This document shows positions 1 through 64,000 of a DNA stretch of 64,000 nucleotides, piece by piece. The position numbers and the translations under genes were made by a program. Below the pieces are notes generated by a model. The model searched no databases. It saw only the letters and a list, made by a program, of their open reading frames with translations, and was not told where the DNA came from. The stretch is from Candidatus Cloacimonadales bacterium (GTDB lineage: Bacteria > Cloacimonadota > Cloacimonadia > Cloacimonadales > JAFGVF01): contig OY762964.1 in NCBI GenBank assembly GCA_963667035.1, positions 640,001-704,000 of the forward strand, given 5' to 3'. Every line of letters starts with the position of its first letter. The stretch's first letter is position 1.

Positions 1-1320
1 ATAATTGAGAGTTCTGGTGAATTAGATGACACTAATATTGTTCCTTATATTCCGAATCATACATATTTAGGAGAACTTTACGAACACTTTTACTATGTTT
101 CGAATAATTCAATGACCTGGCATCAAGCAAAAGATGAATGTGTAAGAATTGGTGGGCATTTAGTAACAATCTCATCATTTGAAGAAAATGCTTTAGTAAA
201 CAATACTCCTGAATGGTGTTGGATTGGTATAACAGATGAAGAAATTGAGGGAGTCTGGAAGGATTTAGAAGATAACATAGTATGGATAGGTGGTGTGTCA
301 GGTTTTTCTCCTAATGGTTTCTATAGTGCTTGGTGTGGGGGGGAACCTAATAATATTGGTAATGAAGATTATGCCCAAACTTTTCATGCTAATTCCTGGA
401 ATGATTGCAGTTCCGATTACATTTTGCAATACATTCTTGAACTTGATGACATTATCTGCATTGATGATAAACCTATAATTCTTAATTCTTTCTGTAGCAT
501 GTCTCATTGTTTCTCAATAAATGCAACAGATCTTGAAGAAGGTAAGTATATACATACAATAACAATATTGTCTAATGTACCAGCTCCAGATGATGTAATA
601 GAAATCCCTGTAACAATAAAAGTAGACTACACTCCACCATTAGCAGTACAAAATGTAGTGTTTGATGAAGTCGAAACAGATTATCACACTTTGAAGATCC
701 AATGGGATGAAAATGCTATTTCAGATAGTGTATACTGCTACAATGTCTATAGAAGAAGAGAGGATAGTAGTAATTGGAGTTTTGTTGGCTCTTCCGAAAC
801 TAATGAATATTTGGATTCTGATTTCATAGGTTTAGATGATTGCAACTTCTATTATAAAGTCACAGCCGTAGATTGGGTAGAGAATGAAGGTGCTGAATCC
901 TCAGAGTGTATGGGCTATCTTATGCGTTTTATGCCACCTGAGATAGTTGAGGATAATATTCTTAATAATCATGACTACCATCTGTCTTGGCATCCTGTAA
1001 CTCAGACGTTGAGTGGGGAATTAGGTACACCTAGTTGTTACGTCATATACTATAATAATATCCCAGTACCGGAAGAAGATTTTATCTTCTTAGCTACGAC
1101 TAATGATACAACTTATGTACACCAGAACATTGGATTGTTTCAAGAACGGATGTTTTATAAAGTTACTGCTTATGGGGGGAGTATGAGAATTATGAATCTT
1201 ATTAAAGACAATCATCCTAGATTTACTTCAGATGACTTACCAGCATTGTTGAGAAGATACAAAGGTCAAAAAAAATCAGATATTGGAATAAAGCGTATCT
1301 CGAAAAGTAGCAATAAATAG
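1..1320 (+). CDS. C-type lectin domain + fibronectin type III-like protein, 5'-truncated by the window edge
   Basis: Frame is open from base 1. TWHQAKDEC..GGHLVTI..EEN, WIGITD, GEPNN and WNDC are CTLD motifs; YYKVTAVD is FN3-like. Confidence 0.75.
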   Translation: MIESSGELDDTNIVPYIPNHTYLGELYEHFYYVSNNSMTWHQAKDECVRIGGHLVTISSFEENALVNNTPEWCWIGITDEEIEGVWKDLEDNIVWIGGVSGFSPNGFYSAWCGGEPNNIGNEDYAQTFHANSWNDCSSDYILQYILELDDIICIDDKPIILNSFCSMSHCFSINATDLEEGKYIHTITILSNVPAPDDVIEIPVTIKVDYTPPLAVQNVVFDEVETDYHTLKIQWDENAISDSVYCYNVYRRREDSSNWSFVGSSETNEYLDSDFIGLDDCNFYYKVTAVDWVENEGAESSECMGYLMRFMPPEIVEDNILNNHDYHLSWHPVTQTLSGELGTPSCYVIYYNNIPVPEEDFIFLATTNDTTYVHQNIGLFQERMFYKVTAYGGSMRIMNLIKDNHPRFTSDDLPALLRRYKGQKKSDIGIKRISKSSNK

Positions 1321-1427
1321 CTCTCTTTATTTAATGATTATCTATAATGATTTTGTTTTGTATATAATCCAATCCGTTATTAGCTTGATCTTAGATAATG
1401 AAAAGGTTGCAGAAGTATCTGCAACCT

Positions 1428-3090
1428 CAGACTGTTGACAAAAACATTCTAATTTACATGGATATATTGTTGAAAGTCATTTTTCTTCATTTTAACTGAG
1501 CCCAAACCTAAACATGCGAGATTTAGCTCTATTTTCGTGTAAATTGGAGTTGAAAATCATGTAATTGATGATAAATTTTGCTATTAATTTCCCTAATTTA
1601 CCTTTGAAAAGGTATTTTACGAGTTTCTTGATATTTTGCACGATAGCTGTTAGATAAGCTTGTTCTCGAACTCGCTCTATTCCTCGATATTTTGCATATC
1701 GGTAGCCATGAAGTTGCTTTGCATTGGCAAAGCTTCTCTCAATGGTTTCTTTTCTCCTCTTGTATATCTCTTTCCCACATAATGTTAACCTATTCTTGTG
1801 GATTATCTCTTTGCTCTCTTCCCAGACATGACGAGTGATTACTTTTTGAGAAGACTTACTTTCTGTACATTTACTTAGCATTGGACAATTCTTGCATTCA
1901 CTAGGATTCGACTTGTATTCTTTATAGCCATCACGGCTCGTTGTTCTATAATTTAACTCTTTATTACATGGACAAATGTAAACATCCTTCCGGGAATTAT
2001 ATGTAAATTTGTTCTTTTTAAATAGACCTTTCTTACCTCCCTGTCTTTTGTAGCCAAGGACTCCCATAATATTCATATCTACCAGTTGCTTACAAATGTT
2101 AATTGTATCATATCCTGAATCAAGCCCTACTGCCTGAACATTAAAACCATAAACCTTTTGTTGGAACTGTAACCTGTCAATATAGCAGGTGCTATCATTT
2201 ACATTGCCGGGAGTAATGTGAACATCGGTTATATAGTTCGTTTTATGGTCGACTGTCCTATGATCTAAGTAGAAGAAGCCTTGAGGCTTTCTATCACGGG
2301 TCATAAAACCACTATCGGGATCTGTTGTGCTAGACTTGATATTTTTTACTTTAGGTGATGCTCCTCCTTTAAGATTGTTATCCTTAGGAGGTAAAGGTTT
2401 CTTACCATGAGCCTTCCGATCTTCATCAACGCTTGTGTTAAGATCTTCCAAGTAACTCTTGGAGGATACCTCAACTTCAATATCCTCGAATTTACCTTTA
2501 TTAGCATTTGCCTTTAGATGGGTTGAGTCGCTATAAAGTATCTTCCCATCAACTAATCCATGTTTAATGCCTAACTTCACTATATCTATAAAAATCTCTT
2601 CGAATACGCTGCTATCATTAAATCGCCTTCTACGATTTTGACTGAAGACTGAGTGATGAGGTACTTTATCAGTTAGTCCAAAGCCTAAGAACCAACGATA
2701 AGCCACATTGACCTCAATCTCTTTGACCAATTGTCTTTCCGAGCGAATACCGAATAGATAGCCAATAAAAAGCATTTTGAAAAGAGTAATAGGATGAATT
2801 GGAGGACGACCGGTAGTAGAACAATACAAATGCGCTGTTCTATCTAAAATGAATGAAAAATCTATTACGCTATCGATTTTCCTTAGTATGTGATCTACCG
2901 GTACTAAATCATCTATTATTACAAACTCCATTTGGGACTGTGTGTCAGAAACTTTTTTAAGCATAACCACCTCTAATTATGATGGTTTAAGTATAATCTA
3001 AGGGGGTTTTTGTCAATGATTGATATTCTTATTTTAAGCTAAAAAAAGACAAAGCTATGAAATCTTACTCATAGCTTTGTCAACAGTCTG
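1428..3090 (-). mobile_element. IS1182-family insertion sequence, copy 1
   Basis: 15-bp perfect terminal IRs CAGACTGTTGACAAA (1428-1442) / TTTGTCAACAGTCTG (3076-3090). 24-bp direct repeat AGGTTGCAGAAGTATCTGCAACCT at 1404-1427 and 3091-3114. Confidence 0.92.
1492..2964 (-). CDS. IS1182-family DDE transposase
   Basis: DUF772-like N-terminus (GRPPIHP..LFKMLFIGYLFGIRSERQL), DSTHLKANA, DSGY, RKETIERSFANAK. ATG at 2964 follows GAGGT; alternative start at 2970. Confidence 0.93.
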   Translation of the reverse strand: MLKKVSDTQSQMEFVIIDDLVPVDHILRKIDSVIDFSFILDRTAHLYCSTTGRPPIHPITLFKMLFIGYLFGIRSERQLVKEIEVNVAYRWFLGFGLTDKVPHHSVFSQNRRRRFNDSSVFEEIFIDIVKLGIKHGLVDGKILYSDSTHLKANANKGKFEDIEVEVSSKSYLEDLNTSVDEDRKAHGKKPLPPKDNNLKGGASPKVKNIKSSTTDPDSGFMTRDRKPQGFFYLDHRTVDHKTNYITDVHITPGNVNDSTCYIDRLQFQQKVYGFNVQAVGLDSGYDTINICKQLVDMNIMGVLGYKRQGGKKGLFKKNKFTYNSRKDVYICPCNKELNYRTTSRDGYKEYKSNPSECKNCPMLSKCTESKSSQKVITRHVWEESKEIIHKNRLTLCGKEIYKRRKETIERSFANAKQLHGYRYAKYRGIERVREQAYLTAIVQNIKKLVKYLFKGKLGKLIAKFIINYMIFNSNLHENRAKSRMFRFGLS

Positions 3091-3114
3091 AGGTTGCAGA
3101 AGTATCTGCAACCT
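3091..3114. terminator. Intrinsic terminator hairpin after hcp; IS target, duplicated at 1404-1427
   Basis: AGGTTGCAGA-agta-TCTGCAACCT, a 10-bp perfect stem between convergent genes. Confidence 0.75.
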
Positions 3115-3135
3115 TTCAATTTATCATAATACTAG

Positions 3136-4794
3136 CTATCCAATCAGCTTTTTCATATCTTCTTCTACAGTTGAAATACCACTAATATTAAAGTTCTCAA
3201 CTAAGACATTAACAACATTAGGTGACAAGAAAGCAGGGATTGTTGGTCCGAGATGGATGTTCTTAACTCCAAGATAGAGGAGAGCTAATAGTACAATAAC
3301 AGCTTTTTGTTCGTACCAGGCTATATTGTATGCTATTGGAAGATCATTTATACTTTCAAGCCCAAAGATCTCTTTAAGTTTAAGGGCAATTAATACTAAT
3401 GAGTAACTGTCATTACATTGACCGGCATCAAGTACTCGTGGTATACCACCTATATCTCCAAGATTCAACTTATTATATCTGTACTTTGCACATCCTGCAG
3501 TGAGTATAACAGTATCCTTAGGAAGAGCTTCCGCAAAGTCAGTATAGTAGTTTCTTTCCTTATGCCGGCCATCACAACCAGCCATCACAACGAACTTCTT
3601 TATTGCTCCTGATTTAACTGCATCAACAACTTTATCAGCAAGAGCAAATACCTGTTCATGTGCAAAACCACCAACGATGGTACCTGTTTCAATCTCAGTT
3701 GGGGAAGGAAGAGTTTTGGCTAATGCAATAACTTCTGCGAAGTCCTTTGGCTCACCTTTCTTAGGCTCTGCAATATGCTTAACACCATCGAATCCAACTA
3801 TGTTAGTTGTGAATACTCTGTCTTTATAAGAAGGTCTAGGTGGAATTAGACAATTGGTGGTAAGTACTATTGCACCATTAAATGACTCGAATTCCTTACC
3901 TTGTAACCACCAGGCATTTCCATAATTACCAACGAAATGCTCATACTTCTTGAAAGCAGGATAGTAGTTAGCAGGTAGCATTTCGCTATGCGTGTATACA
4001 TCAACTCCGGTGCCCTGAGTTTGCTCCAATAATTGTTCCATATCTTTCAGGTCATGTCCTGAGATGAGGATAGCCGGATTTTTACGAACTCCAATGTTGA
4101 CTTCTGTGAGTTCAGGGTGTCCATATGTAGAAGTGTTAGCATTATCAAGCAGAGCCATAGCATCTACACCGTGTTTACCACATTCAAGTACCAGAGGTAC
4201 AAGATCACCAACTCCGAGAGAATCGTCTAATGTAGCAAGGAGAGCTTTCTCCATAAACATCACTAGTTCTTTGTTTGTTTTACCTAAATGGAAAGCGTGG
4301 TCAGCATAAGCAGCCATACCTTTTACTCCATAGGTTATGAGTTGTCTGAGAGAACGGATATCTTCATCTTCAGTAGTGAGTATTCCTACGGTAGCAGCTT
4401 TTTCATCGATGTTTTCTTCTGTAACTGTGAAGTTAGCAGCATCGTGGTCTGCAAACTTAACTTCCAAACCCATTTCTGCAATTTTCTGCTTTCCCATCTC
4501 TCTAAGCTCTATGGCTTCCATTATCTGCTTTACGAAGAACTTTCTATCAAAATTAGCATTAGTTATGGTAGAGAACAAGCTTTCCATGAAGAATTTATCA
4601 ATCTGACCACACTGCTCTGCATACTGATTTCTAACTTCTAATGTAGCTCCGTGACGGAAGATTGCAATTCCTTTCAGAGCGTATATCAACAAATCCTGTA
4701 AGTTAGCTACATCACTTTTTTTACCGCACATTCCGTTTAGTGTACATCCTTTGTTACCTAAGGTTTCCTGACATTGAAAGCAAAACATACTCAT
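3136..4794 (-). CDS. hcp: Hybrid-cluster protein (hydroxylamine/NO reductase)
   Basis: [10 protein letters not shown]...GMCGK N-terminus; GHD, HSEMLPA, TTNC, GCDG, GCAKY, GQCNDSY and WYEQKA motifs. Confidence 0.96.
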
Positions 4795-4833
4795 TGTAAT
4801 ACTCCTTCTTTTTGTGTTTTTAGTGTTAAATGT

Positions 4834-5073
4834 TTAATAGTTAATTCCTGCCGGTTTTACATTACTTGGATCGAATGCGTGGCATGGAGTCACCCCATAA
4901 ACCATTCCACATTTCGGGCATCTGTCTTCAAAGTTTTCCATTTCGAATGTCTCTCCACATTCACATGTCATTTCCATCGGTATCGGCATTGGTTGTTCAG
5001 CAAATCCCATCATCCTGACTTTATCAACGACCTGCTTTCCGTTTTCAAAGCTTCCACTGCATCCTTCATGCAT
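4834..5073 (-). CDS. Small Cys-rich (zinc-ribbon-like) metal-binding protein
   Basis: 79 aa; CECG..CPKCG..TPCH; GGAG RBS; co-oriented within the operon. Confidence 0.75.
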   Translation of the reverse strand: MHEGCSGSFENGKQVVDKVRMMGFAEQPMPIPMEMTCECGETFEMENFEDRCPKCGMVYGVTPCHAFDPSNVKPAGINY

Positions 5074-5119
5074 GTTTAACTCCTTATATTTTAATTATAT
5101 CTTACTATTTAACAAAATA

Positions 5120-6142
5120 TTAGTGTATCTTCTCAATAATCTCGCCGTTTCTTAGTTTCGTTCGATAAGCGAGAAGTGTTTTATCCATATCTTCAAGTGT
5201 TGTAAGTATTTCTCTTTCATTCTCAGTTGTTTCTATTACTTTGTGAATCCCACCATTTTTGATAACAATGCGCTTGTCTCCCATAAGAGCAAGAATAGGA
5301 TCATGAGTTGCCATAAGTACTATTTTATCTTCGGAGATAAGTAGCTTTAAAGCTTCTTTGCGATCTATTCCTGCATTTTCTATCTCATCTATAAGAATTA
5401 TTGGTGATTTGCTTAATATGGCTGTGTCTGCAATCATTAAAGCTCTTGATTGTCCTCCACTTAAGCCTGTAATTGGTGTATCCGGCGTGAAGTGTTCTCC
5501 TGCAAGGTTATTTGCTTTCTCTATTATCTTTTTGATTACAATTTCTTTATTCTCAACTAACCTACTTTCAGCATGAAGTTTAATAAACTCATATACAGAT
5601 AAATCCATAACAAAGTTCATGTTCTGTGATAGTTGGGCTACTAGCTTATCAGATGAAGAGAATCTCCATTTGCTATCTGGTACATTGTTGTTAATAAGCA
5701 CTGTTCTGGAAGTAGGGGTGTCACATTGAGCAACCCATTCGATATCTCCTAATAGTCTGCTTTTACCTGACCCTGTGGGTCCGACTATACAGATAATCTC
5801 TCCCTGATGAATCTCAATGTTATCGAATTTCTCAAGCTTACCGCATTTATCCTTTCCCGGTAGAATAGTCACTGATTTTACAATTTCTTCATTTTGCCCT
5901 AAGAAAGCATTCATCTGATTTATAAACACAGCTATTTGATCATAAAACTGCTCAAGATCCATGACATTATTTTCAATTTCATCTTCATCTAAAAGAGCGA
6001 AGAACTGTTCTAAAGTAAGATTTTCTTTACCAGTTATCACAAGATTGTTATCAGTGAAGTAGGTTGAAAGATATGGATAGCTATCTATCAATTGGGAAAT
6101 CTTACGGATTCTGATTGTTTTATCGGTATAGTTCATATTCAC
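5120..6142 (-). CDS. ABC-type ATPase with N-terminal extension; no cognate permease in the operon
   Basis: Walker A GPTGSGKS, signature LSGGQ, Walker B ILIDE, H-loop ATHD. Confidence 0.88.
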   Translation of the reverse strand: MNMNYTDKTIRIRKISQLIDSYPYLSTYFTDNNLVITGKENLTLEQFFALLDEDEIENNVMDLEQFYDQIAVFINQMNAFLGQNEEIVKSVTILPGKDKCGKLEKFDNIEIHQGEIICIVGPTGSGKSRLLGDIEWVAQCDTPTSRTVLINNNVPDSKWRFSSSDKLVAQLSQNMNFVMDLSVYEFIKLHAESRLVENKEIVIKKIIEKANNLAGEHFTPDTPITGLSGGQSRALMIADTAILSKSPIILIDEIENAGIDRKEALKLLISEDKIVLMATHDPILALMGDKRIVIKNGGIHKVIETTENEREILTTLEDMDKTLLAYRTKLRNGEIIEKIH

Positions 6143-6145
6143 CCC

Positions 6146-6838
6146 TTACTCTCCCAAGTCCATTTTTTTTACGTTACCCATTTGATAATCTTTTCCTATC
6201 CTTGTTTCACCGAGACAGTATGAGCATAGAGCCGATGGCATAGGGAATCTGAGTTCTTTACCGACCAGAGTTTTTACATCTTCTGTTTCATCGAAGAGTA
6301 GTGTTGAGAGTTCAAAACTACCTTGTCCAGTAAGTCCGTTTATATGCATGATTATTGCAGAGGGATTTACGGTTTTTACTCTTGAAGCAAACACTTCTCT
6401 TTCTGCTTGAGAGACGATATCGCCTTTAGTTATAACTACTATATCGGCAGACTTAAGCATTGGTCCGATTTTCTTAGGCGTATTGATTCCGCTTAGGTTA
6501 TCTATTACGCAGATTGCTTTAATACCTTTAACATAGGGTGAACAGCGATTGCATAGTCCTGCTGATTCACTTATGAGGATATCAAATCCTTTTTCTACTC
6601 CCCATTTAGTTACTTCTTCTATATTGCTAATAAAGTAGTGATCAGGGCATAATGCACCCGAAAGTCCTTTCTTAACAGGAATACCGGCTTTTTTATAAAG
6701 CTCGTCATCATCGGTATAAAGGCAATCAAACTTCGCAACAGCAACTTTTAAACCTTTGTTTTTAAGAGATTCAATTGTCTTTAGTATTACTGATGTTTTA
6801 CCGGATGAAGGAGGACCAGAGATTGTTATCAGATTCAT
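6146..6838 (-). CDS. HypB/UreG-like (G3E) P-loop GTPase, putative metallochaperone
   Basis: GPPSSGKT, LCPDH, ESAGLCNRC, TKGD and C-terminal CSYC motifs. Confidence 0.85.
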   Translation of the reverse strand: MNLITISGPPSSGKTSVILKTIESLKNKGLKVAVAKFDCLYTDDDELYKKAGIPVKKGLSGALCPDHYFISNIEEVTKWGVEKGFDILISESAGLCNRCSPYVKGIKAICVIDNLSGINTPKKIGPMLKSADIVVITKGDIVSQAEREVFASRVKTVNPSAIIMHINGLTGQGSFELSTLLFDETEDVKTLVGKELRFPMPSALCSYCLGETRIGKDYQMGNVKKMDLGE

Positions 6839-6841
6839 ATT

Positions 6842-8074
6842 TTACTCCTTGATTAGAGATTCTTCAAAAAGTTGTTCACAATGCTTTATCAGAGATGAGA
6901 TATCGCTACTATAGATGTAATCCCAACCAAGCCACATAAATGTGTTGTCTGAGGGTATATGATTATCAATATCCGGGTGAACACTAGGGAAGAGACCGCT
7001 ATGGGAGAGTATCTTTCCTACTTCCTTTGAGGCAAAGAAGTCAACAATAGGTTGTAACACTTCAATTCTTTCACTTTTCGCAAGCATGAATATGGGACTA
7101 ATTATTGCTCCGTCTTCCGGCCAAATTGCTACCATTGGACCGTTATCCTTTACCATCTTTGTGAAGAAGTACGGCATGATTGTTACAATAGGACGATTCT
7201 CTTTCTGCTTATCACTTTTTACCATTTGGGAAGGATGTAATGACTCGAGTAAACTCCGTCCTAACTGCTTAACTCCTTTGTCTCCATATTGCTTATGAAT
7301 GTTAAGCAGGATTCCGTTGAATAAGTCAAAGTCTCCTACCGGAAGCGATACTCTTTTCTCAAACTCAGGCTTTAGGATATCTGACCATGTTCTAGGCATT
7401 GTTCTGTCACCCAACTCTTTTTTGTTGATGAGAAAGACTGCCGGTACCACACCAATCATGCTATAGTGATGTTTTGGGTCACGGAGATTAATCCCGTCAA
7501 AAAGATCATTGAATGACGGGAGATTAGTTGTATCAACGAAAACGTTTTGACGTTTGAACTTACCAATCATCTTCTCATCAAAAAACATGTCGAATCCGGC
7601 TGATATGAATAAATCAGGTAACTTTCTTGAGTCGGTGATACCTGCTAGATTCTTCTCAATCCATTCTAAACCGGAAGAGGCTGCTTTCAACTCATGATTA
7701 ACCGTGACATCATGCGTTTCTTTATAACCTGAGATGAATTTATTGAATCCTTCTAAAAGCGGTATTCTTACAGGGCAGGGCAGTAAACCGACAATACTCA
7801 AAGCATCCGTGTCACGGTTATTCCTATTTTCGTTAAGAGTGGTATCAATATTATTCTTGGCTGATTCAATGGATTCGTTAAGTAAGTCTATAAAAGTACT
7901 AAGATCAATTTGCTTAAGCATTAATGCCATTTTGAGCGGGATTGAACCTGCAAACTTAGCACGTTTCTCTTTATCACTCATCTGAGTGAATCCATTTGAT
8001 GTAAACACAGGAATAGTCTCAGGATATTTCTCGACTATATGGAGCAGAGTATCATTCTCACTAATATGTCTCAC
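6842..8074 (-). CDS. DUF1858-like domain fused to an ABC substrate-binding-like domain; no signal peptide
   Basis: N-terminal IVEKYPETIPVFTSNGF (DUF1858-like), LLPCPVRIP, and PRTWSDIL / WPEDGA SBP-like motifs. Confidence 0.75.
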   Translation of the reverse strand: MRHISENDTLLHIVEKYPETIPVFTSNGFTQMSDKEKRAKFAGSIPLKMALMLKQIDLSTFIDLLNESIESAKNNIDTTLNENRNNRDTDALSIVGLLPCPVRIPLLEGFNKFISGYKETHDVTVNHELKAASSGLEWIEKNLAGITDSRKLPDLFISAGFDMFFDEKMIGKFKRQNVFVDTTNLPSFNDLFDGINLRDPKHHYSMIGVVPAVFLINKKELGDRTMPRTWSDILKPEFEKRVSLPVGDFDLFNGILLNIHKQYGDKGVKQLGRSLLESLHPSQMVKSDKQKENRPIVTIMPYFFTKMVKDNGPMVAIWPEDGAIISPIFMLAKSERIEVLQPIVDFFASKEVGKILSHSGLFPSVHPDIDNHIPSDNTFMWLGWDYIYSSDISSLIKHCEQLFEESLIKE

Positions 8075-8076
8075 TT

Positions 8077-8439
8077 TTAATCCTTATCGTTTGTTTCAGG
8101 GAAAGTGGTTTTGAATGTAGGTTTTGGGAGTTTCATGACAAGAACTCTCACATCGTTGTCGGTTTCATTATATATGCAATGCACAATATCTTTAGGGCTT
8201 TCAACTAAATCATCTTTAGTAACTATAACTTTTTCTTCCCCAACTAGAATTGATGGTTCTCCTTCCAATATATAGAATACGACATCAACAGGGGTAATAT
8301 GGGGTTTTAGCGATTCACCCGGTTTTAAATGCAAATGCATAATTAAAGCATTTGCTGTATCATATAGCTTTGATGCCATAACACCATGTGGATTAGCAGC
8401 ATTACTCATCTTTGCAAAATTTTTAACAACCACAAACAC
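8077..8439 (-). CDS. Cupin domain protein
   Basis: LKPGESLKPHITPVDVVFYILEG..PKDIVH. Start may be the GTG at 8433. Confidence 0.85.
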   Translation of the reverse strand: MFVVVKNFAKMSNAANPHGVMASKLYDTANALIMHLHLKPGESLKPHITPVDVVFYILEGEPSILVGEEKVIVTKDDLVESPKDIVHCIYNETDNDVRVLVMKLPKPTFKTTFPETNDKD

Positions 8440-8478
8440 TCCTTTAGGTACCGCAATACCTCTTTAGCCTTAAAAAAA

Positions 8479-8880
8479 TTATTGAAAGTCTGAAAGCTTG
8501 ATGCTCTTGAATTCGTCATAGAGCTCTTTCGTAATCTTGTGTATTCTTGAAGTGAAGATACATGAACTAAATGTGCAAACTGTTCTACCTAAAGGACAAG
8601 CACCGAGATTAACTTTACCTTCCATAACTTCATATATTTCTAAGAATGTTATCTCTTCTGCAGGTCTACTAAGTATAAAACCTCCTGCAGGACCACGAGA
8701 AGAAGTCACTATATCAGCTTTACTAAGCTTCTGAAACACTTTTGCCAAATGAGCAGGAGATGCTTCAAGATGTTCAGCCAAGGATTTGACGTTCATCTTA
8801 TTGGGATGATTTTTAACTATCAAAGCCAAACCATGCAAAGCAATCGAAGTAGCTTCCGAAATGTTAATGAAATTAGACAT
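8479..8880 (-). CDS. Rrf2-family transcriptional regulator (three Cys, probable Fe-S sensor)
   Basis: SSRGPAGGFILSRPAEEITFLEIY; CPLGRTVCTFSSC. Confidence 0.92.
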   Translation of the reverse strand: MSNFINISEATSIALHGLALIVKNHPNKMNVKSLAEHLEASPAHLAKVFQKLSKADIVTSSRGPAGGFILSRPAEEITFLEIYEVMEGKVNLGACPLGRTVCTFSSCIFTSRIHKITKELYDEFKSIKLSDFQ

Positions 8881-8902
8881 AACAACTCCTTAATAAATAT
8901 TC

Positions 8903-8918
8903 GGGTACTATAATACCT
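8903..8918. promoter_or_regulatory. Putative Rrf2 operator GGTA-N6-TACC (second copy at 8446-8461)
   Basis: GGGTACTATAATACCT lies just upstream of rrf2; AGGTACCGCAATACCT lies just upstream of the cupin RBS. Confidence 0.4.
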
Positions 8919-9365
8919 AATAGCGATTGCTTGTCAAATTATTTTTAATTTATTGAATTATGAAGATACGTGCAAGAGTAGCTTAAGACCGATTATATGA
9001 TGTGATTAGCATGAGATGAATAAATTTTATCTCTTATCATCAAATTGAGTAACAACCTGCAGAACGTTCTAATTAAATTTGGTTAAAATGAATATTGTTT
9101 AATAAGTACACTGAGTTATATCACTTTCAATTGCCGGATTCTGAAGAACAATTCGAATTGATAATCGTAAACAATAAACAAAATTTTGAATTAAGGTAAA
9201 TTTAGGAGGGTATTCCTAAAAGTGTGTAAATTAATTTATCGCAAATCATATTTTTCTACCCATTTGAAGCAAGTAATTTACTCATTTATAATGATAACCC
9301 GGTTCGGATGTTTATTATTAATTATTACATAACATTGTTTAAAAGAATTAATAAAGCACTATTTT

Positions 9366-9495
9366 CCCACTGTGTTTCCACTGTGAAGGTACTGCTACCC
9401 CGGTGTTTCAGTGAGTGGATAGTGCGTTCACAGTGGAATCACAGTGCAAACACAGTGCGTTGGTTGAGTATGGAGTGTGAGAGAACAGTGAGGGG
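9366..9495. repeat. 11-bp-phased CACTG/CAGTG palindromic intergenic element, copy 1
   Basis: CACTG-like at 9368, 9379, 9390, 9401; CAGTG-like at 9409, 9420, 9431, 9442, 9453, 9486. Same layout at 50635-50754. Confidence 0.75.
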
Positions 9496-9922
9496 TCTAA
9501 AATGACGTATATTATATCGTCCTGAATATAGTATATACATCAATCTCTGATCTCAATTATCAAGTGCATCCTAATCAGTCAACAAAAGATGTACTTATCC
9601 ATAAACTATGAGGAAGACGTTTACTTGCATTTCAGTTACCTTTTTAAGGGATAAATATCTTATATTGTAGTATTCATCCTAGGAAAATAAAGTCCCATTC
9701 GAATACCCGACTCACAATATATTGCTGTAGAAATACATTTAGCTTTTCACTCGGTTAATGGAGAACAAGAAGAATGTTAGTATCAGTCTTTCTAACATAT
9801 TTCTTGAGAACTCTGAAAGCCTTGGATAGTAATGATGTATTTGATGTCTGATCATGTGAGACGTAAGAACTGATAATTTTAACTGACAGTTGAGGAACAA
9901 AATAAGTAATTAACTAATAATT

Positions 9923-10131
9923 CTAATCCTTGATTTTATCAGTTACCACTTTAAGATTCATAATGCGGTTATATGATTCTTCAATACGCTCTTCCGATAT
10001 TTTACCCACTTTCACTAGAGACTTAATTATATTAAAAGCATGTCCCATTATTTCCTCATCAGATTTAGGAGATGCAAAGAGGAGGATATCAACGCCAGCA
10101 TTAACCGATTCCTCCATAACTTCTTCCCATT
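9923..10131 (-). pseudogene. 3'-terminal fragment of beta-N-acetylhexosaminidase (diverged duplicate of about 14318-14499)
   Basis: SVNAGVDILLFASPKSDEEIMGHAF..ERIEESYNRI is nearly identical to the C-terminus of 14297-15397. Confidence 0.85.
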
Positions 10132-10247
10132 AATTGTACTTCCGAGATTACGAAATCTCCATCATTATGATAATCACATGCTTCTACATCACCTGCTTGT
10201 AAATGATTGTTCTTAGAATAAATCCGTACTAACAGATAGATAGTGTG

Positions 10248-12456
10248 CTAAAAATATAACTTGTAAAGTAATTTAAAGTTTCTCCCAGGTTCAGGCATAA
10301 TTGATTTAATCTTGGATAGGTGCCTCCTATATTCATTATTGTAGATATTCTCACAGCTGAAATCTATTGAATGCTGGAATATCTTTTTTGATATTAGAAA
10401 CCGAGCATAGATATCTTGAGTGAAAAAACCTTCAGTGGCTTCTTCGAACTCACCAAGTCGATCCTGTTCTGCTACGAAATTGAATCTAGAGCCAACAATG
10501 ATATTCTTTATTTTGTACGAGAGGTCTAACTTTGCTTTAAGGGGTGGAATATAGGGTAAAGGTGTATCAGTTTCAGTTAAGTCACCTTCTACATAGGTCA
10601 AGTTTCCCGCTATGGTAAGCTTATTCTCTAAATCCCATTTGAAAGAGGCTTCAATACCTTTAATTAAAGCATCATTACCCTCGTTCTTATATACTGGAAG
10701 TAATAAGCTCCATTCAGTTTCACCTGTGTTTCTCTGGAAGATATAGTTATCGAATACATTGGCATAAACTGCCACTTCCATCTTAAGATTATCTTGCTTA
10801 AAAGAGAGGTCTACTTCATAGCCCCAACCAGTTTCTTCAGACATATCAGCATTCCCAATCTCGTAAGAATAGGCGGCTAAGTGAGGACCTTGCGAGAATA
10901 ATTCTTCCATCTGAGGAGATCTAAAGGTCTTCATGAAAATTGCATCAACAAAGAAGCCTTTACCAATGTAGTAGTTACTTGAAACGGAATAAGATAACCC
11001 TTTAAAAATACGTCTTCGGATATACCCTACCAAGGGATTGTGCGTGCCCTCTTCATTGTCTTCAGGATTGATGTCATGGTAGTCAAATCTAATAGAAGTC
11101 TTAACTAACCATCTTGAAAGTGCTAGTTCATTATAGTTGTATAATGCTAATGTATTCTTTACTATATCTGGTGCAAAAGATAAACCACCTATACGATAAT
11201 CTTTGTACTCTCCCCATAAACCAATAATAGACTTTGAGAATATTAGCCATGGATTTGTAATCAGATTTGATTTAACTTTATGAGAATAAAGATCGAAAGA
11301 GACACCAATTAGATCGGAGCGTTCTAATTCCTCGTGGTAATAATGAGCATAGTTATGACTAATCTCCCAATAATCTATTACAGAATTATCAAAGTCGAAA
11401 AGGCACTTTGATTCTGAATGAAAGCGTTGCATTTCGATTCTCACTCCATTCGGATGACCACCTTTAAAACCACCGGGGATTCCGTAATCAGAGGAATAAT
11501 CACTTATTGCAGTTCCAACCATTCCCCAGTCACGAATTAAACTGATTCCCGCAGAGCCATTCAAATTCTCAATATCACTATTCTTTAATGTGTTATTGGG
11601 AGATTCTATATCGTTGGTTTTACGATAACTCCCATCAACCTTACCTGTAAACAGAGATATTGGGAAACTCAGTTCAATACTATTTACAAACCCACGATTA
11701 ACAGTCTCTCCTTGTGTACTTAACACACCACTTAACTTCTCAATTTTATGATCAGGAATATAACCTCTCTCAATATTTATTACACCACCTATATTGTTGG
11801 AACCATAAACTAAAGCTTCCGGACCACGTATAACCTCTATTTTACTTGCAGTAATAGGTTCTATCGCTACAGCGTGGTCAGATGAAGTACTTGAAATGTC
11901 ACCTGTCTGATCTCCATCTTCAAGAATTGATAATCGACTTCCTCCTAATCCTCTCATTACCGGACGAGAAGGAGCAGGTCCCATGCTAATATAGTCCATT
12001 CCCGGTTCTTCAGAAAGCGTTTCTCCAATAGTTGCGGATAGAGCTTGATCTAACTTTTGGGAAGATATCTCCATAACAGGTTGGACAATCTTTCTTTCCG
12101 TTCTGGTAGCATCAACTATTAAGCCATCCATTTTAACCGAATCTTTTTCTAAGAGAAGCTTAAGAGTAGTTGTCTTTTCTTCAGTGATTATAACCTTTCG
12201 TCTGATTTGTTTATACCCAATTCGTTTTACTACTACTTCATACTTCCCGGCAGGTATAGCTTGAATTATTGCAGTTCCGCTTTCATCACTCAAAGCATAA
12301 AAAACGGGTATTATCCAACTCAATTTGGCATTTCTCAATCGGTTGCTGATTATATGTGTCTTTTAACTGGCAAACTAAATCACCTCTTCCGGTTTTAACT
12401 GCAAAGAGTGCTAAGACATTTATAATCAATGTTGCAATGAGTACTATTTTTTTCAT
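10248..12456 (-). pseudogene. TonB-dependent receptor (ZnuD-like metal uptake), split by an apparent +1 frameshift
   Basis: Signal-peptide ORF MKKIVLIATL.. starts at 12456 and leaves the frame at the A6 run 12299-12304. Plug motifs SRPVMRG, DHAVAIEP and IEVIRGPEALVYG; C-terminal YF. Confidence 0.8.
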
Positions 12457-12471
12457 ACTGAGTATTTTAAA

Positions 12472-12506
12472 AGAAGGTTTGATGGGACAAGCCCATCAAA
12501 CCTTCT
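12472..12506 (-). terminator. Intergenic hairpin (terminator or mRNA stabiliser)
   Basis: AGAAGGTTTGATGGG-acaag-CCCATCAAACCTTCT, 15-bp stem. Confidence 0.7.
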
Positions 12507-12513
12507 AAACGAT

Positions 12514-13395
12514 TTATTGAACTACAACCGGAATTGGAAGGGCAACCCCCCAACCAACATGGTCGTCATGCATTAAATCAAGTTCAAGAGTTGTATTCCC
12601 GTTCTGTAAACCGTTTAACAAGAACACCCAGTGTTCACCGTTGCCGGCTTCAGAAACGAACTCAGCGATATTGGTGTCTGCAATTATCCCGGCTAAAGAA
12701 TGCACAGGAACTTCAGGATTGAAATAAACATCATTCTCATCGAAGAATTCAACTTCAAGGTGGTCTGTTTGACCGTTTAATGGAACTGTTAACTGGCCTG
12801 TAACGTTATCAGCAGTAGCTGTAACAAGTACAGTACCTGTTTCTTCATCTTTAACTACAAGTCCCACTGGTGGACCATGTCCATCACTTTCATGACTTAC
12901 TGTTACCGGAACCCAAACATCATCAGGCATAATGAAACCGTAATGATCTTCATGAACCAAGGCAATATGTAAACCTGTTGTTCCTTCAGCAGCACCTACT
13001 GCATGGAATCCCCAGTCTTCACCGGTATCTTGATCATGTCTCCATACTTTGGCAACAGTAGTATCTTGCATTGTTAATTCCAACCAATGGTGGCCATCGT
13101 TTAAGTCATCATTATTTACCGGATTAAAGTCAAATCCTTCCTGATCGATGAAATAAACAGCTATGTGTCCACTCATTTCACCAGCATGTACAGTAATCTC
13201 AGAATCCTGTTCTAATTCACCCTGATAATATCGTGCTACTTCAACTCCACTATCATAAAGCACAAAGCCCCATGGCATCACGTGCTCACCTATATCATCA
13301 TCATCATCGTCATCTTGGCAACCTGTTAATCCTAGAAAAGAGATTGCTAAAATGAGCAATAAAAAGCCTAATAATTTTGCTTTTCTGTTTTTCAT
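12514..13395 (-). CDS. His/Asp-rich lipoprotein with two repeated domains, probable metal-capture partner of the TonB receptor
   Basis: Lipobox LTGC followed by a poly-Asp run; two similar ~130-aa halves (GHIAVYFID / DHLEVEFFD). Confidence 0.75.
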   Translation of the reverse strand: MKNRKAKLLGFLLLILAISFLGLTGCQDDDDDDDIGEHVMPWGFVLYDSGVEVARYYQGELEQDSEITVHAGEMSGHIAVYFIDQEGFDFNPVNNDDLNDGHHWLELTMQDTTVAKVWRHDQDTGEDWGFHAVGAAEGTTGLHIALVHEDHYGFIMPDDVWVPVTVSHESDGHGPPVGLVVKDEETGTVLVTATADNVTGQLTVPLNGQTDHLEVEFFDENDVYFNPEVPVHSLAGIIADTNIAEFVSEAGNGEHWVFLLNGLQNGNTTLELDLMHDDHVGWGVALPIPVVVQ

Positions 13396-13583
13396 AGTCC
13401 TCTCCTGTAACGCATTTTGCGTTGTAAAGGCTTTTGAGATACAGCTTTTTAGTGTATCCTTTTATTCTAATTCTTAATATCTATCTGGTTTAGTGATATT
13501 TTCCATAGTAATACTACTCTGTTAACAAAGTAAGAATTTCAACTTCTCATAAAGACTTCCTGAATCTTTATGTTGGAATAGAA

Positions 13584-13889
13584 TTAGAATCGGGGAGGGG
13601 CTCTTGAATTGTGTTTGTTGGTTAGTTGTGCACTAATTAACTTTTCTACGTATATCTCTATATAAATATGCTTATATAGATTTATGAACAAAAATAATAT
13701 CGGTGTTATTATGATAGAAGTAAAGAGAAGATAAATCTCATGAGCAGGACATCCATGATGATGCTTAAAATCAAATGTATGGTTGTGGAAGAAATCGTGA
13801 CCTATGCTTAAGAATAGCATAATAACTATCGTAGTCACTACAAGTGCTATTTTTGATTTCTTACTTCTATATAGTTTCATTTCCCTCAC
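13584..13889 (-). CDS. His-rich leader protein with C-terminal RAPP motif (DUF2946/CruR-like)
   Basis: Hydrophobic segment, HDFFHNH..HHHGCPAH, ends NSRAPPRF; lies upstream of the lipoprotein and TonB receptor. Confidence 0.7.
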   Translation of the reverse strand: MREMKLYRSKKSKIALVVTTIVIMLFLSIGHDFFHNHTFDFKHHHGCPAHEIYLLFTSIIITPILFLFINLYKHIYIEIYVEKLISAQLTNKHNSRAPPRF

Positions 13890-14296
13890 TATGTATTACT
13901 TAATGTTCTCGCTCGTCATATGCTTTTATAAGGATTTACCCGATCAACAACAAGCATCAGTCAATTATACTTATTATAAAAATATATGCTAGAAAATCTT
14001 ATTTGTCAAGAAATTTGTGTAAGATATATCAATATCAATTTCATTCTCTGGTTTCTTTATCCTCATTAATCTCTCATGTCCTACAACTTTATAATCCATA
14101 CAAATATCCTATATGAACATATAGGAACTATATTTTCTTTAATATTTATGTTAGTTATGGACGTAGAATGTTACAAAGGGTAGCAGAATTTGATTAGAAG
14201 AACTCTATAAAGTGAGTAACTATATTTACACAATCTGTCGTGCTTTTAAAAATTAAGAATTATATAATATTGGATAATGTTGTTACTCGTATAGTA

Positions 14297-15397
14297 TTAG
14301 TTACGATTGAGATTACTCTTTAAGCTAATTATACGGTTATATGATTCTTCAATACGCTCTTTTGATATCTTACCTTCCATCACTAGAGACTTGATTATGC
14401 TAAAAGCATGCCCCATTATCTCCTCATCAGATTTCGGAGAGGCAAAGAGAAGGATATCAACGCCTGCATTAACCGATTTTTCTATCACTTCTTCCCATTG
14501 ATAGTTATCGTGAATAGCTTTCATATAAAGACCGTCTGATACCACAACACCGTTCCATCCGAGTTCTTTTCGTAAGAGACCATTGATGGTTTTATCCGAC
14601 ATTGTTGCCGGATAAAGTGAATCTATCTTAGCATTGAAGATATGGGCAGTCATAATCATGTCTAACTTATTCTCTGTAATCAGACCTTTATAAGGAATTA
14701 ACTCAATTTCAGACCAAGTATCAGTAATATCCGTAAAACCTTCATGACTATCATTAAGGGATGAACCATGCCCCGGAAAGTGTTTTACTGCTGTGAGAAT
14801 ATTGTGTTTGTGATGTTCATCAATAAAAGTGGAAGCATGCTGCAGCACTTTTACGGGATCTGAAGATATACTACGATGCAGTTTGGCTATAACAGGACAA
14901 TCAGGATTTACTGCAACATCGACTACAGGAGCAAAATTTAGATTAAATCCGACAGAGCTAAGTTGTTCAGCAATCAATTGGCTCCATTCCCTTGTGGCAT
15001 CAGGATTATCTACTTCGCCTATGAATTCAGCAGGACAAGGCTTTTTGAATCCATAAGGTTCCTTCAGTCTGCTCACAAGTCCACCTTCCTGATCTACAGC
15101 TACAAAAAGTGGGGTAGAGGAAGCTGATTGTAATTGCTTGATTAATTTGGAAAGCTGTTCCTTATTCTTAATGTTTCTATCTTTCTTCTTTGTCTCCGGA
15201 TTATAATCAAATAGAATTACACCTCCGGGTTTGTATTGTTTGATTTCTTTAGCAATGCGAGTTTCGGGACCTGCTTCCATTCCATAGAAACCAACCATAA
15301 GCATTTGTCCTATCATATCATCAAGTGTCGGTTGTCTCTTTTGAGAGCATGATAATAACAGGATAGAGATAGAAATAATAAGAATAAGTTTTTTCAT
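14297..15397 (-). CDS. nagZ: GH3 beta-N-acetylhexosaminidase lipoprotein
   Basis: VDQEGGLVSR, NFAPVVD, KHFPGHGS..DSH; lipobox LLSC. Confidence 0.9.
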   Translation of the reverse strand: MKKLILIISISILLLSCSQKRQPTLDDMIGQMLMVGFYGMEAGPETRIAKEIKQYKPGGVILFDYNPETKKKDRNIKNKEQLSKLIKQLQSASSTPLFVAVDQEGGLVSRLKEPYGFKKPCPAEFIGEVDNPDATREWSQLIAEQLSSVGFNLNFAPVVDVAVNPDCPVIAKLHRSISSDPVKVLQHASTFIDEHHKHNILTAVKHFPGHGSSLNDSHEGFTDITDTWSEIELIPYKGLITENKLDMIMTAHIFNAKIDSLYPATMSDKTINGLLRKELGWNGVVVSDGLYMKAIHDNYQWEEVIEKSVNAGVDILLFASPKSDEEIMGHAFSIIKSLVMEGKISKERIEESYNRIISLKSNLNRN

Positions 15398-15412
15398 AGA
15401 TAGTTTTCCTTA

Positions 15413-15441
15413 AAAAGAAAGGGCATCCGATCGGATGCCCC
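15413..15441 (-). terminator. Intrinsic terminator after kat
   Basis: GGGCATCC-gatc-GGATGCCC followed by a U-rich tract on the minus strand. Confidence 0.7.
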
Positions 15442-15454
15442 TATATATCAATGA

Positions 15455-16699
15455 TTACATTAACTTGTTAAGTTCTGCAAGTGACTCTTTAATAGCTTGA
15501 GCAGCTCTATTGAGATCTTCGTCAGTATGACGATAAGCGATATAACCGTGATGATAAGGTTGTAAGAATACACCACGTCTGATTAACTGTGTATAGAACT
15601 CGTTTCTGAGTTTCTTATAAAGCTTGTCAGGATCGGGTCTGAAAGTAATGAAAGGCATCCAAGGAGCCCCACTGAAGTTTACCGGCATACCACTATCATC
15701 AACTATATCTTGAATCTGTTTTGCAAACTTCTCTCCTTTAGCATGTATTACATCAAGAACGTTATTCTTCTCGAGGTAATCAATAGTAGCAATAGCAGCA
15801 ACTTGAGCTTCACTGTTAGGGAAGTAAGTTGAAGATAAGAAAACTTCACTTTCAAGCATCTTCATGTGCTCTTTCTTACCAACGAGAGCAGCAATTGCAT
15901 AACCGTTAGCCATAGCCTTACCAACTGATGTGAGATCAGGAGTAACACCGAAATACTTCTGTGCACCACCCATTGAGCTTCTGAAACCTGTTCTGATTTC
16001 ATCAAACATAAGAACACAACCGTATTGGTCGGCAAGTTTTCTTACGCCTTCAAGGTAGCCCGGTTTAGGCATCTGTACTTCATGTGCAAGAGGATGACCA
16101 ACAGGCGTAACAATGATACAAGCCATATCGTCACCATGCTTTTTGAGCAAATCTTCAAGAGCATCAAGGTCGTTATAAGGGAATTCAAAAGTATCCTCGT
16201 ATAATTTCTTTGGGATTCCACCTTTTACTTCAACACACCAGTCATGCCAACCATGATAACCGCATCTGGCAATCTTAGTTCTTCCGGTATAAGCACGAGA
16301 AACACGAATACCGATACTTGTAGCATCTGATCCTGTTTTTACAAAAGCAGCCATCTCACATGATGGGATGTGCTTAATAAGCTTCTCAGCAAGAATATTC
16401 TGTAAGGGTTGAGTAAGGGAGAAACAGAAACCTTTTTCTTGAATCTGTTTGATAACAGCATTATCAATCTCTTCTTCTCTGTGTCCGATAATAATTGGAC
16501 CATAAGCACATAAGAAATCAAGGTATTCATTACCATCAACATCCCAAACTTTACCACCTTTAGCATGGTCAAAGAAGATTGGATATTCACCGGGTACAAA
16601 GTTGTACGGTCTTCTGATTCCTGCAACTGCTCCCGGGACAATCTCAAGAGCACGGTTGTACATTTCCATTGACTTTGTTAAATTAAGTTTTTCTGCCAT
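15455..16699 (-). CDS. kat: 3-aminobutyryl-CoA aminotransferase (class III PLP)
   Basis: AGIRRPYNFVPGEYPIFFD, GYHGWHDWC, FDEIRTGFR and GKAMANGY match my recollection of Cloacimonas Kat. Confidence 0.82.
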   Translation of the reverse strand: MAEKLNLTKSMEMYNRALEIVPGAVAGIRRPYNFVPGEYPIFFDHAKGGKVWDVDGNEYLDFLCAYGPIIIGHREEEIDNAVIKQIQEKGFCFSLTQPLQNILAEKLIKHIPSCEMAAFVKTGSDATSIGIRVSRAYTGRTKIARCGYHGWHDWCVEVKGGIPKKLYEDTFEFPYNDLDALEDLLKKHGDDMACIIVTPVGHPLAHEVQMPKPGYLEGVRKLADQYGCVLMFDEIRTGFRSSMGGAQKYFGVTPDLTSVGKAMANGYAIAALVGKKEHMKMLESEVFLSSTYFPNSEAQVAAIATIDYLEKNNVLDVIHAKGEKFAKQIQDIVDDSGMPVNFSGAPWMPFITFRPDPDKLYKKLRNEFYTQLIRRGVFLQPYHHGYIAYRHTDEDLNRAAQAIKESLAELNKLM

Positions 16700-16723
16700 T
16701 TTAACCTCTATATATCTTTTTTA

Positions 16724-17917
16724 TTATTTCATTTCCCATAATGAGCTAATGCCCATTCCACCACCAATACAAAGAGATGCAAGACCTTTCTTGGTTCCTC
16801 TTTTCTTCATTTCATGTAGAAGGGTAACAATGATTCTGGCTCCTGAACAACCGATTGGGTGACCAAGTGCTATTGCTCCACCATTTACATTTACTATCTC
16901 AGGATTAATACCACCTACATCTTTAAGTCCTTCAAAAACAGAAAGCGATTGAGCAGCAAAAGCCTCATTGAGTTCAGCAAGTTCTATATCTTCAAGTTTC
17001 CATCCGCTCTTATCAAGAACTTTTTTAACAGCCGGAACCGGACCAAATCCCATGTAAGCAGGATCGACACCTGCTGAAGCATAATCAACTAAATAAGCCA
17101 TAGGAGTGAGACCTAACTCGTTAGCTTTTTCTTCACTCATAAGAAGAAGGAAAGCTGCGCCGTCATTTATACCTGAAGAGTTAGCTGCAGTCACTGTACC
17201 GTCTTTTTTGAAAGCTGGTCTAAGTTTTGAAAGACCTTGAGCTGTCACACCTTTACGTGGGAATTCATCAGTATCAAAGATGATAGGGTCACCTTTTCTT
17301 TGAGGAATAGAGATAGGCACAATCTCATCTTTGAAGCGACCTGATTCGATTGCAGCTTCAGCTTTGTTCTGACTTCCTGCTGCAAAAGCGTCTTGAGCTT
17401 CACGAGTAAGGTTATACTTTTCAGCTAAATTCTCAGCTGTTATACCCATATGATAACCGTTAAAGATGTCATAAAGTCCGTCATGAACCATGATATCAAC
17501 TAAACTCTTGTCACCCATACGTGCACCCCAGCGAGCATCACGATTGATATAAGGAATCTGACTCATATTCTCTGTACCACCGGCAAGAATGATATCTGCT
17601 TCACCAAGAGCTATCATACCGGCAGCTAGAGTCACAGTTTTCATACCGGATCCGCAAACTTTGTTTACTGTGTAAGCTGGTACAGTGTTTGGAATTCCAG
17701 AATGGATAGATACTTGACGAGCAACATTCTGCCCAAGTCCTGCACCTACGACATTTCCAATAATAACTTCTTCAATCATTTCAGGTTTAACGCCTGTTTC
17801 AGCTAACATTGATTTCACAACCTGTACACCAAGCTCAATAGCAGATACTTTCATCAAAGAACCACCAAAGGTTCCGATAGCACTTCTTTTTGCTGATACT
17901 ACAACTGTTTTTCTCAT
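16724..17917 (-). CDS. thlA: Acetyl-CoA C-acetyltransferase (thiolase)
   Basis: [20 protein letters not shown] and CIGGGMG motifs. Confidence 0.93.
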
Positions 17918-17930
17918 TATTCCTCCATAT

Positions 17931-18818
17931 CTATTTATTATTTCGTTTTTCTTTAATTATTATTTCAATCTCATCCGGACTGAATACGTATTTTTTATCA
18001 CAGAAATGGCATTCTGTCACCACATCCTCTTTCTTCATGTCTTCAAGGTCTTCAAAGGTTAACATGAGTAGTCCGGCTCGAAATTTATCGCGACTACAAT
18101 TGCATCTGTATTCCTGATTACTTTCATCCATTATCTCAATGTCAAAGTCTTTTAACACGACTTCTCGAATAATCTTCTCAGCATCATATCCCATATCAAG
18201 TAAATCTGTATAATATGGCATATTGGAGATATTCTCTTCAAGTTTGGCAATAGTTGCTTCCGGTGTTTCAGGTAATAATTGAATAAGAAATCCACCTGCC
18301 TTTTTTACTTTGGCATCTTCATCTATTAACACCCCTAAACTGCATGCACTTGGAACTTGATCCGATTGATATAAAAAGTAAGTTAAATCATCAGCAATTT
18401 CACCTGTTCTTAACTCGGAAGTACTGATATATGGTTGCTCATTCTTTTGATGTCTAATTACGTTGAGGTAGCCGGGCAATACCATTGAACCTATGTTTTG
18501 CAAAGGTAACTTGTCAGCATTCTCCGGTACATAAGAGGGATTATTGACATAACCTCTAACATATCCTCCTCGTTCGGTTACGGCTGTTGCTTTACCCAAA
18601 GGTCCTTCTCCTTGGAGTGAGAGTGTCATTGACTCTGAAAGCCCTTTCAAATCAACACTCAGAAGCATACTGGCTGTGAGAAGTCTTCCTAATACTACAG
18701 TTGCATGAGGAGAGCTTTTCTGGTAATCTTGAGCTGTTTTGACAACATCCGTTGAATCAGTGACAACAAATCTAATCTCGTTATTAGAAGCTGTTCCTCT
18801 GATTAATCTATCTGACAT
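17931..18818 (-). CDS. hslO: Hsp33 redox-regulated chaperone
   Basis: [19 protein letters not shown] and the CNCS..CHFC zinc site. Confidence 0.92.
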
Positions 18819-18975
18819 TTATCCTCCGAAAATATATCAATATAATCTGTTATTACAATCTATGTTAAGGATTAAGAAAAATGGATAATGTCAACTAAAA
18901 TCGTTATTTCAAAGGGAATAAAATACCCCTGCTTAAATATTCTTCAAGCAGGGGATAAAAGAATTGTATAATCTA

Positions 18976-20175
18976 CTATAAGCCTTTTTCAGCTTTGAAC
19001 TTTTCGAGTCCGGTACGGAAAATATACATGGCTTTTGTAAGGTCGTTTTCATTAAGGATATAGGCAAAGCGTACTTCACTTACTCCTGAACCTTTAGTTG
19101 CGTAGAAACCGGCAGCAGGGGCTACCATAACGGTTTCATTGTTTACTTGATAGTTACTGAGTAACCAGATAACGAACTCTTCGGCATTAGGAATAGGAAG
19201 CTTAGCTACAATGTAAAAAGCTCCTTCTGGTTTTCTGCAAACTATTCCGTCTATCTTCTCAAGTTCGGCAAACACAAGGTCACGACGGTTTTTATATTCA
19301 GTGATTGTTTTATCAAAGTAAGATTGAGGTAAGTCTACACATGCTGAAGCAGCCATTTGATCTATTGTAGGAGGACAGAGACGAGCTTGAGCAAGTTTAA
19401 GCATTGCTGTCATCAGTTCATTGTTTCTGGAAACAATACAACCGATTCTTGCTCCACATGCACTATAGCGTTTAGAAACACTGTCTACCATTATTGCTTT
19501 GTCTTCTATACCGTTAATTTTTAGTATACTGGTAGCTTCCATATTATCGTAAGTAAATTCACGATACACTTCATCAGAGATTACATAAAGACCGTTTTCT
19601 TTAGCAATTTCAGCTACCATTTCCACTTCTTCACGACTGTAAACTTTTCCTGTCGGGTTTCCGGGGTTGCAAATCATGATTGCTTTGGTCTTGTCACTAA
19701 TCTTTGCAACAATCTCTTCTTTTGAAGGTAAAGCAAAACCGCCTTCAACTTTGGTTGTAATAGGTTTAATCTTTACTCCGGCCATATCTGCAAAGCCGTT
19801 ATAATTAGTGTAAAAAGGTTCAGGAATCAGTATTTCGTCACCAACATTACAAACTGCGGTTAATGCAAAAACAATAGCTTCCGAACCGGCTGTTGTAACA
19901 ATTATATCATTTACATAAAGATCAATGTCATGACCCTTGTAATACTTAACAAGATTCTCTCTATAACTTTCCAAACCCTGAGATGGTCCGTAAGCTAAGA
20001 CTTTGGAATCAAAATTGTGATAAACATCCAACATCTCTTTTGGTGTTTCAATATCGGGTTGACCGATGTTAAGATGATAAACATGGAGTCCTTGCTCCTT
20101 GGCTGCATTTGCATAAGGCATCAATTTCCTGATAGGAGATGCTTGCATATCCTGAACGCGTTGAGAAATCTTCAT
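18976..20175 (-). CDS. Class I/II PLP-dependent (aspartate-type) aminotransferase
   Basis: NIGQPD, NPGNPTG, SDEVY and SVSKRYSACGARIG motifs. Confidence 0.9.
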   Translation of the reverse strand: MKISQRVQDMQASPIRKLMPYANAAKEQGLHVYHLNIGQPDIETPKEMLDVYHNFDSKVLAYGPSQGLESYRENLVKYYKGHDIDLYVNDIIVTTAGSEAIVFALTAVCNVGDEILIPEPFYTNYNGFADMAGVKIKPITTKVEGGFALPSKEEIVAKISDKTKAIMICNPGNPTGKVYSREEVEMVAEIAKENGLYVISDEVYREFTYDNMEATSILKINGIEDKAIMVDSVSKRYSACGARIGCIVSRNNELMTAMLKLAQARLCPPTIDQMAASACVDLPQSYFDKTITEYKNRRDLVFAELEKIDGIVCRKPEGAFYIVAKLPIPNAEEFVIWLLSNYQVNNETVMVAPAAGFYATKGSGVSEVRFAYILNENDLTKAMYIFRTGLEKFKAEKGL

Positions 20176-20244
20176 TTCACTACACTCCTGATGATAATAA
20201 TTTTTACTACTATTTTAGGGAGTTAGTTTTGAGCAAGTAAATTT

Positions 20245-21342
20245 TTAGAACTCCTCTTTACCACCGATTTTTATCTCATAGCCTTCATCACCCCAGGCAA
20301 CATCACATTGGAAATTGAATTTATTCTTTTCAATAATTGTATAACGTAAACCTGTCCCGACAGAATATTTTAGATCATCTGAGGCAATGTCTTCAATTGA
20401 GGGAGCAACAAGACCGGTCTCTGCAAAGATTACATAACCGAATGGATAAAGGATTGTTTCTTTGGGGAATAGAAACCGACTTTCAGTTCTAAAGGAGATT
20501 CTATTTTTATCAATGAAACGATTTGAACTATAAGCTCTTAACTGGTCTCCGAGTTTGCTCATCATGTAAAACGGTACATCTCCTTGATTGCTTTCAAACT
20601 CAAATTGGTTAGCAACTACAGTATTATTGGCAATTGTGGAGTAAGTTCTTAAGTCAATGCTATATCTCTCAAAATCATAATCACCATAAGTTTCCCTGAG
20701 ATATTTGTATGCAGAGAGCTTAAATCTGATACCGGAGTATGGGTAATAAGGACCATCTGTTGAATCTAGTTCAAGCAAGCCTCCCAGCCCGGCTACCTCG
20801 GAGGTTTCAGAACCGGGTATTGTATGAAGAATAAGATTTCCTTCCTCATCATTTTTCGGATAATCATAGTGTTGCCAGTTTGCCCCGATACCAATTGCAA
20901 ATTGTTCACTGAAATATCTACTCAGAACCAGTCCGAAAATGTACTTGTTCGTAGTATACTCCTCTGAGATATCTTTGTCAGTATTATTTCCTATGCCATA
21001 ATAAGTATCAGGCCATTTACGAAACTTAGCTTCAGATTGTATTCTCCAATTACCGAACTTGTAGGCAGGTCTAAGTCTTAGCTCGAATTGCTCTTTCAAA
21101 GAATACTTTGCAGTTGTATCAAGAGTGAAGTAGTTACTACTTTTATCTACAACTCCCGGATTGAAGTAAACACCAAGAGCAAAGACAGCATTGGTTTCTG
21201 TAGAGTAACTGAAACCGGGCATAATTATATATTTCGGATTCAGTAAAGCTTTATAAATAGGGGACTGTCTTGTAAACTGCGAATACAAGGGAGTCATACT
21301 CAGTAACAAGATACCGAAGATAACAATAACAATTTTCTTCAT
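20245..21342 (-). CDS. BamA/TamA-family (Omp85-like) outer-membrane beta-barrel
   Basis: Signal peptide; LRAY..RF, SVGTGLRY; C-terminal F. Confidence 0.75.
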   Translation of the reverse strand: MKKIVIVIFGILLLSMTPLYSQFTRQSPIYKALLNPKYIIMPGFSYSTETNAVFALGVYFNPGVVDKSSNYFTLDTTAKYSLKEQFELRLRPAYKFGNWRIQSEAKFRKWPDTYYGIGNNTDKDISEEYTTNKYIFGLVLSRYFSEQFAIGIGANWQHYDYPKNDEEGNLILHTIPGSETSEVAGLGGLLELDSTDGPYYPYSGIRFKLSAYKYLRETYGDYDFERYSIDLRTYSTIANNTVVANQFEFESNQGDVPFYMMSKLGDQLRAYSSNRFIDKNRISFRTESRFLFPKETILYPFGYVIFAETGLVAPSIEDIASDDLKYSVGTGLRYTIIEKNKFNFQCDVAWGDEGYEIKIGGKEEF

Positions 21343-21344
21343 TA

Positions 21345-22880
21345 TTATTTCTTCAACATCTTCTTGTTATGCAATTTTCGGCAGATAGTCTCAACTTCTC
21401 TGAAGTTGACTTTACCGCTTCCCATCAGAGGTAGTTCGTCAACAACAAAGAAATCTTTAGGAATTGCTATTGCTGGAAGCACTTTCTTAAGCTGACTTTT
21501 GATTTTCTTAGGGTCTACTTGCTTGTCTGTTAATGCAGCAACAATATCTGCACCTTTAACAGGATTTGGAATCTCAACGACACAACAAATGGCATCATCC
21601 GGAAGTATTTCGTTCATAGCTGCTTCGACATTACCGAGAGAAACCATCTCTCCACCTATTTTAACGAACCTTTTAAGCCTTCCTTTATGCCAGAGATAAC
21701 CATCCTTATCTATCATTCCCATATCACCAGTGTCATACCAACCGTTTCTGATTCTAAGCTTTGTCTCTTCGTAATCTCCCATGTACCCTTTCATCACAAG
21801 GTTACCTTTAACCATAATCTTACCAATCTCTCCGGCACCCAGTTCTTCTTCGGTATCAACGTGCATAATCTTAACTATAGTATTTGGAATAGGTTTTCCT
21901 ATACTACCAGGCTTATTAAACTGAGGAGTATTGGTTGAGATGACAGGACTGGTCTCGGTTGTGCCGTAGCCTTCCAATAACTCTTTATCATGAATTCGTT
22001 TATATTCTTCCCTAACATGACTTGGAAGTTTATCTGCTCCAGCTAGCATAATCTTACATGAATCAAAGTCACCTTTGTTGGCTTTCTTTAGATAACCGTG
22101 GAAGAAAGTAGGAGTTCCGACAAGAAGAGTAATCTTCTTTTCCCTGCAATGGTCAACTATTTGTTTGTAGTCAAGAGGATTTGCAAAAGCAATAATTGAA
22201 GAGCCAAGATACATAGGAAGGAAACAGGTGACCGTTAATCCGAAAACGTGGAAGTAGGGGAGATTCCCTGCGAAGATGTCTGCACTATCCAAGTCGAATA
22301 TGTTTGGGATAACTTCAACATTGTGCGATATATTTCTGTGTGTGAGTTGTACAGCCTTAGGGTCCTTCTCGCTACCACTGGTAAACAGAATTACGGCATT
22401 ATCATCCTCCGTTGCATTCGGAACGGCTTTCTTTATAAAAGACGCCGGCATTTGGGTAAGTAATGCGGCTTTTGCTTTATCAATAGTAGAGATCTCCTGA
22501 AGGATGTCTTCAATGTAAATCATACCATCCATCTCAGGTATACCAAGTTTATCGCAAAGCTTCTTACTCGTCATGAAATTTAGGAAACTGCATTTCAATT
22601 GGGCATATTCAGCATTCTTTTCTGCACCGGTTGAATAATTTATCATAACAGGAACTTTTCCGGCTATTAAAACGGCATAAATGGATATAACACATCCTGC
22701 GGATGTAGGAATCATAATACCTATATGGCTCTCCGGTAAATGCTTTAGTTTATCTGCAAGAATTAATGATGCAATTAACAGTCTGTTATAAGTAAATGAT
22801 TGTTTACTCATCACATCATAGACGGCAATTTTGCGTCCGTATTTCTTAGCAGTATTAATAAATTCGTGATGCAGAATCAT
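21345..22880 (-). CDS. Aas-like acyl-ACP synthetase / AMP-binding protein
   Basis: LFTSGSEKDPK, EGYGTTETSP, YDTGD, KRFVKIGGEMV and GSGKV motifs. Confidence 0.85.
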   Translation of the reverse strand: MILHHEFINTAKKYGRKIAVYDVMSKQSFTYNRLLIASLILADKLKHLPESHIGIMIPTSAGCVISIYAVLIAGKVPVMINYSTGAEKNAEYAQLKCSFLNFMTSKKLCDKLGIPEMDGMIYIEDILQEISTIDKAKAALLTQMPASFIKKAVPNATEDDNAVILFTSGSEKDPKAVQLTHRNISHNVEVIPNIFDLDSADIFAGNLPYFHVFGLTVTCFLPMYLGSSIIAFANPLDYKQIVDHCREKKITLLVGTPTFFHGYLKKANKGDFDSCKIMLAGADKLPSHVREEYKRIHDKELLEGYGTTETSPVISTNTPQFNKPGSIGKPIPNTIVKIMHVDTEEELGAGEIGKIMVKGNLVMKGYMGDYEETKLRIRNGWYDTGDMGMIDKDGYLWHKGRLKRFVKIGGEMVSLGNVEAAMNEILPDDAICCVVEIPNPVKGADIVAALTDKQVDPKKIKSQLKKVLPAIAIPKDFFVVDELPLMGSGKVNFREVETICRKLHNKKMLKK

Positions 22881-23176
22881 AATAATGTCCTTTATGAATG
22901 TAATTCAATTAACGGTAAAGTCAATATCTTTTACTAAATAGAGGATTTAATGTTTGTTGTCAAATAATAATTGGAAGCTGCCCTCCGATTAACATAATTA
23001 TGTATATCCAATAAATAATTATTGTCCATAAGGTGATTGATAGGTGTAAATTAGATTTTACACACTTATAAGAATACTCCCTATAATTCGACCCACTGTG
23101 GGGCCGATTCCTCTTTTATATAGTTTCCATGCACTTCGTACATGGTTACTCATATTTAATCCCCTTGGGATTAGCA

Positions 23177-23437
23177 AAATGAATCCTTGATTTAGTGGAT
23201 AGTAGGTAAACAACGAGATCTTTAGAAGTTTTTGCCGAAAGTGCAAGAATGTTTCAATCCTTGATTTAATGGATAGTTGGTAAACAACTGAATATCCGGA
23301 ACTAACTATGTTTCAGTTAATAGCGTTTCAATCCTTGATTTAATGGATAGTTGGTAAACAACCCTTGTTGTGGCAAGCTCGTCATTGCTCCCGAATTTGG
23401 TTTCAATCCTTGATTTAATGGATAGTTGGTAAACAAC
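23177..23437 (-). CRISPR. Orphan CRISPR mini-array: four 38-bp repeats, three spacers (36, 36, 37 bp)
   Basis: GTTTCAATCCTTGATTTAATGGATAGTTGGTAAACAAC at 23251, 23325 and 23400; degenerate copy at 23177. The minus-strand repeat ends ATTGAAAC, and an AT-rich leader lies to the right. Confidence 0.92.
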
Positions 23438-23885
23438 TCATATTCTCACGTATATATTTAATTATCAGATAATTACAAAGAAATCTCAGAACTGAATATC
23501 TGATAAAATCATGTGTGCTGATGCATAAAATACATCGGAATTTGCTTCTCGGGAACACGTAAACACTCTATAATAAAGGTCAAGGAGCAGATTTCTATCA
23601 ATTAAGCAATAATTTTGCCTCAGGAAAGATAAAATCAATTTAATATTTATTTCCTAATCAGTAATTGTCAATCAAAATATATTGTTAAAACATGCTCTTC
23701 CGAATTGTTCTGTCTTCAAATAGCTACTCTAATCTGAATTAATGGGAGGTATTCCTTTAACCGATTAACTGCATTTTATCAACTATATAATCCATAAAGA
23801 CACCGGTCTCTATTAATGATATTATATCATGTAGTTTACGTAGTCTTTTTTTTGGTAAAACTTTGACCTCCCTAGGGTGGATACT

Positions 23886-24340
23886 TTTAAGGGTGACTCG
23901 CCAATTGAATGAACATATCATGAACCTTCTACGCCCCTTCTGCAATACTGTTAAAGACATAAGAATTTCTATGGTGAAAGTTATCCACACGATGTGGACA
24001 ACTTTGGCGTTCGCCAAGGAGGGTCCAAGGAGGCTCCTTGGTGGATCCAATCCGGTTCCAATGTCTTTAGAAGTCGCCCTAAAGGATGGTAGAAGGATGA
24101 TAATAGTGGGTGATAATAGGATAATAGCAAGATTTTTGAGGTATAAATGCACTACAATTGTACTGCAACTCCCCTGAGTTGCTGTGACGACGCAGTCGGC
24201 AACTTCCATAGACGGATGCAAAAGAGCACAATTCTGTCTTTAGATCTGTATTACACAGTTTGTATATACTAATATACTGACACGATCAAATTCCTAATCA
24301 GAGTTCTTTGAACTATGTGCAAGTGAGGGTACTTGCACTA
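23886..24340. ncRNA. Candidate large structured non-coding RNA, family unassigned
   Basis: At least 7 complementary helices, including long-range pairs (23952-60/24061-69, 23925-32/24089-96, 23890-98/24072-80). More GC-rich than its flanks; no credible ORF. Confidence 0.45.
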
Positions 24341-24557
24341 CATATCATGCATCGACGAAGAAGACTCATTCTAAATAGCAGAGATTAGTAATAAAGGAGA
24401 GCCTTAACGCTAACTTTTAATCACATTCTATTATACTATTATTGGTAAGAAATTATAATTATATTGACTTAAAATTATTATTACCTATATTTGACACATA
24501 CAATTCATTTGGGTCAAAGATACCTTAATGTATTAGTACCATATTAAGGAGGCTATT

Positions 24558-27500
24558 ATGTCTAGAGTAATGCTTGTAGTAGCACTACTTATCTCACTTA
24601 CTGTGCTTTTTGCATCTGAGACAGTTCTAAGCAACTTGTTAAATGCAAATGACTATCCTTTCGAAAATTCACAATATGGTATGCAAAGAAACATCGAGGA
24701 AAAGACAGGACATTCCTTAGAGATTGATGCGAATAGGGTCTTCGCAGATGGCACATCTCCTAACAGGAACAAGAATGTCAATCCCGTGTTATACGGTTCC
24801 ATCGCTTTAGGAAACTCAGTATACATGGGAACAACAAAAATCATCTCTTATAATCAGTATAATGAAAAAAACATCTATTACATTTCAAGTAATGGAGATT
24901 TCAATATACCTTATGACACTAATGAAGTTTTAAAAATAGAGTTTCAACATGATTCCTGTGATTTCGAAAATGTCAGGATGACTGTTAACACTTCCGGTAT
25001 TAGCTCTAATATAAGCTTAGGATCTATTCAGCTAAGAGAGAATGTTGATAGATTACTTAAAGTTCCAATTGATTATCAGGATATTCAAACAGCAATTGAT
25101 TGTATACAGAATGGAGGAACTGTAGCAGTATATCAAACAATGTATCCATATCAAGTGGATTGCCTATCGTGGAGAGATAAGCATATAAGATTAGTCACTA
25201 ATCAGGCAGCTCCAGCCACATTAACAAGTAGTACTCATGCTATAAGATTGGACTGGGAAGGCATAGATAACAGTGATACTATTGAAGGCTTTATCTTTGA
25301 TGATTGCACAAATTGTAACACGGAACCAGATAGTTATGGACTTGCTATAGCACTGGAGAATGGATCATCTCCTAAGGTCAAGAACTGTACATTCAGTGAT
25401 AACTATTTAGAATTCCTTTCAGGAGTTACACCAAACTTACAATTACTTCAAGGTGCAGGATGTGCTGTTACAATTGAAGGTGTTGTAAATCAGACGAATA
25501 CTCCATTGTTCACTAACTGTACCTTTATAGACAACTTCGCAGGTAATTCATATGGTGGAGCAGCTATAGGATTATTGGGACAAGCGTCGTTTGATAATTG
25601 TGTGTTTGAGAATAATCAATGTATGCAAAACAATGGTGCTGCTAGTACAGGTGGTGCTATATATATTAATAGTAGTAACTGTCCGGGAGTTATCAAATTC
25701 AAAGACTGTGTGTTTGAAGATAATTATGCAGATGGAGGTGTTAATGACATAGACCTGATAAAATGCCAGGATATTAGCACTTTTATTATTGATGATTGTA
25801 GTTTCACAAGAACCTCCTCAGCTATACCATCTGCAACCGGAGCTTCAAGTATTAAGTTGATAAAACATAATCCTGACGGTACTTTATTATACTATCACAA
25901 TATGTCCATCTCAATGAAACGAAACGTTTTCACTAATTACGATTGTGGAATAGTTGACTTTTATGATAATGCAGGGAATTCAAGTCTTGAATTCAAAAAC
26001 AATATTATTGATGGATGTGAAGATTATGGGTTCTACTTGGATTACTACGGTGGAGCAACAACGAATCCGGGATATTTCAAGTTTACCAACAATACATTCT
26101 TAAATATTGATGGAGATGGGCTTATCTTAGATTGCGGTGATACATACGAAGTGCAAAATAATATCTTCTCAAACATAACCGGCTACGGTATAAAATGGGG
26201 AATTGGTGGTAATTATGCTACAGAAGAGTTAGATATAAACTCATGTGTGTTCTTTGCTAATACCCTTGGTAATTGGGATTCGAATGGAGCTAATCATACT
26301 TTAACTCAAAATAACATAATTGAGTTAAATCCTCAATTGGATGCAAACTATGTACCAGTATGGAGTAGTTCGATTAAATCACCTTGTATCAATGCCGGAG
26401 TACCGGATTTGGATGGTGATGGTGTTCTCTGGTATGATGAAGAAATTTATGATGGGAACGGTAATCTGTTATCAGACCCTGATGATAGAGATATTGATTT
26501 ATCTCGTAAAGATATCGGAGCTAAACCACTCATAAACAATATTGAGAATAGTGTGTTAGAAATGCACGCAGGATGGAACTGGTTATCTTTGCCCGGTGTG
26601 GACGCATTGTCAACAGGAACTGTTCAGATTGATGGTATCTCATATAACTTAAATCAAGCAAGATATGTTTTCGGTGAACAAGTAAGTCCGGTAAATCTAT
26701 TTAACATTGTTTATGGCTATCTCGATAGGATTCTTTGGAATTTTACAGAAGAAGGAAGCATTCAATTTAACGTTAACTATTGGGTAGGTTTAACACATTC
26801 AGTAACTTCTCCGAAAGGATACAAAGTAAGACTTAGAGATTATGTTCCCGGAACAGTTAAATTAGAGTTTGATGGTTTCAAAGCGGGTTCTACTGGTAAC
26901 TCTGATACTATGATCCCTTTGTATGCTCCGAGGGAAGGACAAACTTCTACAACAACTCTAGCAGGTTACTATTACAGGGAAAGTCAAACGATTCATGAAG
27001 CTATCCCTGCAAATATACTACAGAATGTTTCTTGTATAAAAACTCAGGATTGGTTTGCTGCAAATCTGTCTTATCTTAACACACAGGGAATGTATGGTAA
27101 AACTACTTGGTTGCATTCATCAGGAGTAACCGGAGAGATAGAACTACGCTATGGTGATGCTGTTGAAATTGTTTATACAGGTACTGAAGATGTTTCTTTT
27201 GCCTGGGAACCTGCAAGTAGTGGTGGAAATTCCAATCCATATTATGTCCAGACTCCAACTTGCTTCACTTATGAGGAACAAAAAGGATATTTACCATTGA
27301 TAATTGAAATTGATATGGATGAATATGGGGAAGGTGATAAACCAATAGAAATAGCCATTTTTGTAAACCAAGAGTGTAAAGGTGCTTCTGTGATTAAAGA
27401 TGATATGGTTCTACTTAAAGCTTATGTTGTTGATGACCCTTCGTTGATTGGAGAGGAGTTAACTTTCCAATTAGCGTTTGATAACAAAAGTTCTAAGAGA

Positions 27501-27914
27501 AAAAGAATTAGTGAATATGCTGTAATGGATAAAGAGGAAGGAAGGTTTGTTACAAAATCTTTTAGAATTAATAATGAGTATGACTTTGCATATATCTCAT
27601 TAAAAGAGGACGACGTAGAATCCGGAGCAGTGCCAGCTTCAGTAAAACTATGGTCAAATTATCCTAATCCTTTTAATCCAACCACAACAATAGCTTATGA
27701 TACAGTAAAAGAAGGAAAAGTTGTTCTGGATGTTTACAACATAAAGGGACAAAGAGTAACAACCCTAGTAAATGAAACAAAACAACCAGGTCGACATACT
27801 GTTGTTTGGGATGGTAAAGATTCATCTAGAAAGCCGGTAGCATCAGGTGTATATTTTTATAAGTTAAAGACAAAAGATAAAGTCTTGACAAATAAAATGA
27901 TGCTATTGAAATAA
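24558..27914 (+). CDS. Secreted right-handed beta-helix protein with C-terminal FlgD-Ig/T9SS-type domain
   Basis: Signal peptide; IQTAID, NCTFxDN repeats, SPCINAG; NYPNPFNPTT..SGVYFYKL..KMMLLK. Confidence 0.85.
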   Translation: MSRVMLVVALLISLTVLFASETVLSNLLNANDYPFENSQYGMQRNIEEKTGHSLEIDANRVFADGTSPNRNKNVNPVLYGSIALGNSVYMGTTKIISYNQYNEKNIYYISSNGDFNIPYDTNEVLKIEFQHDSCDFENVRMTVNTSGISSNISLGSIQLRENVDRLLKVPIDYQDIQTAIDCIQNGGTVAVYQTMYPYQVDCLSWRDKHIRLVTNQAAPATLTSSTHAIRLDWEGIDNSDTIEGFIFDDCTNCNTEPDSYGLAIALENGSSPKVKNCTFSDNYLEFLSGVTPNLQLLQGAGCAVTIEGVVNQTNTPLFTNCTFIDNFAGNSYGGAAIGLLGQASFDNCVFENNQCMQNNGAASTGGAIYINSSNCPGVIKFKDCVFEDNYADGGVNDIDLIKCQDISTFIIDDCSFTRTSSAIPSATGASSIKLIKHNPDGTLLYYHNMSISMKRNVFTNYDCGIVDFYDNAGNSSLEFKNNIIDGCEDYGFYLDYYGGATTNPGYFKFTNNTFLNIDGDGLILDCGDTYEVQNNIFSNITGYGIKWGIGGNYATEELDINSCVFFANTLGNWDSNGANHTLTQNNIIELNPQLDANYVPVWSSSIKSPCINAGVPDLDGDGVLWYDEEIYDGNGNLLSDPDDRDIDLSRKDIGAKPLINNIENSVLEMHAGWNWLSLPGVDALSTGTVQIDGISYNLNQARYVFGEQVSPVNLFNIVYGYLDRILWNFTEEGSIQFNVNYWVGLTHSVTSPKGYKVRLRDYVPGTVKLEFDGFKAGSTGNSDTMIPLYAPREGQTSTTTLAGYYYRESQTIHEAIPANILQNVSCIKTQDWFAANLSYLNTQGMYGKTTWLHSSGVTGEIELRYGDAVEIVYTGTEDVSFAWEPASSGGNSNPYYVQTPTCFTYEEQKGYLPLIIEIDMDEYGEGDKPIEIAIFVNQECKGASVIKDDMVLLKAYVVDDPSLIGEELTFQLAFDNKSSKRKRISEYAVMDKEEGRFVTKSFRINNEYDFAYISLKEDDVESGAVPASVKLWSNYPNPFNPTTTIAYDTVKEGKVVLDVYNIKGQRVTTLVNETKQPGRHTVVWDGKDSSRKPVASGVYFYKLKTKDKVLTNKMMLLK

Positions 27915-27925
27915 TAAATGATTCA

Positions 27926-27957
27926 AGGGGTAGCCTCTACGAGTCTACCCCTTTTTT
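27926..27957 (+). terminator. Intrinsic terminator
   Basis: AGGGGTAG..CTACCCCT followed by a T-run. Confidence 0.7.
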
Positions 27958-28007
27958 GTTAAACTTTTTACTATTTATAAGCTGATTACTGATAATAAGT
28001 AGGTTTT

Positions 28008-30428
28008 ATGAACAGGCTATTTTTGTTAATGATACTATGTATAAGTATTACTTCAGTTCATTCAATAGTAAGAGAAGTATCTGTTGACGGAACTCAACAA
28101 TATACTTCCATCCCATTGGCAATATCCGAATCAGTAGATGGCGATACAGTTCTCGTTCATCCGGGAAGATATACGCAACATATTGATGTTATGGAGAGGG
28201 AGATAACTCTTCTTAGCATGTATTATTATTCTCAGAATAGGGACGATATTCACAATACAATCATAGATGCTAATTTTGAATCCAATTGTCTCAGAGTAGA
28301 GAATCAAGGTATTGCTACTGTAAATGGTTTTACTTTCACAAATGGAGTAGGTTTTCGTCGTTCAACTAATAATTCATTAGGAGGTGGAATTTCATTAAAT
28401 GATGACAGTGAGTTAAACTTATTCAATAGTATTGTTATAAACAATGAGGCGGATACCGGAGGTGGAATTCTCAGTGATAGCTATAGCACACTTAGATTGT
28501 ATGGGAATGTTATCAAGGATAACCGAACAAGAAATCAAGCCGGTGGAGTAAGTTCTTATCTTTCAACTATATACTTTGATCAAAGTAACTTAAATAGTAT
28601 ATATGATAATATTGGGCAAATCCATGATATTTTTCTTTATACTTCAACTTGTGAACAAGTCTTATTAGATACACTCAGCGTTGATTTATCAGAGTGTGAC
28701 GGTTGTTTTGTATCTTATTATTCTGCTAACGAGGAGCTCTATCCAGAGCCTTCAATCAGTAATATACATAGTGTGTTAGAACAAGTTGATTCCGATATAT
28801 ATGTGTCTCCTTGGGGAGATGACTCTAATAGTGGTCTAACCCCCGAAACTCCTATGAAGACAATTGCATACGCAACAAGAAGAATACAACCTAACATCAC
28901 TAATCCTAACACGGTATATCTTCTTCCCGGTACTTATAGCACTGAAACAAACAATCAGTTCTTTCCGGTGGCCTTACAATCAAACACAAATCTACTCGGA
29001 TTGGGAGATTCACCGGATGAAATCAATATCGGGGAAGAATGGGGTTACAACACTATTTCAGTTAATAATGCTAGCAATATTGAGATAGGTAATTTTACTA
29101 TGAGAAAAAACAATCAGTATGACCATTATGTTTTACCAATTGGGTTTAGTCAGAATATAAACATTCATGATATAAATTTTGTTGAGTCAAGGACAAATTT
29201 TCCTGGATTATTAATAATACTATCAAATGGAATCAATGTCAGCAATTGCACTTTTTCAAACCTCACAAACACTGAATATATACAAAGTATATCCACTTAT
29301 ATAAGTGAAGTAACTCTTAACAATCTAATCTTTACCAATATTAGCAGTACAGCTTATTACGGTCTTGTATCGGTAATGGATTTTGATGACAGTATTGTTA
29401 ATGCAAACAATATTATCGTAACCGATTGCTATCAAGAAGAGTCTGGTGTTATGGTGCAATACTCAAATATCGAATGTGACTCTCCCGGTGGAGGATTAAA
29501 TCTCAATAACTTCCTGTTTTATAATAACACTTCTACTTGTAATAGACAACCATTAATAATAATAGTTAACTTTTATGAACCAAGTTTCATAAACAATGCA
29601 ACAATTGCTAACAATATAGCTCCTACGAATGTACTAAGATTCTTAGGTGATTACACAGTTAGAAACAGCATAATGTATAATCCTAGTGCTTCCGGTGAAA
29701 TACGTGTTTGGGATGGTTTTACCAGTGATGACGAATCTTTTTATTCAGATATTGATATTGATTATTGCTTAATCCGCAATGGCTTTGATGGAATTGGAGG
29801 AATCAATAATCCTCATAATGTATTAGATTGGGGAGAAAACAATTTAGATACAGATCCACTCTTCCGAGGTGATGTATATGGTGATTGTGACCTTGAAGAT
29901 ATCGAATGGGTGCAACTGACTCCTGATTCTCCATGTATAAATGCCGGAACTCCCGATACTTTAGGAATGGGATTACCTGCATTTGATGTAATAGGCAATC
30001 CACGAGTATGGGATGGAATCGTAGATATAGGAGCATTTGAATACAATCCCACCCCTAATGATGGACATGTTCTTCCAACTCCTCCATCCTCAATAACACT
30101 TACACACTATCCTAATCCGGTTAACATATCAAAGAACGGATGTGCTTTCATTGACTTTACACTTCCCAAGAGACCTGTAGAAAAACCTAAGTTAGAAATC
30201 TACAATATAAGAGGTCAAAAGGTTAGAGATATAACAATAACTCAAAGTCTATCAGAACTTGTGCGTGCAACAGGCTTATCTAAAGAAGAGAATCAATCAG
30301 GAGAGAAGTACTCATTAATATGGGATGGCAAAGACAATTCAAGAAAGAAAGTCTCTTCCGGAATATACTTCTATAAGATTAGCTCTGAAGGTAAAAGTGT
30401 TGTTAATAAGATGATGGTTGTTAAGTGA
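28008..30428 (+). CDS. Secreted DUF1565-like beta-helix protein with FlgD-Ig/T9SS-type C-terminus, copy 1
   Basis: YVSPWGDDSNSGLTPETPMKTI, SPCINAG, VDIGAFEY, YPNP..SGIYFYK. Confidence 0.85.
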   Translation: MNRLFLLMILCISITSVHSIVREVSVDGTQQYTSIPLAISESVDGDTVLVHPGRYTQHIDVMEREITLLSMYYYSQNRDDIHNTIIDANFESNCLRVENQGIATVNGFTFTNGVGFRRSTNNSLGGGISLNDDSELNLFNSIVINNEADTGGGILSDSYSTLRLYGNVIKDNRTRNQAGGVSSYLSTIYFDQSNLNSIYDNIGQIHDIFLYTSTCEQVLLDTLSVDLSECDGCFVSYYSANEELYPEPSISNIHSVLEQVDSDIYVSPWGDDSNSGLTPETPMKTIAYATRRIQPNITNPNTVYLLPGTYSTETNNQFFPVALQSNTNLLGLGDSPDEINIGEEWGYNTISVNNASNIEIGNFTMRKNNQYDHYVLPIGFSQNINIHDINFVESRTNFPGLLIILSNGINVSNCTFSNLTNTEYIQSISTYISEVTLNNLIFTNISSTAYYGLVSVMDFDDSIVNANNIIVTDCYQEESGVMVQYSNIECDSPGGGLNLNNFLFYNNTSTCNRQPLIIIVNFYEPSFINNATIANNIAPTNVLRFLGDYTVRNSIMYNPSASGEIRVWDGFTSDDESFYSDIDIDYCLIRNGFDGIGGINNPHNVLDWGENNLDTDPLFRGDVYGDCDLEDIEWVQLTPDSPCINAGTPDTLGMGLPAFDVIGNPRVWDGIVDIGAFEYNPTPNDGHVLPTPPSSITLTHYPNPVNISKNGCAFIDFTLPKRPVEKPKLEIYNIRGQKVRDITITQSLSELVRATGLSKEENQSGEKYSLIWDGKDNSRKKVSSGIYFYKISSEGKSVVNKMMVVK

Positions 30429-30450
30429 TATCTGATAATAAGTAGGTTTT

Positions 30451-32871
30451 ATGAACAGGCTATTTTTGTTAATGATACTATGTATATGTATTACTTTAGT
30501 TCATTCAATAATAAGAGAAGTATCTGTTGACGGAACTCAACAATATACTTCCATCCCATTGGCAATATCCGAATCAGTAGATGGCGATACAGTTCTCGTT
30601 CATCCTGGAAGATATACGCAACATATTGATGTTATGGAGAGGGAGATAACTCTTCTTAGCATGTATTATTATTCTCAGAATAGGGACGATATTCACAATA
30701 CAATCATAGATGCTAATTTTGAATCCAATTGTCTCAGAGTAGAGAATCAAGGTATTGCTACTGTAAATGGTTTTACTTTCACAAATGGAGTAGGATTTCG
30801 TCGTTCAACAGATAAATCATTCGGAGGTGGAATTTTATTAAATGATGACAGTGAGCTAAACTTATTCAACAGTATTGTTATAAACAATGAGTCAGATACC
30901 GGAGGTGGAATTCTCAGTGATGGCCATAGCACACTTAGATTGTATGGTAATGTTATCAAGAACAACCGAACAAGAAATCAAGCCGGTGGAGTAAGTTCTT
31001 ATATTTCAAATATATACTTTGATCAAAATAACTTAAATAGTATATATGATAATATTGGACAAGTACATGATATTTTTCTTTATACTTCAACTTGTGAACA
31101 AGTCTTATTAGATACACTCAGCGTTGATTTATCAGAGTGTGACGGTTGTTTTGTATCTTACTATTCTGCTAACGAGGAGCTCTATCCTGAGCCTTCAATC
31201 AGTAATATACATAGTGTGTTAGAACAGGTTGATTCCGATATATATGTGTCTCCTTGGGGAGATGACTCTAATAGCGGTTTAACACCCGAAACTCCTATGA
31301 AGACAATTGCATATGCAACAAGAAGAATACAATCTAACATCACTAATCCTAACACGGTATATCTTCTTCCCGGTACTTATAGTATTGAAACAAACAATCA
31401 GTTCTTTCCGGTAGCCTTACAATCAAACACAAACCTACTCGGATTGGGGAATTCATCGGATGAAGTCAATATCGGAGAAGAATGGGGATGTAACACTATT
31501 ATAATAAGTTATGCAAACAATACTGAGATAGGATACTTCACTATGAGAAAGAGTAACTTACATGGTCATGATGTTTTGTCAATTGGGTTTAGTCAGAATA
31601 TAAACATTCATGATATAAATTTTGTTGAGTCAATAACTACTCATCCAGGCATTGGAATTAGTCATTCATATTCAATTAATGTTAGCAACTGCACTTTTTC
31701 AAACCTCACAAACACTGAATACTTACAAAGTCTATTCACTTATATAAGTGAAGTAACCCTTAACAATCTAATCTTTACCAATATTAGCAGTACAGCTTAT
31801 TACGGTCTTGTATCGGTAATGGATTTTGATGACAGTATTGTTAATGCAAACAATATTATCGTAACCGATTGCTATCAAGAAGAGTCTGGTGTTATGATGC
31901 AATACTCAAATATCGAATGTGACTCTCCCGGTGGAGGATTAAATCTCAATAACTTCCTGTTTTATAATAACACTTCTACTTGCAATAGACAACCATTAAT
32001 AATAATAGTTAACTTTTATGAACCAAGTTTCATAAACAATGCAACAATTGCAAACAATATAGGTCCGACAAGTGTACTAAGATTCTTAGGTGATTACACA
32101 GTTAGAAACAGCATAATGTATAATCCTAGTGCTCCCGGTGAAATACGTGTTTGGGATGGTTTTACCAGTGATGACGAATCTTTTTATTCAGATATTGATA
32201 TTGATTATTGCTTAATCCGCAATGGCTTTGATGGAATTGGAGGAATCAATAATCCTCATAATGTATTAGATTGGGGAGAAAACAATTTGGATACAGATCC
32301 GCTCTTCCGTGGTGATGTATATGGTGATTGTGAGCTTGAAGATATCGAATGGGTGCAACTGACTCCTGATTCTCCATGTATAAATGCCGGAACTCCCGAT
32401 ACTTTAGGAATGGGACTACCTGCATTTGATGTAATAGGCAATCCTCGTGTATGGGATGGAATCGTAGATATAGGAGCATTTGAATATAATCCCACACCTA
32501 ATGATGAACATGTTCTTCCAACTCCTCCATCCTCAATAACGCTTACACATTATCCTAATCCGGTTAACATATCAAAGAACGGATGTGCTTTCATTGACTT
32601 TACACTTCCTAAGAGACCTGTAGAAAAACCTAAGTTAGAAATCTACAATATAAGAGGTCAAAAGGTTAGGGACATAACAATAACTCAAAGTCTATCAGAA
32701 CTTGTGCGTGCAACAGGCTTATCTAAAGAAGAGAATCAATCAGGAGAGAAGTACTCATTAATATGGGATGGCAAAGACAATTCAAGAAAGAAAGTCTCTT
32801 CCGGAATATACTTCTATAAAGTTAGTTCTGAAGGTAAAAGTGTTGTTAACAAGATGATGGTTGTAAAGTGA
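30451..32871 (+). CDS. Secreted DUF1565-like beta-helix protein, tandem copy 2
   Basis: Same length (806 aa) and near-identical to 28008-30428. Confidence 0.85.
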   Translation: MNRLFLLMILCICITLVHSIIREVSVDGTQQYTSIPLAISESVDGDTVLVHPGRYTQHIDVMEREITLLSMYYYSQNRDDIHNTIIDANFESNCLRVENQGIATVNGFTFTNGVGFRRSTDKSFGGGILLNDDSELNLFNSIVINNESDTGGGILSDGHSTLRLYGNVIKNNRTRNQAGGVSSYISNIYFDQNNLNSIYDNIGQVHDIFLYTSTCEQVLLDTLSVDLSECDGCFVSYYSANEELYPEPSISNIHSVLEQVDSDIYVSPWGDDSNSGLTPETPMKTIAYATRRIQSNITNPNTVYLLPGTYSIETNNQFFPVALQSNTNLLGLGNSSDEVNIGEEWGCNTIIISYANNTEIGYFTMRKSNLHGHDVLSIGFSQNINIHDINFVESITTHPGIGISHSYSINVSNCTFSNLTNTEYLQSLFTYISEVTLNNLIFTNISSTAYYGLVSVMDFDDSIVNANNIIVTDCYQEESGVMMQYSNIECDSPGGGLNLNNFLFYNNTSTCNRQPLIIIVNFYEPSFINNATIANNIGPTSVLRFLGDYTVRNSIMYNPSAPGEIRVWDGFTSDDESFYSDIDIDYCLIRNGFDGIGGINNPHNVLDWGENNLDTDPLFRGDVYGDCELEDIEWVQLTPDSPCINAGTPDTLGMGLPAFDVIGNPRVWDGIVDIGAFEYNPTPNDEHVLPTPPSSITLTHYPNPVNISKNGCAFIDFTLPKRPVEKPKLEIYNIRGQKVRDITITQSLSELVRATGLSKEENQSGEKYSLIWDGKDNSRKKVSSGIYFYKVSSEGKSVVNKMMVVK

Positions 32872-33048
32872 CCCTACTTTAATATTCATTATTATTCAAG
32901 TAGTTAGGAAGATCAATGTTGTACTTATATATTAGCTGATACTTTCCCATGAAGTCTATAAAAGCTATGTTAAAGGTAAGAATATAGCACTTTCCTATTG
33001 ACATGTACTATTGAAAACTTATATTAAATCAATAGTTTAGGAGGGTTT

Positions 33049-33801
33049 ATGTGTAGTTTTAACGAGCATTACAAGAATTATCTTGGCATTGACGAGAAAG
33101 AGTTTACAATAGGGAAGAGGATATTTCATAAAGTCATTCATAATTGGTCATATCCGGGTTACTTCTATTACAATATGATTATCACAAATTACCACTCGGA
33201 AAGAGTTATGTCTATTCATCCGGAATATGCTGAGATGTTTAGCGATAAAGAGTTAAGCAACTTGCTAAGTCTTGAAGATAACGAGGCAATAGAGTTTTTA
33301 AAGAGTAAGTTTCCTAATCTTTCTAAAGGTGCTTTTATTAGCCGTATGTTACGATACAGTGTTACCCCGGAAGAGTTAAAAAGAGATGTTACTAAAGCTG
33401 CAGTACTGTTTACAAATGAATACAAAAGCCAATTCTATGCCAGATTTAAGAACGTGAGTAAAGAAATTGTCGATTATCACTGGCAGGAAGCCATTCCGTT
33501 GTTTGAAAAGAAAAGGTCATTTATCTGCTGTTCCGAAGATGAGTATTTCTCGATGAGCAATATAACTAATGTTATTGATAACGGTGGTAACATTGGTGTA
33601 GGAACCAATTCCAAGTATAGAAAACAAGGATATGGGAAAGCTACAGTAATCAAAGCAGTAGATTGGTGCTTTGATAATTCAATTGTCCCAATTTATCTAG
33701 TGGATGCACGTAATACTCCTTCCATTAAGTTAGCTGAATCGTTAGGGATGACAAAGAGATCAGAAGAAGTTGTAGTTTGTTCAGAAAGATTGTTTGAATA
33801 G
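33049..33801 (+). CDS. GNAT-family acetyltransferase
   Basis: IGVGTNSKYRKQGYGK; NTPSIKLAESLG. Confidence 0.85.
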   Translation: MCSFNEHYKNYLGIDEKEFTIGKRIFHKVIHNWSYPGYFYYNMIITNYHSERVMSIHPEYAEMFSDKELSNLLSLEDNEAIEFLKSKFPNLSKGAFISRMLRYSVTPEELKRDVTKAAVLFTNEYKSQFYARFKNVSKEIVDYHWQEAIPLFEKKRSFICCSEDEYFSMSNITNVIDNGGNIGVGTNSKYRKQGYGKATVIKAVDWCFDNSIVPIYLVDARNTPSIKLAESLGMTKRSEEVVVCSERLFE

Positions 33802-33831
33802 ATGAATTGAATTAGAAGCTGTCGATAATAG

Positions 33832-33854
33832 AAAAGCCCGATTGAATCGGGCTT
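33832..33854. terminator. Terminator hairpin between convergent genes
   Basis: AAGCCCGATT-g-AATCGGGCTT. Confidence 0.7.
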
Positions 33855-33883
33855 AATTATAATGCATTACTAATGCTGTTTAC

Positions 33884-36800
33884 TTATTTAATTAATACCA
33901 TCTTCTTTGATTTTGTGTATGTCCCTGATTTAAATTTGTAGAAATAGATACCGGAAGAGACTTTCTTATCGTTATTGTCTGTCCCATCCCATGAAACCGT
34001 ATGCTCTCCATCGGGTTTTATTTCATTTAGAAGAGTTTTTACATGTTGCCCCAGAACATTATAGATTTCAACTTGAACTCTTTGTTGCTTACTCAAATGA
34101 AATCTGATACTTGTTGTTGGATTGAAAGGATTAGGATAACATCCTATGAGTTCTGGGTGACTACTTACAGAAACATACTCATCATTACTGACTACTCTCT
34201 GATCGAAAGTACAATCATCAATAGCAAGAGCAGTTGCATCTTCAGATATACAATTTATAGCTACTCTTACACGCTGGCCAATATAATCGGTTAGCGAGAA
34301 AGCATATTCTGTCCACTCTGTAGGAGGTTCAAAATAATCACCTGTTGAAAGAGGTTGAAAATCTTCCGGATTGGTTGAACCTTCTGAGATAAGAACTCTA
34401 ATTTTCTCCAAACCATAGTTGTCGTTAACTGTCTTTGCGAAGAAACTAAATGCGGAATTCTCAATAACATCATAGTTAGGAGATATTAACCAATCGTTAT
34501 TTGTTTGACCATTACTTGAGTTAGCAGAGAAAGCAACCATCTCGTTTGTTCCACTGTGCGCATTCCAGTTTCCTGAGAGTGGCGGAACTGTTGCTGTTGG
34601 ATCAAATATCATGAATGAACATAATGTTCCGTTGCCAGGAAAGTTGACATTAACTGGATACGTAGTAGTTAGATCCATATCTACACTGTGCCAAGGATAC
34701 AAGTCCTGAGTGAAATCAGAATAGTTTTCAAAGTTATCAGTCCATGGAGTAGGACTAAGATTGAAGTCTATGTTTACAGTTTCAGTGTTCGATGGCTCTG
34801 ATTCTCCTTCTGAATAAACAGCAGTGACATGGTAATCAGAAACACTTTCTTCCGGCTCAATTTCTAAGTAGTATGTTTGTTCCCAATCAGCAATATGAGA
34901 TAACAAAGAATTGTCTTTATATAGATTATAGCCTTCAGGAATATAGGATCTGGAATATGTGGCATCGGTTAGCACTAACTCTATTATCCAATCTCCATTC
35001 CAACCTAATTGCTCTTCGGCCGAAAACCATAGATTGTTAACTTTAATCAAATCACTAAATCCCGGTTCACTTGTTGAACGATCACAACCGAAAGCAGAAT
35101 TATTCCCCGAATCTGCTTCAATAGCAATTATTAAGTTGTTATTTGGATTTGGTATGAAGGGATTATCAAGAGGAACTTCAGTAAGTCCATGAGGATTTAT
35201 CTCATTAATTACTTGTGAGAGTGTAAGAGAATTATCAGATTCGTTATAGATTTTTAATGTATAGGTGGCATTATCATCACCGGCAAGAAATCTTACTCTG
35301 TGAAGATATAGTCCTTGATATTCATTTAAAACAGAACTATCGTACTTATAGGCAACTTCCAGAGGACTAGTATCTTCGGAAGTATAGTATTGATTAAGGT
35401 TAAGATTTGAATATGATAGCTCTACGTAATCACTTCCTAGTATATCAGGAATATTCCATTCCAGTTTTACATTATTATCGTCTGTCATGTATCCTTCTAA
35501 ATTTAATGGTCTTATCAATGGGTTGTATCCCGGACCATTCCAAAAAGTGAATGAGATATTATTACCTGATTCTGAGATATTTTCAATTGGTCTATCTGTA
35601 GCAATATTGTTCCAAGTTAACGATGAGGGATTTGTAGTGTCCGTAAAACTATTATGTGTACCATCAGGGAAAGGAGTTCCGCTGGAGTTTAAATTTCCGT
35701 TGGCAGACTCAATTTGAAGTCCTTTTCTTTGAGAATTATTAACATCATTAGATGATAAATGTGAAAGAATATAAGATTCATCAACATGGTAAACAAGTAA
35801 ACCATGACCTGGAATGGAACTGTTATATCCCAATTGCTGTCGATTTTCTAAAAAGAACCATTCATTGTTACCCGGGGTTTCTATAGCGTATGCTACATCA
35901 TTAGAATTGGAGTTAGATAGAGTATAGTTTCCGGGTAACTCAAGAATTTCTCTTGTCATCCATCCAAGATAATATTTACTCCAAGGATTATGATGAGCCG
36001 GATTATAGGAATTGTTGTTCCAAGATCCTGATGACATTAGATCCCAATCTCCTACGCAATCAACATCATCTCCTGATGCAGTGTTGTAATAATCCGGTAA
36101 TCCTAGAAGATGACCAAACTCATGGGCACTAACCCCAACACCTGCTTGCATACCCCAAGATCCTGATTCTCCTACTACTGCATAACTTGTGATTGTTACT
36201 CCATCAGCTGAAATTGAAGTGGAGAGATTAGATTGGTGAGACCAAATGTCATTTGAATCACCGGAAGTCTCTTGACCTTGACCAGCATGAATGATAATTA
36301 CCCCTTCAACTATCCCATTACCATCATTATCATAATCTGCGAAATTCACATAGGGATTAGCAGCTTGTATTGCTTGTGAAGCAAAAGTTCTCCACTGAGC
36401 TTGCTGACCATATGAATCGTGAGTACCACTGACAGTAACTGGCTGACAGACAGTTCCGGTAGGGCTAAAGTTATTGTAAGAAACTTCTTCATAATAAGAT
36501 TTAAAGCAACCGGTATAATTTGAAGGATTGTTCATTATGTTGTTAAAGGAGGATGTAGAGTAAGACATGCTTTGGTCAGAAAACTGTGCAGGAATAACTA
36601 AAACATTTGCATTCCCGATTGCCGGAAAGCTTCCTAATCTAATATTTCTAGATGACTCTCTATAAGATTCAATTTGTCTGCTACTAAATTTAAGATGTTT
36701 AGGAATTTGATTAATAAATCTTGTTTCATCCGATTGGCGGTTTCCGATTGGAGATGCTTTTTGGTTAGATTGAACCAAGTCTCCACTATCGTTCAATATA

Positions 36801-37003
36801 GCATACATTTTCCAACCGTTTTTATCAAGAAGCGTATAACCGTCTTTCGTTTCAGACCAGTGAATCCACTCGTCTCCGAATTGGCGGATATTGATTATAC
36901 TACCGTCCGGTTGAGTGTAATCAAAATATGTTCTAGGAGCAGGAACTGCAATGATAGCAGTAACAGTTAGTAATAAAAAAAACAATAATATAGTTTTGTG
37001 CAT
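33884..37003 (-). CDS. M6 (immune inhibitor A) metalloprotease with adhesin-like and FlgD-Ig/T9SS-type domains
   Basis: QPDG..GDEW propeptide, HEFGHLLGLPDYY, WDLMSSGSW, NDWLISP, YPNPFNP. Confidence 0.9.
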   Translation of the reverse strand: MHKTILLFFLLLTVTAIIAVPAPRTYFDYTQPDGSIINIRQFGDEWIHWSETKDGYTLLDKNGWKMYAILNDSGDLVQSNQKASPIGNRQSDETRFINQIPKHLKFSSRQIESYRESSRNIRLGSFPAIGNANVLVIPAQFSDQSMSYSTSSFNNIMNNPSNYTGCFKSYYEEVSYNNFSPTGTVCQPVTVSGTHDSYGQQAQWRTFASQAIQAANPYVNFADYDNDGNGIVEGVIIIHAGQGQETSGDSNDIWSHQSNLSTSISADGVTITSYAVVGESGSWGMQAGVGVSAHEFGHLLGLPDYYNTASGDDVDCVGDWDLMSSGSWNNNSYNPAHHNPWSKYYLGWMTREILELPGNYTLSNSNSNDVAYAIETPGNNEWFFLENRQQLGYNSSIPGHGLLVYHVDESYILSHLSSNDVNNSQRKGLQIESANGNLNSSGTPFPDGTHNSFTDTTNPSSLTWNNIATDRPIENISESGNNISFTFWNGPGYNPLIRPLNLEGYMTDDNNVKLEWNIPDILGSDYVELSYSNLNLNQYYTSEDTSPLEVAYKYDSSVLNEYQGLYLHRVRFLAGDDNATYTLKIYNESDNSLTLSQVINEINPHGLTEVPLDNPFIPNPNNNLIIAIEADSGNNSAFGCDRSTSEPGFSDLIKVNNLWFSAEEQLGWNGDWIIELVLTDATYSRSYIPEGYNLYKDNSLLSHIADWEQTYYLEIEPEESVSDYHVTAVYSEGESEPSNTETVNIDFNLSPTPWTDNFENYSDFTQDLYPWHSVDMDLTTTYPVNVNFPGNGTLCSFMIFDPTATVPPLSGNWNAHSGTNEMVAFSANSSNGQTNNDWLISPNYDVIENSAFSFFAKTVNDNYGLEKIRVLISEGSTNPEDFQPLSTGDYFEPPTEWTEYAFSLTDYIGQRVRVAINCISEDATALAIDDCTFDQRVVSNDEYVSVSSHPELIGCYPNPFNPTTSIRFHLSKQQRVQVEIYNVLGQHVKTLLNEIKPDGEHTVSWDGTDNNDKKVSSGIYFYKFKSGTYTKSKKMVLIK

Positions 37004-37145
37004 TCATACCTCCAGGATACCTGATTAAGTAAGAATTGTGTGAATTAGTTGCTAGTCAATTAAATTTTAATGAATATAGAGTATATTCATATCAAAAAAG
37101 GCTATCCTTTGGATAACCTTCTTCAATATCAATTTAGTTTAAATA

Positions 37146-38708
37146 TTAATCTTCCCATATCCTGAATCTTTGGTCAGGATAGATTAAATTAGGATTACTA
37201 ATCTTTTCTTTATTCAATTCATAGATTCGTTTCCACATAAGAGGATTATCATAAATATCTTTTCTCTTTGCTATATCCCAAAGAGTGTCTCCTTTCTTAA
37301 CCTGATAGAGACCATTAAAGAGTCTTCTTATAGTCAGAACTTGATTAGGATAAATCAAATCAGGATTACTAATCTTATCACGGTTCAACTCATAAATCTG
37401 TTTCCATCTGTGTGGGTTGTTATAAGTTTGAGGTAAAGAAGCAATCTTCCAGAGTGAGTCGCCAGGTTTAACTACATAAGTGTCTACCAATGCAATCTTC
37501 TCTTCAGGTTCTTTTTCAATAACTGTTTCTTCAATTGATTCCTCAACAGGAGGTTCAGTTGCTTCAACAACTATGACAGTGTCAGCTTTAACAGTATCTT
37601 CATCCGTAATCCACTTAGGGATTTCGTAGTTAAAGACAATTTTCTTAGTTATTGGTTCGCCATTTACCGCTCTCGTTGAGATATCGAATACGTTCTTACC
37701 CTCTTTAAGTTTTAGAGGAATTGTGAAGTCTTTTTTGCTGTACTCGTTCAACTTACCTGCAAGTAGTTTAGTCTCTTCATTCAGATTTGCTTTTATAAAG
37801 TAAAGCCTTTCTGCATCTTCAACACCGAAATCCACTTCCACTGAGTCGATTTCAGAATCAACCACTTCTACACCTTCGAATTCGTTATAGACAGCTATTA
37901 CGGGATATTCTTTCACTAATTCGTAAGTTACTTGCACTCCATAGTTTGTCCCAACAAGATCCTCTTCAAGGAAATAGTCATATTTAACATCGAAGGTTAG
38001 ATAGTTAAAGGTATGGAATGAAGGCATTACTGATACTTTCTCTTGAGATACTGAAGTTTTAACTTTAAACCATGGGGCAGGGAAAGCAAACGTGAAATCC
38101 AAACCAATATAATGTTCATTATCTTCTAGGTGATATGTTGCACCTAGCTCAAAATTCTTATTAATATCCCACTTGATGAATGAATCAATCATGAATGGTA
38201 GTTTGTCTTCTCCCGAATTCATGGAAACATCTGGTTGATTCAAGTAATATCCAACACCACCGAATTCGAGCTTATCTTTAATAATAGCAGAGTGAAAACT
38301 AGCTCCTACAGTAGGTTTGAAGATACTCTCATCAGCAATAGTTTCCTCTTCGTTGAAAATTAATCCGGAAGTATCATAAGCACGATTAACAAATCCACCG
38401 GTTAAAGCAAAAGCAAATCTTTTTCTGAAATTGAAACCAATTGATAAGTTCCCGAAAGTCTCTCTGTAGACATCATCCATCTTATTTACTGCATCCAGTT
38501 CTAAACCGAAGTTACCATAAATCTGTGGTTTTGCAATCATTACACCAAAGTTATCGAATCCATCCTCAAATTCCTGATATTCTTTGTTGTAATATGTTGA
38601 GAATTTAAAGTATTTTCCAAACATCTCCTGAGCTGGGATGTAGTTATCAAAAGCAAAGGCAACATAGGAAGTAGCTATCAGAATCATTATTAATACTATC
38701 TTTTTCAT
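37146..38708 (-). CDS. PorP/SprF-like beta-barrel fused to two LysM domains
   Basis: Signal peptide, barrel-like strands with LNQPDVS..KLP, then YVVKPGDSLWKIA and YQVKKGDTLWDIA LysM repeats. Confidence 0.72.
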   Translation of the reverse strand: MKKIVLIMILIATSYVAFAFDNYIPAQEMFGKYFKFSTYYNKEYQEFEDGFDNFGVMIAKPQIYGNFGLELDAVNKMDDVYRETFGNLSIGFNFRKRFAFALTGGFVNRAYDTSGLIFNEEETIADESIFKPTVGASFHSAIIKDKLEFGGVGYYLNQPDVSMNSGEDKLPFMIDSFIKWDINKNFELGATYHLEDNEHYIGLDFTFAFPAPWFKVKTSVSQEKVSVMPSFHTFNYLTFDVKYDYFLEEDLVGTNYGVQVTYELVKEYPVIAVYNEFEGVEVVDSEIDSVEVDFGVEDAERLYFIKANLNEETKLLAGKLNEYSKKDFTIPLKLKEGKNVFDISTRAVNGEPITKKIVFNYEIPKWITDEDTVKADTVIVVEATEPPVEESIEETVIEKEPEEKIALVDTYVVKPGDSLWKIASLPQTYNNPHRWKQIYELNRDKISNPDLIYPNQVLTIRRLFNGLYQVKKGDTLWDIAKRKDIYDNPLMWKRIYELNKEKISNPNLIYPDQRFRIWED

Positions 38709-38717
38709 TCTATCCTC

Positions 38718-41700
38718 CTATTTCACCAAATAGATTTTGCCACGTTTATACGTTTTACCCGCTCGCTCGATAACGAATAGGTATGGTCCGCTTTTACACT
38801 TATCTCCTGAATCATTCTTACCGTCCCATTGAAGAGGTTGAGAAGATTGCCCTTCTACGGAATATATCTTACGACCATTCAGATTGTATACTGTCATTTT
38901 TACTCTCTCTATGCTATCTGAGATAACCTTAAATTTGAAAACGTCATTCTTACTGTCTCCATTTGGAGTGAAGGCATTAGGCTCTGATTGTTGAGATATA
39001 CCTCTAACCTCAATTGCAATATCAGGATTAACACTGCTATTTGAGCTGATTTCAATATCCCCTACATAACTCTTATCATCTGTAGGTACGAATCTTATCT
39101 GAAGTATAACAGATAAATCAGTATCAACAACTATGTTTTCTATCGATGTTTTCCAATCAGTCTCATCGGACATCTTAATTTCATATCCTTGTGGAGATTT
39201 GATTGAATTAATTTCTAAGGCTTTATTACCATTATTAGATATATCAATATCAAATGGCATTGATTTGTCATTAGTGTAGATTAAACCAAAATCATGTGTG
39301 TTTGCACTGAGGACAATAAGAGCATCCAGTTGCTTAACTATAGCTCTTACCATGGAGTTTCCTGTTAACAAAGCACCCCAAGTATCTTGAGCTTTTCTAA
39401 AAGTGTTACCGTTAGTATCTTTATCAAGACCGATTCCCCATGGATCGGGAGTACCAATGACTCTTACAAAGAAGTTAGAACCAGTGAACGATGGATTAAC
39501 ATCTTCCGGTAAACTGAGAAAATTCCACCCAAGATTAACATCAGATGCCTGATAAGTAACAGATATTCCACTGACTTCATTGTCGGGTAGATCTCCTTCA
39601 TCGGAGAACTCAATTGTCAAGTCATCAGTTGAAACTTCTGTTATGTAAAGAGCTACTTTAGTTAGTTCAAATTCTGATCTATGATGCAGCTCATAGCTTA
39701 CTCCAAGTTGGGTGTTTGCCTCGACAGAAAGATTCCCTTCTAATGTTCCGTCATCGTTTGCTATAGTTGTTTCTCCTTCGTCCAGAATATGTGTCGTAAC
39801 TATCTCGGAAGGATTTGTTTCTCCTTGCCAAATATCAGCATCTATTACTGCCGTAACTCTATAATAGATAGTTTGGTTTTTATCATTAACTTCATATTGA
39901 TATATTAGTTCCTCGCTATTTAAGTTCGCTAATGATACATATACTCCATCATAAGTATTGGAAGAATACAATTTGTAACCTGTGACCCAAGCTGTTGTGG
40001 GAGGTTCTGACCATTGAATACTTACCAAGCCAGTAGATAAAGGTGAGACTTTTATGTTTTCAGGCCCATAAGCATCATTAATAACTCTAACTGTAAATAC
40101 TTGACTGTCAGTACCTGCAACATTGCTTCCCTTAACCGTTACTTCATGTGAACCGTACTGATCAAATGATGGTGTCCAAGAAATTAAGCCCGAAGCGTTT
40201 ATTGTCATTCCATCAGGAGCATTTTCTAAAGTGAAATCTATATTCGGGTATGCAGTATATATAACTTGATATTGGAAACTATCGATGATACTGTTTTGAA
40301 TAAACTGATTATCAATCTCTTCAATTATCGGGATATCAGATACATTTAAGACCGTAACTTCAAATGATTCGTTTACTTCATTATTAAATTCATCTTTCGC
40401 TGACACAGTAATTATGTCCGTTCCATACCAATCAAGCAGAGGCTCAATAACAAGAGTTGAACCTACAAGAGATAATGAGATGTTGTCAGGGTCATTGTGA
40501 GTAAACTCTAATATATCTCCATAAGGAATGTCAACATCATTAAAATGAATAGCTAAATCTATATGTGAATCTATAGTGTTCTCATCCATTGAAAAATCAT
40601 CAATCTCAGTAACAAGAATAGGATTATCATTTATCGGATTAATAGTTATCAAGACATCCAACGATACAGCTAGTCTCTTAGATAGAGATGAACTACGGAC
40701 AGATGAATTCTCATCATTGGCTGAGATAGTAAGCGTATCTAATCCACATGCATTGATAACAGGAGTTATTGTGAGTACATTACCTTCTATTACAGCACCG
40801 ATAATTGGTATTTCATCATTCATAGATAATGTAAATGAAAGGCTATCTCCAATATCATCATCTCTAAAGTAATCCAGTAGATTGTATGTCAATGGCTCAA
40901 CAAAGTCTTCATCTACAACAATAGGAGTGAATGTATTATAGATATATGGGGCATCGTTCACATTCTCAACTGTTATCTGGAATGATTGTATAATCTGTAC
41001 ATCAACAATCCTGTCAGTTGCCATTATAGCCACATCCCATGTTCCAACATACTCGTTTGTAGGAGTACCTGAAAGTGTCGCTAGACCGTTACCTGTATTT
41101 GTAAAGGATAGCCATTCAGGAATATTATAACTAAACAAGATTGTATTCCATGCATTTTGATCAGTTACTACGATATTATAGATATATTCATTATCTTCTT
41201 GAACCTCTAAAATCGGCTCTGAATCAAACACAGGCAGATAGTTTTCTTCCCAAACGGTAATATTAACATCCTGATATATTGACTCGAAACCATCAGATGC
41301 TTGTAATGTAAAACCATAAACCCCATAGTCTGCACTTTGAGGGGTTCCTTCAAACAAAGCGGTTCTATCTGTATTGGGAGTAAATGTAAGCCAATCAGGA
41401 AGTACACCGATAATATTAAAAGTGATTATATCAGATTCATCATAATCTGTTACAATTGTTTCATAAGAATAAAGTTCTCCCACATTCGCTAAAGTGTCTA
41501 CTTCTGAGCTGAAGATAGGTTCGTCGTTAACCGGATTAACGGTTACGATGAAAGAATCTGTAGCAAGAGTAGGGGATAGTTGATCTGAGGCAGATACGTG
41601 AATCACAGTATTACCAAACCAGTTACTGACAGAATTTAACACTAGTTGATCCCCATCAACACTTGTGGATATTTCGTCAGATTGAGATGAAACACTATAA

Positions 41701-44700
41701 ACAAGTTGGTCACCATCAGGGTCACTGAAATGAGTACTCAAATCAATAGATACTTCTGTGAAATCCTCATTCTCTACCATATCACTAAAAGTAACAATTA
41801 ACTCAGGGTCATCATTTACATTTATAACTTCAATTGTAAAGTTCTGCAGAACCGGAGATGCTATTCCATCAGAGACAGATATTGAAACATTATGTAGTCC
41901 AACATTTTCATTCTCAGGTGTACCGGTAAGTTCTGCAGTACCGTCACCATTGTCAGTAAATGTCAACCATGCAGGTATAACTTCTCCTGTAATAGCCAAA
42001 GTCGCCCAAGTGTTTGCATCAGTTACCGTTATTGAGTAATCATATAGATTATCTTCCATTACTTGAGTAACAGGAGTAGAAGTAAAAACAGGGGCAGAGT
42101 TATTTTCAAAAACTCTAATGTGAATATTTTGAGTTGCACTCTCAATTCCGTCAGATGTATCAATTGAGAAATCATATACACCATAATCTGTACTCTGTGG
42201 AGTACCGGTTATGGTTCCTGTTCTGTCCAGGTTATCGGTGAATGATAACCATGCAGGCATATTGTTTGTGCTAAAAGTAACAGTATCGCTCGGGTCAGGA
42301 TCACTAACCGATATATTATATGTATATACATCATTAACTGTAGCAAGAGTATCATTAGTTGTTATGAATACAGGAGCATCATTAACCGGAGTAAGTATAA
42401 CATCGAAGGAATCGTTTACCGATGCTCTATTCTGTAAATCATCAGCAGTTACTGTTATCGAAGTGGTTCCATACCAATCTGCTACTGAAGTAAGTGTTAG
42501 GGTACTACCTGTGATAGATGCATTAATCTCATCCGAGTTACTGTTTTGTGAGTAGTCTAGAGGATTCCCATCGACATCAGTAAAGTGTTGATCCAAGTCT
42601 ATAGAAATCTGGTTTGTGAAGTCCTCAGTATCATTAACATCAGCTAATGGAACAGATAAAACAGGACCATCATTAACATTAATTACTTCAATTGTAAATG
42701 CTTGAATTGTGTTAGGTGCTACTGAGTCGCTTACTTCCAAACTAACTTGATGCATTCCTACTTCTTGATTACTAGGAGTTCCGGTTAACAATCCTGTTCC
42801 GTCTCCATTGTCAGTTAAACTTAACCAAGCAGGTATAGTTGTAGCACTTAGAGTAAGAACTGCCCATGTATTAGGATCTTGAGTAACAACATTGTAGGAG
42901 TACTCATTACCTTGTAGGACTGTTAGTGTCGGTTGACTGGTAAAACTCGGAGGATAATTGAATTGATTAACCGTAATCGTAAAGCTTTGCTCAAGATTAC
43001 CTCCTATACCATCTGATGCTCTCAAAGTTACGAGATTATCTCCCAGATTATCTCCGTTAGGAGTTCCTGTAAGCTGACCGTTTCCATTTCCGTTATCAGT
43101 AAATGATAACCACGTAGGAATTGTGGTTGCTGTTAAAGTTATGCTTGGTCCATCCGGATCGGAAGCAACAATGTCAGCTTGATACAGTTCCAATTCATTT
43201 ATTGTAATGTCGGTTGGGAACTGGTCAAAAGTCGGTTGATCATTAATCGGACTTACATTTATCACAAATGATTGAACAACCGGGGTTGCAATCTGATGAT
43301 CCGTAAGGGTCAGTGTAACATTGTTCTGCCCAATATCTGAATCCCCGGGTGTACCTGTTAATATCGCCGTCCCGTCACCATTATCAGTAAATGATAGCCA
43401 AACTGGATAAACAGTAGCTGATATATCTAATATTGCCCATGTGTTTGGATCTGCGGCTGTAATGTTATATGTATAAAGCATGTCTTCAGTAGCTGTTGTT
43501 ACTGGAGTAGAAGTAAACACAGGAGCGTAATTGTAAGCTTCAACATCAATAACAAAGTTTTGTCGAACAGGTGTTGCGATTATTCCGTCTGTAACTGATA
43601 AAACAACGTTGTGATTACCTAAATCAGTTCCGTCAGGAGTCCCTGTGAGTAATCCTGTTCCATCACCATTATCAGTGAAGTTTAACCATACCGGAATCAA
43701 ATCTCCGTTTAGAGTTAAAGTTGCACCGCTATCTACATCATTAACACTTATGTTATAAATATAATTAAATCCCTCTCTTGTAGTTGTAACAGGTGTAGAT
43801 GTGAATACAGGAATATCATTTGTATTAGTAACATTGATTGTGAAGTTTTGCTGTACTGCAGGTGAAACACCGTCGGTTACTTCTAAAACTATAGGATTAC
43901 TACCTACATTTTCATTTAAAGGAGTACCCTCTAACAAAGCAGTACCGTCACCATTGTCAGTTAAAACAAGCCAGCTTGGTAATGTTGAGGCTGTTATTGT
44001 CAAATTAGCCCAGAAATTAGGGTCGGTTGCAACAAGAGTGTATTGATACAACTGATCCTCAATGGCATCAGTAATTGGTACTGAAGTGATTGTAGGAGGT
44101 GTATTCTGATCATAAACTGTAACAGTGAATACTTGTTGAATTGGTGTAGTAATAATACCATCAGAAGCTTCCAGTATTACATCATGAGCTCCTAAATCAT
44201 TAATATCGGGAGTCCCGCTAAGAACTGCTGTTCCATCACCGTTATCTGTTAATGAACACCATGATGGAATAAGTAAATCAGAGACAGTAATTGTTGCCCA
44301 AGTGTTATTATCTTCAACTATGATATTGTAAGTATACAATTGATCTTGTAAAGCAGATAGTTGTGGATCTGATGCAAAGTAAGGAGCAGTATTAGGTTCT
44401 CTTACTTCAAGTATAAAATCTTGTTCAACAGGATTAAGAATGAAACCATCAGTAACAAATAGTGAAACATTGATTTGTCCCGCATCACTAATTTGAGGTG
44501 TGCCGGATAGTATTGCCGTTCCGTCTCCGTTATCAACAAATGTCAACCAGCCGGGTAATACGGAGCTGGTAATAGTTAACGTTGGATTAGGATCATCATC
44601 TGCAACTGTTATGTTGTAAAGATAAGGTTGATTTACATTACTAATCAATAATGGTGTACTTGTGAAGTAAGGAGCATCGTTCATATTTATAACATCAATA

Positions 44701-47700
44701 TCAAATGCTTGCACTACCGGAGAAGTAACATATCCGTCAGAAAGTTCAAGTTCAATCTGATTGATACCTACGAACTCATTTGTGGGTGTACCTGATAGTA
44801 TTGCAGTTCCGTCTCCATTATCGGTTAAAGTTAACCATGTCGGCAAATTAGTGGTAGTAATATTCAAAACTGCGTCCGGATTATCATCTGAAGTAACAAT
44901 ATTGTAACTATATAGCTCATCTTCATTAACGGAAGTTATAGGTGATGAATCAAAAACAGGTATACTATTCACGTAAACATCAAAGTTTTGTTCGGTTGGA
45001 TTAGCAGCAATGTTATCTGTTGCCGATAACACTATTGAATGGATTCCAAGTTCTGTAGAACCAGGAGTTCCCGTTAGTCTTCCCCTACCGTTACCAAGGT
45101 CGGTAAAAGCCAACCAACTTGGTAATGATGTTGCAGATAAAGTAATCGGATCACCGGGGTCAACTTCAATTGCTTGGCAATTATATGTGTATACTACATT
45201 CTCTGTTGCAATAGTTATAGGAGTCGAAACAAATCTTGGAGCATCATTAACCGGTGATAGATTTACAGTAAATGTATCTGAGACTCTATCTCTTGTTTGT
45301 ATGCGTCTAACACCGCCCGATGCATGCTGGTCGTCTGCGGTAACAGTTACGTCCGTACTTCCGAAGAAATCAGGGGCAGGGGAGAGGATAAGCTCGGAGC
45401 CTACAACGTTAGCTCTTATCTGGCTTGATACTGATTGTGCAGAGAACGCTAAGGTTGTGTTTGGATCAACATCATCAAAATGATTTCTTAAATCTATAAC
45501 AATATTGGGAGTAAAATCCTCTGTCGTATTCTGATCAGGAATTGGAACAGTAACGAATGGAGGGCTATTAACATCAATAACTTCAATATTGAAATTCTGA
45601 CTGACAGTAGAACTGATTATCCCATCAGTAAGAGTTAGAGTTATCGGATGAAATCCTACATGAATGTTTAATGGAGTTCCTGTTAAGAGACCTGTACCAT
45701 CACCGTTATCGGTGAAACTCAGCCATGTCGGAATAACTGAAGCATTCAAAGTTAAAGAGCTCCCTCCATCTACATCTTCGGCAGTAACAAAGTATTGATA
45801 CAAACTTCCTTCATCAACCTGTAATACCGGAGAAGAAGTAAATCTCGGAGCATCATTTGTGTTTATAACATTTATCACGAATTGCTGGAGTACAGGAGTA
45901 TCAGGAGTTACCCAGTCCCAAATCTCTATGGTTACGGGATTAGCCCCGACATTATCATTGGTAGGAGTACCTGATAAAGTAGCAGTATTGTCGCCATTAT
46001 CAACAATAGTTAACCAATCCGGTAATACAGAAGTATCAATAAACACTCTGTTGGTATCTGCATCAGCTGTTGTTATGGTATATTCATAGAAGGAGTCTTC
46101 ATGTGCTGTTGTGATTGGAGAGCTGGAATATGTTGGCGGCTCGTTAGTCAGTTGTATCCATATCATATTATGGATTGTCTGAGATGCACCTGCACCGCTA
46201 TAACCGAAGTCACTCATAACAAAATCTACAAAATCATATCCCTCTTCACCGGCAGGTACTGAATATGTTACGTTATCAAGATGGTTGTTGATTGTACTCA
46301 GATTACCAGTTATTGTAACATTTCCCGTACCGTTATTAGATATATATCTGGAAGTTGCACCATGGAAGGTCATTGTACCTTTCTGAGCAATAATGTTTAG
46401 CATCATTACGTTGGTTCCAATGTCCGGATCAAAGATATCCAGAGAATCCGAATCTGAGAATGTATGTTGCATAGGACTTGTTATAGGTACGTATACTTGC
46501 AATGTATCAGCCTCATGGTTTCCTCGATAATATACAGCCGGGACATCATTGATTGAGCTAACGCTAATCAGGGCATTATCATAAGCCGAGCTAATGCTCA
46601 TAGTATCGCCGTTAACCGTTGCATTTATTCTGGACATGGCAAATCCATCGGTTTTGTCCCATGCTCTGAAAGCAAATGTGGCAGTACCGTAAAAATCAAG
46701 GTTAGGAATAAATCTCATCCTTTGGGTTTGGATGCCTGTAAGTTCTCCATCGAGCAAAAGAGCATTCGTTTCAAAATTATGATTGATGCCTGTTTGATTG
46801 CTAATACTCTGCCAGTTGTTACCGTTATCTGTAGAGTATTCCCAGATACCGTTAGAATTATCGACCGAAATAACTGCAATTGCTTCAACAGCTGTTGTAT
46901 CAACGTCGTATATTGAACCGTCAGGTATAATACTACTTATTGAATTACCGTTGTTCTCTATTGCATCCTCGTCTATAGCACTAAGCCTGGGAGTAAAGCT
47001 TGTATTCAGAACCGGAGCATCATTCACAGGATTAATCCAGAAAGTCATTCTTCTAACGATATCTTCACCGCCACCGATACCACTCCAGAACTGGTCATTA
47101 AGCCTTACGGTAAGCACTTCGGTGTGATTCTCATCCTGATTAGGGAAGTAGAAAGAGCTGTCTTCCAATATAGAGTTAAGCTCAGTTAAATCTGTAACAA
47201 TAGTTACATTAGAGGTTCCGTTGCCGGAGATGAATCTTCCTCCGACATTTGCAAAGTTCAGAATACCTTTTCTTGCTTCAATATCAAATATGATTTGATT
47301 ATTTCCAATATCCGGGTCATCAACGTACAATTCACCTGATTGGAAATGGTAAGAGGTGTCTTCATCAATTGAGAACCCTAAGTCTGTTACGCCTGTAACT
47401 TCCTGTCCCATAAAGTAGAGAGCCGGGTCATCATTAACGGCTAGTATGGTAATTCTGGCAATATCTTCTGCAGAACTAAATGATGTACTTCCTCCATTAA
47501 CAGATGCATCAGCAGTAAGACCTGTAATTCCTGCATCTCTATCCCAAGCTCTGAATTTAAAGTAAGCAGAACCGTCATAAGGTATATCCGGAGGTGTCCA
47601 AGCTAATGTGTCCGGATAGTCCGGTTCCGGGACAAATCTGATTCTATTTGTTTGAGTGCCGGTTAATGAACCGTTGAGTAATCTTGCTTGAGTTGTAAGA

Positions 47701-48017
47701 TTAACTATTGAACCGGTAATGTTTGAGAAATTATGCCAACTGGTTCCGTTGTTTAACGAGTATTGCCATAAGCCGTTGGTGTTATCCACCTCTGTAACGG
47801 CAATGGATGAACTAACTCCTCCGTCACCATCTGTAATTGAGTTAGGATCTACAATCTCGATAACAGAATCTCCACTGCTATCCAGATTCCCTTCCTGAAT
47901 TGAAACAAGTACCGGATCATAAGATGTATCCAATACAGGAGCAACGTTTCTAACGTTCGCAAACAGACCCAAGGTTGTCACCATAATTGCAAAAATTAAA
48001 ATAGCTTTATTCTTCAT
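38718..48017 (-). CDS. Giant repetitive adhesin (cadherin-like/He_PIG Ig repeats) with type-B (gliding-motility) C-terminal domain
   Basis: 3099 aa; many PxWLxxTDNGDGTxxLxGTP and VNDAP repeats; PNAFTPNGDSKND..GKIYLVK. Confidence 0.88.
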   Translation of the reverse strand: MKNKAILIFAIMVTTLGLFANVRNVAPVLDTSYDPVLVSIQEGNLDSSGDSVIEIVDPNSITDGDGGVSSSIAVTEVDNTNGLWQYSLNNGTSWHNFSNITGSIVNLTTQARLLNGSLTGTQTNRIRFVPEPDYPDTLAWTPPDIPYDGSAYFKFRAWDRDAGITGLTADASVNGGSTSFSSAEDIARITILAVNDDPALYFMGQEVTGVTDLGFSIDEDTSYHFQSGELYVDDPDIGNNQIIFDIEARKGILNFANVGGRFISGNGTSNVTIVTDLTELNSILEDSSFYFPNQDENHTEVLTVRLNDQFWSGIGGGEDIVRRMTFWINPVNDAPVLNTSFTPRLSAIDEDAIENNGNSISSIIPDGSIYDVDTTAVEAIAVISVDNSNGIWEYSTDNGNNWQSISNQTGINHNFETNALLLDGELTGIQTQRMRFIPNLDFYGTATFAFRAWDKTDGFAMSRINATVNGDTMSISSAYDNALISVSSINDVPAVYYRGNHEADTLQVYVPITSPMQHTFSDSDSLDIFDPDIGTNVMMLNIIAQKGTMTFHGATSRYISNNGTGNVTITGNLSTINNHLDNVTYSVPAGEEGYDFVDFVMSDFGYSGAGASQTIHNMIWIQLTNEPPTYSSSPITTAHEDSFYEYTITTADADTNRVFIDTSVLPDWLTIVDNGDNTATLSGTPTNDNVGANPVTIEIWDWVTPDTPVLQQFVINVINTNDAPRFTSSPVLQVDEGSLYQYFVTAEDVDGGSSLTLNASVIPTWLSFTDNGDGTGLLTGTPLNIHVGFHPITLTLTDGIISSTVSQNFNIEVIDVNSPPFVTVPIPDQNTTEDFTPNIVIDLRNHFDDVDPNTTLAFSAQSVSSQIRANVVGSELILSPAPDFFGSTDVTVTADDQHASGGVRRIQTRDRVSDTFTVNLSPVNDAPRFVSTPITIATENVVYTYNCQAIEVDPGDPITLSATSLPSWLAFTDLGNGRGRLTGTPGSTELGIHSIVLSATDNIAANPTEQNFDVYVNSIPVFDSSPITSVNEDELYSYNIVTSDDNPDAVLNITTTNLPTWLTLTDNGDGTAILSGTPTNEFVGINQIELELSDGYVTSPVVQAFDIDVINMNDAPYFTSTPLLISNVNQPYLYNITVADDDPNPTLTITSSVLPGWLTFVDNGDGTAILSGTPQISDAGQINVSLFVTDGFILNPVEQDFILEVREPNTAPYFASDPQLSALQDQLYTYNIIVEDNNTWATITVSDLLIPSWCSLTDNGDGTAVLSGTPDINDLGAHDVILEASDGIITTPIQQVFTVTVYDQNTPPTITSVPITDAIEDQLYQYTLVATDPNFWANLTITASTLPSWLVLTDNGDGTALLEGTPLNENVGSNPIVLEVTDGVSPAVQQNFTINVTNTNDIPVFTSTPVTTTREGFNYIYNISVNDVDSGATLTLNGDLIPVWLNFTDNGDGTGLLTGTPDGTDLGNHNVVLSVTDGIIATPVRQNFVIDVEAYNYAPVFTSTPVTTATEDMLYTYNITAADPNTWAILDISATVYPVWLSFTDNGDGTAILTGTPGDSDIGQNNVTLTLTDHQIATPVVQSFVINVSPINDQPTFDQFPTDITINELELYQADIVASDPDGPSITLTATTIPTWLSFTDNGNGNGQLTGTPNGDNLGDNLVTLRASDGIGGNLEQSFTITVNQFNYPPSFTSQPTLTVLQGNEYSYNVVTQDPNTWAVLTLSATTIPAWLSLTDNGDGTGLLTGTPSNQEVGMHQVSLEVSDSVAPNTIQAFTIEVINVNDGPVLSVPLADVNDTEDFTNQISIDLDQHFTDVDGNPLDYSQNSNSDEINASITGSTLTLTSVADWYGTTSITVTADDLQNRASVNDSFDVILTPVNDAPVFITTNDTLATVNDVYTYNISVSDPDPSDTVTFSTNNMPAWLSFTDNLDRTGTITGTPQSTDYGVYDFSIDTSDGIESATQNIHIRVFENNSAPVFTSTPVTQVMEDNLYDYSITVTDANTWATLAITGEVIPAWLTFTDNGDGTAELTGTPENENVGLHNVSISVSDGIASPVLQNFTIEVINVNDDPELIVTFSDMVENEDFTEVSIDLSTHFSDPDGDQLVYSVSSQSDEISTSVDGDQLVLNSVSNWFGNTVIHVSASDQLSPTLATDSFIVTVNPVNDEPIFSSEVDTLANVGELYSYETIVTDYDESDIITFNIIGVLPDWLTFTPNTDRTALFEGTPQSADYGVYGFTLQASDGFESIYQDVNITVWEENYLPVFDSEPILEVQEDNEYIYNIVVTDQNAWNTILFSYNIPEWLSFTNTGNGLATLSGTPTNEYVGTWDVAIMATDRIVDVQIIQSFQITVENVNDAPYIYNTFTPIVVDEDFVEPLTYNLLDYFRDDDIGDSLSFTLSMNDEIPIIGAVIEGNVLTITPVINACGLDTLTISANDENSSVRSSSLSKRLAVSLDVLITINPINDNPILVTEIDDFSMDENTIDSHIDLAIHFNDVDIPYGDILEFTHNDPDNISLSLVGSTLVIEPLLDWYGTDIITVSAKDEFNNEVNESFEVTVLNVSDIPIIEEIDNQFIQNSIIDSFQYQVIYTAYPNIDFTLENAPDGMTINASGLISWTPSFDQYGSHEVTVKGSNVAGTDSQVFTVRVINDAYGPENIKVSPLSTGLVSIQWSEPPTTAWVTGYKLYSSNTYDGVYVSLANLNSEELIYQYEVNDKNQTIYYRVTAVIDADIWQGETNPSEIVTTHILDEGETTIANDDGTLEGNLSVEANTQLGVSYELHHRSEFELTKVALYITEVSTDDLTIEFSDEGDLPDNEVSGISVTYQASDVNLGWNFLSLPEDVNPSFTGSNFFVRVIGTPDPWGIGLDKDTNGNTFRKAQDTWGALLTGNSMVRAIVKQLDALIVLSANTHDFGLIYTNDKSMPFDIDISNNGNKALEINSIKSPQGYEIKMSDETDWKTSIENIVVDTDLSVILQIRFVPTDDKSYVGDIEISSNSSVNPDIAIEVRGISQQSEPNAFTPNGDSKNDVFKFKVISDSIERVKMTVYNLNGRKIYSVEGQSSQPLQWDGKNDSGDKCKSGPYLFVIERAGKTYKRGKIYLVK

Positions 48018-48029
48018 ATTTACCCTCTT

Positions 48030-48608
48030 TTAATAATTCTCAGGGAATAGAGATCTTTCTACAGTTTCTATGATTATATGTAGAGCCATCATGTGAATCT
48101 CTTGAATGCGATCAGAGGTTTTGCCTTCGACAATTATCTCTAGATCACACTTTCCTTTCAGCTTTCCACCATCTTTTCCTAGCAATGCAACCGTAGTTGC
48201 CTTGCATTCAATCGCTTTATCCAGACCTTTAATAATATTTGGAGAGTTTCCACTGGTTGATAGTCCGATAACAACATCTCCCTCTTTAGCGTATGCTTCA
48301 ACACCTCGAGCAAATATATCGTCAAACCCGTAATCGTTACCTACACAGGTAATATGTGAACTATCATTTAGAGCTATTGCGGGAAGGGCTCTTCTGTCCT
48401 TTCTAAATCTTCCTGTGAACTCTTCTGCAAAGTGCATTGCATCGGTAGCACTGCCTCCGTTTCCAAAAATAATAACTTTATTCCCATTATTAAAGGCATT
48501 AATCAAGCGTAGACTGATAACTTCAACTGCTTTCAAGTTTTGTTCGTTAACAAACAAATCGAGAACTCGCTTAGCATCTTTAAACGCTTTTTCTATAGTG
48601 TTATACAT
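48030..48608 (-). CDS. gmhA: Phosphoheptose (sedoheptulose-7-P) isomerase
   Basis: GNGGSATDAMHFAEE, GNDYG, STSGNS, IQEIH. ATG at 48608 follows GAGGT. Confidence 0.93.
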   Translation of the reverse strand: MYNTIEKAFKDAKRVLDLFVNEQNLKAVEVISLRLINAFNNGNKVIIFGNGGSATDAMHFAEEFTGRFRKDRRALPAIALNDSSHITCVGNDYGFDDIFARGVEAYAKEGDVVIGLSTSGNSPNIIKGLDKAIECKATTVALLGKDGGKLKGKCDLEIIVEGKTSDRIQEIHMMALHIIIETVERSLFPENY

Positions 48609-48903
48609 TAATAATACCTCATATACATAATAATCTTTTTTGAGGAAATCCAATAGAAAATGGTACAATCGTGGTACGTTTCCTATAATAGATTACTTCC
48701 AAATTATACAATAGGTTATTTGTTTGTATAATGTCAAGTAATTATTAGATAGTATTTTAACCTAACCGAATGCACTTGTTAACAAAATGTTAATGCTATA
48801 TGTTAACCTCTTAAAAATCAATATCTTAGTAATACTAAATATTGAGACGAATCTTTACCTTTCTACCTATGTATGTAAATAATTGGATATAAATGAATTA
48901 TTG

Positions 48904-50487
48904 TTATACCTCCCGATAAACTATTTTTCCTGAAATCATCGTTAAGTAAGATTGAGCTTTTAACCATAAACTCATATCGCCCTCATTCTCTATTCCCGGT
49001 AAATTATCTATTACTATTAAGTCTGCTAATTTACCAACTTCTATCGAACCTCTGTAGGTCTGAGAGTCAGATCCTTTCGCTGCGTCAATTGTGTAACCTT
49101 TTATTGCTTCCAAGACTGTTAATGACTGCTCCGGAGTCCATTGAGGATTTGTGGATAGGTTCAGATATCTTCTCTCTACCGCCGAGTAAATTCCTTCAAA
49201 GGGATTGATTGTTTCAACAGGTGCATCTGATCCGAAACCGAGAGTTATGCCTCGGCATAGTAAATCCTTGAATGGATACACATTCTTCTCACAATGATTC
49301 CAATAAGCTTGTATTGTTTTAACATCCGCTTTTACATGTATTGGTTGAACAGCACAATATATGTTGTTTTTTACAATGAGTTCATAATCCTTCGGTCGAA
49401 TACATTGCAGATGCTCTATTCTGTGAGGAGGTTTAACTTTAAGCTCTTTGTTAATCCTATCAATAACATTTAATATCATGTTATTACATCTGTCCCCGAT
49501 ACCATGAATAGTACTGCTAATTCCGTTTTGAACTCCCTTCTTTATCAATTGATAAAGCTCATCTTCCTGAAGTATTACCATTCCATAGTTATCGGTTCCT
49601 GTATATGGTTCGTACATCCAGGCACTCTGGGAACCTAAAGAGCCATCCATGAATATCTTCATTCCACCGATTTTTATGTATTCGTTTCCCGAGTATGATT
49701 TTATGCCTTTCTCAATCATTTTATCCAAAATGGCTGAAGGGAAGTGCCAGTAGAACCTAAAATTAAGTCCGTCATTATGCATCTGAGTGTAAAGGTTGAA
49801 TTTCTCTTCATCCTCCATCACATGCACACCTACCAAACCATGTTTGTAGCATTGTTGAACGGCTTCTTTTATCGCTTGCTCTTTTAGTTCCTGAGTATAT
49901 TGGGGAACAACTCTATCAATTAGTTCCCAGGCTTTTTCGTAGGTAAATCCATCCGGCTCTCCATTTTGGAAACGACCTATTTTGCCACCGGCAGGATCAG
50001 GAGTTTTCGCTGTGATTCCGGCTCTTTCCAAAGCTAGACTATTGCAGAGTTTAGAATGAAGATCTTTACTCTCAAAAGAAACCGGTATATCAGGGAATAT
50101 CTCATCCAGGAGAGTTTTATTGAATCCTTTTAGGTCAGGATATATGTTTTTATTCCAACCACTTCCACCAACCCATTTGATGTTTGCCGGCATTGAAGCT
50201 CGGTATTTAATCAATATTTTTCTAATATCATCTACTGATTGAGCAGGATTTAAATCTACTGCAAAGAAAGTTTTAGCATACTCAAAAAAGTGAGTGTGAG
50301 TATCGATAAATCCGGGTAGTAAAACTTTTCCTTTTAAATCAATTATTTCCACATTATCAGAGGCAAGATTAACGCATGTTTCAAAATTGCCAATATGCTC
50401 GATAATGTTGCCGTTTATATATACTGCTTCAGGATTTTGTAAGTTTGATATGGTTAGTATTAGTCCATTTGTAAAAATGTATTCCAT
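48904..50487 (-). CDS. YtcJ-like amidohydrolase (amidohydro_3)
   Basis: PGFIDTHTH, KIFMDGSLGS, HGIGD, RIEH and GSDAPV motifs. Confidence 0.88.
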   Translation of the reverse strand: MEYIFTNGLILTISNLQNPEAVYINGNIIEHIGNFETCVNLASDNVEIIDLKGKVLLPGFIDTHTHFFEYAKTFFAVDLNPAQSVDDIRKILIKYRASMPANIKWVGGSGWNKNIYPDLKGFNKTLLDEIFPDIPVSFESKDLHSKLCNSLALERAGITAKTPDPAGGKIGRFQNGEPDGFTYEKAWELIDRVVPQYTQELKEQAIKEAVQQCYKHGLVGVHVMEDEEKFNLYTQMHNDGLNFRFYWHFPSAILDKMIEKGIKSYSGNEYIKIGGMKIFMDGSLGSQSAWMYEPYTGTDNYGMVILQEDELYQLIKKGVQNGISSTIHGIGDRCNNMILNVIDRINKELKVKPPHRIEHLQCIRPKDYELIVKNNIYCAVQPIHVKADVKTIQAYWNHCEKNVYPFKDLLCRGITLGFGSDAPVETINPFEGIYSAVERRYLNLSTNPQWTPEQSLTVLEAIKGYTIDAAKGSDSQTYRGSIEVGKLADLIVIDNLPGIENEGDMSLWLKAQSYLTMISGKIVYREV

Positions 50488-50634
50488 TATGCTTCCTCAA
50501 TATCTTTAAACTGATTACTAGTTAAAGCAGGAACTGAGCCAAGTCAATAATAATATCAATTCATACTTTTCAGAATAGAATAAGAATGTAATTTCCCTTC
50601 TCATTCTGCAGACTCATAACCAAAGCTCTATCTT

Positions 50635-50754
50635 CCCACTGTTTTTGCACTGTGCTCGCACTATCAACCCGCTGAAACAGTGGGTTAACAGTGGAATAGC
50701 AGTGCTTACACAGTGCAAATGCAGTGCGTTGGTAAGACCCTCGCAGTGAGGGGG
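50635..50754. repeat. 11-bp-phased CACTG/CAGTG palindromic intergenic element, copy 2
   Basis: CACTG-like at 50637, 50648, 50659, 50670; CAGTG at 50678, 50689, 50700, 50711, 50722, 50744. Confidence 0.75.
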
Positions 50755-51082
50755 CAGTTGATGACAAGATTTATATGTAAGTTATTGAAAAATACACTGA
50801 TTAAAGTTATGAATAGCTAATAATAGCTAAATTTATTAAATTCAGAGGTATTTACACAGATCTTAAAGAAGGAATGTATAGTATCTTTGTAATGCATAGT
50901 TACATTTGTTAATAAAGTGTACACATATCAAGGATATTTACATGAAGAATTCTCTTTAGAAAATACGCAACATACATTAATAGGTTAACAATTCACATTA
51001 GATGTGATACTCTGAAAGATTTTTGTTAAATGTCATTTTTAATGGAATATAAAATGCACAATGTTCAATTACAATTACAAGG

Positions 51083-53182
51083 ATGGAGGTGATTATGAAG
51101 ATGTTTGCTAGAATGATATTGGTATCTATGCTGTTATTATTAACACTACCAATGTTTAGTATTGGCATGATGTTCTTTTCAAATGACACGACAAGACTTT
51201 TCGCCCTGGAAGACTATGATGTGGATATTAGAATTGAAAATCAAGCCGCAGTAACGACTGTAACCGAAACCTTTAGAAACTCAACTTTCTTTACTACAAA
51301 TCCAATCTATGCTTTTGGAATGCCCCTTGATGCATCTGCTGTCAGATTGTACTATACCATAGGTGATACAACTTGGTCAGCATCTTTGCAGGGGGGAGAG
51401 CAATCACAAAATCCGGGACAAGGAACCGGATATGGAGAAGACATTAATAACTATCTTGGGGATAATCCACTCGTAATGCCTTTTGAAGATACTGTTCTAG
51501 AGAGTGGTGATACTATCATTATCGAACTGGAATATGTTAATCTTCTGCATTATGAAAATGGGAATGTTAGCTATATTTATCCTTCCTCACCTTTCCAGTT
51601 TCATAATAATCCAATACCTCACGGAAACATAACAATAGATATCTACTCGGACAGGTCTATTATTGATGTCAATATTCTGGATGGTATATGTACTCCCGAG
51701 ACAACGGAACAAACAAACTATGCTCAGATAATCTGGGATGAGATTGATATTTCTTCTCAGAATGAAACATCAATAACATACTCATTGAATACAGAAGAAC
51801 TGGGAATGTTTGGTATGAGTACACTTATGCCGCAAGATAGTGTACCTGATGATGACGATAACGGATTCTTTTTATTCATTGCAGAACCGGACCCCGAAGA
51901 TCAAGGGCTAGTGATTCCTAAAATGTTTACACTGATTATTGACAATAGCGGTTCAATGTCTGGTAGCAAGATTAACCAGGCAAAAGAGGCCGCAAGATAT
52001 ATCGTTAATAGTTTGAATGAAGATGATAAATTCAATCTTGTAAAGTTCAATAGTTCAGCTCAGAGTTGGCAACAAACAATGCAAGATGCAACTCAGAGTA
52101 ATATCAATAGTGCCATATCATACATCAATGCTATTTATGCCGGAGGAGGAACAAATATAAGCGGAGCGTTCAGTACAGCTATTCCTATTTTTAACGATCC
52201 CGATAATGAATTTGCAAAGATTGTGATATTTCTTACTGACGGTGAAGCAACAGTTGGTATAACTCCAACAGAAAGCCTTGTAAATCATGTTAACAATGAG
52301 ATTGAACAAGTATCTAATCAGATCTGCCTCTATACTTTTGGGATAGGAGAAAGCGTGAATACTTCGCTTCTTACTCAAATAGCAAGAGATAATAACGGAT
52401 TCCCTGCATTCTTGGGAGATGATGTATTGGAAGAAGTTATTACAGAATTTTATAACAAAGTCCGAAACCCGATATTAATAAACCCTACTGTCACTGTTGA
52501 ACCTAATGTTCTTTCGAATATCTTCCCAAGTCCGCTTAACTCAATCTACTCAGGAAGTCAGTTGATGATTTCAGGTAGATACTCAAATCCGGGACTCATT
52601 ACTGTTAATCTGAGTGGAACAGCATTTGGTCAGGAAGTTACTTATAACTATGACTACACTCTAAGCAATCAAGTTAATTCCGATTATGCGTTTCTGTCTA
52701 AAGTCTGGGCAAAACAGATGATTGAAAACATGATTTACGAGTATTATCTTCTTAATCCTAATTCAACCGAAGCTGAAGAAATGATGGATGAGATTATTGA
52801 TATTAGCATTGCTTGGGGAGTGATGTGTGAATTTACTCATTTCATTGATGACGGAGATGTTGGTATTGATGAAGAGTTTGCAATTCAAACTCCATGTCTT
52901 AATGCAAGACTATTGGGTAATTTCCCTAATCCGTTTAATCCATCAACAACAATCATGTTCGAGATTCTGTCGAATCTTGGTGATTCTGCTGTTATTAAGA
53001 TTTACAATATAAGAGGTGAACTCGTTAAGATACTTGTTGTTAATGTACAAGGTAAAGGGATTTATGAAGTAAATTGGAACGGAACCGATAGAAATCTGAA
53101 GTCATGTGCCAGTGGTACATATTTCTATACCATATCGGTAGGTGATAATGTACTTAGTAGTAAAATGGTGTTGTTAAAGTAG
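51083..53182 (+). CDS. VIT + vWA domain secreted protein with FlgD-Ig/T9SS-type C-terminus
   Basis: VIT-like N-terminus, MIDAS DNSGSM, GGTNI, FLTDG, NFPNPFNPST. Start may be 51095. Confidence 0.87.
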   Translation: MEVIMKMFARMILVSMLLLLTLPMFSIGMMFFSNDTTRLFALEDYDVDIRIENQAAVTTVTETFRNSTFFTTNPIYAFGMPLDASAVRLYYTIGDTTWSASLQGGEQSQNPGQGTGYGEDINNYLGDNPLVMPFEDTVLESGDTIIIELEYVNLLHYENGNVSYIYPSSPFQFHNNPIPHGNITIDIYSDRSIIDVNILDGICTPETTEQTNYAQIIWDEIDISSQNETSITYSLNTEELGMFGMSTLMPQDSVPDDDDNGFFLFIAEPDPEDQGLVIPKMFTLIIDNSGSMSGSKINQAKEAARYIVNSLNEDDKFNLVKFNSSAQSWQQTMQDATQSNINSAISYINAIYAGGGTNISGAFSTAIPIFNDPDNEFAKIVIFLTDGEATVGITPTESLVNHVNNEIEQVSNQICLYTFGIGESVNTSLLTQIARDNNGFPAFLGDDVLEEVITEFYNKVRNPILINPTVTVEPNVLSNIFPSPLNSIYSGSQLMISGRYSNPGLITVNLSGTAFGQEVTYNYDYTLSNQVNSDYAFLSKVWAKQMIENMIYEYYLLNPNSTEAEEMMDEIIDISIAWGVMCEFTHFIDDGDVGIDEEFAIQTPCLNARLLGNFPNPFNPSTTIMFEILSNLGDSAVIKIYNIRGELVKILVVNVQGKGIYEVNWNGTDRNLKSCASGTYFYTISVGDNVLSSKMVLLK

Positions 53183-53250
53183 AGATTTCAAAATTATAGA
53201 GGAGCATGCTTCCATGTATGCTCATAAAATTATGGTAGGGGAGAAGAAAG

Positions 53251-53274
53251 AAAGCCCGATTTAACTCGGGCTTT
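53251..53274. terminator. Bidirectional terminator hairpin
   Basis: AAAGCCCGA-tttaac-TCGGGCTTT between convergent genes. Confidence 0.7.
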
Positions 53275-53284
53275 ATATTTGATA

Positions 53285-55036
53285 CTATTTACCGGTTAAC
53301 TTAACCGGTCTGGGTATATACTTTGTATGTAAGAGATGATGAGATTTCTCGGATAACGGTTCTCCTAAAAATTCTTTATAGAGTTTTTGAATGGAAGGAT
53401 TGTTGTGAGATTCTCTAACCGCACATTCACTATCTTCCTTATAAAGACCTTTCGCTCTTTTAATTCTAACCTCATTCGAAGAACCGTATGGTTGTCCACC
53501 ACCACCGACACAGCCGTTTTGACATGCCATTACTTCTATGAAGTGATATGGTGTCGGTTTACCTTCTTTACGTGCTTGCCTTACTTCCTCGAGAAGTTTT
53601 GTAACATTTCCTAAGCCTGAAGCTACAGCTACATTAACTGTATTTCCCGCAATCTCAAGTGAGCCGTGTCTGATACCTCTGAATCCTCTAACTAATTCAA
53701 TCTCCGGTTGAGGTAACTCTTCATCCGTAATAAGTTTATATGCTGTTCTGAGAGCGGCTTCCATAACTCCTCCGGTTGAACCGAATATCGTTCCTGCACC
53801 GGAATACTCTCCCATAGGATTATCAGCTTTTCCTTCAGGAAGATTAGGAAAGTCTATACCACGCATTCTGATTAATCTGGCTAACTCTCTTGTTGTAATT
53901 GTTAAATCCACATCCTTATGCCCTGAAGCATACATGTCTTCCATTCTGTCTATCTCATATTTCTTGGCTGTACATGGCATGACTGATACTAAGAAGATAT
54001 CCTTCGGGTCGACATTCATCTTTTCAGCCCAGTAAGTCTTAACCATTGTACCTACCATTTGATGAGGTGATTTAGCGGTTGAGAAGTTATCTATCATATC
54101 AATATAGAATTTCTCTAAGAAATCAACCCAAGCCGGACAGCAAGAAGTGATAAGAGGAAACTCGTTAGGACTCTCTTTAAATATCTTAACAAATTCAGAT
54201 GCCTCTTCCATTATTGTTAAGTCTGCTCCAAAGTTAGTATCAAATACATAGTTAACTCCTAAACGACGAAGAGCAGTGTACATCTTGCCAACTACATTGG
54301 TTCCGGGTTCATATCCGAACTCTTCACCTAAAGCAACTCGTACTGCAGGAGCTTCTTGAGCGACAACTATCTTTTCCGGATTATCCAAGGCAAGCATTAG
54401 CTTATCCATGTCTTCAGTCTCATAGATAGCAGCAACCGGACAATAGGCGGAACACTGTCCGCATTTTACACATTCCGACTCGTCAAGTGAACGACCGTTG
54501 GTTGGTCCCACAAAAGTCTCAAATCCTCGATTGGACTCAGCAAGTGCATGAACAGCTTGTATCTCATTGCAAACATGTACGCATCTTCCACATTGAATAC
54601 AGTAACCGGGATCCAATGTTATTGCTGACGAGGAAGTGTCCCTTGTTGTCACGGGACGAGGTTTGTGGTCTGTCTGTGATACATGGATATGTAGTTTTTG
54701 AGCTAAATCCTGCAGCTCACAACTTCCATTCTTATGACATTCCACACAGTTGTTGGGATGTGAATAGAGAATCAGCTCTACAGCAGCTTTCCTAATAACA
54801 TCGAAATCACGGCCTTCGGTCTTTACCTCCATGCCATCATATACTGGGGTTGTGCATGCTCTAACGATTCTACCGTCTGCTTCTACAACGCATACACCAC
54901 AATTACCTGAAGGCGGTAAATCAGGATGATAACATAGGGAAGGAATCCAATAACCGGCTTTCTTGGCAGCATGAAGAATTTTCGTTCCATTCTCCACTTC
55001 AACTTCTATGCCGTTTATCTTAACTTTAACCATCAT
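53285..55036 (-). CDS. hydA: Group A [FeFe] hydrogenase catalytic subunit
   Basis: 2Fe-2S, His-ligated 4Fe-4S and 2x4Fe-4S motifs; H-cluster motifs TSCCPAW, MPCTAKKYE and EVMACQNGCVGGGGQP. Confidence 0.92.
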   Translation of the reverse strand: MMVKVKINGIEVEVENGTKILHAAKKAGYWIPSLCYHPDLPPSGNCGVCVVEADGRIVRACTTPVYDGMEVKTEGRDFDVIRKAAVELILYSHPNNCVECHKNGSCELQDLAQKLHIHVSQTDHKPRPVTTRDTSSSAITLDPGYCIQCGRCVHVCNEIQAVHALAESNRGFETFVGPTNGRSLDESECVKCGQCSAYCPVAAIYETEDMDKLMLALDNPEKIVVAQEAPAVRVALGEEFGYEPGTNVVGKMYTALRRLGVNYVFDTNFGADLTIMEEASEFVKIFKESPNEFPLITSCCPAWVDFLEKFYIDMIDNFSTAKSPHQMVGTMVKTYWAEKMNVDPKDIFLVSVMPCTAKKYEIDRMEDMYASGHKDVDLTITTRELARLIRMRGIDFPNLPEGKADNPMGEYSGAGTIFGSTGGVMEAALRTAYKLITDEELPQPEIELVRGFRGIRHGSLEIAGNTVNVAVASGLGNVTKLLEEVRQARKEGKPTPYHFIEVMACQNGCVGGGGQPYGSSNEVRIKRAKGLYKEDSECAVRESHNNPSIQKLYKEFLGEPLSEKSHHLLHTKYIPRPVKLTGK

Positions 55037-55709
55037 AAATAATCACTCCTTAGTATAAATGAGATTTCCTAATCGAATCTGTCGTTGATATAACTAACTG
55101 TAAAGTAATTAATTATTTTAGGTTAGCAACTTCTAACTGGTCTAAATATTAGTATTCTTTATTTTTCATGTCTCTATAAATTAAGTATCCGGTAATTGTA
55201 ACTCCAAATAAAGAAAGGGAGATAGAGAGCATTGAGTATGATAGTAATGGTGTGATAATTGAGAGAGCAATGATGAGAACAATGAGTAATTTTCTTTGTA
55301 CATGACGTGAACTTAAGGCGTCAAAGATAACTAAAGCAACTACTTGATAACAGGGAGATATTAGATAGACAGATTATGCTTTCGGAACAAGCAGGGAGCA
55401 AATTGAGTATATTTATAGCAATAAAGGATATGTAATAAAATATTTTCATATGTCTTTTCAAAACGGATTTGGCGAAATTGTAAATAAAACTGTTCAATGT
55501 CAAACAATTTATTGATAGCAACAGTTAATTAATAATAGTTACCGTGTAGGTAGAGTTATTTATTATAACTCAGTAATAAGGGTTGACTTATATAATCCTG
55601 CCGATAATAGTATGTAGAAAAGTCGAAGGAATTTTATAAAATTCTATTGACAGACAAGTAGTAGTTAATTTTTTGTTTTTCCACATATCACATAGAGTGT
55701 TGTTCACAT

Positions 55710-55795
55710 GGAGGATTAGTCCTAATTGGTAAGGCAGCGGTCTTGAAAACCGCCGGGCTATGCCCTTGGGGGTTCGAGTCCCTCATCCTCCGCCA
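55710..55795 (+). tRNA. tRNA-Ser(TGA)
   Basis: Cloverleaf; anticodon arm GCGGT-CTTGAAA-ACCGC, long variable arm, GTTCGAG, encoded CCA. Confidence 0.95.
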
Positions 55796-55806
55796 TGACT
55801 CCTTGT

Positions 55807-55897
<91 letters not shown>

Positions 55898-55917
55898 GAT
55901 GTGAAAGTAGAATTTGT

Positions 55918-55992
55918 TGGGCCGTCGTCAAGCGGTAAGACACATGGTTTTGGTCCATGCATTCAGGGGTTCGAATCCTCTCGGCCCAACCA
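55918..55992 (+). tRNA. tRNA-Gln(TTG)
   Basis: TGGGCCG/CGGCCCA acceptor stem; CATGG-TTTTGGT-CCATG; CCA. Confidence 0.93.
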
Positions 55993-56005
55993 ACAAGATA
56001 TACAG

Positions 56006-56079
56006 TGGGCTGTAGTATAATGGCAGTACAGCGGGTTCTGGCTCCGTATGTGGGGGTTCGACTCCTCCCAGCCCAACCA
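56006..56079 (+). tRNA. tRNA-Gln(CTG)
   Basis: TGGGCTG/CAGCCCA acceptor stem; anticodon loop TTCTGGC; GGTTCGACTCC; CCA. Confidence 0.93.
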
Positions 56080-56111
56080 GATAATTAAACCCTTCGATAA
56101 TCGAAGGGTTT

Positions 56112-57773
56112 CAGACCGTTTACAAACCCAGTTATGAAAATGACTGGGTTTTTACATTGTAAGTTTATTTCTGATTAGTTGAGTACAATATCAGGATAAT
56201 GAGATTTAGCTCTATATTCGTCTAAACCAGAGCATATATTAACATAAAAAGCTAATAACATTGATGCCACTTTCCCTGATATGCCATTGAAAAGGTATTT
56301 AACCAGTTTCTTTATGTTTTGAACTACTGATGTCATATATGCTTGTTCTCGAACTCGTTCTATACCTCGATATTTCGCATACCGATAACCATGAAGTTGC
56401 TTTGCATTTGCAAAGCTTCTCTCAATGGTTTCTTTTCGTTTTTTGTATATCTCTTTGCCACAAAAGGTTAACCTGTTTTTATGGATAATCTCTCTACTGT
56501 CTTCCCATACATGACGCATGATAACTTTTTGATGGTTCTTGCTCTCGGTGCATTTGTTAAGCATTGGACAGTTTTTACAATAGCTACTCTCGGATGCATA
56601 TTCATCATAACCGTTACGGTTTGTTGTTCGATATTTAAGCTCTTTCCCTTCTGGACAGATGTATATGTCTCTATCTGAAATGAACTTAAAATCACGCTTC
56701 TTGAAAAGACCTTTTTTACCTCCAAGTCGACGATAACCTATTACTCCCATGATTCCCATATCTACTAATTCTTTGCATATATTAGCTGTATCATACCCGG
56801 CATCAAGACCTACTGCCAGGACATCAAAACCAAAACGCTCTTGCTGCACTTTTAGCCTATCAATATAGCAAGAACTGTCATTCACATTGCCGGCGGTAAT
56901 ATGAACATCTGTTATGAAGTTTACTTTAGGATCTACGGTTCTATGATCAAGATAGAAGAAACCTTGTGGTTTCTTGTCTCGCGTCATGAAACCACTGTCA
57001 GGATCTGTTTTACTAGACTTAATCTCTTTAACTTTGGGTGACGAACCGCCTTTAAAGTCATTGTCTTTAGGTGGGAGTGGCTTCTTACCGTGAGCTTTTC
57101 GGTTTTCATCCACTGTTTTATTTAGATCTTCAAGATAACTCTGAGGTGTGGTCTCTACTTTAATTGATTCATATTTGCCTTTATTAGCATTAGCTTTCAG
57201 ATGAGTTGAATCGCTATAAAGAACCTTGCCATCTACCAAACCATTCTCGATACCAAGTTTTACAATATCAATGAAAATCTCTTCAAAAACAGTGCTATCA
57301 GTAAAGCGTCTGCGACGATTCTGGCTGAAGAGAGAATGACTCGGTATTTTATCAGTAAGCCCATACCCTAAGAACCAGCGATATGCTACATTGACCTGAA
57401 TCTCTCTGATTAGTTGTCGCTCAGAACGGATACCAAATAGATAACCAATAAAAAGCATTTTGAAGAAAGTTATGGGATGCACTGGGGGACGACCGTTGTC
57501 GGGGCAATACAAATGAGCAGTTCGGTCCATAATAAAACTAAAATCTATTACCCTGTCAATCTTGCGTAGAATATGATCTTCCGGGACAAGATCATCTATT
57601 ATTACAAATTCCATTTGGGACTGTGTGTCAGAAACTTTTTTAAGCATAACCACCTCTAATTATGATGGTTTAAGTATAAACTAAGGGGGTTTTTGTCAAT
57701 GATTGATGTTCTTATTTTAAGCTAAAAAAAGACAAAGCTATGAAATCTTACTCATAGCTTTGTCAACAGTCTG
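56112..57773 (-). mobile_element. IS1182-family insertion sequence, copy 2 (diverged isoform)
   Basis: IRs CAGACCGTTTACAAA / TTTGTCAACAGTCTG; 25-bp direct repeat AAACCCTTCGATAATCGAAGGGTTT at 56087-56111 and 57774-57798. Confidence 0.92.
56175..57647 (-). CDS. IS1182-family DDE transposase
   Basis: Full-length homolog of 1492-2964; alternative start at 57653. Confidence 0.93.
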   Translation of the reverse strand: MLKKVSDTQSQMEFVIIDDLVPEDHILRKIDRVIDFSFIMDRTAHLYCPDNGRPPVHPITFFKMLFIGYLFGIRSERQLIREIQVNVAYRWFLGYGLTDKIPSHSLFSQNRRRRFTDSTVFEEIFIDIVKLGIENGLVDGKVLYSDSTHLKANANKGKYESIKVETTPQSYLEDLNKTVDENRKAHGKKPLPPKDNDFKGGSSPKVKEIKSSKTDPDSGFMTRDKKPQGFFYLDHRTVDPKVNFITDVHITAGNVNDSSCYIDRLKVQQERFGFDVLAVGLDAGYDTANICKELVDMGIMGVIGYRRLGGKKGLFKKRDFKFISDRDIYICPEGKELKYRTTNRNGYDEYASESSYCKNCPMLNKCTESKNHQKVIMRHVWEDSREIIHKNRLTFCGKEIYKKRKETIERSFANAKQLHGYRYAKYRGIERVREQAYMTSVVQNIKKLVKYLFNGISGKVASMLLAFYVNICSGLDEYRAKSHYPDIVLN

Positions 57774-57802
57774 AAACCCTTCGATAATCGAAGGGTTTTT
57801 TT
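57774..57802 (+). terminator. tRNA-operon terminator, duplicated by the IS insertion
   Basis: AAACCCTTCGA-taa-TCGAAGGGTTT followed by a T-run. Confidence 0.8.
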
Positions 57803-57873
57803 ATTTCTTGCTTTTATTTGTTACTATATGCTTTTGAAGTATTACATATAAACAAAGACATTTAAGCTAGGAG

Positions 57874-58851
57874 GTGATTTTGTCTTTCCAAGCATTCAGG
57901 GATTTATTGGATAGTAAACGTAAACCAATCTTGCAAGATTATGGATTTCAACCACCCTTGATTCTCTATTATCATACAGTATCGGATGAATCATTACCTC
58001 ATATTGAACATTTGTATAAGTACAAAGGGATAGAATCATTTAAAAGAGATTTAGACTATCTTGCATCACATTATACTATGATTTCACCTTCTCAATTATT
58101 GAATAAAGAATCGATTCCTGATGATAGTTGTCTGTTAACTTTTGATGACGGGTTCTCAGAGTGTAAGACAATTATTGCTCCTCTTTTACTGGAAAAAGGA
58201 ATAGAAGCAGCTTTCTTTATTACATCAGATTTCCTAGATAATAAGGACATGTATTTCAGAAATCAGTTGAGTGTCTTGATTAATGCGTTGGATAAAAATG
58301 AGTATTCGCAAACGCAACTAGAGTGTTGTAATTCACTGTTCCCTGATAGTATGGTGGATGGAAAAGAACTTAAAGAAGCTATTCTTACTCTTAGTTATGA
58401 GAATAAAGATATTTTGGATAGAGCGTTCACAATTCTGGATTTGGACATGAAAGAATATTTGGGAAAGTCAAAGCCATATATGAGTAGTGAGGATGTCCAA
58501 TGGTTGGTTGATAAAGGTTTCTATATCGGTTCACACTCAATTAATCATGCTCCTCTAAATAAGCTTCCTTTTGATGAACAGATTAATCAGATGCTTGAAT
58601 CAACTAACACGATTTGTAGTAAGTATAACTTACCATATCGAATTTCGTCTCTTCCACATAATGACAGAGGACTGGAAGGAGCTTTCTTTCATCAGATGAG
58701 ATTGAATCTTGATTTGTTATTCGGAGGGCACGGGTTAACTCATAAACCTAATTTTAACTACTATAAAAGGGTGAATCCTGAACACAACAGAAACATCAGG
58801 TTCTTTCTTGAAAAACAGTTCGGTATTAAATTGGTTAGGAAATATTTATAG
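57874..58851 (+). CDS. Polysaccharide deacetylase family protein
   Basis: ILYYH, LTFDDG and IGSHSINH motifs. Confidence 0.85.
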   Translation: MILSFQAFRDLLDSKRKPILQDYGFQPPLILYYHTVSDESLPHIEHLYKYKGIESFKRDLDYLASHYTMISPSQLLNKESIPDDSCLLTFDDGFSECKTIIAPLLLEKGIEAAFFITSDFLDNKDMYFRNQLSVLINALDKNEYSQTQLECCNSLFPDSMVDGKELKEAILTLSYENKDILDRAFTILDLDMKEYLGKSKPYMSSEDVQWLVDKGFYIGSHSINHAPLNKLPFDEQINQMLESTNTICSKYNLPYRISSLPHNDRGLEGAFFHQMRLNLDLLFGGHGLTHKPNFNYYKRVNPEHNRNIRFFLEKQFGIKLVRKYL

Positions 58852-58863
58852 TAGTAGTATATA

Positions 58864-59643
58864 TCAAAGAGCTTTATGAGTATATCCACGTAAACTGTTT
58901 AGATGGAACTTCTTATGAAAATGAAACGAGAGATAGTGAATGAAGATATTGTTTATCTTCTCAACTGACGTTTGACTTATAGTAACATCATTTATATAGT
59001 TACCTATAGAAGATAATCTCTTTAATATCAGGCTTTCGTTATTACTCAAAATGCTTTCCGAACTTATGCCTATAATCTCACTAACCAAATTATCTTGTTT
59101 TCTGCATTTCTTGCAAAGAAAACCTCCCATACTGTAAGAATAAGAGAGACTCTCCTCCAAAATATCATTACATTGAGGGCATATATTGTAATTTAGAGGT
59201 ATACCGTTAAGTTTAAAATAGCCATTAAGAAATCTCCAGAATATGAGTATATGGTTGGATTGGACAATGGGGAGATATTTTAAGTATTTTTCAAGTAAAT
59301 TATAGAAATCATTAGCTTCACTTTCATGTATTATGCTTTGTTGATAAAGTTCTGCACTAGCCGATAGTAATTGAATTATACCGTATTTTTTATTTAATAA
59401 ATGAAACTCAATAGGTTTAGCTTCGACAACTGTCCATAGTTCACTGTTAGGTGATCCTGTAAACTCACCGTCAAACTCATTTAGTAAGCCAAATACAGAG
59501 GAGAAGCGATTCTTAGGTTTCTTAGCTCCTTTGGCAATAGCTGAGAAGATACCGTATTCATTGCTTAGAAGTAACAATACATAACTTGATTCACTATAAT
59601 CTGTGATTCTAAGTACAATGCATCTGGTTGACATTTGTGACAT
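58864..59643 (-). CDS. recO: DNA repair protein RecO
   Basis: IVLR..DYSES..G.FSAIAKGAKKPKNRF; CPQC..GGFLCKKC; LNSL. Confidence 0.88.
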   Translation of the reverse strand: MSQMSTRCIVLRITDYSESSYVLLLLSNEYGIFSAIAKGAKKPKNRFSSVFGLLNEFDGEFTGSPNSELWTVVEAKPIEFHLLNKKYGIIQLLSASAELYQQSIIHESEANDFYNLLEKYLKYLPIVQSNHILIFWRFLNGYFKLNGIPLNYNICPQCNDILEESLSYSYSMGGFLCKKCRKQDNLVSEIIGISSESILSNNESLILKRLSSIGNYINDVTISQTSVEKINNIFIHYLSFHFHKKFHLNSLRGYTHKAL

Positions 59644-59648
59644 AGTTG

Positions 59649-61139
59649 TTATTCTGTTGGTATCAGGTATCCAAGCCTTTCCAATTCAGTTCTTGCTTCT
59701 CTGAAATCAAGAGGATTTACATAAACGGTCTTCTGATTTTTATATATTACGTAACCGGGAACAGCTCCCCTCGGTTTTGTTACATATCTAATCTGAGTGT
59801 AGTCAACCGGTACGTTAACTGAAGTCTTTGCTTTACTATAATAAGCCGCTAAGCGGCAACATATCTCCATGAGTTCATCTGGAGGATTGAGTTTGGAATA
59901 ATTCCTTAATACAACATGTGTACCTTGATAGATTCTCGTATGAAACCACCAATCATTATGCTTAGCAACTCTGGTAGTAAGTAAATCATTCTCTCTTGCT
60001 TTTCTGCCAATCATAATCTCCCAGTCGGCATTGATTCTGAGTCTCCTGAATGGCAAGGATTGTTGCTTTTTATGTGATGCATGTTTAGCACTGGTAATAT
60101 CTATCATTTCAGTGTAAGTATCAATTCTTGAGATTCTATCCATTTCATGTTGTAACTCTTTAAGCTCTAACTTGGTTGTTGAGATGTTTTCCTTGATTCT
60201 TTCAATTCCGGAACGTGCTTTTCTGAACTTTTTCAAGTAATACTGAAGATTCTCTTGTGGCTTTTTATCAGGAAAGAGTTTTATAGAAATCTCTTCTTGA
60301 TCAGGAGAATAATAGTTAGTTGTTTTAAACTCTGTATCACCGGGTTTGATAGAATGAAGATTATACTTAATCAATTCGGCTTTCCGGTGCCATTCCTCTT
60401 GTCTATTGGCAGAGTTCATTTCCTCTTGTTGCTTATGAAGCTTGTTCTCCACTTTCTTTATTGCTTTAGCTAATGAGTTTATCTTTTGCTTTTTAAGATG
60501 ACCTAATCTTTTGGAAAGTTCCACTTCATAAAACAGATTCTCAAACCATTCATTAATGGAACTTCCACTCCATTTATACTCATCCGTAAGGATGCTGTAA
60601 TCCGAACAATCATCATCTTTATTGACTTTGAAATCTGTTTCAGGTAGCATATATTCAATGTTAAGAAGTATTTGTCTCTGACTGTTCTCGGCAAGACTGA
60701 ATTTTCTCAGTGCTTCGGCTATAATGAGTTTGTTCTCTTCTTTACGGCATAACACAATATTCTGGAAACGAGGGATGAGTTCAACGACAAGAACATAGTG
60801 AGTGGTTTGGTTATAGATATCTCGTTTCAAGAAGTGAAACATCATAATTCGGTCATCATCTGCTAAAGAGATTTCTGACAATCTAGCTGAAGACAGCATT
60901 TGAGATATGTTGTTAATCTTAAAATCAGACTTAAAGGGTAACTCATCCCTTTTTGTAATAAAAGGGAAGCAATCTCTTTGATTAAGATTTATCTGTATTT
61001 TTGACTGCTGTTTTTTAAAGCTGATTAAGTATTGATCTTCGAATCCGGAAATGCTTTCCAAGCCGGTTTCGGGAATCGTAATGCTATCAATCCATTTTTT
61101 TAAATATATCCATTTCATAAATTCATACTTATTCAGCAT
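59649..61139 (-). CDS. rqcH: NFACT/RqcH (FbpA-family) protein
   Basis: DDRI, VELIPRFQNIVL, GRKAREND, WFH..GTHV, AAYYSK, VDYT..KP.G..PG.V.Y. Confidence 0.85.
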   Translation of the reverse strand: MLNKYEFMKWIYLKKWIDSITIPETGLESISGFEDQYLISFKKQQSKIQINLNQRDCFPFITKRDELPFKSDFKINNISQMLSSARLSEISLADDDRIMMFHFLKRDIYNQTTHYVLVVELIPRFQNIVLCRKEENKLIIAEALRKFSLAENSQRQILLNIEYMLPETDFKVNKDDDCSDYSILTDEYKWSGSSINEWFENLFYEVELSKRLGHLKKQKINSLAKAIKKVENKLHKQQEEMNSANRQEEWHRKAELIKYNLHSIKPGDTEFKTTNYYSPDQEEISIKLFPDKKPQENLQYYLKKFRKARSGIERIKENISTTKLELKELQHEMDRISRIDTYTEMIDITSAKHASHKKQQSLPFRRLRINADWEIMIGRKARENDLLTTRVAKHNDWWFHTRIYQGTHVVLRNYSKLNPPDELMEICCRLAAYYSKAKTSVNVPVDYTQIRYVTKPRGAVPGYVIYKNQKTVYVNPLDFREARTELERLGYLIPTE

Positions 61140-61352
61140 TGATAACTGTCAAATGAAACTATCGAGCAATTATGTATTAACTCAGATAGCAGATAAAAAT
61201 GCTTAGCAGAATAAAGATTACAAGTAAGTTTAATAGTGGATTAAATAGCTTTCAAGTACTGAAATTTTGCTTGACATCTGAATTTGAGGTATATTATGAG
61301 TATTGGCGATATTATTAGGACATAAAAAATATAACTAATCAAGGAGAACACA

Positions 61353-62228
61353 ATGAACGCATTTAAGGTTTTAACCATTATCCTTGCAATCACAACAATT
61401 GCAGCCGGGGTTTATCTCGGAGTCGTAATGAAAGAAAAGACTGCCGTAGTTGCAGAAAAAGACCAGATTATTGCTTCTTATGAAGAAGCTACAACTGTTA
61501 TCAGTGATATCCAAAGTAGTTTGGATGCTATTAATCCTGAGTCGGTTAAAGAGATTATGAAGAACACTGAAGTGCCTAAAGATGCTTCATTAAGCGAAAG
61601 AAAAGCTCACATGATGAAAGCTATCGGTGACATCAATGCTCAAATTGAAGGCTATAAGAAGGATCTTGCCGATCTTGAGAAGAAACTGAAAAATAAGAAC
61701 ATTGGCTTCAATAAACTCAACAAGATGGTTGCTCAGCTTCAAAAAACTATCGAAGAAAAAGAAGCTATGATTGTTGAACTCAATTCCGAGATTGAGAAAC
61801 TTAATCTTACAATTCAAACAGAAAGAGCTCAACATAAGACAGCTATTGCTGAAAAAGACAAAACTATCTCTGATAAAGAGGCAGAAATCAGAGACAAGCA
61901 TCATTCTAAATATAACATCTATTATGTTATCGGCACAAAGAAAGAGCTTATCGAGCAGGGGCTTGCCACTAAGAAAGGTGGTTTCTTATGGTTCGGTAGA
62001 GTTACTGACGTAGCTAAGAACTATGATACATCAATGTTCCAGCAAATGAATTTACTTGATAGCGATGAAATCATTCTTCCTACAACTATGAACAGAGTTA
62101 AGGTTATGTCCGACCAAAACGCTGCTTCTTATACAGTTACAGACATGAGTGATACAGAATCTGTTCTTAAAGTAACGGATTTAGAGACATTTGCTCAGAA
62201 CAAATATGTAGTTATCCTTGTTAAATAA
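61353..62228 (+). CDS. Membrane-anchored coiled-coil hypothetical protein
   Basis: N-terminal TM, long heptad region, YYVIGTKKEL..KGGFLWFG; AAGGAG RBS. Confidence 0.8.
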   Translation: MNAFKVLTIILAITTIAAGVYLGVVMKEKTAVVAEKDQIIASYEEATTVISDIQSSLDAINPESVKEIMKNTEVPKDASLSERKAHMMKAIGDINAQIEGYKKDLADLEKKLKNKNIGFNKLNKMVAQLQKTIEEKEAMIVELNSEIEKLNLTIQTERAQHKTAIAEKDKTISDKEAEIRDKHHSKYNIYYVIGTKKELIEQGLATKKGGFLWFGRVTDVAKNYDTSMFQQMNLLDSDEIILPTTMNRVKVMSDQNAASYTVTDMSDTESVLKVTDLETFAQNKYVVILVK

Positions 62229-62245
62229 AGTCGATATTGAATCTT

Positions 62246-62273
62246 AAGGGGTACCTTTTCGGTCCCCTTTTTT
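62246..62273 (+). terminator. Intrinsic terminator
   Basis: AAGGGGTACC-tttt-CGGTCCCCTT followed by a T-run. Confidence 0.65.
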
Positions 62274-62374
62274 CATTCTATAAAACTAGAGGGTAAGACA
62301 GATAGTAATAAATGTCTTGCTAAACAAGGAAGTGATTTCTAAATTTGAAGATAAAAAACAAAAGAGAGGTATGT

Positions 62375-63292
62375 ATGAGCATTCTAAAAGTCGTTAATGT
62401 TAGCAAGAAGTTTGACAAGCTCAAAGCAGTTGACGATATCTCTTTTTCTATTGAGAAGGGAAAAGTTTACGGCATTTTAGGTCCCAACGGGGCAGGGAAA
62501 ACAACTACAATACGTATGATTATGAGCATAATAATTCCTGATTCTGGAGTCATTGAAATATTGGGTGAAAAGGATTTAAAGAAAGTAAATCATAAAATTG
62601 GTTATCTACCTGAGGAACGTGGAATCTATAGGAAAATGAAAGTCAACGATGTATTACGATTCCTTGGAGAGCTAAAAGAGATGAAGGGTAAGAAAGCTCA
62701 AACCGAGATAGACTACTGGCTAGAGAAGCTGGAACTAATCAAATGGAAGAAATCAAAGGTTGAGGAGTTATCAAAAGGTATGCAACAGAAACTACAGTTC
62801 ATTGCAACTGTTATGCCTAAACCGGATATACTCATTCTAGATGAACCGTTTCTTGGATTAGACCCAATCAATACCCAGTTGATTAAAGACGTAATTATGG
62901 AGGAGAAACAGAGAGGAACCACCATCATCTTCTCGACTCATCAAATGGAATCAGCCGAAAAGCTTTGCGACGAAATTATGTTGATCAACAAAGGTAAGAA
63001 GATACTCGACGGAACTGTTCAGGCAGTAAAGAGACAATTCGGAAATAAGAGTGTTCAAATTGCTTATACAGGTGACAACAGTTTCCTTAATACTTTTGAA
63101 GGAATAAGAAGCTATAATGATTTCGGTAACTATGTAGAGATTAATCTGGAACCTGAAATAGAACCTCATAGCTTATTGAAAGCTATTGTAGATAAAGTCA
63201 ATATTAGTAGATTTGAAGTAATGGAACCTTCATTGCATGATATTTTTATAAAGTCTGTAAAAGGTGAAGATACTGAGGAGGTTGTGAGATGA
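62375..63292 (+). CDS. ABC-2 exporter ATP-binding protein (YhaQ/NatA-like)
   Basis: GPNGAGKTT, LSKGMQQK, ILDEPF; ATG at 62375 follows GAGGT. Confidence 0.9.
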   Translation: MSILKVVNVSKKFDKLKAVDDISFSIEKGKVYGILGPNGAGKTTTIRMIMSIIIPDSGVIEILGEKDLKKVNHKIGYLPEERGIYRKMKVNDVLRFLGELKEMKGKKAQTEIDYWLEKLELIKWKKSKVEELSKGMQQKLQFIATVMPKPDILILDEPFLGLDPINTQLIKDVIMEEKQRGTTIIFSTHQMESAEKLCDEIMLINKGKKILDGTVQAVKRQFGNKSVQIAYTGDNSFLNTFEGIRSYNDFGNYVEINLEPEIEPHSLLKAIVDKVNISRFEVMEPSLHDIFIKSVKGEDTEEVVR

Positions 63293-64000
63293 ACATCAAG
63301 ACATTACCTATAATCAAGAGAGAGTATCTCACACGAGTCAAAACAAAAGGTTTTATAATCGGGACCTTGTTCTTACCTGTGTTCTTTGTTCTAATCTTTG
63401 GTGGAATATTTCTGTTTGCATCACTCTTTCAACCCAAAGGACAGGACTATGTAATCATTGACCGATCAGGATTTATCTATGATGATTTTATAAAGATTCA
63501 TAATAAGACCCTAAAAGACGGTAGTCCAAAGTTCAAGTGGCAGAAGTATGACATCTCCGGGAAGAGTGTTGATGAAGCAAAAGAAGAGATTAATGCTAAG
63601 ATAAGAAGTAAGGAAATAGATGCTTGCTTCATAATCCCTGAGGATATTGTTCAATCTAAAGTTGTAACTTTCCTTGGTAGGAATGTATCGGATTTAGACG
63701 GATTACAATCATTCAACAGAACTTTCAACTGGTTAGTCAGTAACAAACGTATGGAAATGAAAGGCTATGACGCTGATATAATCAGAGAAGAAATGGATCA
63801 AGGTAAGGTTCTGATTCAAAGTATACAAGTAACGGATAAAGGAGAAGTAGGGAAGAATAGTGCTTCTAACTTCTTGTTAACATATATATTGGGATATTTC
63901 CTTTTCCTCTTCATCATGTCTTATGGACAAACTGTTACTCGAAGTGTCATTGAAGAGAAGAGCCAGAGAATCACAGAAACAATAATCTCATCGATAAGAC
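63289..64000 (+). CDS. ABC-2 permease (YhaP/NatB-like), 3'-truncated by the window edge
   Basis: ATGA overlap with the ATPase; MNIKTLPIIKREYLTRVKTKGFIIGTL..SVIEEKSQRITE. Confidence 0.85.
   Translation, partial: MNIKTLPIIKREYLTRVKTKGFIIGTLFLPVFFVLIFGGIFLFASLFQPKGQDYVIIDRSGFIYDDFIKIHNKTLKDGSPKFKWQKYDISGKSVDEAKEEINAKIRSKEIDACFIIPEDIVQSKVVTFLGRNVSDLDGLQSFNRTFNWLVSNKRMEMKGYDADIIREEMDQGKVLIQSIQVTDKGEVGKNSASNFLLTYILGYFLFLFIMSYGQTVTRSVIEEKSQRITETIISSIR

Follow-up and report, generated by a model that had tools for sequence, protein, structure and literature searches.

The window analyzed here is a stretch of 64,000 nt of DNA from a Candidatus Cloacimonadales bacterium. The interval of interest, 23886–24340, lies beside the leader of a CRISPR mini-array, and the first gene on its high-coordinate side encodes a β-helix protein sorted by type IX secretion (T9SS). 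The features of this part of the window are as follows (window positions, with the strand in parentheses).

23177..23437 (-): CRISPR mini-array, four repeats of 38 nt, the low-coordinate one degenerate; weak match to CRISPR-DR7
23438..23749 (-): leader of the mini-array, ~310 nt, near-identical at four of five loci, at which the spacers differ
23671–23642 (-): promoter-like site pointing into the array; hexamers 10/12, a consensus match only
23750..23904 (-): remnant of an insertion sequence (IS), the 5'-terminal 155 nt of a 1390-bp IS, recognized by own-genome matches; decayed, transposase-proximal end
23876–23903: terminal inverted repeat of the IS, within the remnant
23905..24102 (+): element B, a hairpin-shaped interspersed repeat; 10 copies in the genome with 82–95% identity
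23905–23946 and 24075–24102: outer arms of B, enclosing a 128-nt core (23947–24074)
23981..24001 (no strand assigned): conserved palindrome of B, TTATCCACA, 3 nt, TGTGGACAA; two convergent DnaA-box consensus sites
24015..24063 (+): 11-nt tandem-repeat tract of B, CAAGGAGGGTC-like units; holds the hairpin CCAAGGAG/CTCCTTGG of the earlier note discussed below
24103..24147 (+): right-hand extension of B, common to 5 of the 10 copies in the copy alignment
24148..24342 (-): one REP unit of ~195 nt, matching tandem units of ~197 nt at genome 852.6–854.0 kb
24317–24341 (-): GTAG-tagged palindrome ending the REP unit, GTAGTGCAAGT-N6-ACTTGCAC, with 0 mismatches
24464..24491 (+): promoter-like site upstream of the T9SS-sorted β-helix gene; hexamers 10/12, a consensus match only
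24558–27914: gene for the T9SS-sorted β-helix protein (Pfam Beta_helix and Por_Secre_tail)

Three large secreted proteins (1118, 806, and 806 aa) with β-helix and FlgD-Ig/type IX secretion sorting domains are encoded in a row at 24558–32871, and the two genes for 806-aa proteins look like a tandem duplicate.

An earlier note on this DNA, made from the letters of the window, had read the interval as a single large structured RNA of ~450 nt: an ornate noncoding RNA, a ribozyme, or an RNA relic of a mobile element, possibly linked to the CRISPR array. The helices on which that reading was built are all present in the sequence, and the following complementary segments were found.

23916–32 with 24089–102, and 23952–60 with 24061–69
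23890–98 with 24072–80, including one G-T pair
23977–89 with 23993–24005, 24004–08 with 24013–17, and 24025–32 with 24034–41
24165–71 with 24176–82, 24177–84 with 24197–204, and 24317–24 with 24331–38

Comparison with dinucleotide shuffles likewise went in favor of the note, the stretch folding better than chance on both strands (z of -3.3 to -4.3). The minimum free energy of 23880–24110 (+) was -76.1 kcal/mol, compared with -58.8 ± 4.7 kcal/mol in 200 shuffles, none of which was as good (z = -3.70); the opposite strand gave z = -3.56. For the whole 455 nt, z was -3.32 (+) and -4.25 (-), and 0 of 100 shuffles folded as well. A scan of the window with Rfam 15 at gathering score yielded nothing but four tRNAs, and at E ≤ 10, hits in 23400–24600 were limited to the CRISPR repeat and to two matches at chance level that lie outside the interval. 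Hence, no Rfam family matches the interval even at this relaxed cut-off, be it one of those that the note had named as candidates (6S, group I/II introns, HEARO, ROOL, GOLLD, and OLE) or any other.

The interval 23886–24340 beside the CRISPR leader is a patchwork of four unrelated dispersed repeats, mostly mobile DNA, and a single large RNA is not supported. A BLAST search with a 466-nt query of the region against its own 3.1-Mb genome gave 51 matches, and a wider query (23700–24560) gave 55 alignments, which fall into separate sets with sharp borders. These sets define four modules, each with its own copy number and its own borders.

23750–23904: module A
~23905–24102, reaching 24160 in some copies: module B
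24148–24201/24224: module C
24302–24342: module D

Short-read contigs from two DNA-type runs of one sample, when aligned to the region, end at module borders, including 23903–23906, where the loose contig ends run into the flanks of other copies. Three joints were seen as well, each in a single contig and at low depth. Summed read depth is ~10 in the unique flanks, rises to ~150 (about 15-fold) over 23815–23936, and is ~35–55 over B. The low folding energy described previously arises because the stretch consists of inverted-repeat DNA elements.

Module A is the end of an IS. The 155-nt sequence has 21 matches in the genome, six of which belong to full-length copies of 1390 bp that are 98.9–99.8% alike; these have inverted ends of ~27 bp and, at no fewer than three of the six, direct target duplications of 15 bp. 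The transposase is encoded by one ORF, which matches Pfam HTH_32, HTH_28, and rve_3 above cut-off and rve below cut-off. We take the IS to be IS481-like (DDE/rve transposase), going by the features of that family. In the window, only the terminal 155 nt are present, ending at 23904. The terminal repeat contains AGGGTGACT (23890–98), one side of a helix that crosses another and that the earlier note had put forward as a possible pseudoknot; the “pseudoknot” therefore pairs the IS with its neighbor. It does not support a fold of one RNA, as it joins the IS terminal repeat with B and the IS end is found on that side in only 5 of the 10 B copies.

The mini-array is an orphan and belongs, as a satellite, to a type I-B system encoded at another genome site. 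Its 38-nt repeat occurs at five genome loci with 4, 4, 3, 2, and 1 copies, those outside the window being at genome 758.8, 1785.1, 1863.0, and 1950.2 kb. A type I-B cas set comprising Cas6b, Cas8b, Cas7, Cas5, Cas3, Cas4, and a Cas1 split by a stop is located at genome 1.942–1.950 Mb and is adjoined by a single copy of the repeat at 1950170, as expected for a type I-B repeat; no gene of this set lies within the window. Three of the five mini-arrays have the IS remnant joined directly to their leader, in each case at the position corresponding to 23749/23750. Element B lies near a mini-array at 3 of its 10 copies, always by way of the IS remnant and, in one case, in inverted orientation. The proposed link between the interval and the array thus comes down to adjacency, and the idea of a functional connection between B and CRISPR was dropped.

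Some further observations concern the arrays. The 155-nt IS end fused to the leaders likely carries the transposase promoter; it may have dispersed the mini-arrays and may also drive them. Just past the degenerate CRISPR repeat lies another dispersed repeat of ~90 nt (window 23086–23174), with about 10 copies in the genome, one of which is about 100 nt from a Y1_Tnp match (genome 379301–379645 and 379743–379822).

Modules C and D together correspond to 24148–24342, one unit of a REP family that bears the GTAG tag and is accompanied by a gene for a RAYT-like tyrosine transposase. The GTAG palindrome occurs 19 times genome-wide, 18 times outside crude ORFs, in keeping with REP sequences. The tandem array of REP units encloses a 204-aa ORF (genome 853186–853800) that matches Y1_Tnp with 27.9 bits (cut-off 23), with REP copies at 852690, 852887, and 853084 on one side of it and at 853797 on the other, the arrangement expected of a RAYT gene. 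The stems that the earlier note had seen at 24165–24204 and 24317–38 fall inside this unit. GTAG-tagged REP families with RAYT genes are described in PMC3733652 and PMC3333891.

Element B accounts for most of the remaining helices. It occurs in 10 full copies in this genome according to nhmmer. BLAST against 41 relatives up to the order level detected B in one congener besides this genome and otherwise gave just a 24-nt match. A covariance model built from 29 copies recovered the 10 copies here and 72, 44, and 35 copies in the three other genomes of the genus, and it gave no match in any of eight genomes from two sister genera in the family. Public contigs that match B are titled as Candidatus Cloacimonadales and Candidatus Zophobacter. 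The architecture is constant across subfamilies and consists of an arm, a spacer of ~20 nt, the palindrome, four to five tandem 11-nt units, and the other arm. The arms are complementary, variable in sequence, and ~30–45 bp long, with CTAC...GTAG near their ends; the core is better conserved than the arms. At the window copy, a 12-nt direct repeat (24095–24106 and 24108–24119) spans into the extension. With its size of about 130–200 nt, its complementary arms, its lack of coding capacity, and its 10–72 copies per genome, B looks like a miniature inverted-repeat element (MITE). In this genome, eight of the 10 copies lie outside crude ORFs, and the other two lie inside ORFs made of the repeat itself; in the congener, all 25 copies examined lie between ORFs.

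The interval could in principle encode a protein, as two ORFs are open in the window, one of 104 aa (23863–24177, +) and one of 154 aa (23757–24221, -). Neither matches a Pfam family, both cross the borders of unrelated repeat modules, and any given reading frame of B is open in at most 9 of 48 copies. We give this reading practically no credence.

The pairing within B was assessed using 48 copies. In the arms, each of the 14 pairs shows changes in both partners, with 79.7% of cells being paired. In the inner hairpins, 63–68% of cells are paired, and the middle pairs are broken in about 30 of the 48 copies. These counts show that only the terminal inverted repeats and the conserved sequence palindrome hold as structure in B. 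The inner hairpins of the earlier note are thus present at their coordinates; they lie in the 11-nt repeats of B and are not conserved across subfamilies.

These data bear on the possibility that B is a multicopy structured small RNA, in which the arms would form a closing helix and the purine-rich, GGAGG-like repeats would serve as a binding platform (e.g., for ribosomes or an RNA-binding protein). The folding z of -3.7, the compensatory changes in all 14 arm pairs, and the higher conservation of the core compared with the arms all fit such an RNA. On the strand shown, the arm pairs comprise 89 G-T cells versus 41 A-C cells, which also points toward RNA; the asymmetry is weak, much of it stems from one inherited pair, and a strand-specific hairpin of single-stranded DNA would give an excess as well. 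However, DNA elements with terminal inverted repeats show the same covariation as RNA arms, and the helices that hold across subfamilies are just these arms and an invariant palindrome, which retains a mismatch in 35 of 48 copies. Other subfamilies do not keep the inner hairpins but do keep the 11-nt period, which is a measure of the DNA helix. No Rfam family matches, the copy in the window lies upstream of both flanking promoter-like sites, and no terminator-like site was found. The orientation of B is unbiased relative to genes: among the 25 congener copies examined, those whose flanking genes both run in the same direction are co-oriented with them in four cases and opposed in seven (orientations derived by hand). 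Taken together, this makes a small RNA very unlikely.

As to the interval as a whole, a single ornate RNA or ribozyme of ~450 nt is not supported, given the four independent modules, the absence of Rfam matches, and the inner hairpins that other subfamilies do not conserve. The alternative wording of the earlier note, a mobile-element RNA relic, was right in spirit as regards the origin in mobile elements, and the evidence points to DNA elements rather than RNA. The apparent ornate fold would be that of inverted-repeat DNA elements folded as if they were RNA: the closing helices would come from the long terminal arms of B, the central hairpin from its invariant palindrome, and the inner hairpins from chance complementarity inside its 11-bp tandem repeats.

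The near-invariant palindrome of B reads AAGTTAT[C/G]CACA-N3-TGTGGATAACTT. The consensus for DnaA boxes is TTATNCACA. Across 49 copies, the right half of the palindrome is a perfect TTATCCACA in 36 and fits TTATNCACA in 38, and the left half fits TTATNCACA in 36, with variation mostly at the degenerate fifth base. Although the palindrome is essentially invariant, 35 of 48 copies have a mismatch at its central pair, which is kept because the left half varies at that fifth base. Both sequence and context support reading the palindrome as a pair of putative DnaA boxes. The genome contains 57 perfect TTATCCACA 9-mers, 11 of which are in B copies. The match to dnaA (2.822 Mb) is flanked by two of them, one 413 nt before the start and one 583 nt past the end, and the densest cluster has five within 220 bp (genome 2569070–2569283), plus near-variants. 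This cluster was considered as a candidate oriC and dropped, as it lies away from both the GC-skew minimum (0.13 Mb) and dnaA (2.822 Mb).

The identical 25-nt palindrome is present at 120 or more loci in a species-level genome collection, with 111 of the matches listed being outside the lineage according to record titles, and at 52 viral loci. The 150-nt flanks of these loci contain 164 further consensus boxes for the genomes, among the matches listed, versus ~1.1 expected, and 73 for the viruses versus ~0.5 expected. In a few of these loci, the DnaA boxes themselves repeat every 11 nt. A regular-expression search gave no further copies of the palindrome that are linked to genes.

The tandem units beside the palindrome keep their period while changing their sequence. 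In 49 copies, identity is 0.60 at a lag of 11 nt and 0.54 at a lag of 22 nt, compared with 0.18–0.32 at other lags. The unit in the window is CCAAGGAGGGT, and other subfamilies have TAGGGAGGGTC, ACTAAGAGAGT, CCACGGGAGGC, or CCCGAGAGATT.

One possible explanation for this combination is that B copies are DnaA-binding modules with an effect at the level of the host. Scattered through the genome, they would serve as sinks for DnaA or as loading sites resembling an origin, with DnaA assembling from the two high-affinity boxes onto an 11-bp array in phase with the DNA helix. Such a role would be compatible with B also being selfish DNA. The fit of both palindrome halves to TTATNCACA, with variation concentrated at the degenerate fifth position, speaks for it, as do the TTATCCACA sites on both sides of dnaA, the five-box cluster at 2.569 Mb, and the extra boxes, some in an 11-nt period, among which the same palindrome sits elsewhere (at least 120 genome loci and 52 viral loci). 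However, the 11-mers of B are not DnaA boxes by sequence, a transposase or some other dimeric protein could just as well recognize the palindrome, and the difference between 10 copies here and 72 in the congener argues against a dosage-critical role. We consider a host-level role of this kind rather unlikely.

The distribution of B across related genomes suggests a mobile element. Of 20 congener loci tested, two could be matched to this genome by collinear flanks, and the element is missing here at both. These two “empty” sites measure 64–67 bp in this genome versus 438–504 bp in the congener, with spacers too diverged to align or to give exact borders. One locus carries B in both species. B therefore shows insertion polymorphism of the kind expected of a MITE (two loci at which it is absent and one common to both). 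At the common locus, identity is 89% over the inner ~90 nt, compared with 77% in the neighboring gene, and this higher conservation of the core could mean selection rather than homogenization among copies. For most of the 20 copies, the left and right flanks map far apart in this genome, often at synteny breakpoints between the species.

No direct repeats that could represent a target-site duplication were evident at the flanks of the B copies inspected. BLAST and nhmmer searches of its own genome for an autonomous parent IS gave only the 10 copies and short fragments, and the IS adjoining B has ends that differ from those of B. As to a mobilizing enzyme, none of the 13 Y1_Tnp matches here and the 14 in the congener adjoins B, the nearest being about 2 kb away. 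With neither a target duplication nor an autonomous parent found, it is from its distribution that we infer the mobility of B. The element is multicopy and intergenic, its number of copies varies from species to species, and orthologous sites may have it or lack it; we read it as a MITE/REP-like selfish element. It would be moved in trans by some enzyme that recognizes the conserved palindrome and/or the termini of the arms.

The contact between B and the IS in the window is one instance of a wider pattern. An IS terminal repeat is found near all 10 B cores, at 44–47 nt (the outer arm end) in eight and at 107–109 nt (past the extension) in two. The junctions involve either side of B and either end of the IS and are of at least four types. 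With blastn-short, 33 IS-end-like sites were found in the genome, 11 of which are within 150 nt of a B core, compared with a chance expectation of ~0.005 per core. At two of the junctions, the IS is full-length and its duplications are intact, so there it arrived after B. The IS end was looked for and not found in the congener with 72 B copies. From these positions, we infer a preference of the IS for the ends of B rather than a dependence of B on the IS; the ends of B being a preferred landing site would explain why the IS end abuts B in the window. By eye, the right arm of B agrees with the IS terminal repeat at about 15 of 22 positions, which raised the idea that the arm derives from that repeat; this was dropped, as the congener copies lack the likeness and that genome lacks the IS end. 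Tandem 11-nt runs of other subfamilies (TCTCCCGTTGC-like and TCCCGAGTGAT-like) also adjoin IS ends, at genome 202.5 kb and 1619.7 kb, and the IS may also land beside B-like fragments that the covariance model missed.

The nearest described counterpart of B is BrickBuilt of Porphyromonas gingivalis (PMC4596501), a MITE that holds a minisatellite, with 19 copies, 23-nt repeats, and an invariably intergenic location. BrickBuilt and B are both small, noncoding, intergenic, and multicopy elements with a narrow host range and with inverted ends around a tandem repeat. They differ in that the repeats of B are 11 nt long rather than 23 nt and vary between subfamilies, and in that B has an invariant double DnaA-box palindrome and arms of ~30–45 bp, with neither a parent IS nor a target duplication found for it. 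Pneumococcal BOX elements, modular mosaic repeats that form stable stem-loops when transcribed (PMC3049150), resemble the region as a whole in being a patchwork of short modules that folds into stem-loops; the region differs in having no sequence relationship to BOX and in drawing its modules from different classes (IS, B, and REP).

The REP/BIME/REPIN sequences and their RAYTs (PMC3333891, PMC3733652, and PMC3337134) are matched by 24317–24341, which has the GTAG tag, is intergenic and multicopy, and has relatives that flank a Y1-transposase gene. Like them, B forms a long hairpin from a pair of inverted arms, and it carries CTAC...GTAG close to the ends of these arms. It departs from these descriptions in the reversed order of the tetranucleotides (5'-CTAC...GTAG-3') and in the 128-nt conserved core between the arms. 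In contrast to REP/RAYT pairs, the 14 Y1_Tnp matches of the congener all lie at least about 2 kb from the B copies listed.

The IS elements IS1397 and ISKpn1 and some members of the IS110 family target REP/BIME palindromes. The IS described here is similar in that it is found at a fixed place relative to B, at 10 of 10 copies and with four or more junction types. Unlike those elements, it is an HTH-rve IS with 15-bp duplications and sits at the outer arm ends instead of in the loop; its targeting is deduced from positions. In E. coli, DnaA boxes are clustered in oriC, which has arrays with 2-bp spacing, and in datA. B resembles these clusters in having consensus DnaA boxes beside an array with an 11-bp period, and it differs in being dispersed in 10–72 copies, in having 11-mers that are not recognizable as boxes, and in having no replication genes linked to it.

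Considering all the evidence, we put the probability at roughly 80% that the interval consists of inert repeats situated upstream of a diverging pair of promoter-like sites and that B is a MITE/REP-like selfish element that serves as a landing pad for the IS. The interval would then be a junkyard of repeat DNA between the two promoter-like sites, with no RNA gene in it. Within this reading, the IS remnant and the REP unit are ordinary, and element B is a modest curiosity. The case also carries a caution: nested inverted-repeat DNA elements yield a strongly negative folding z and apparent covariation without any RNA gene, and the copy number in the element's own genome is the fastest way to recognize them.

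What makes B distinctive is that it is restricted to one genus, that nothing in it is invariant except two consensus DnaA boxes beside phased 11-bp repeats, and that it attracts an IS to its ends. Our literature searches turned up no account of DnaA boxes in a MITE or REP element and, for Cloacimonadota repeats, nothing describing element B. A more specific form of the selfish-element reading is that B mimics an origin, with the convergent boxes nucleating DnaA onto the 11-bp array and the copies acting as DnaA sinks or spreading via DnaA or fork structures. We regard this form as quite unlikely. If it were true, the same property would make the ends of B an insertion hot spot for the IS, and if DnaA binds the B copies, these would be a mobile source of DnaA titration sites.
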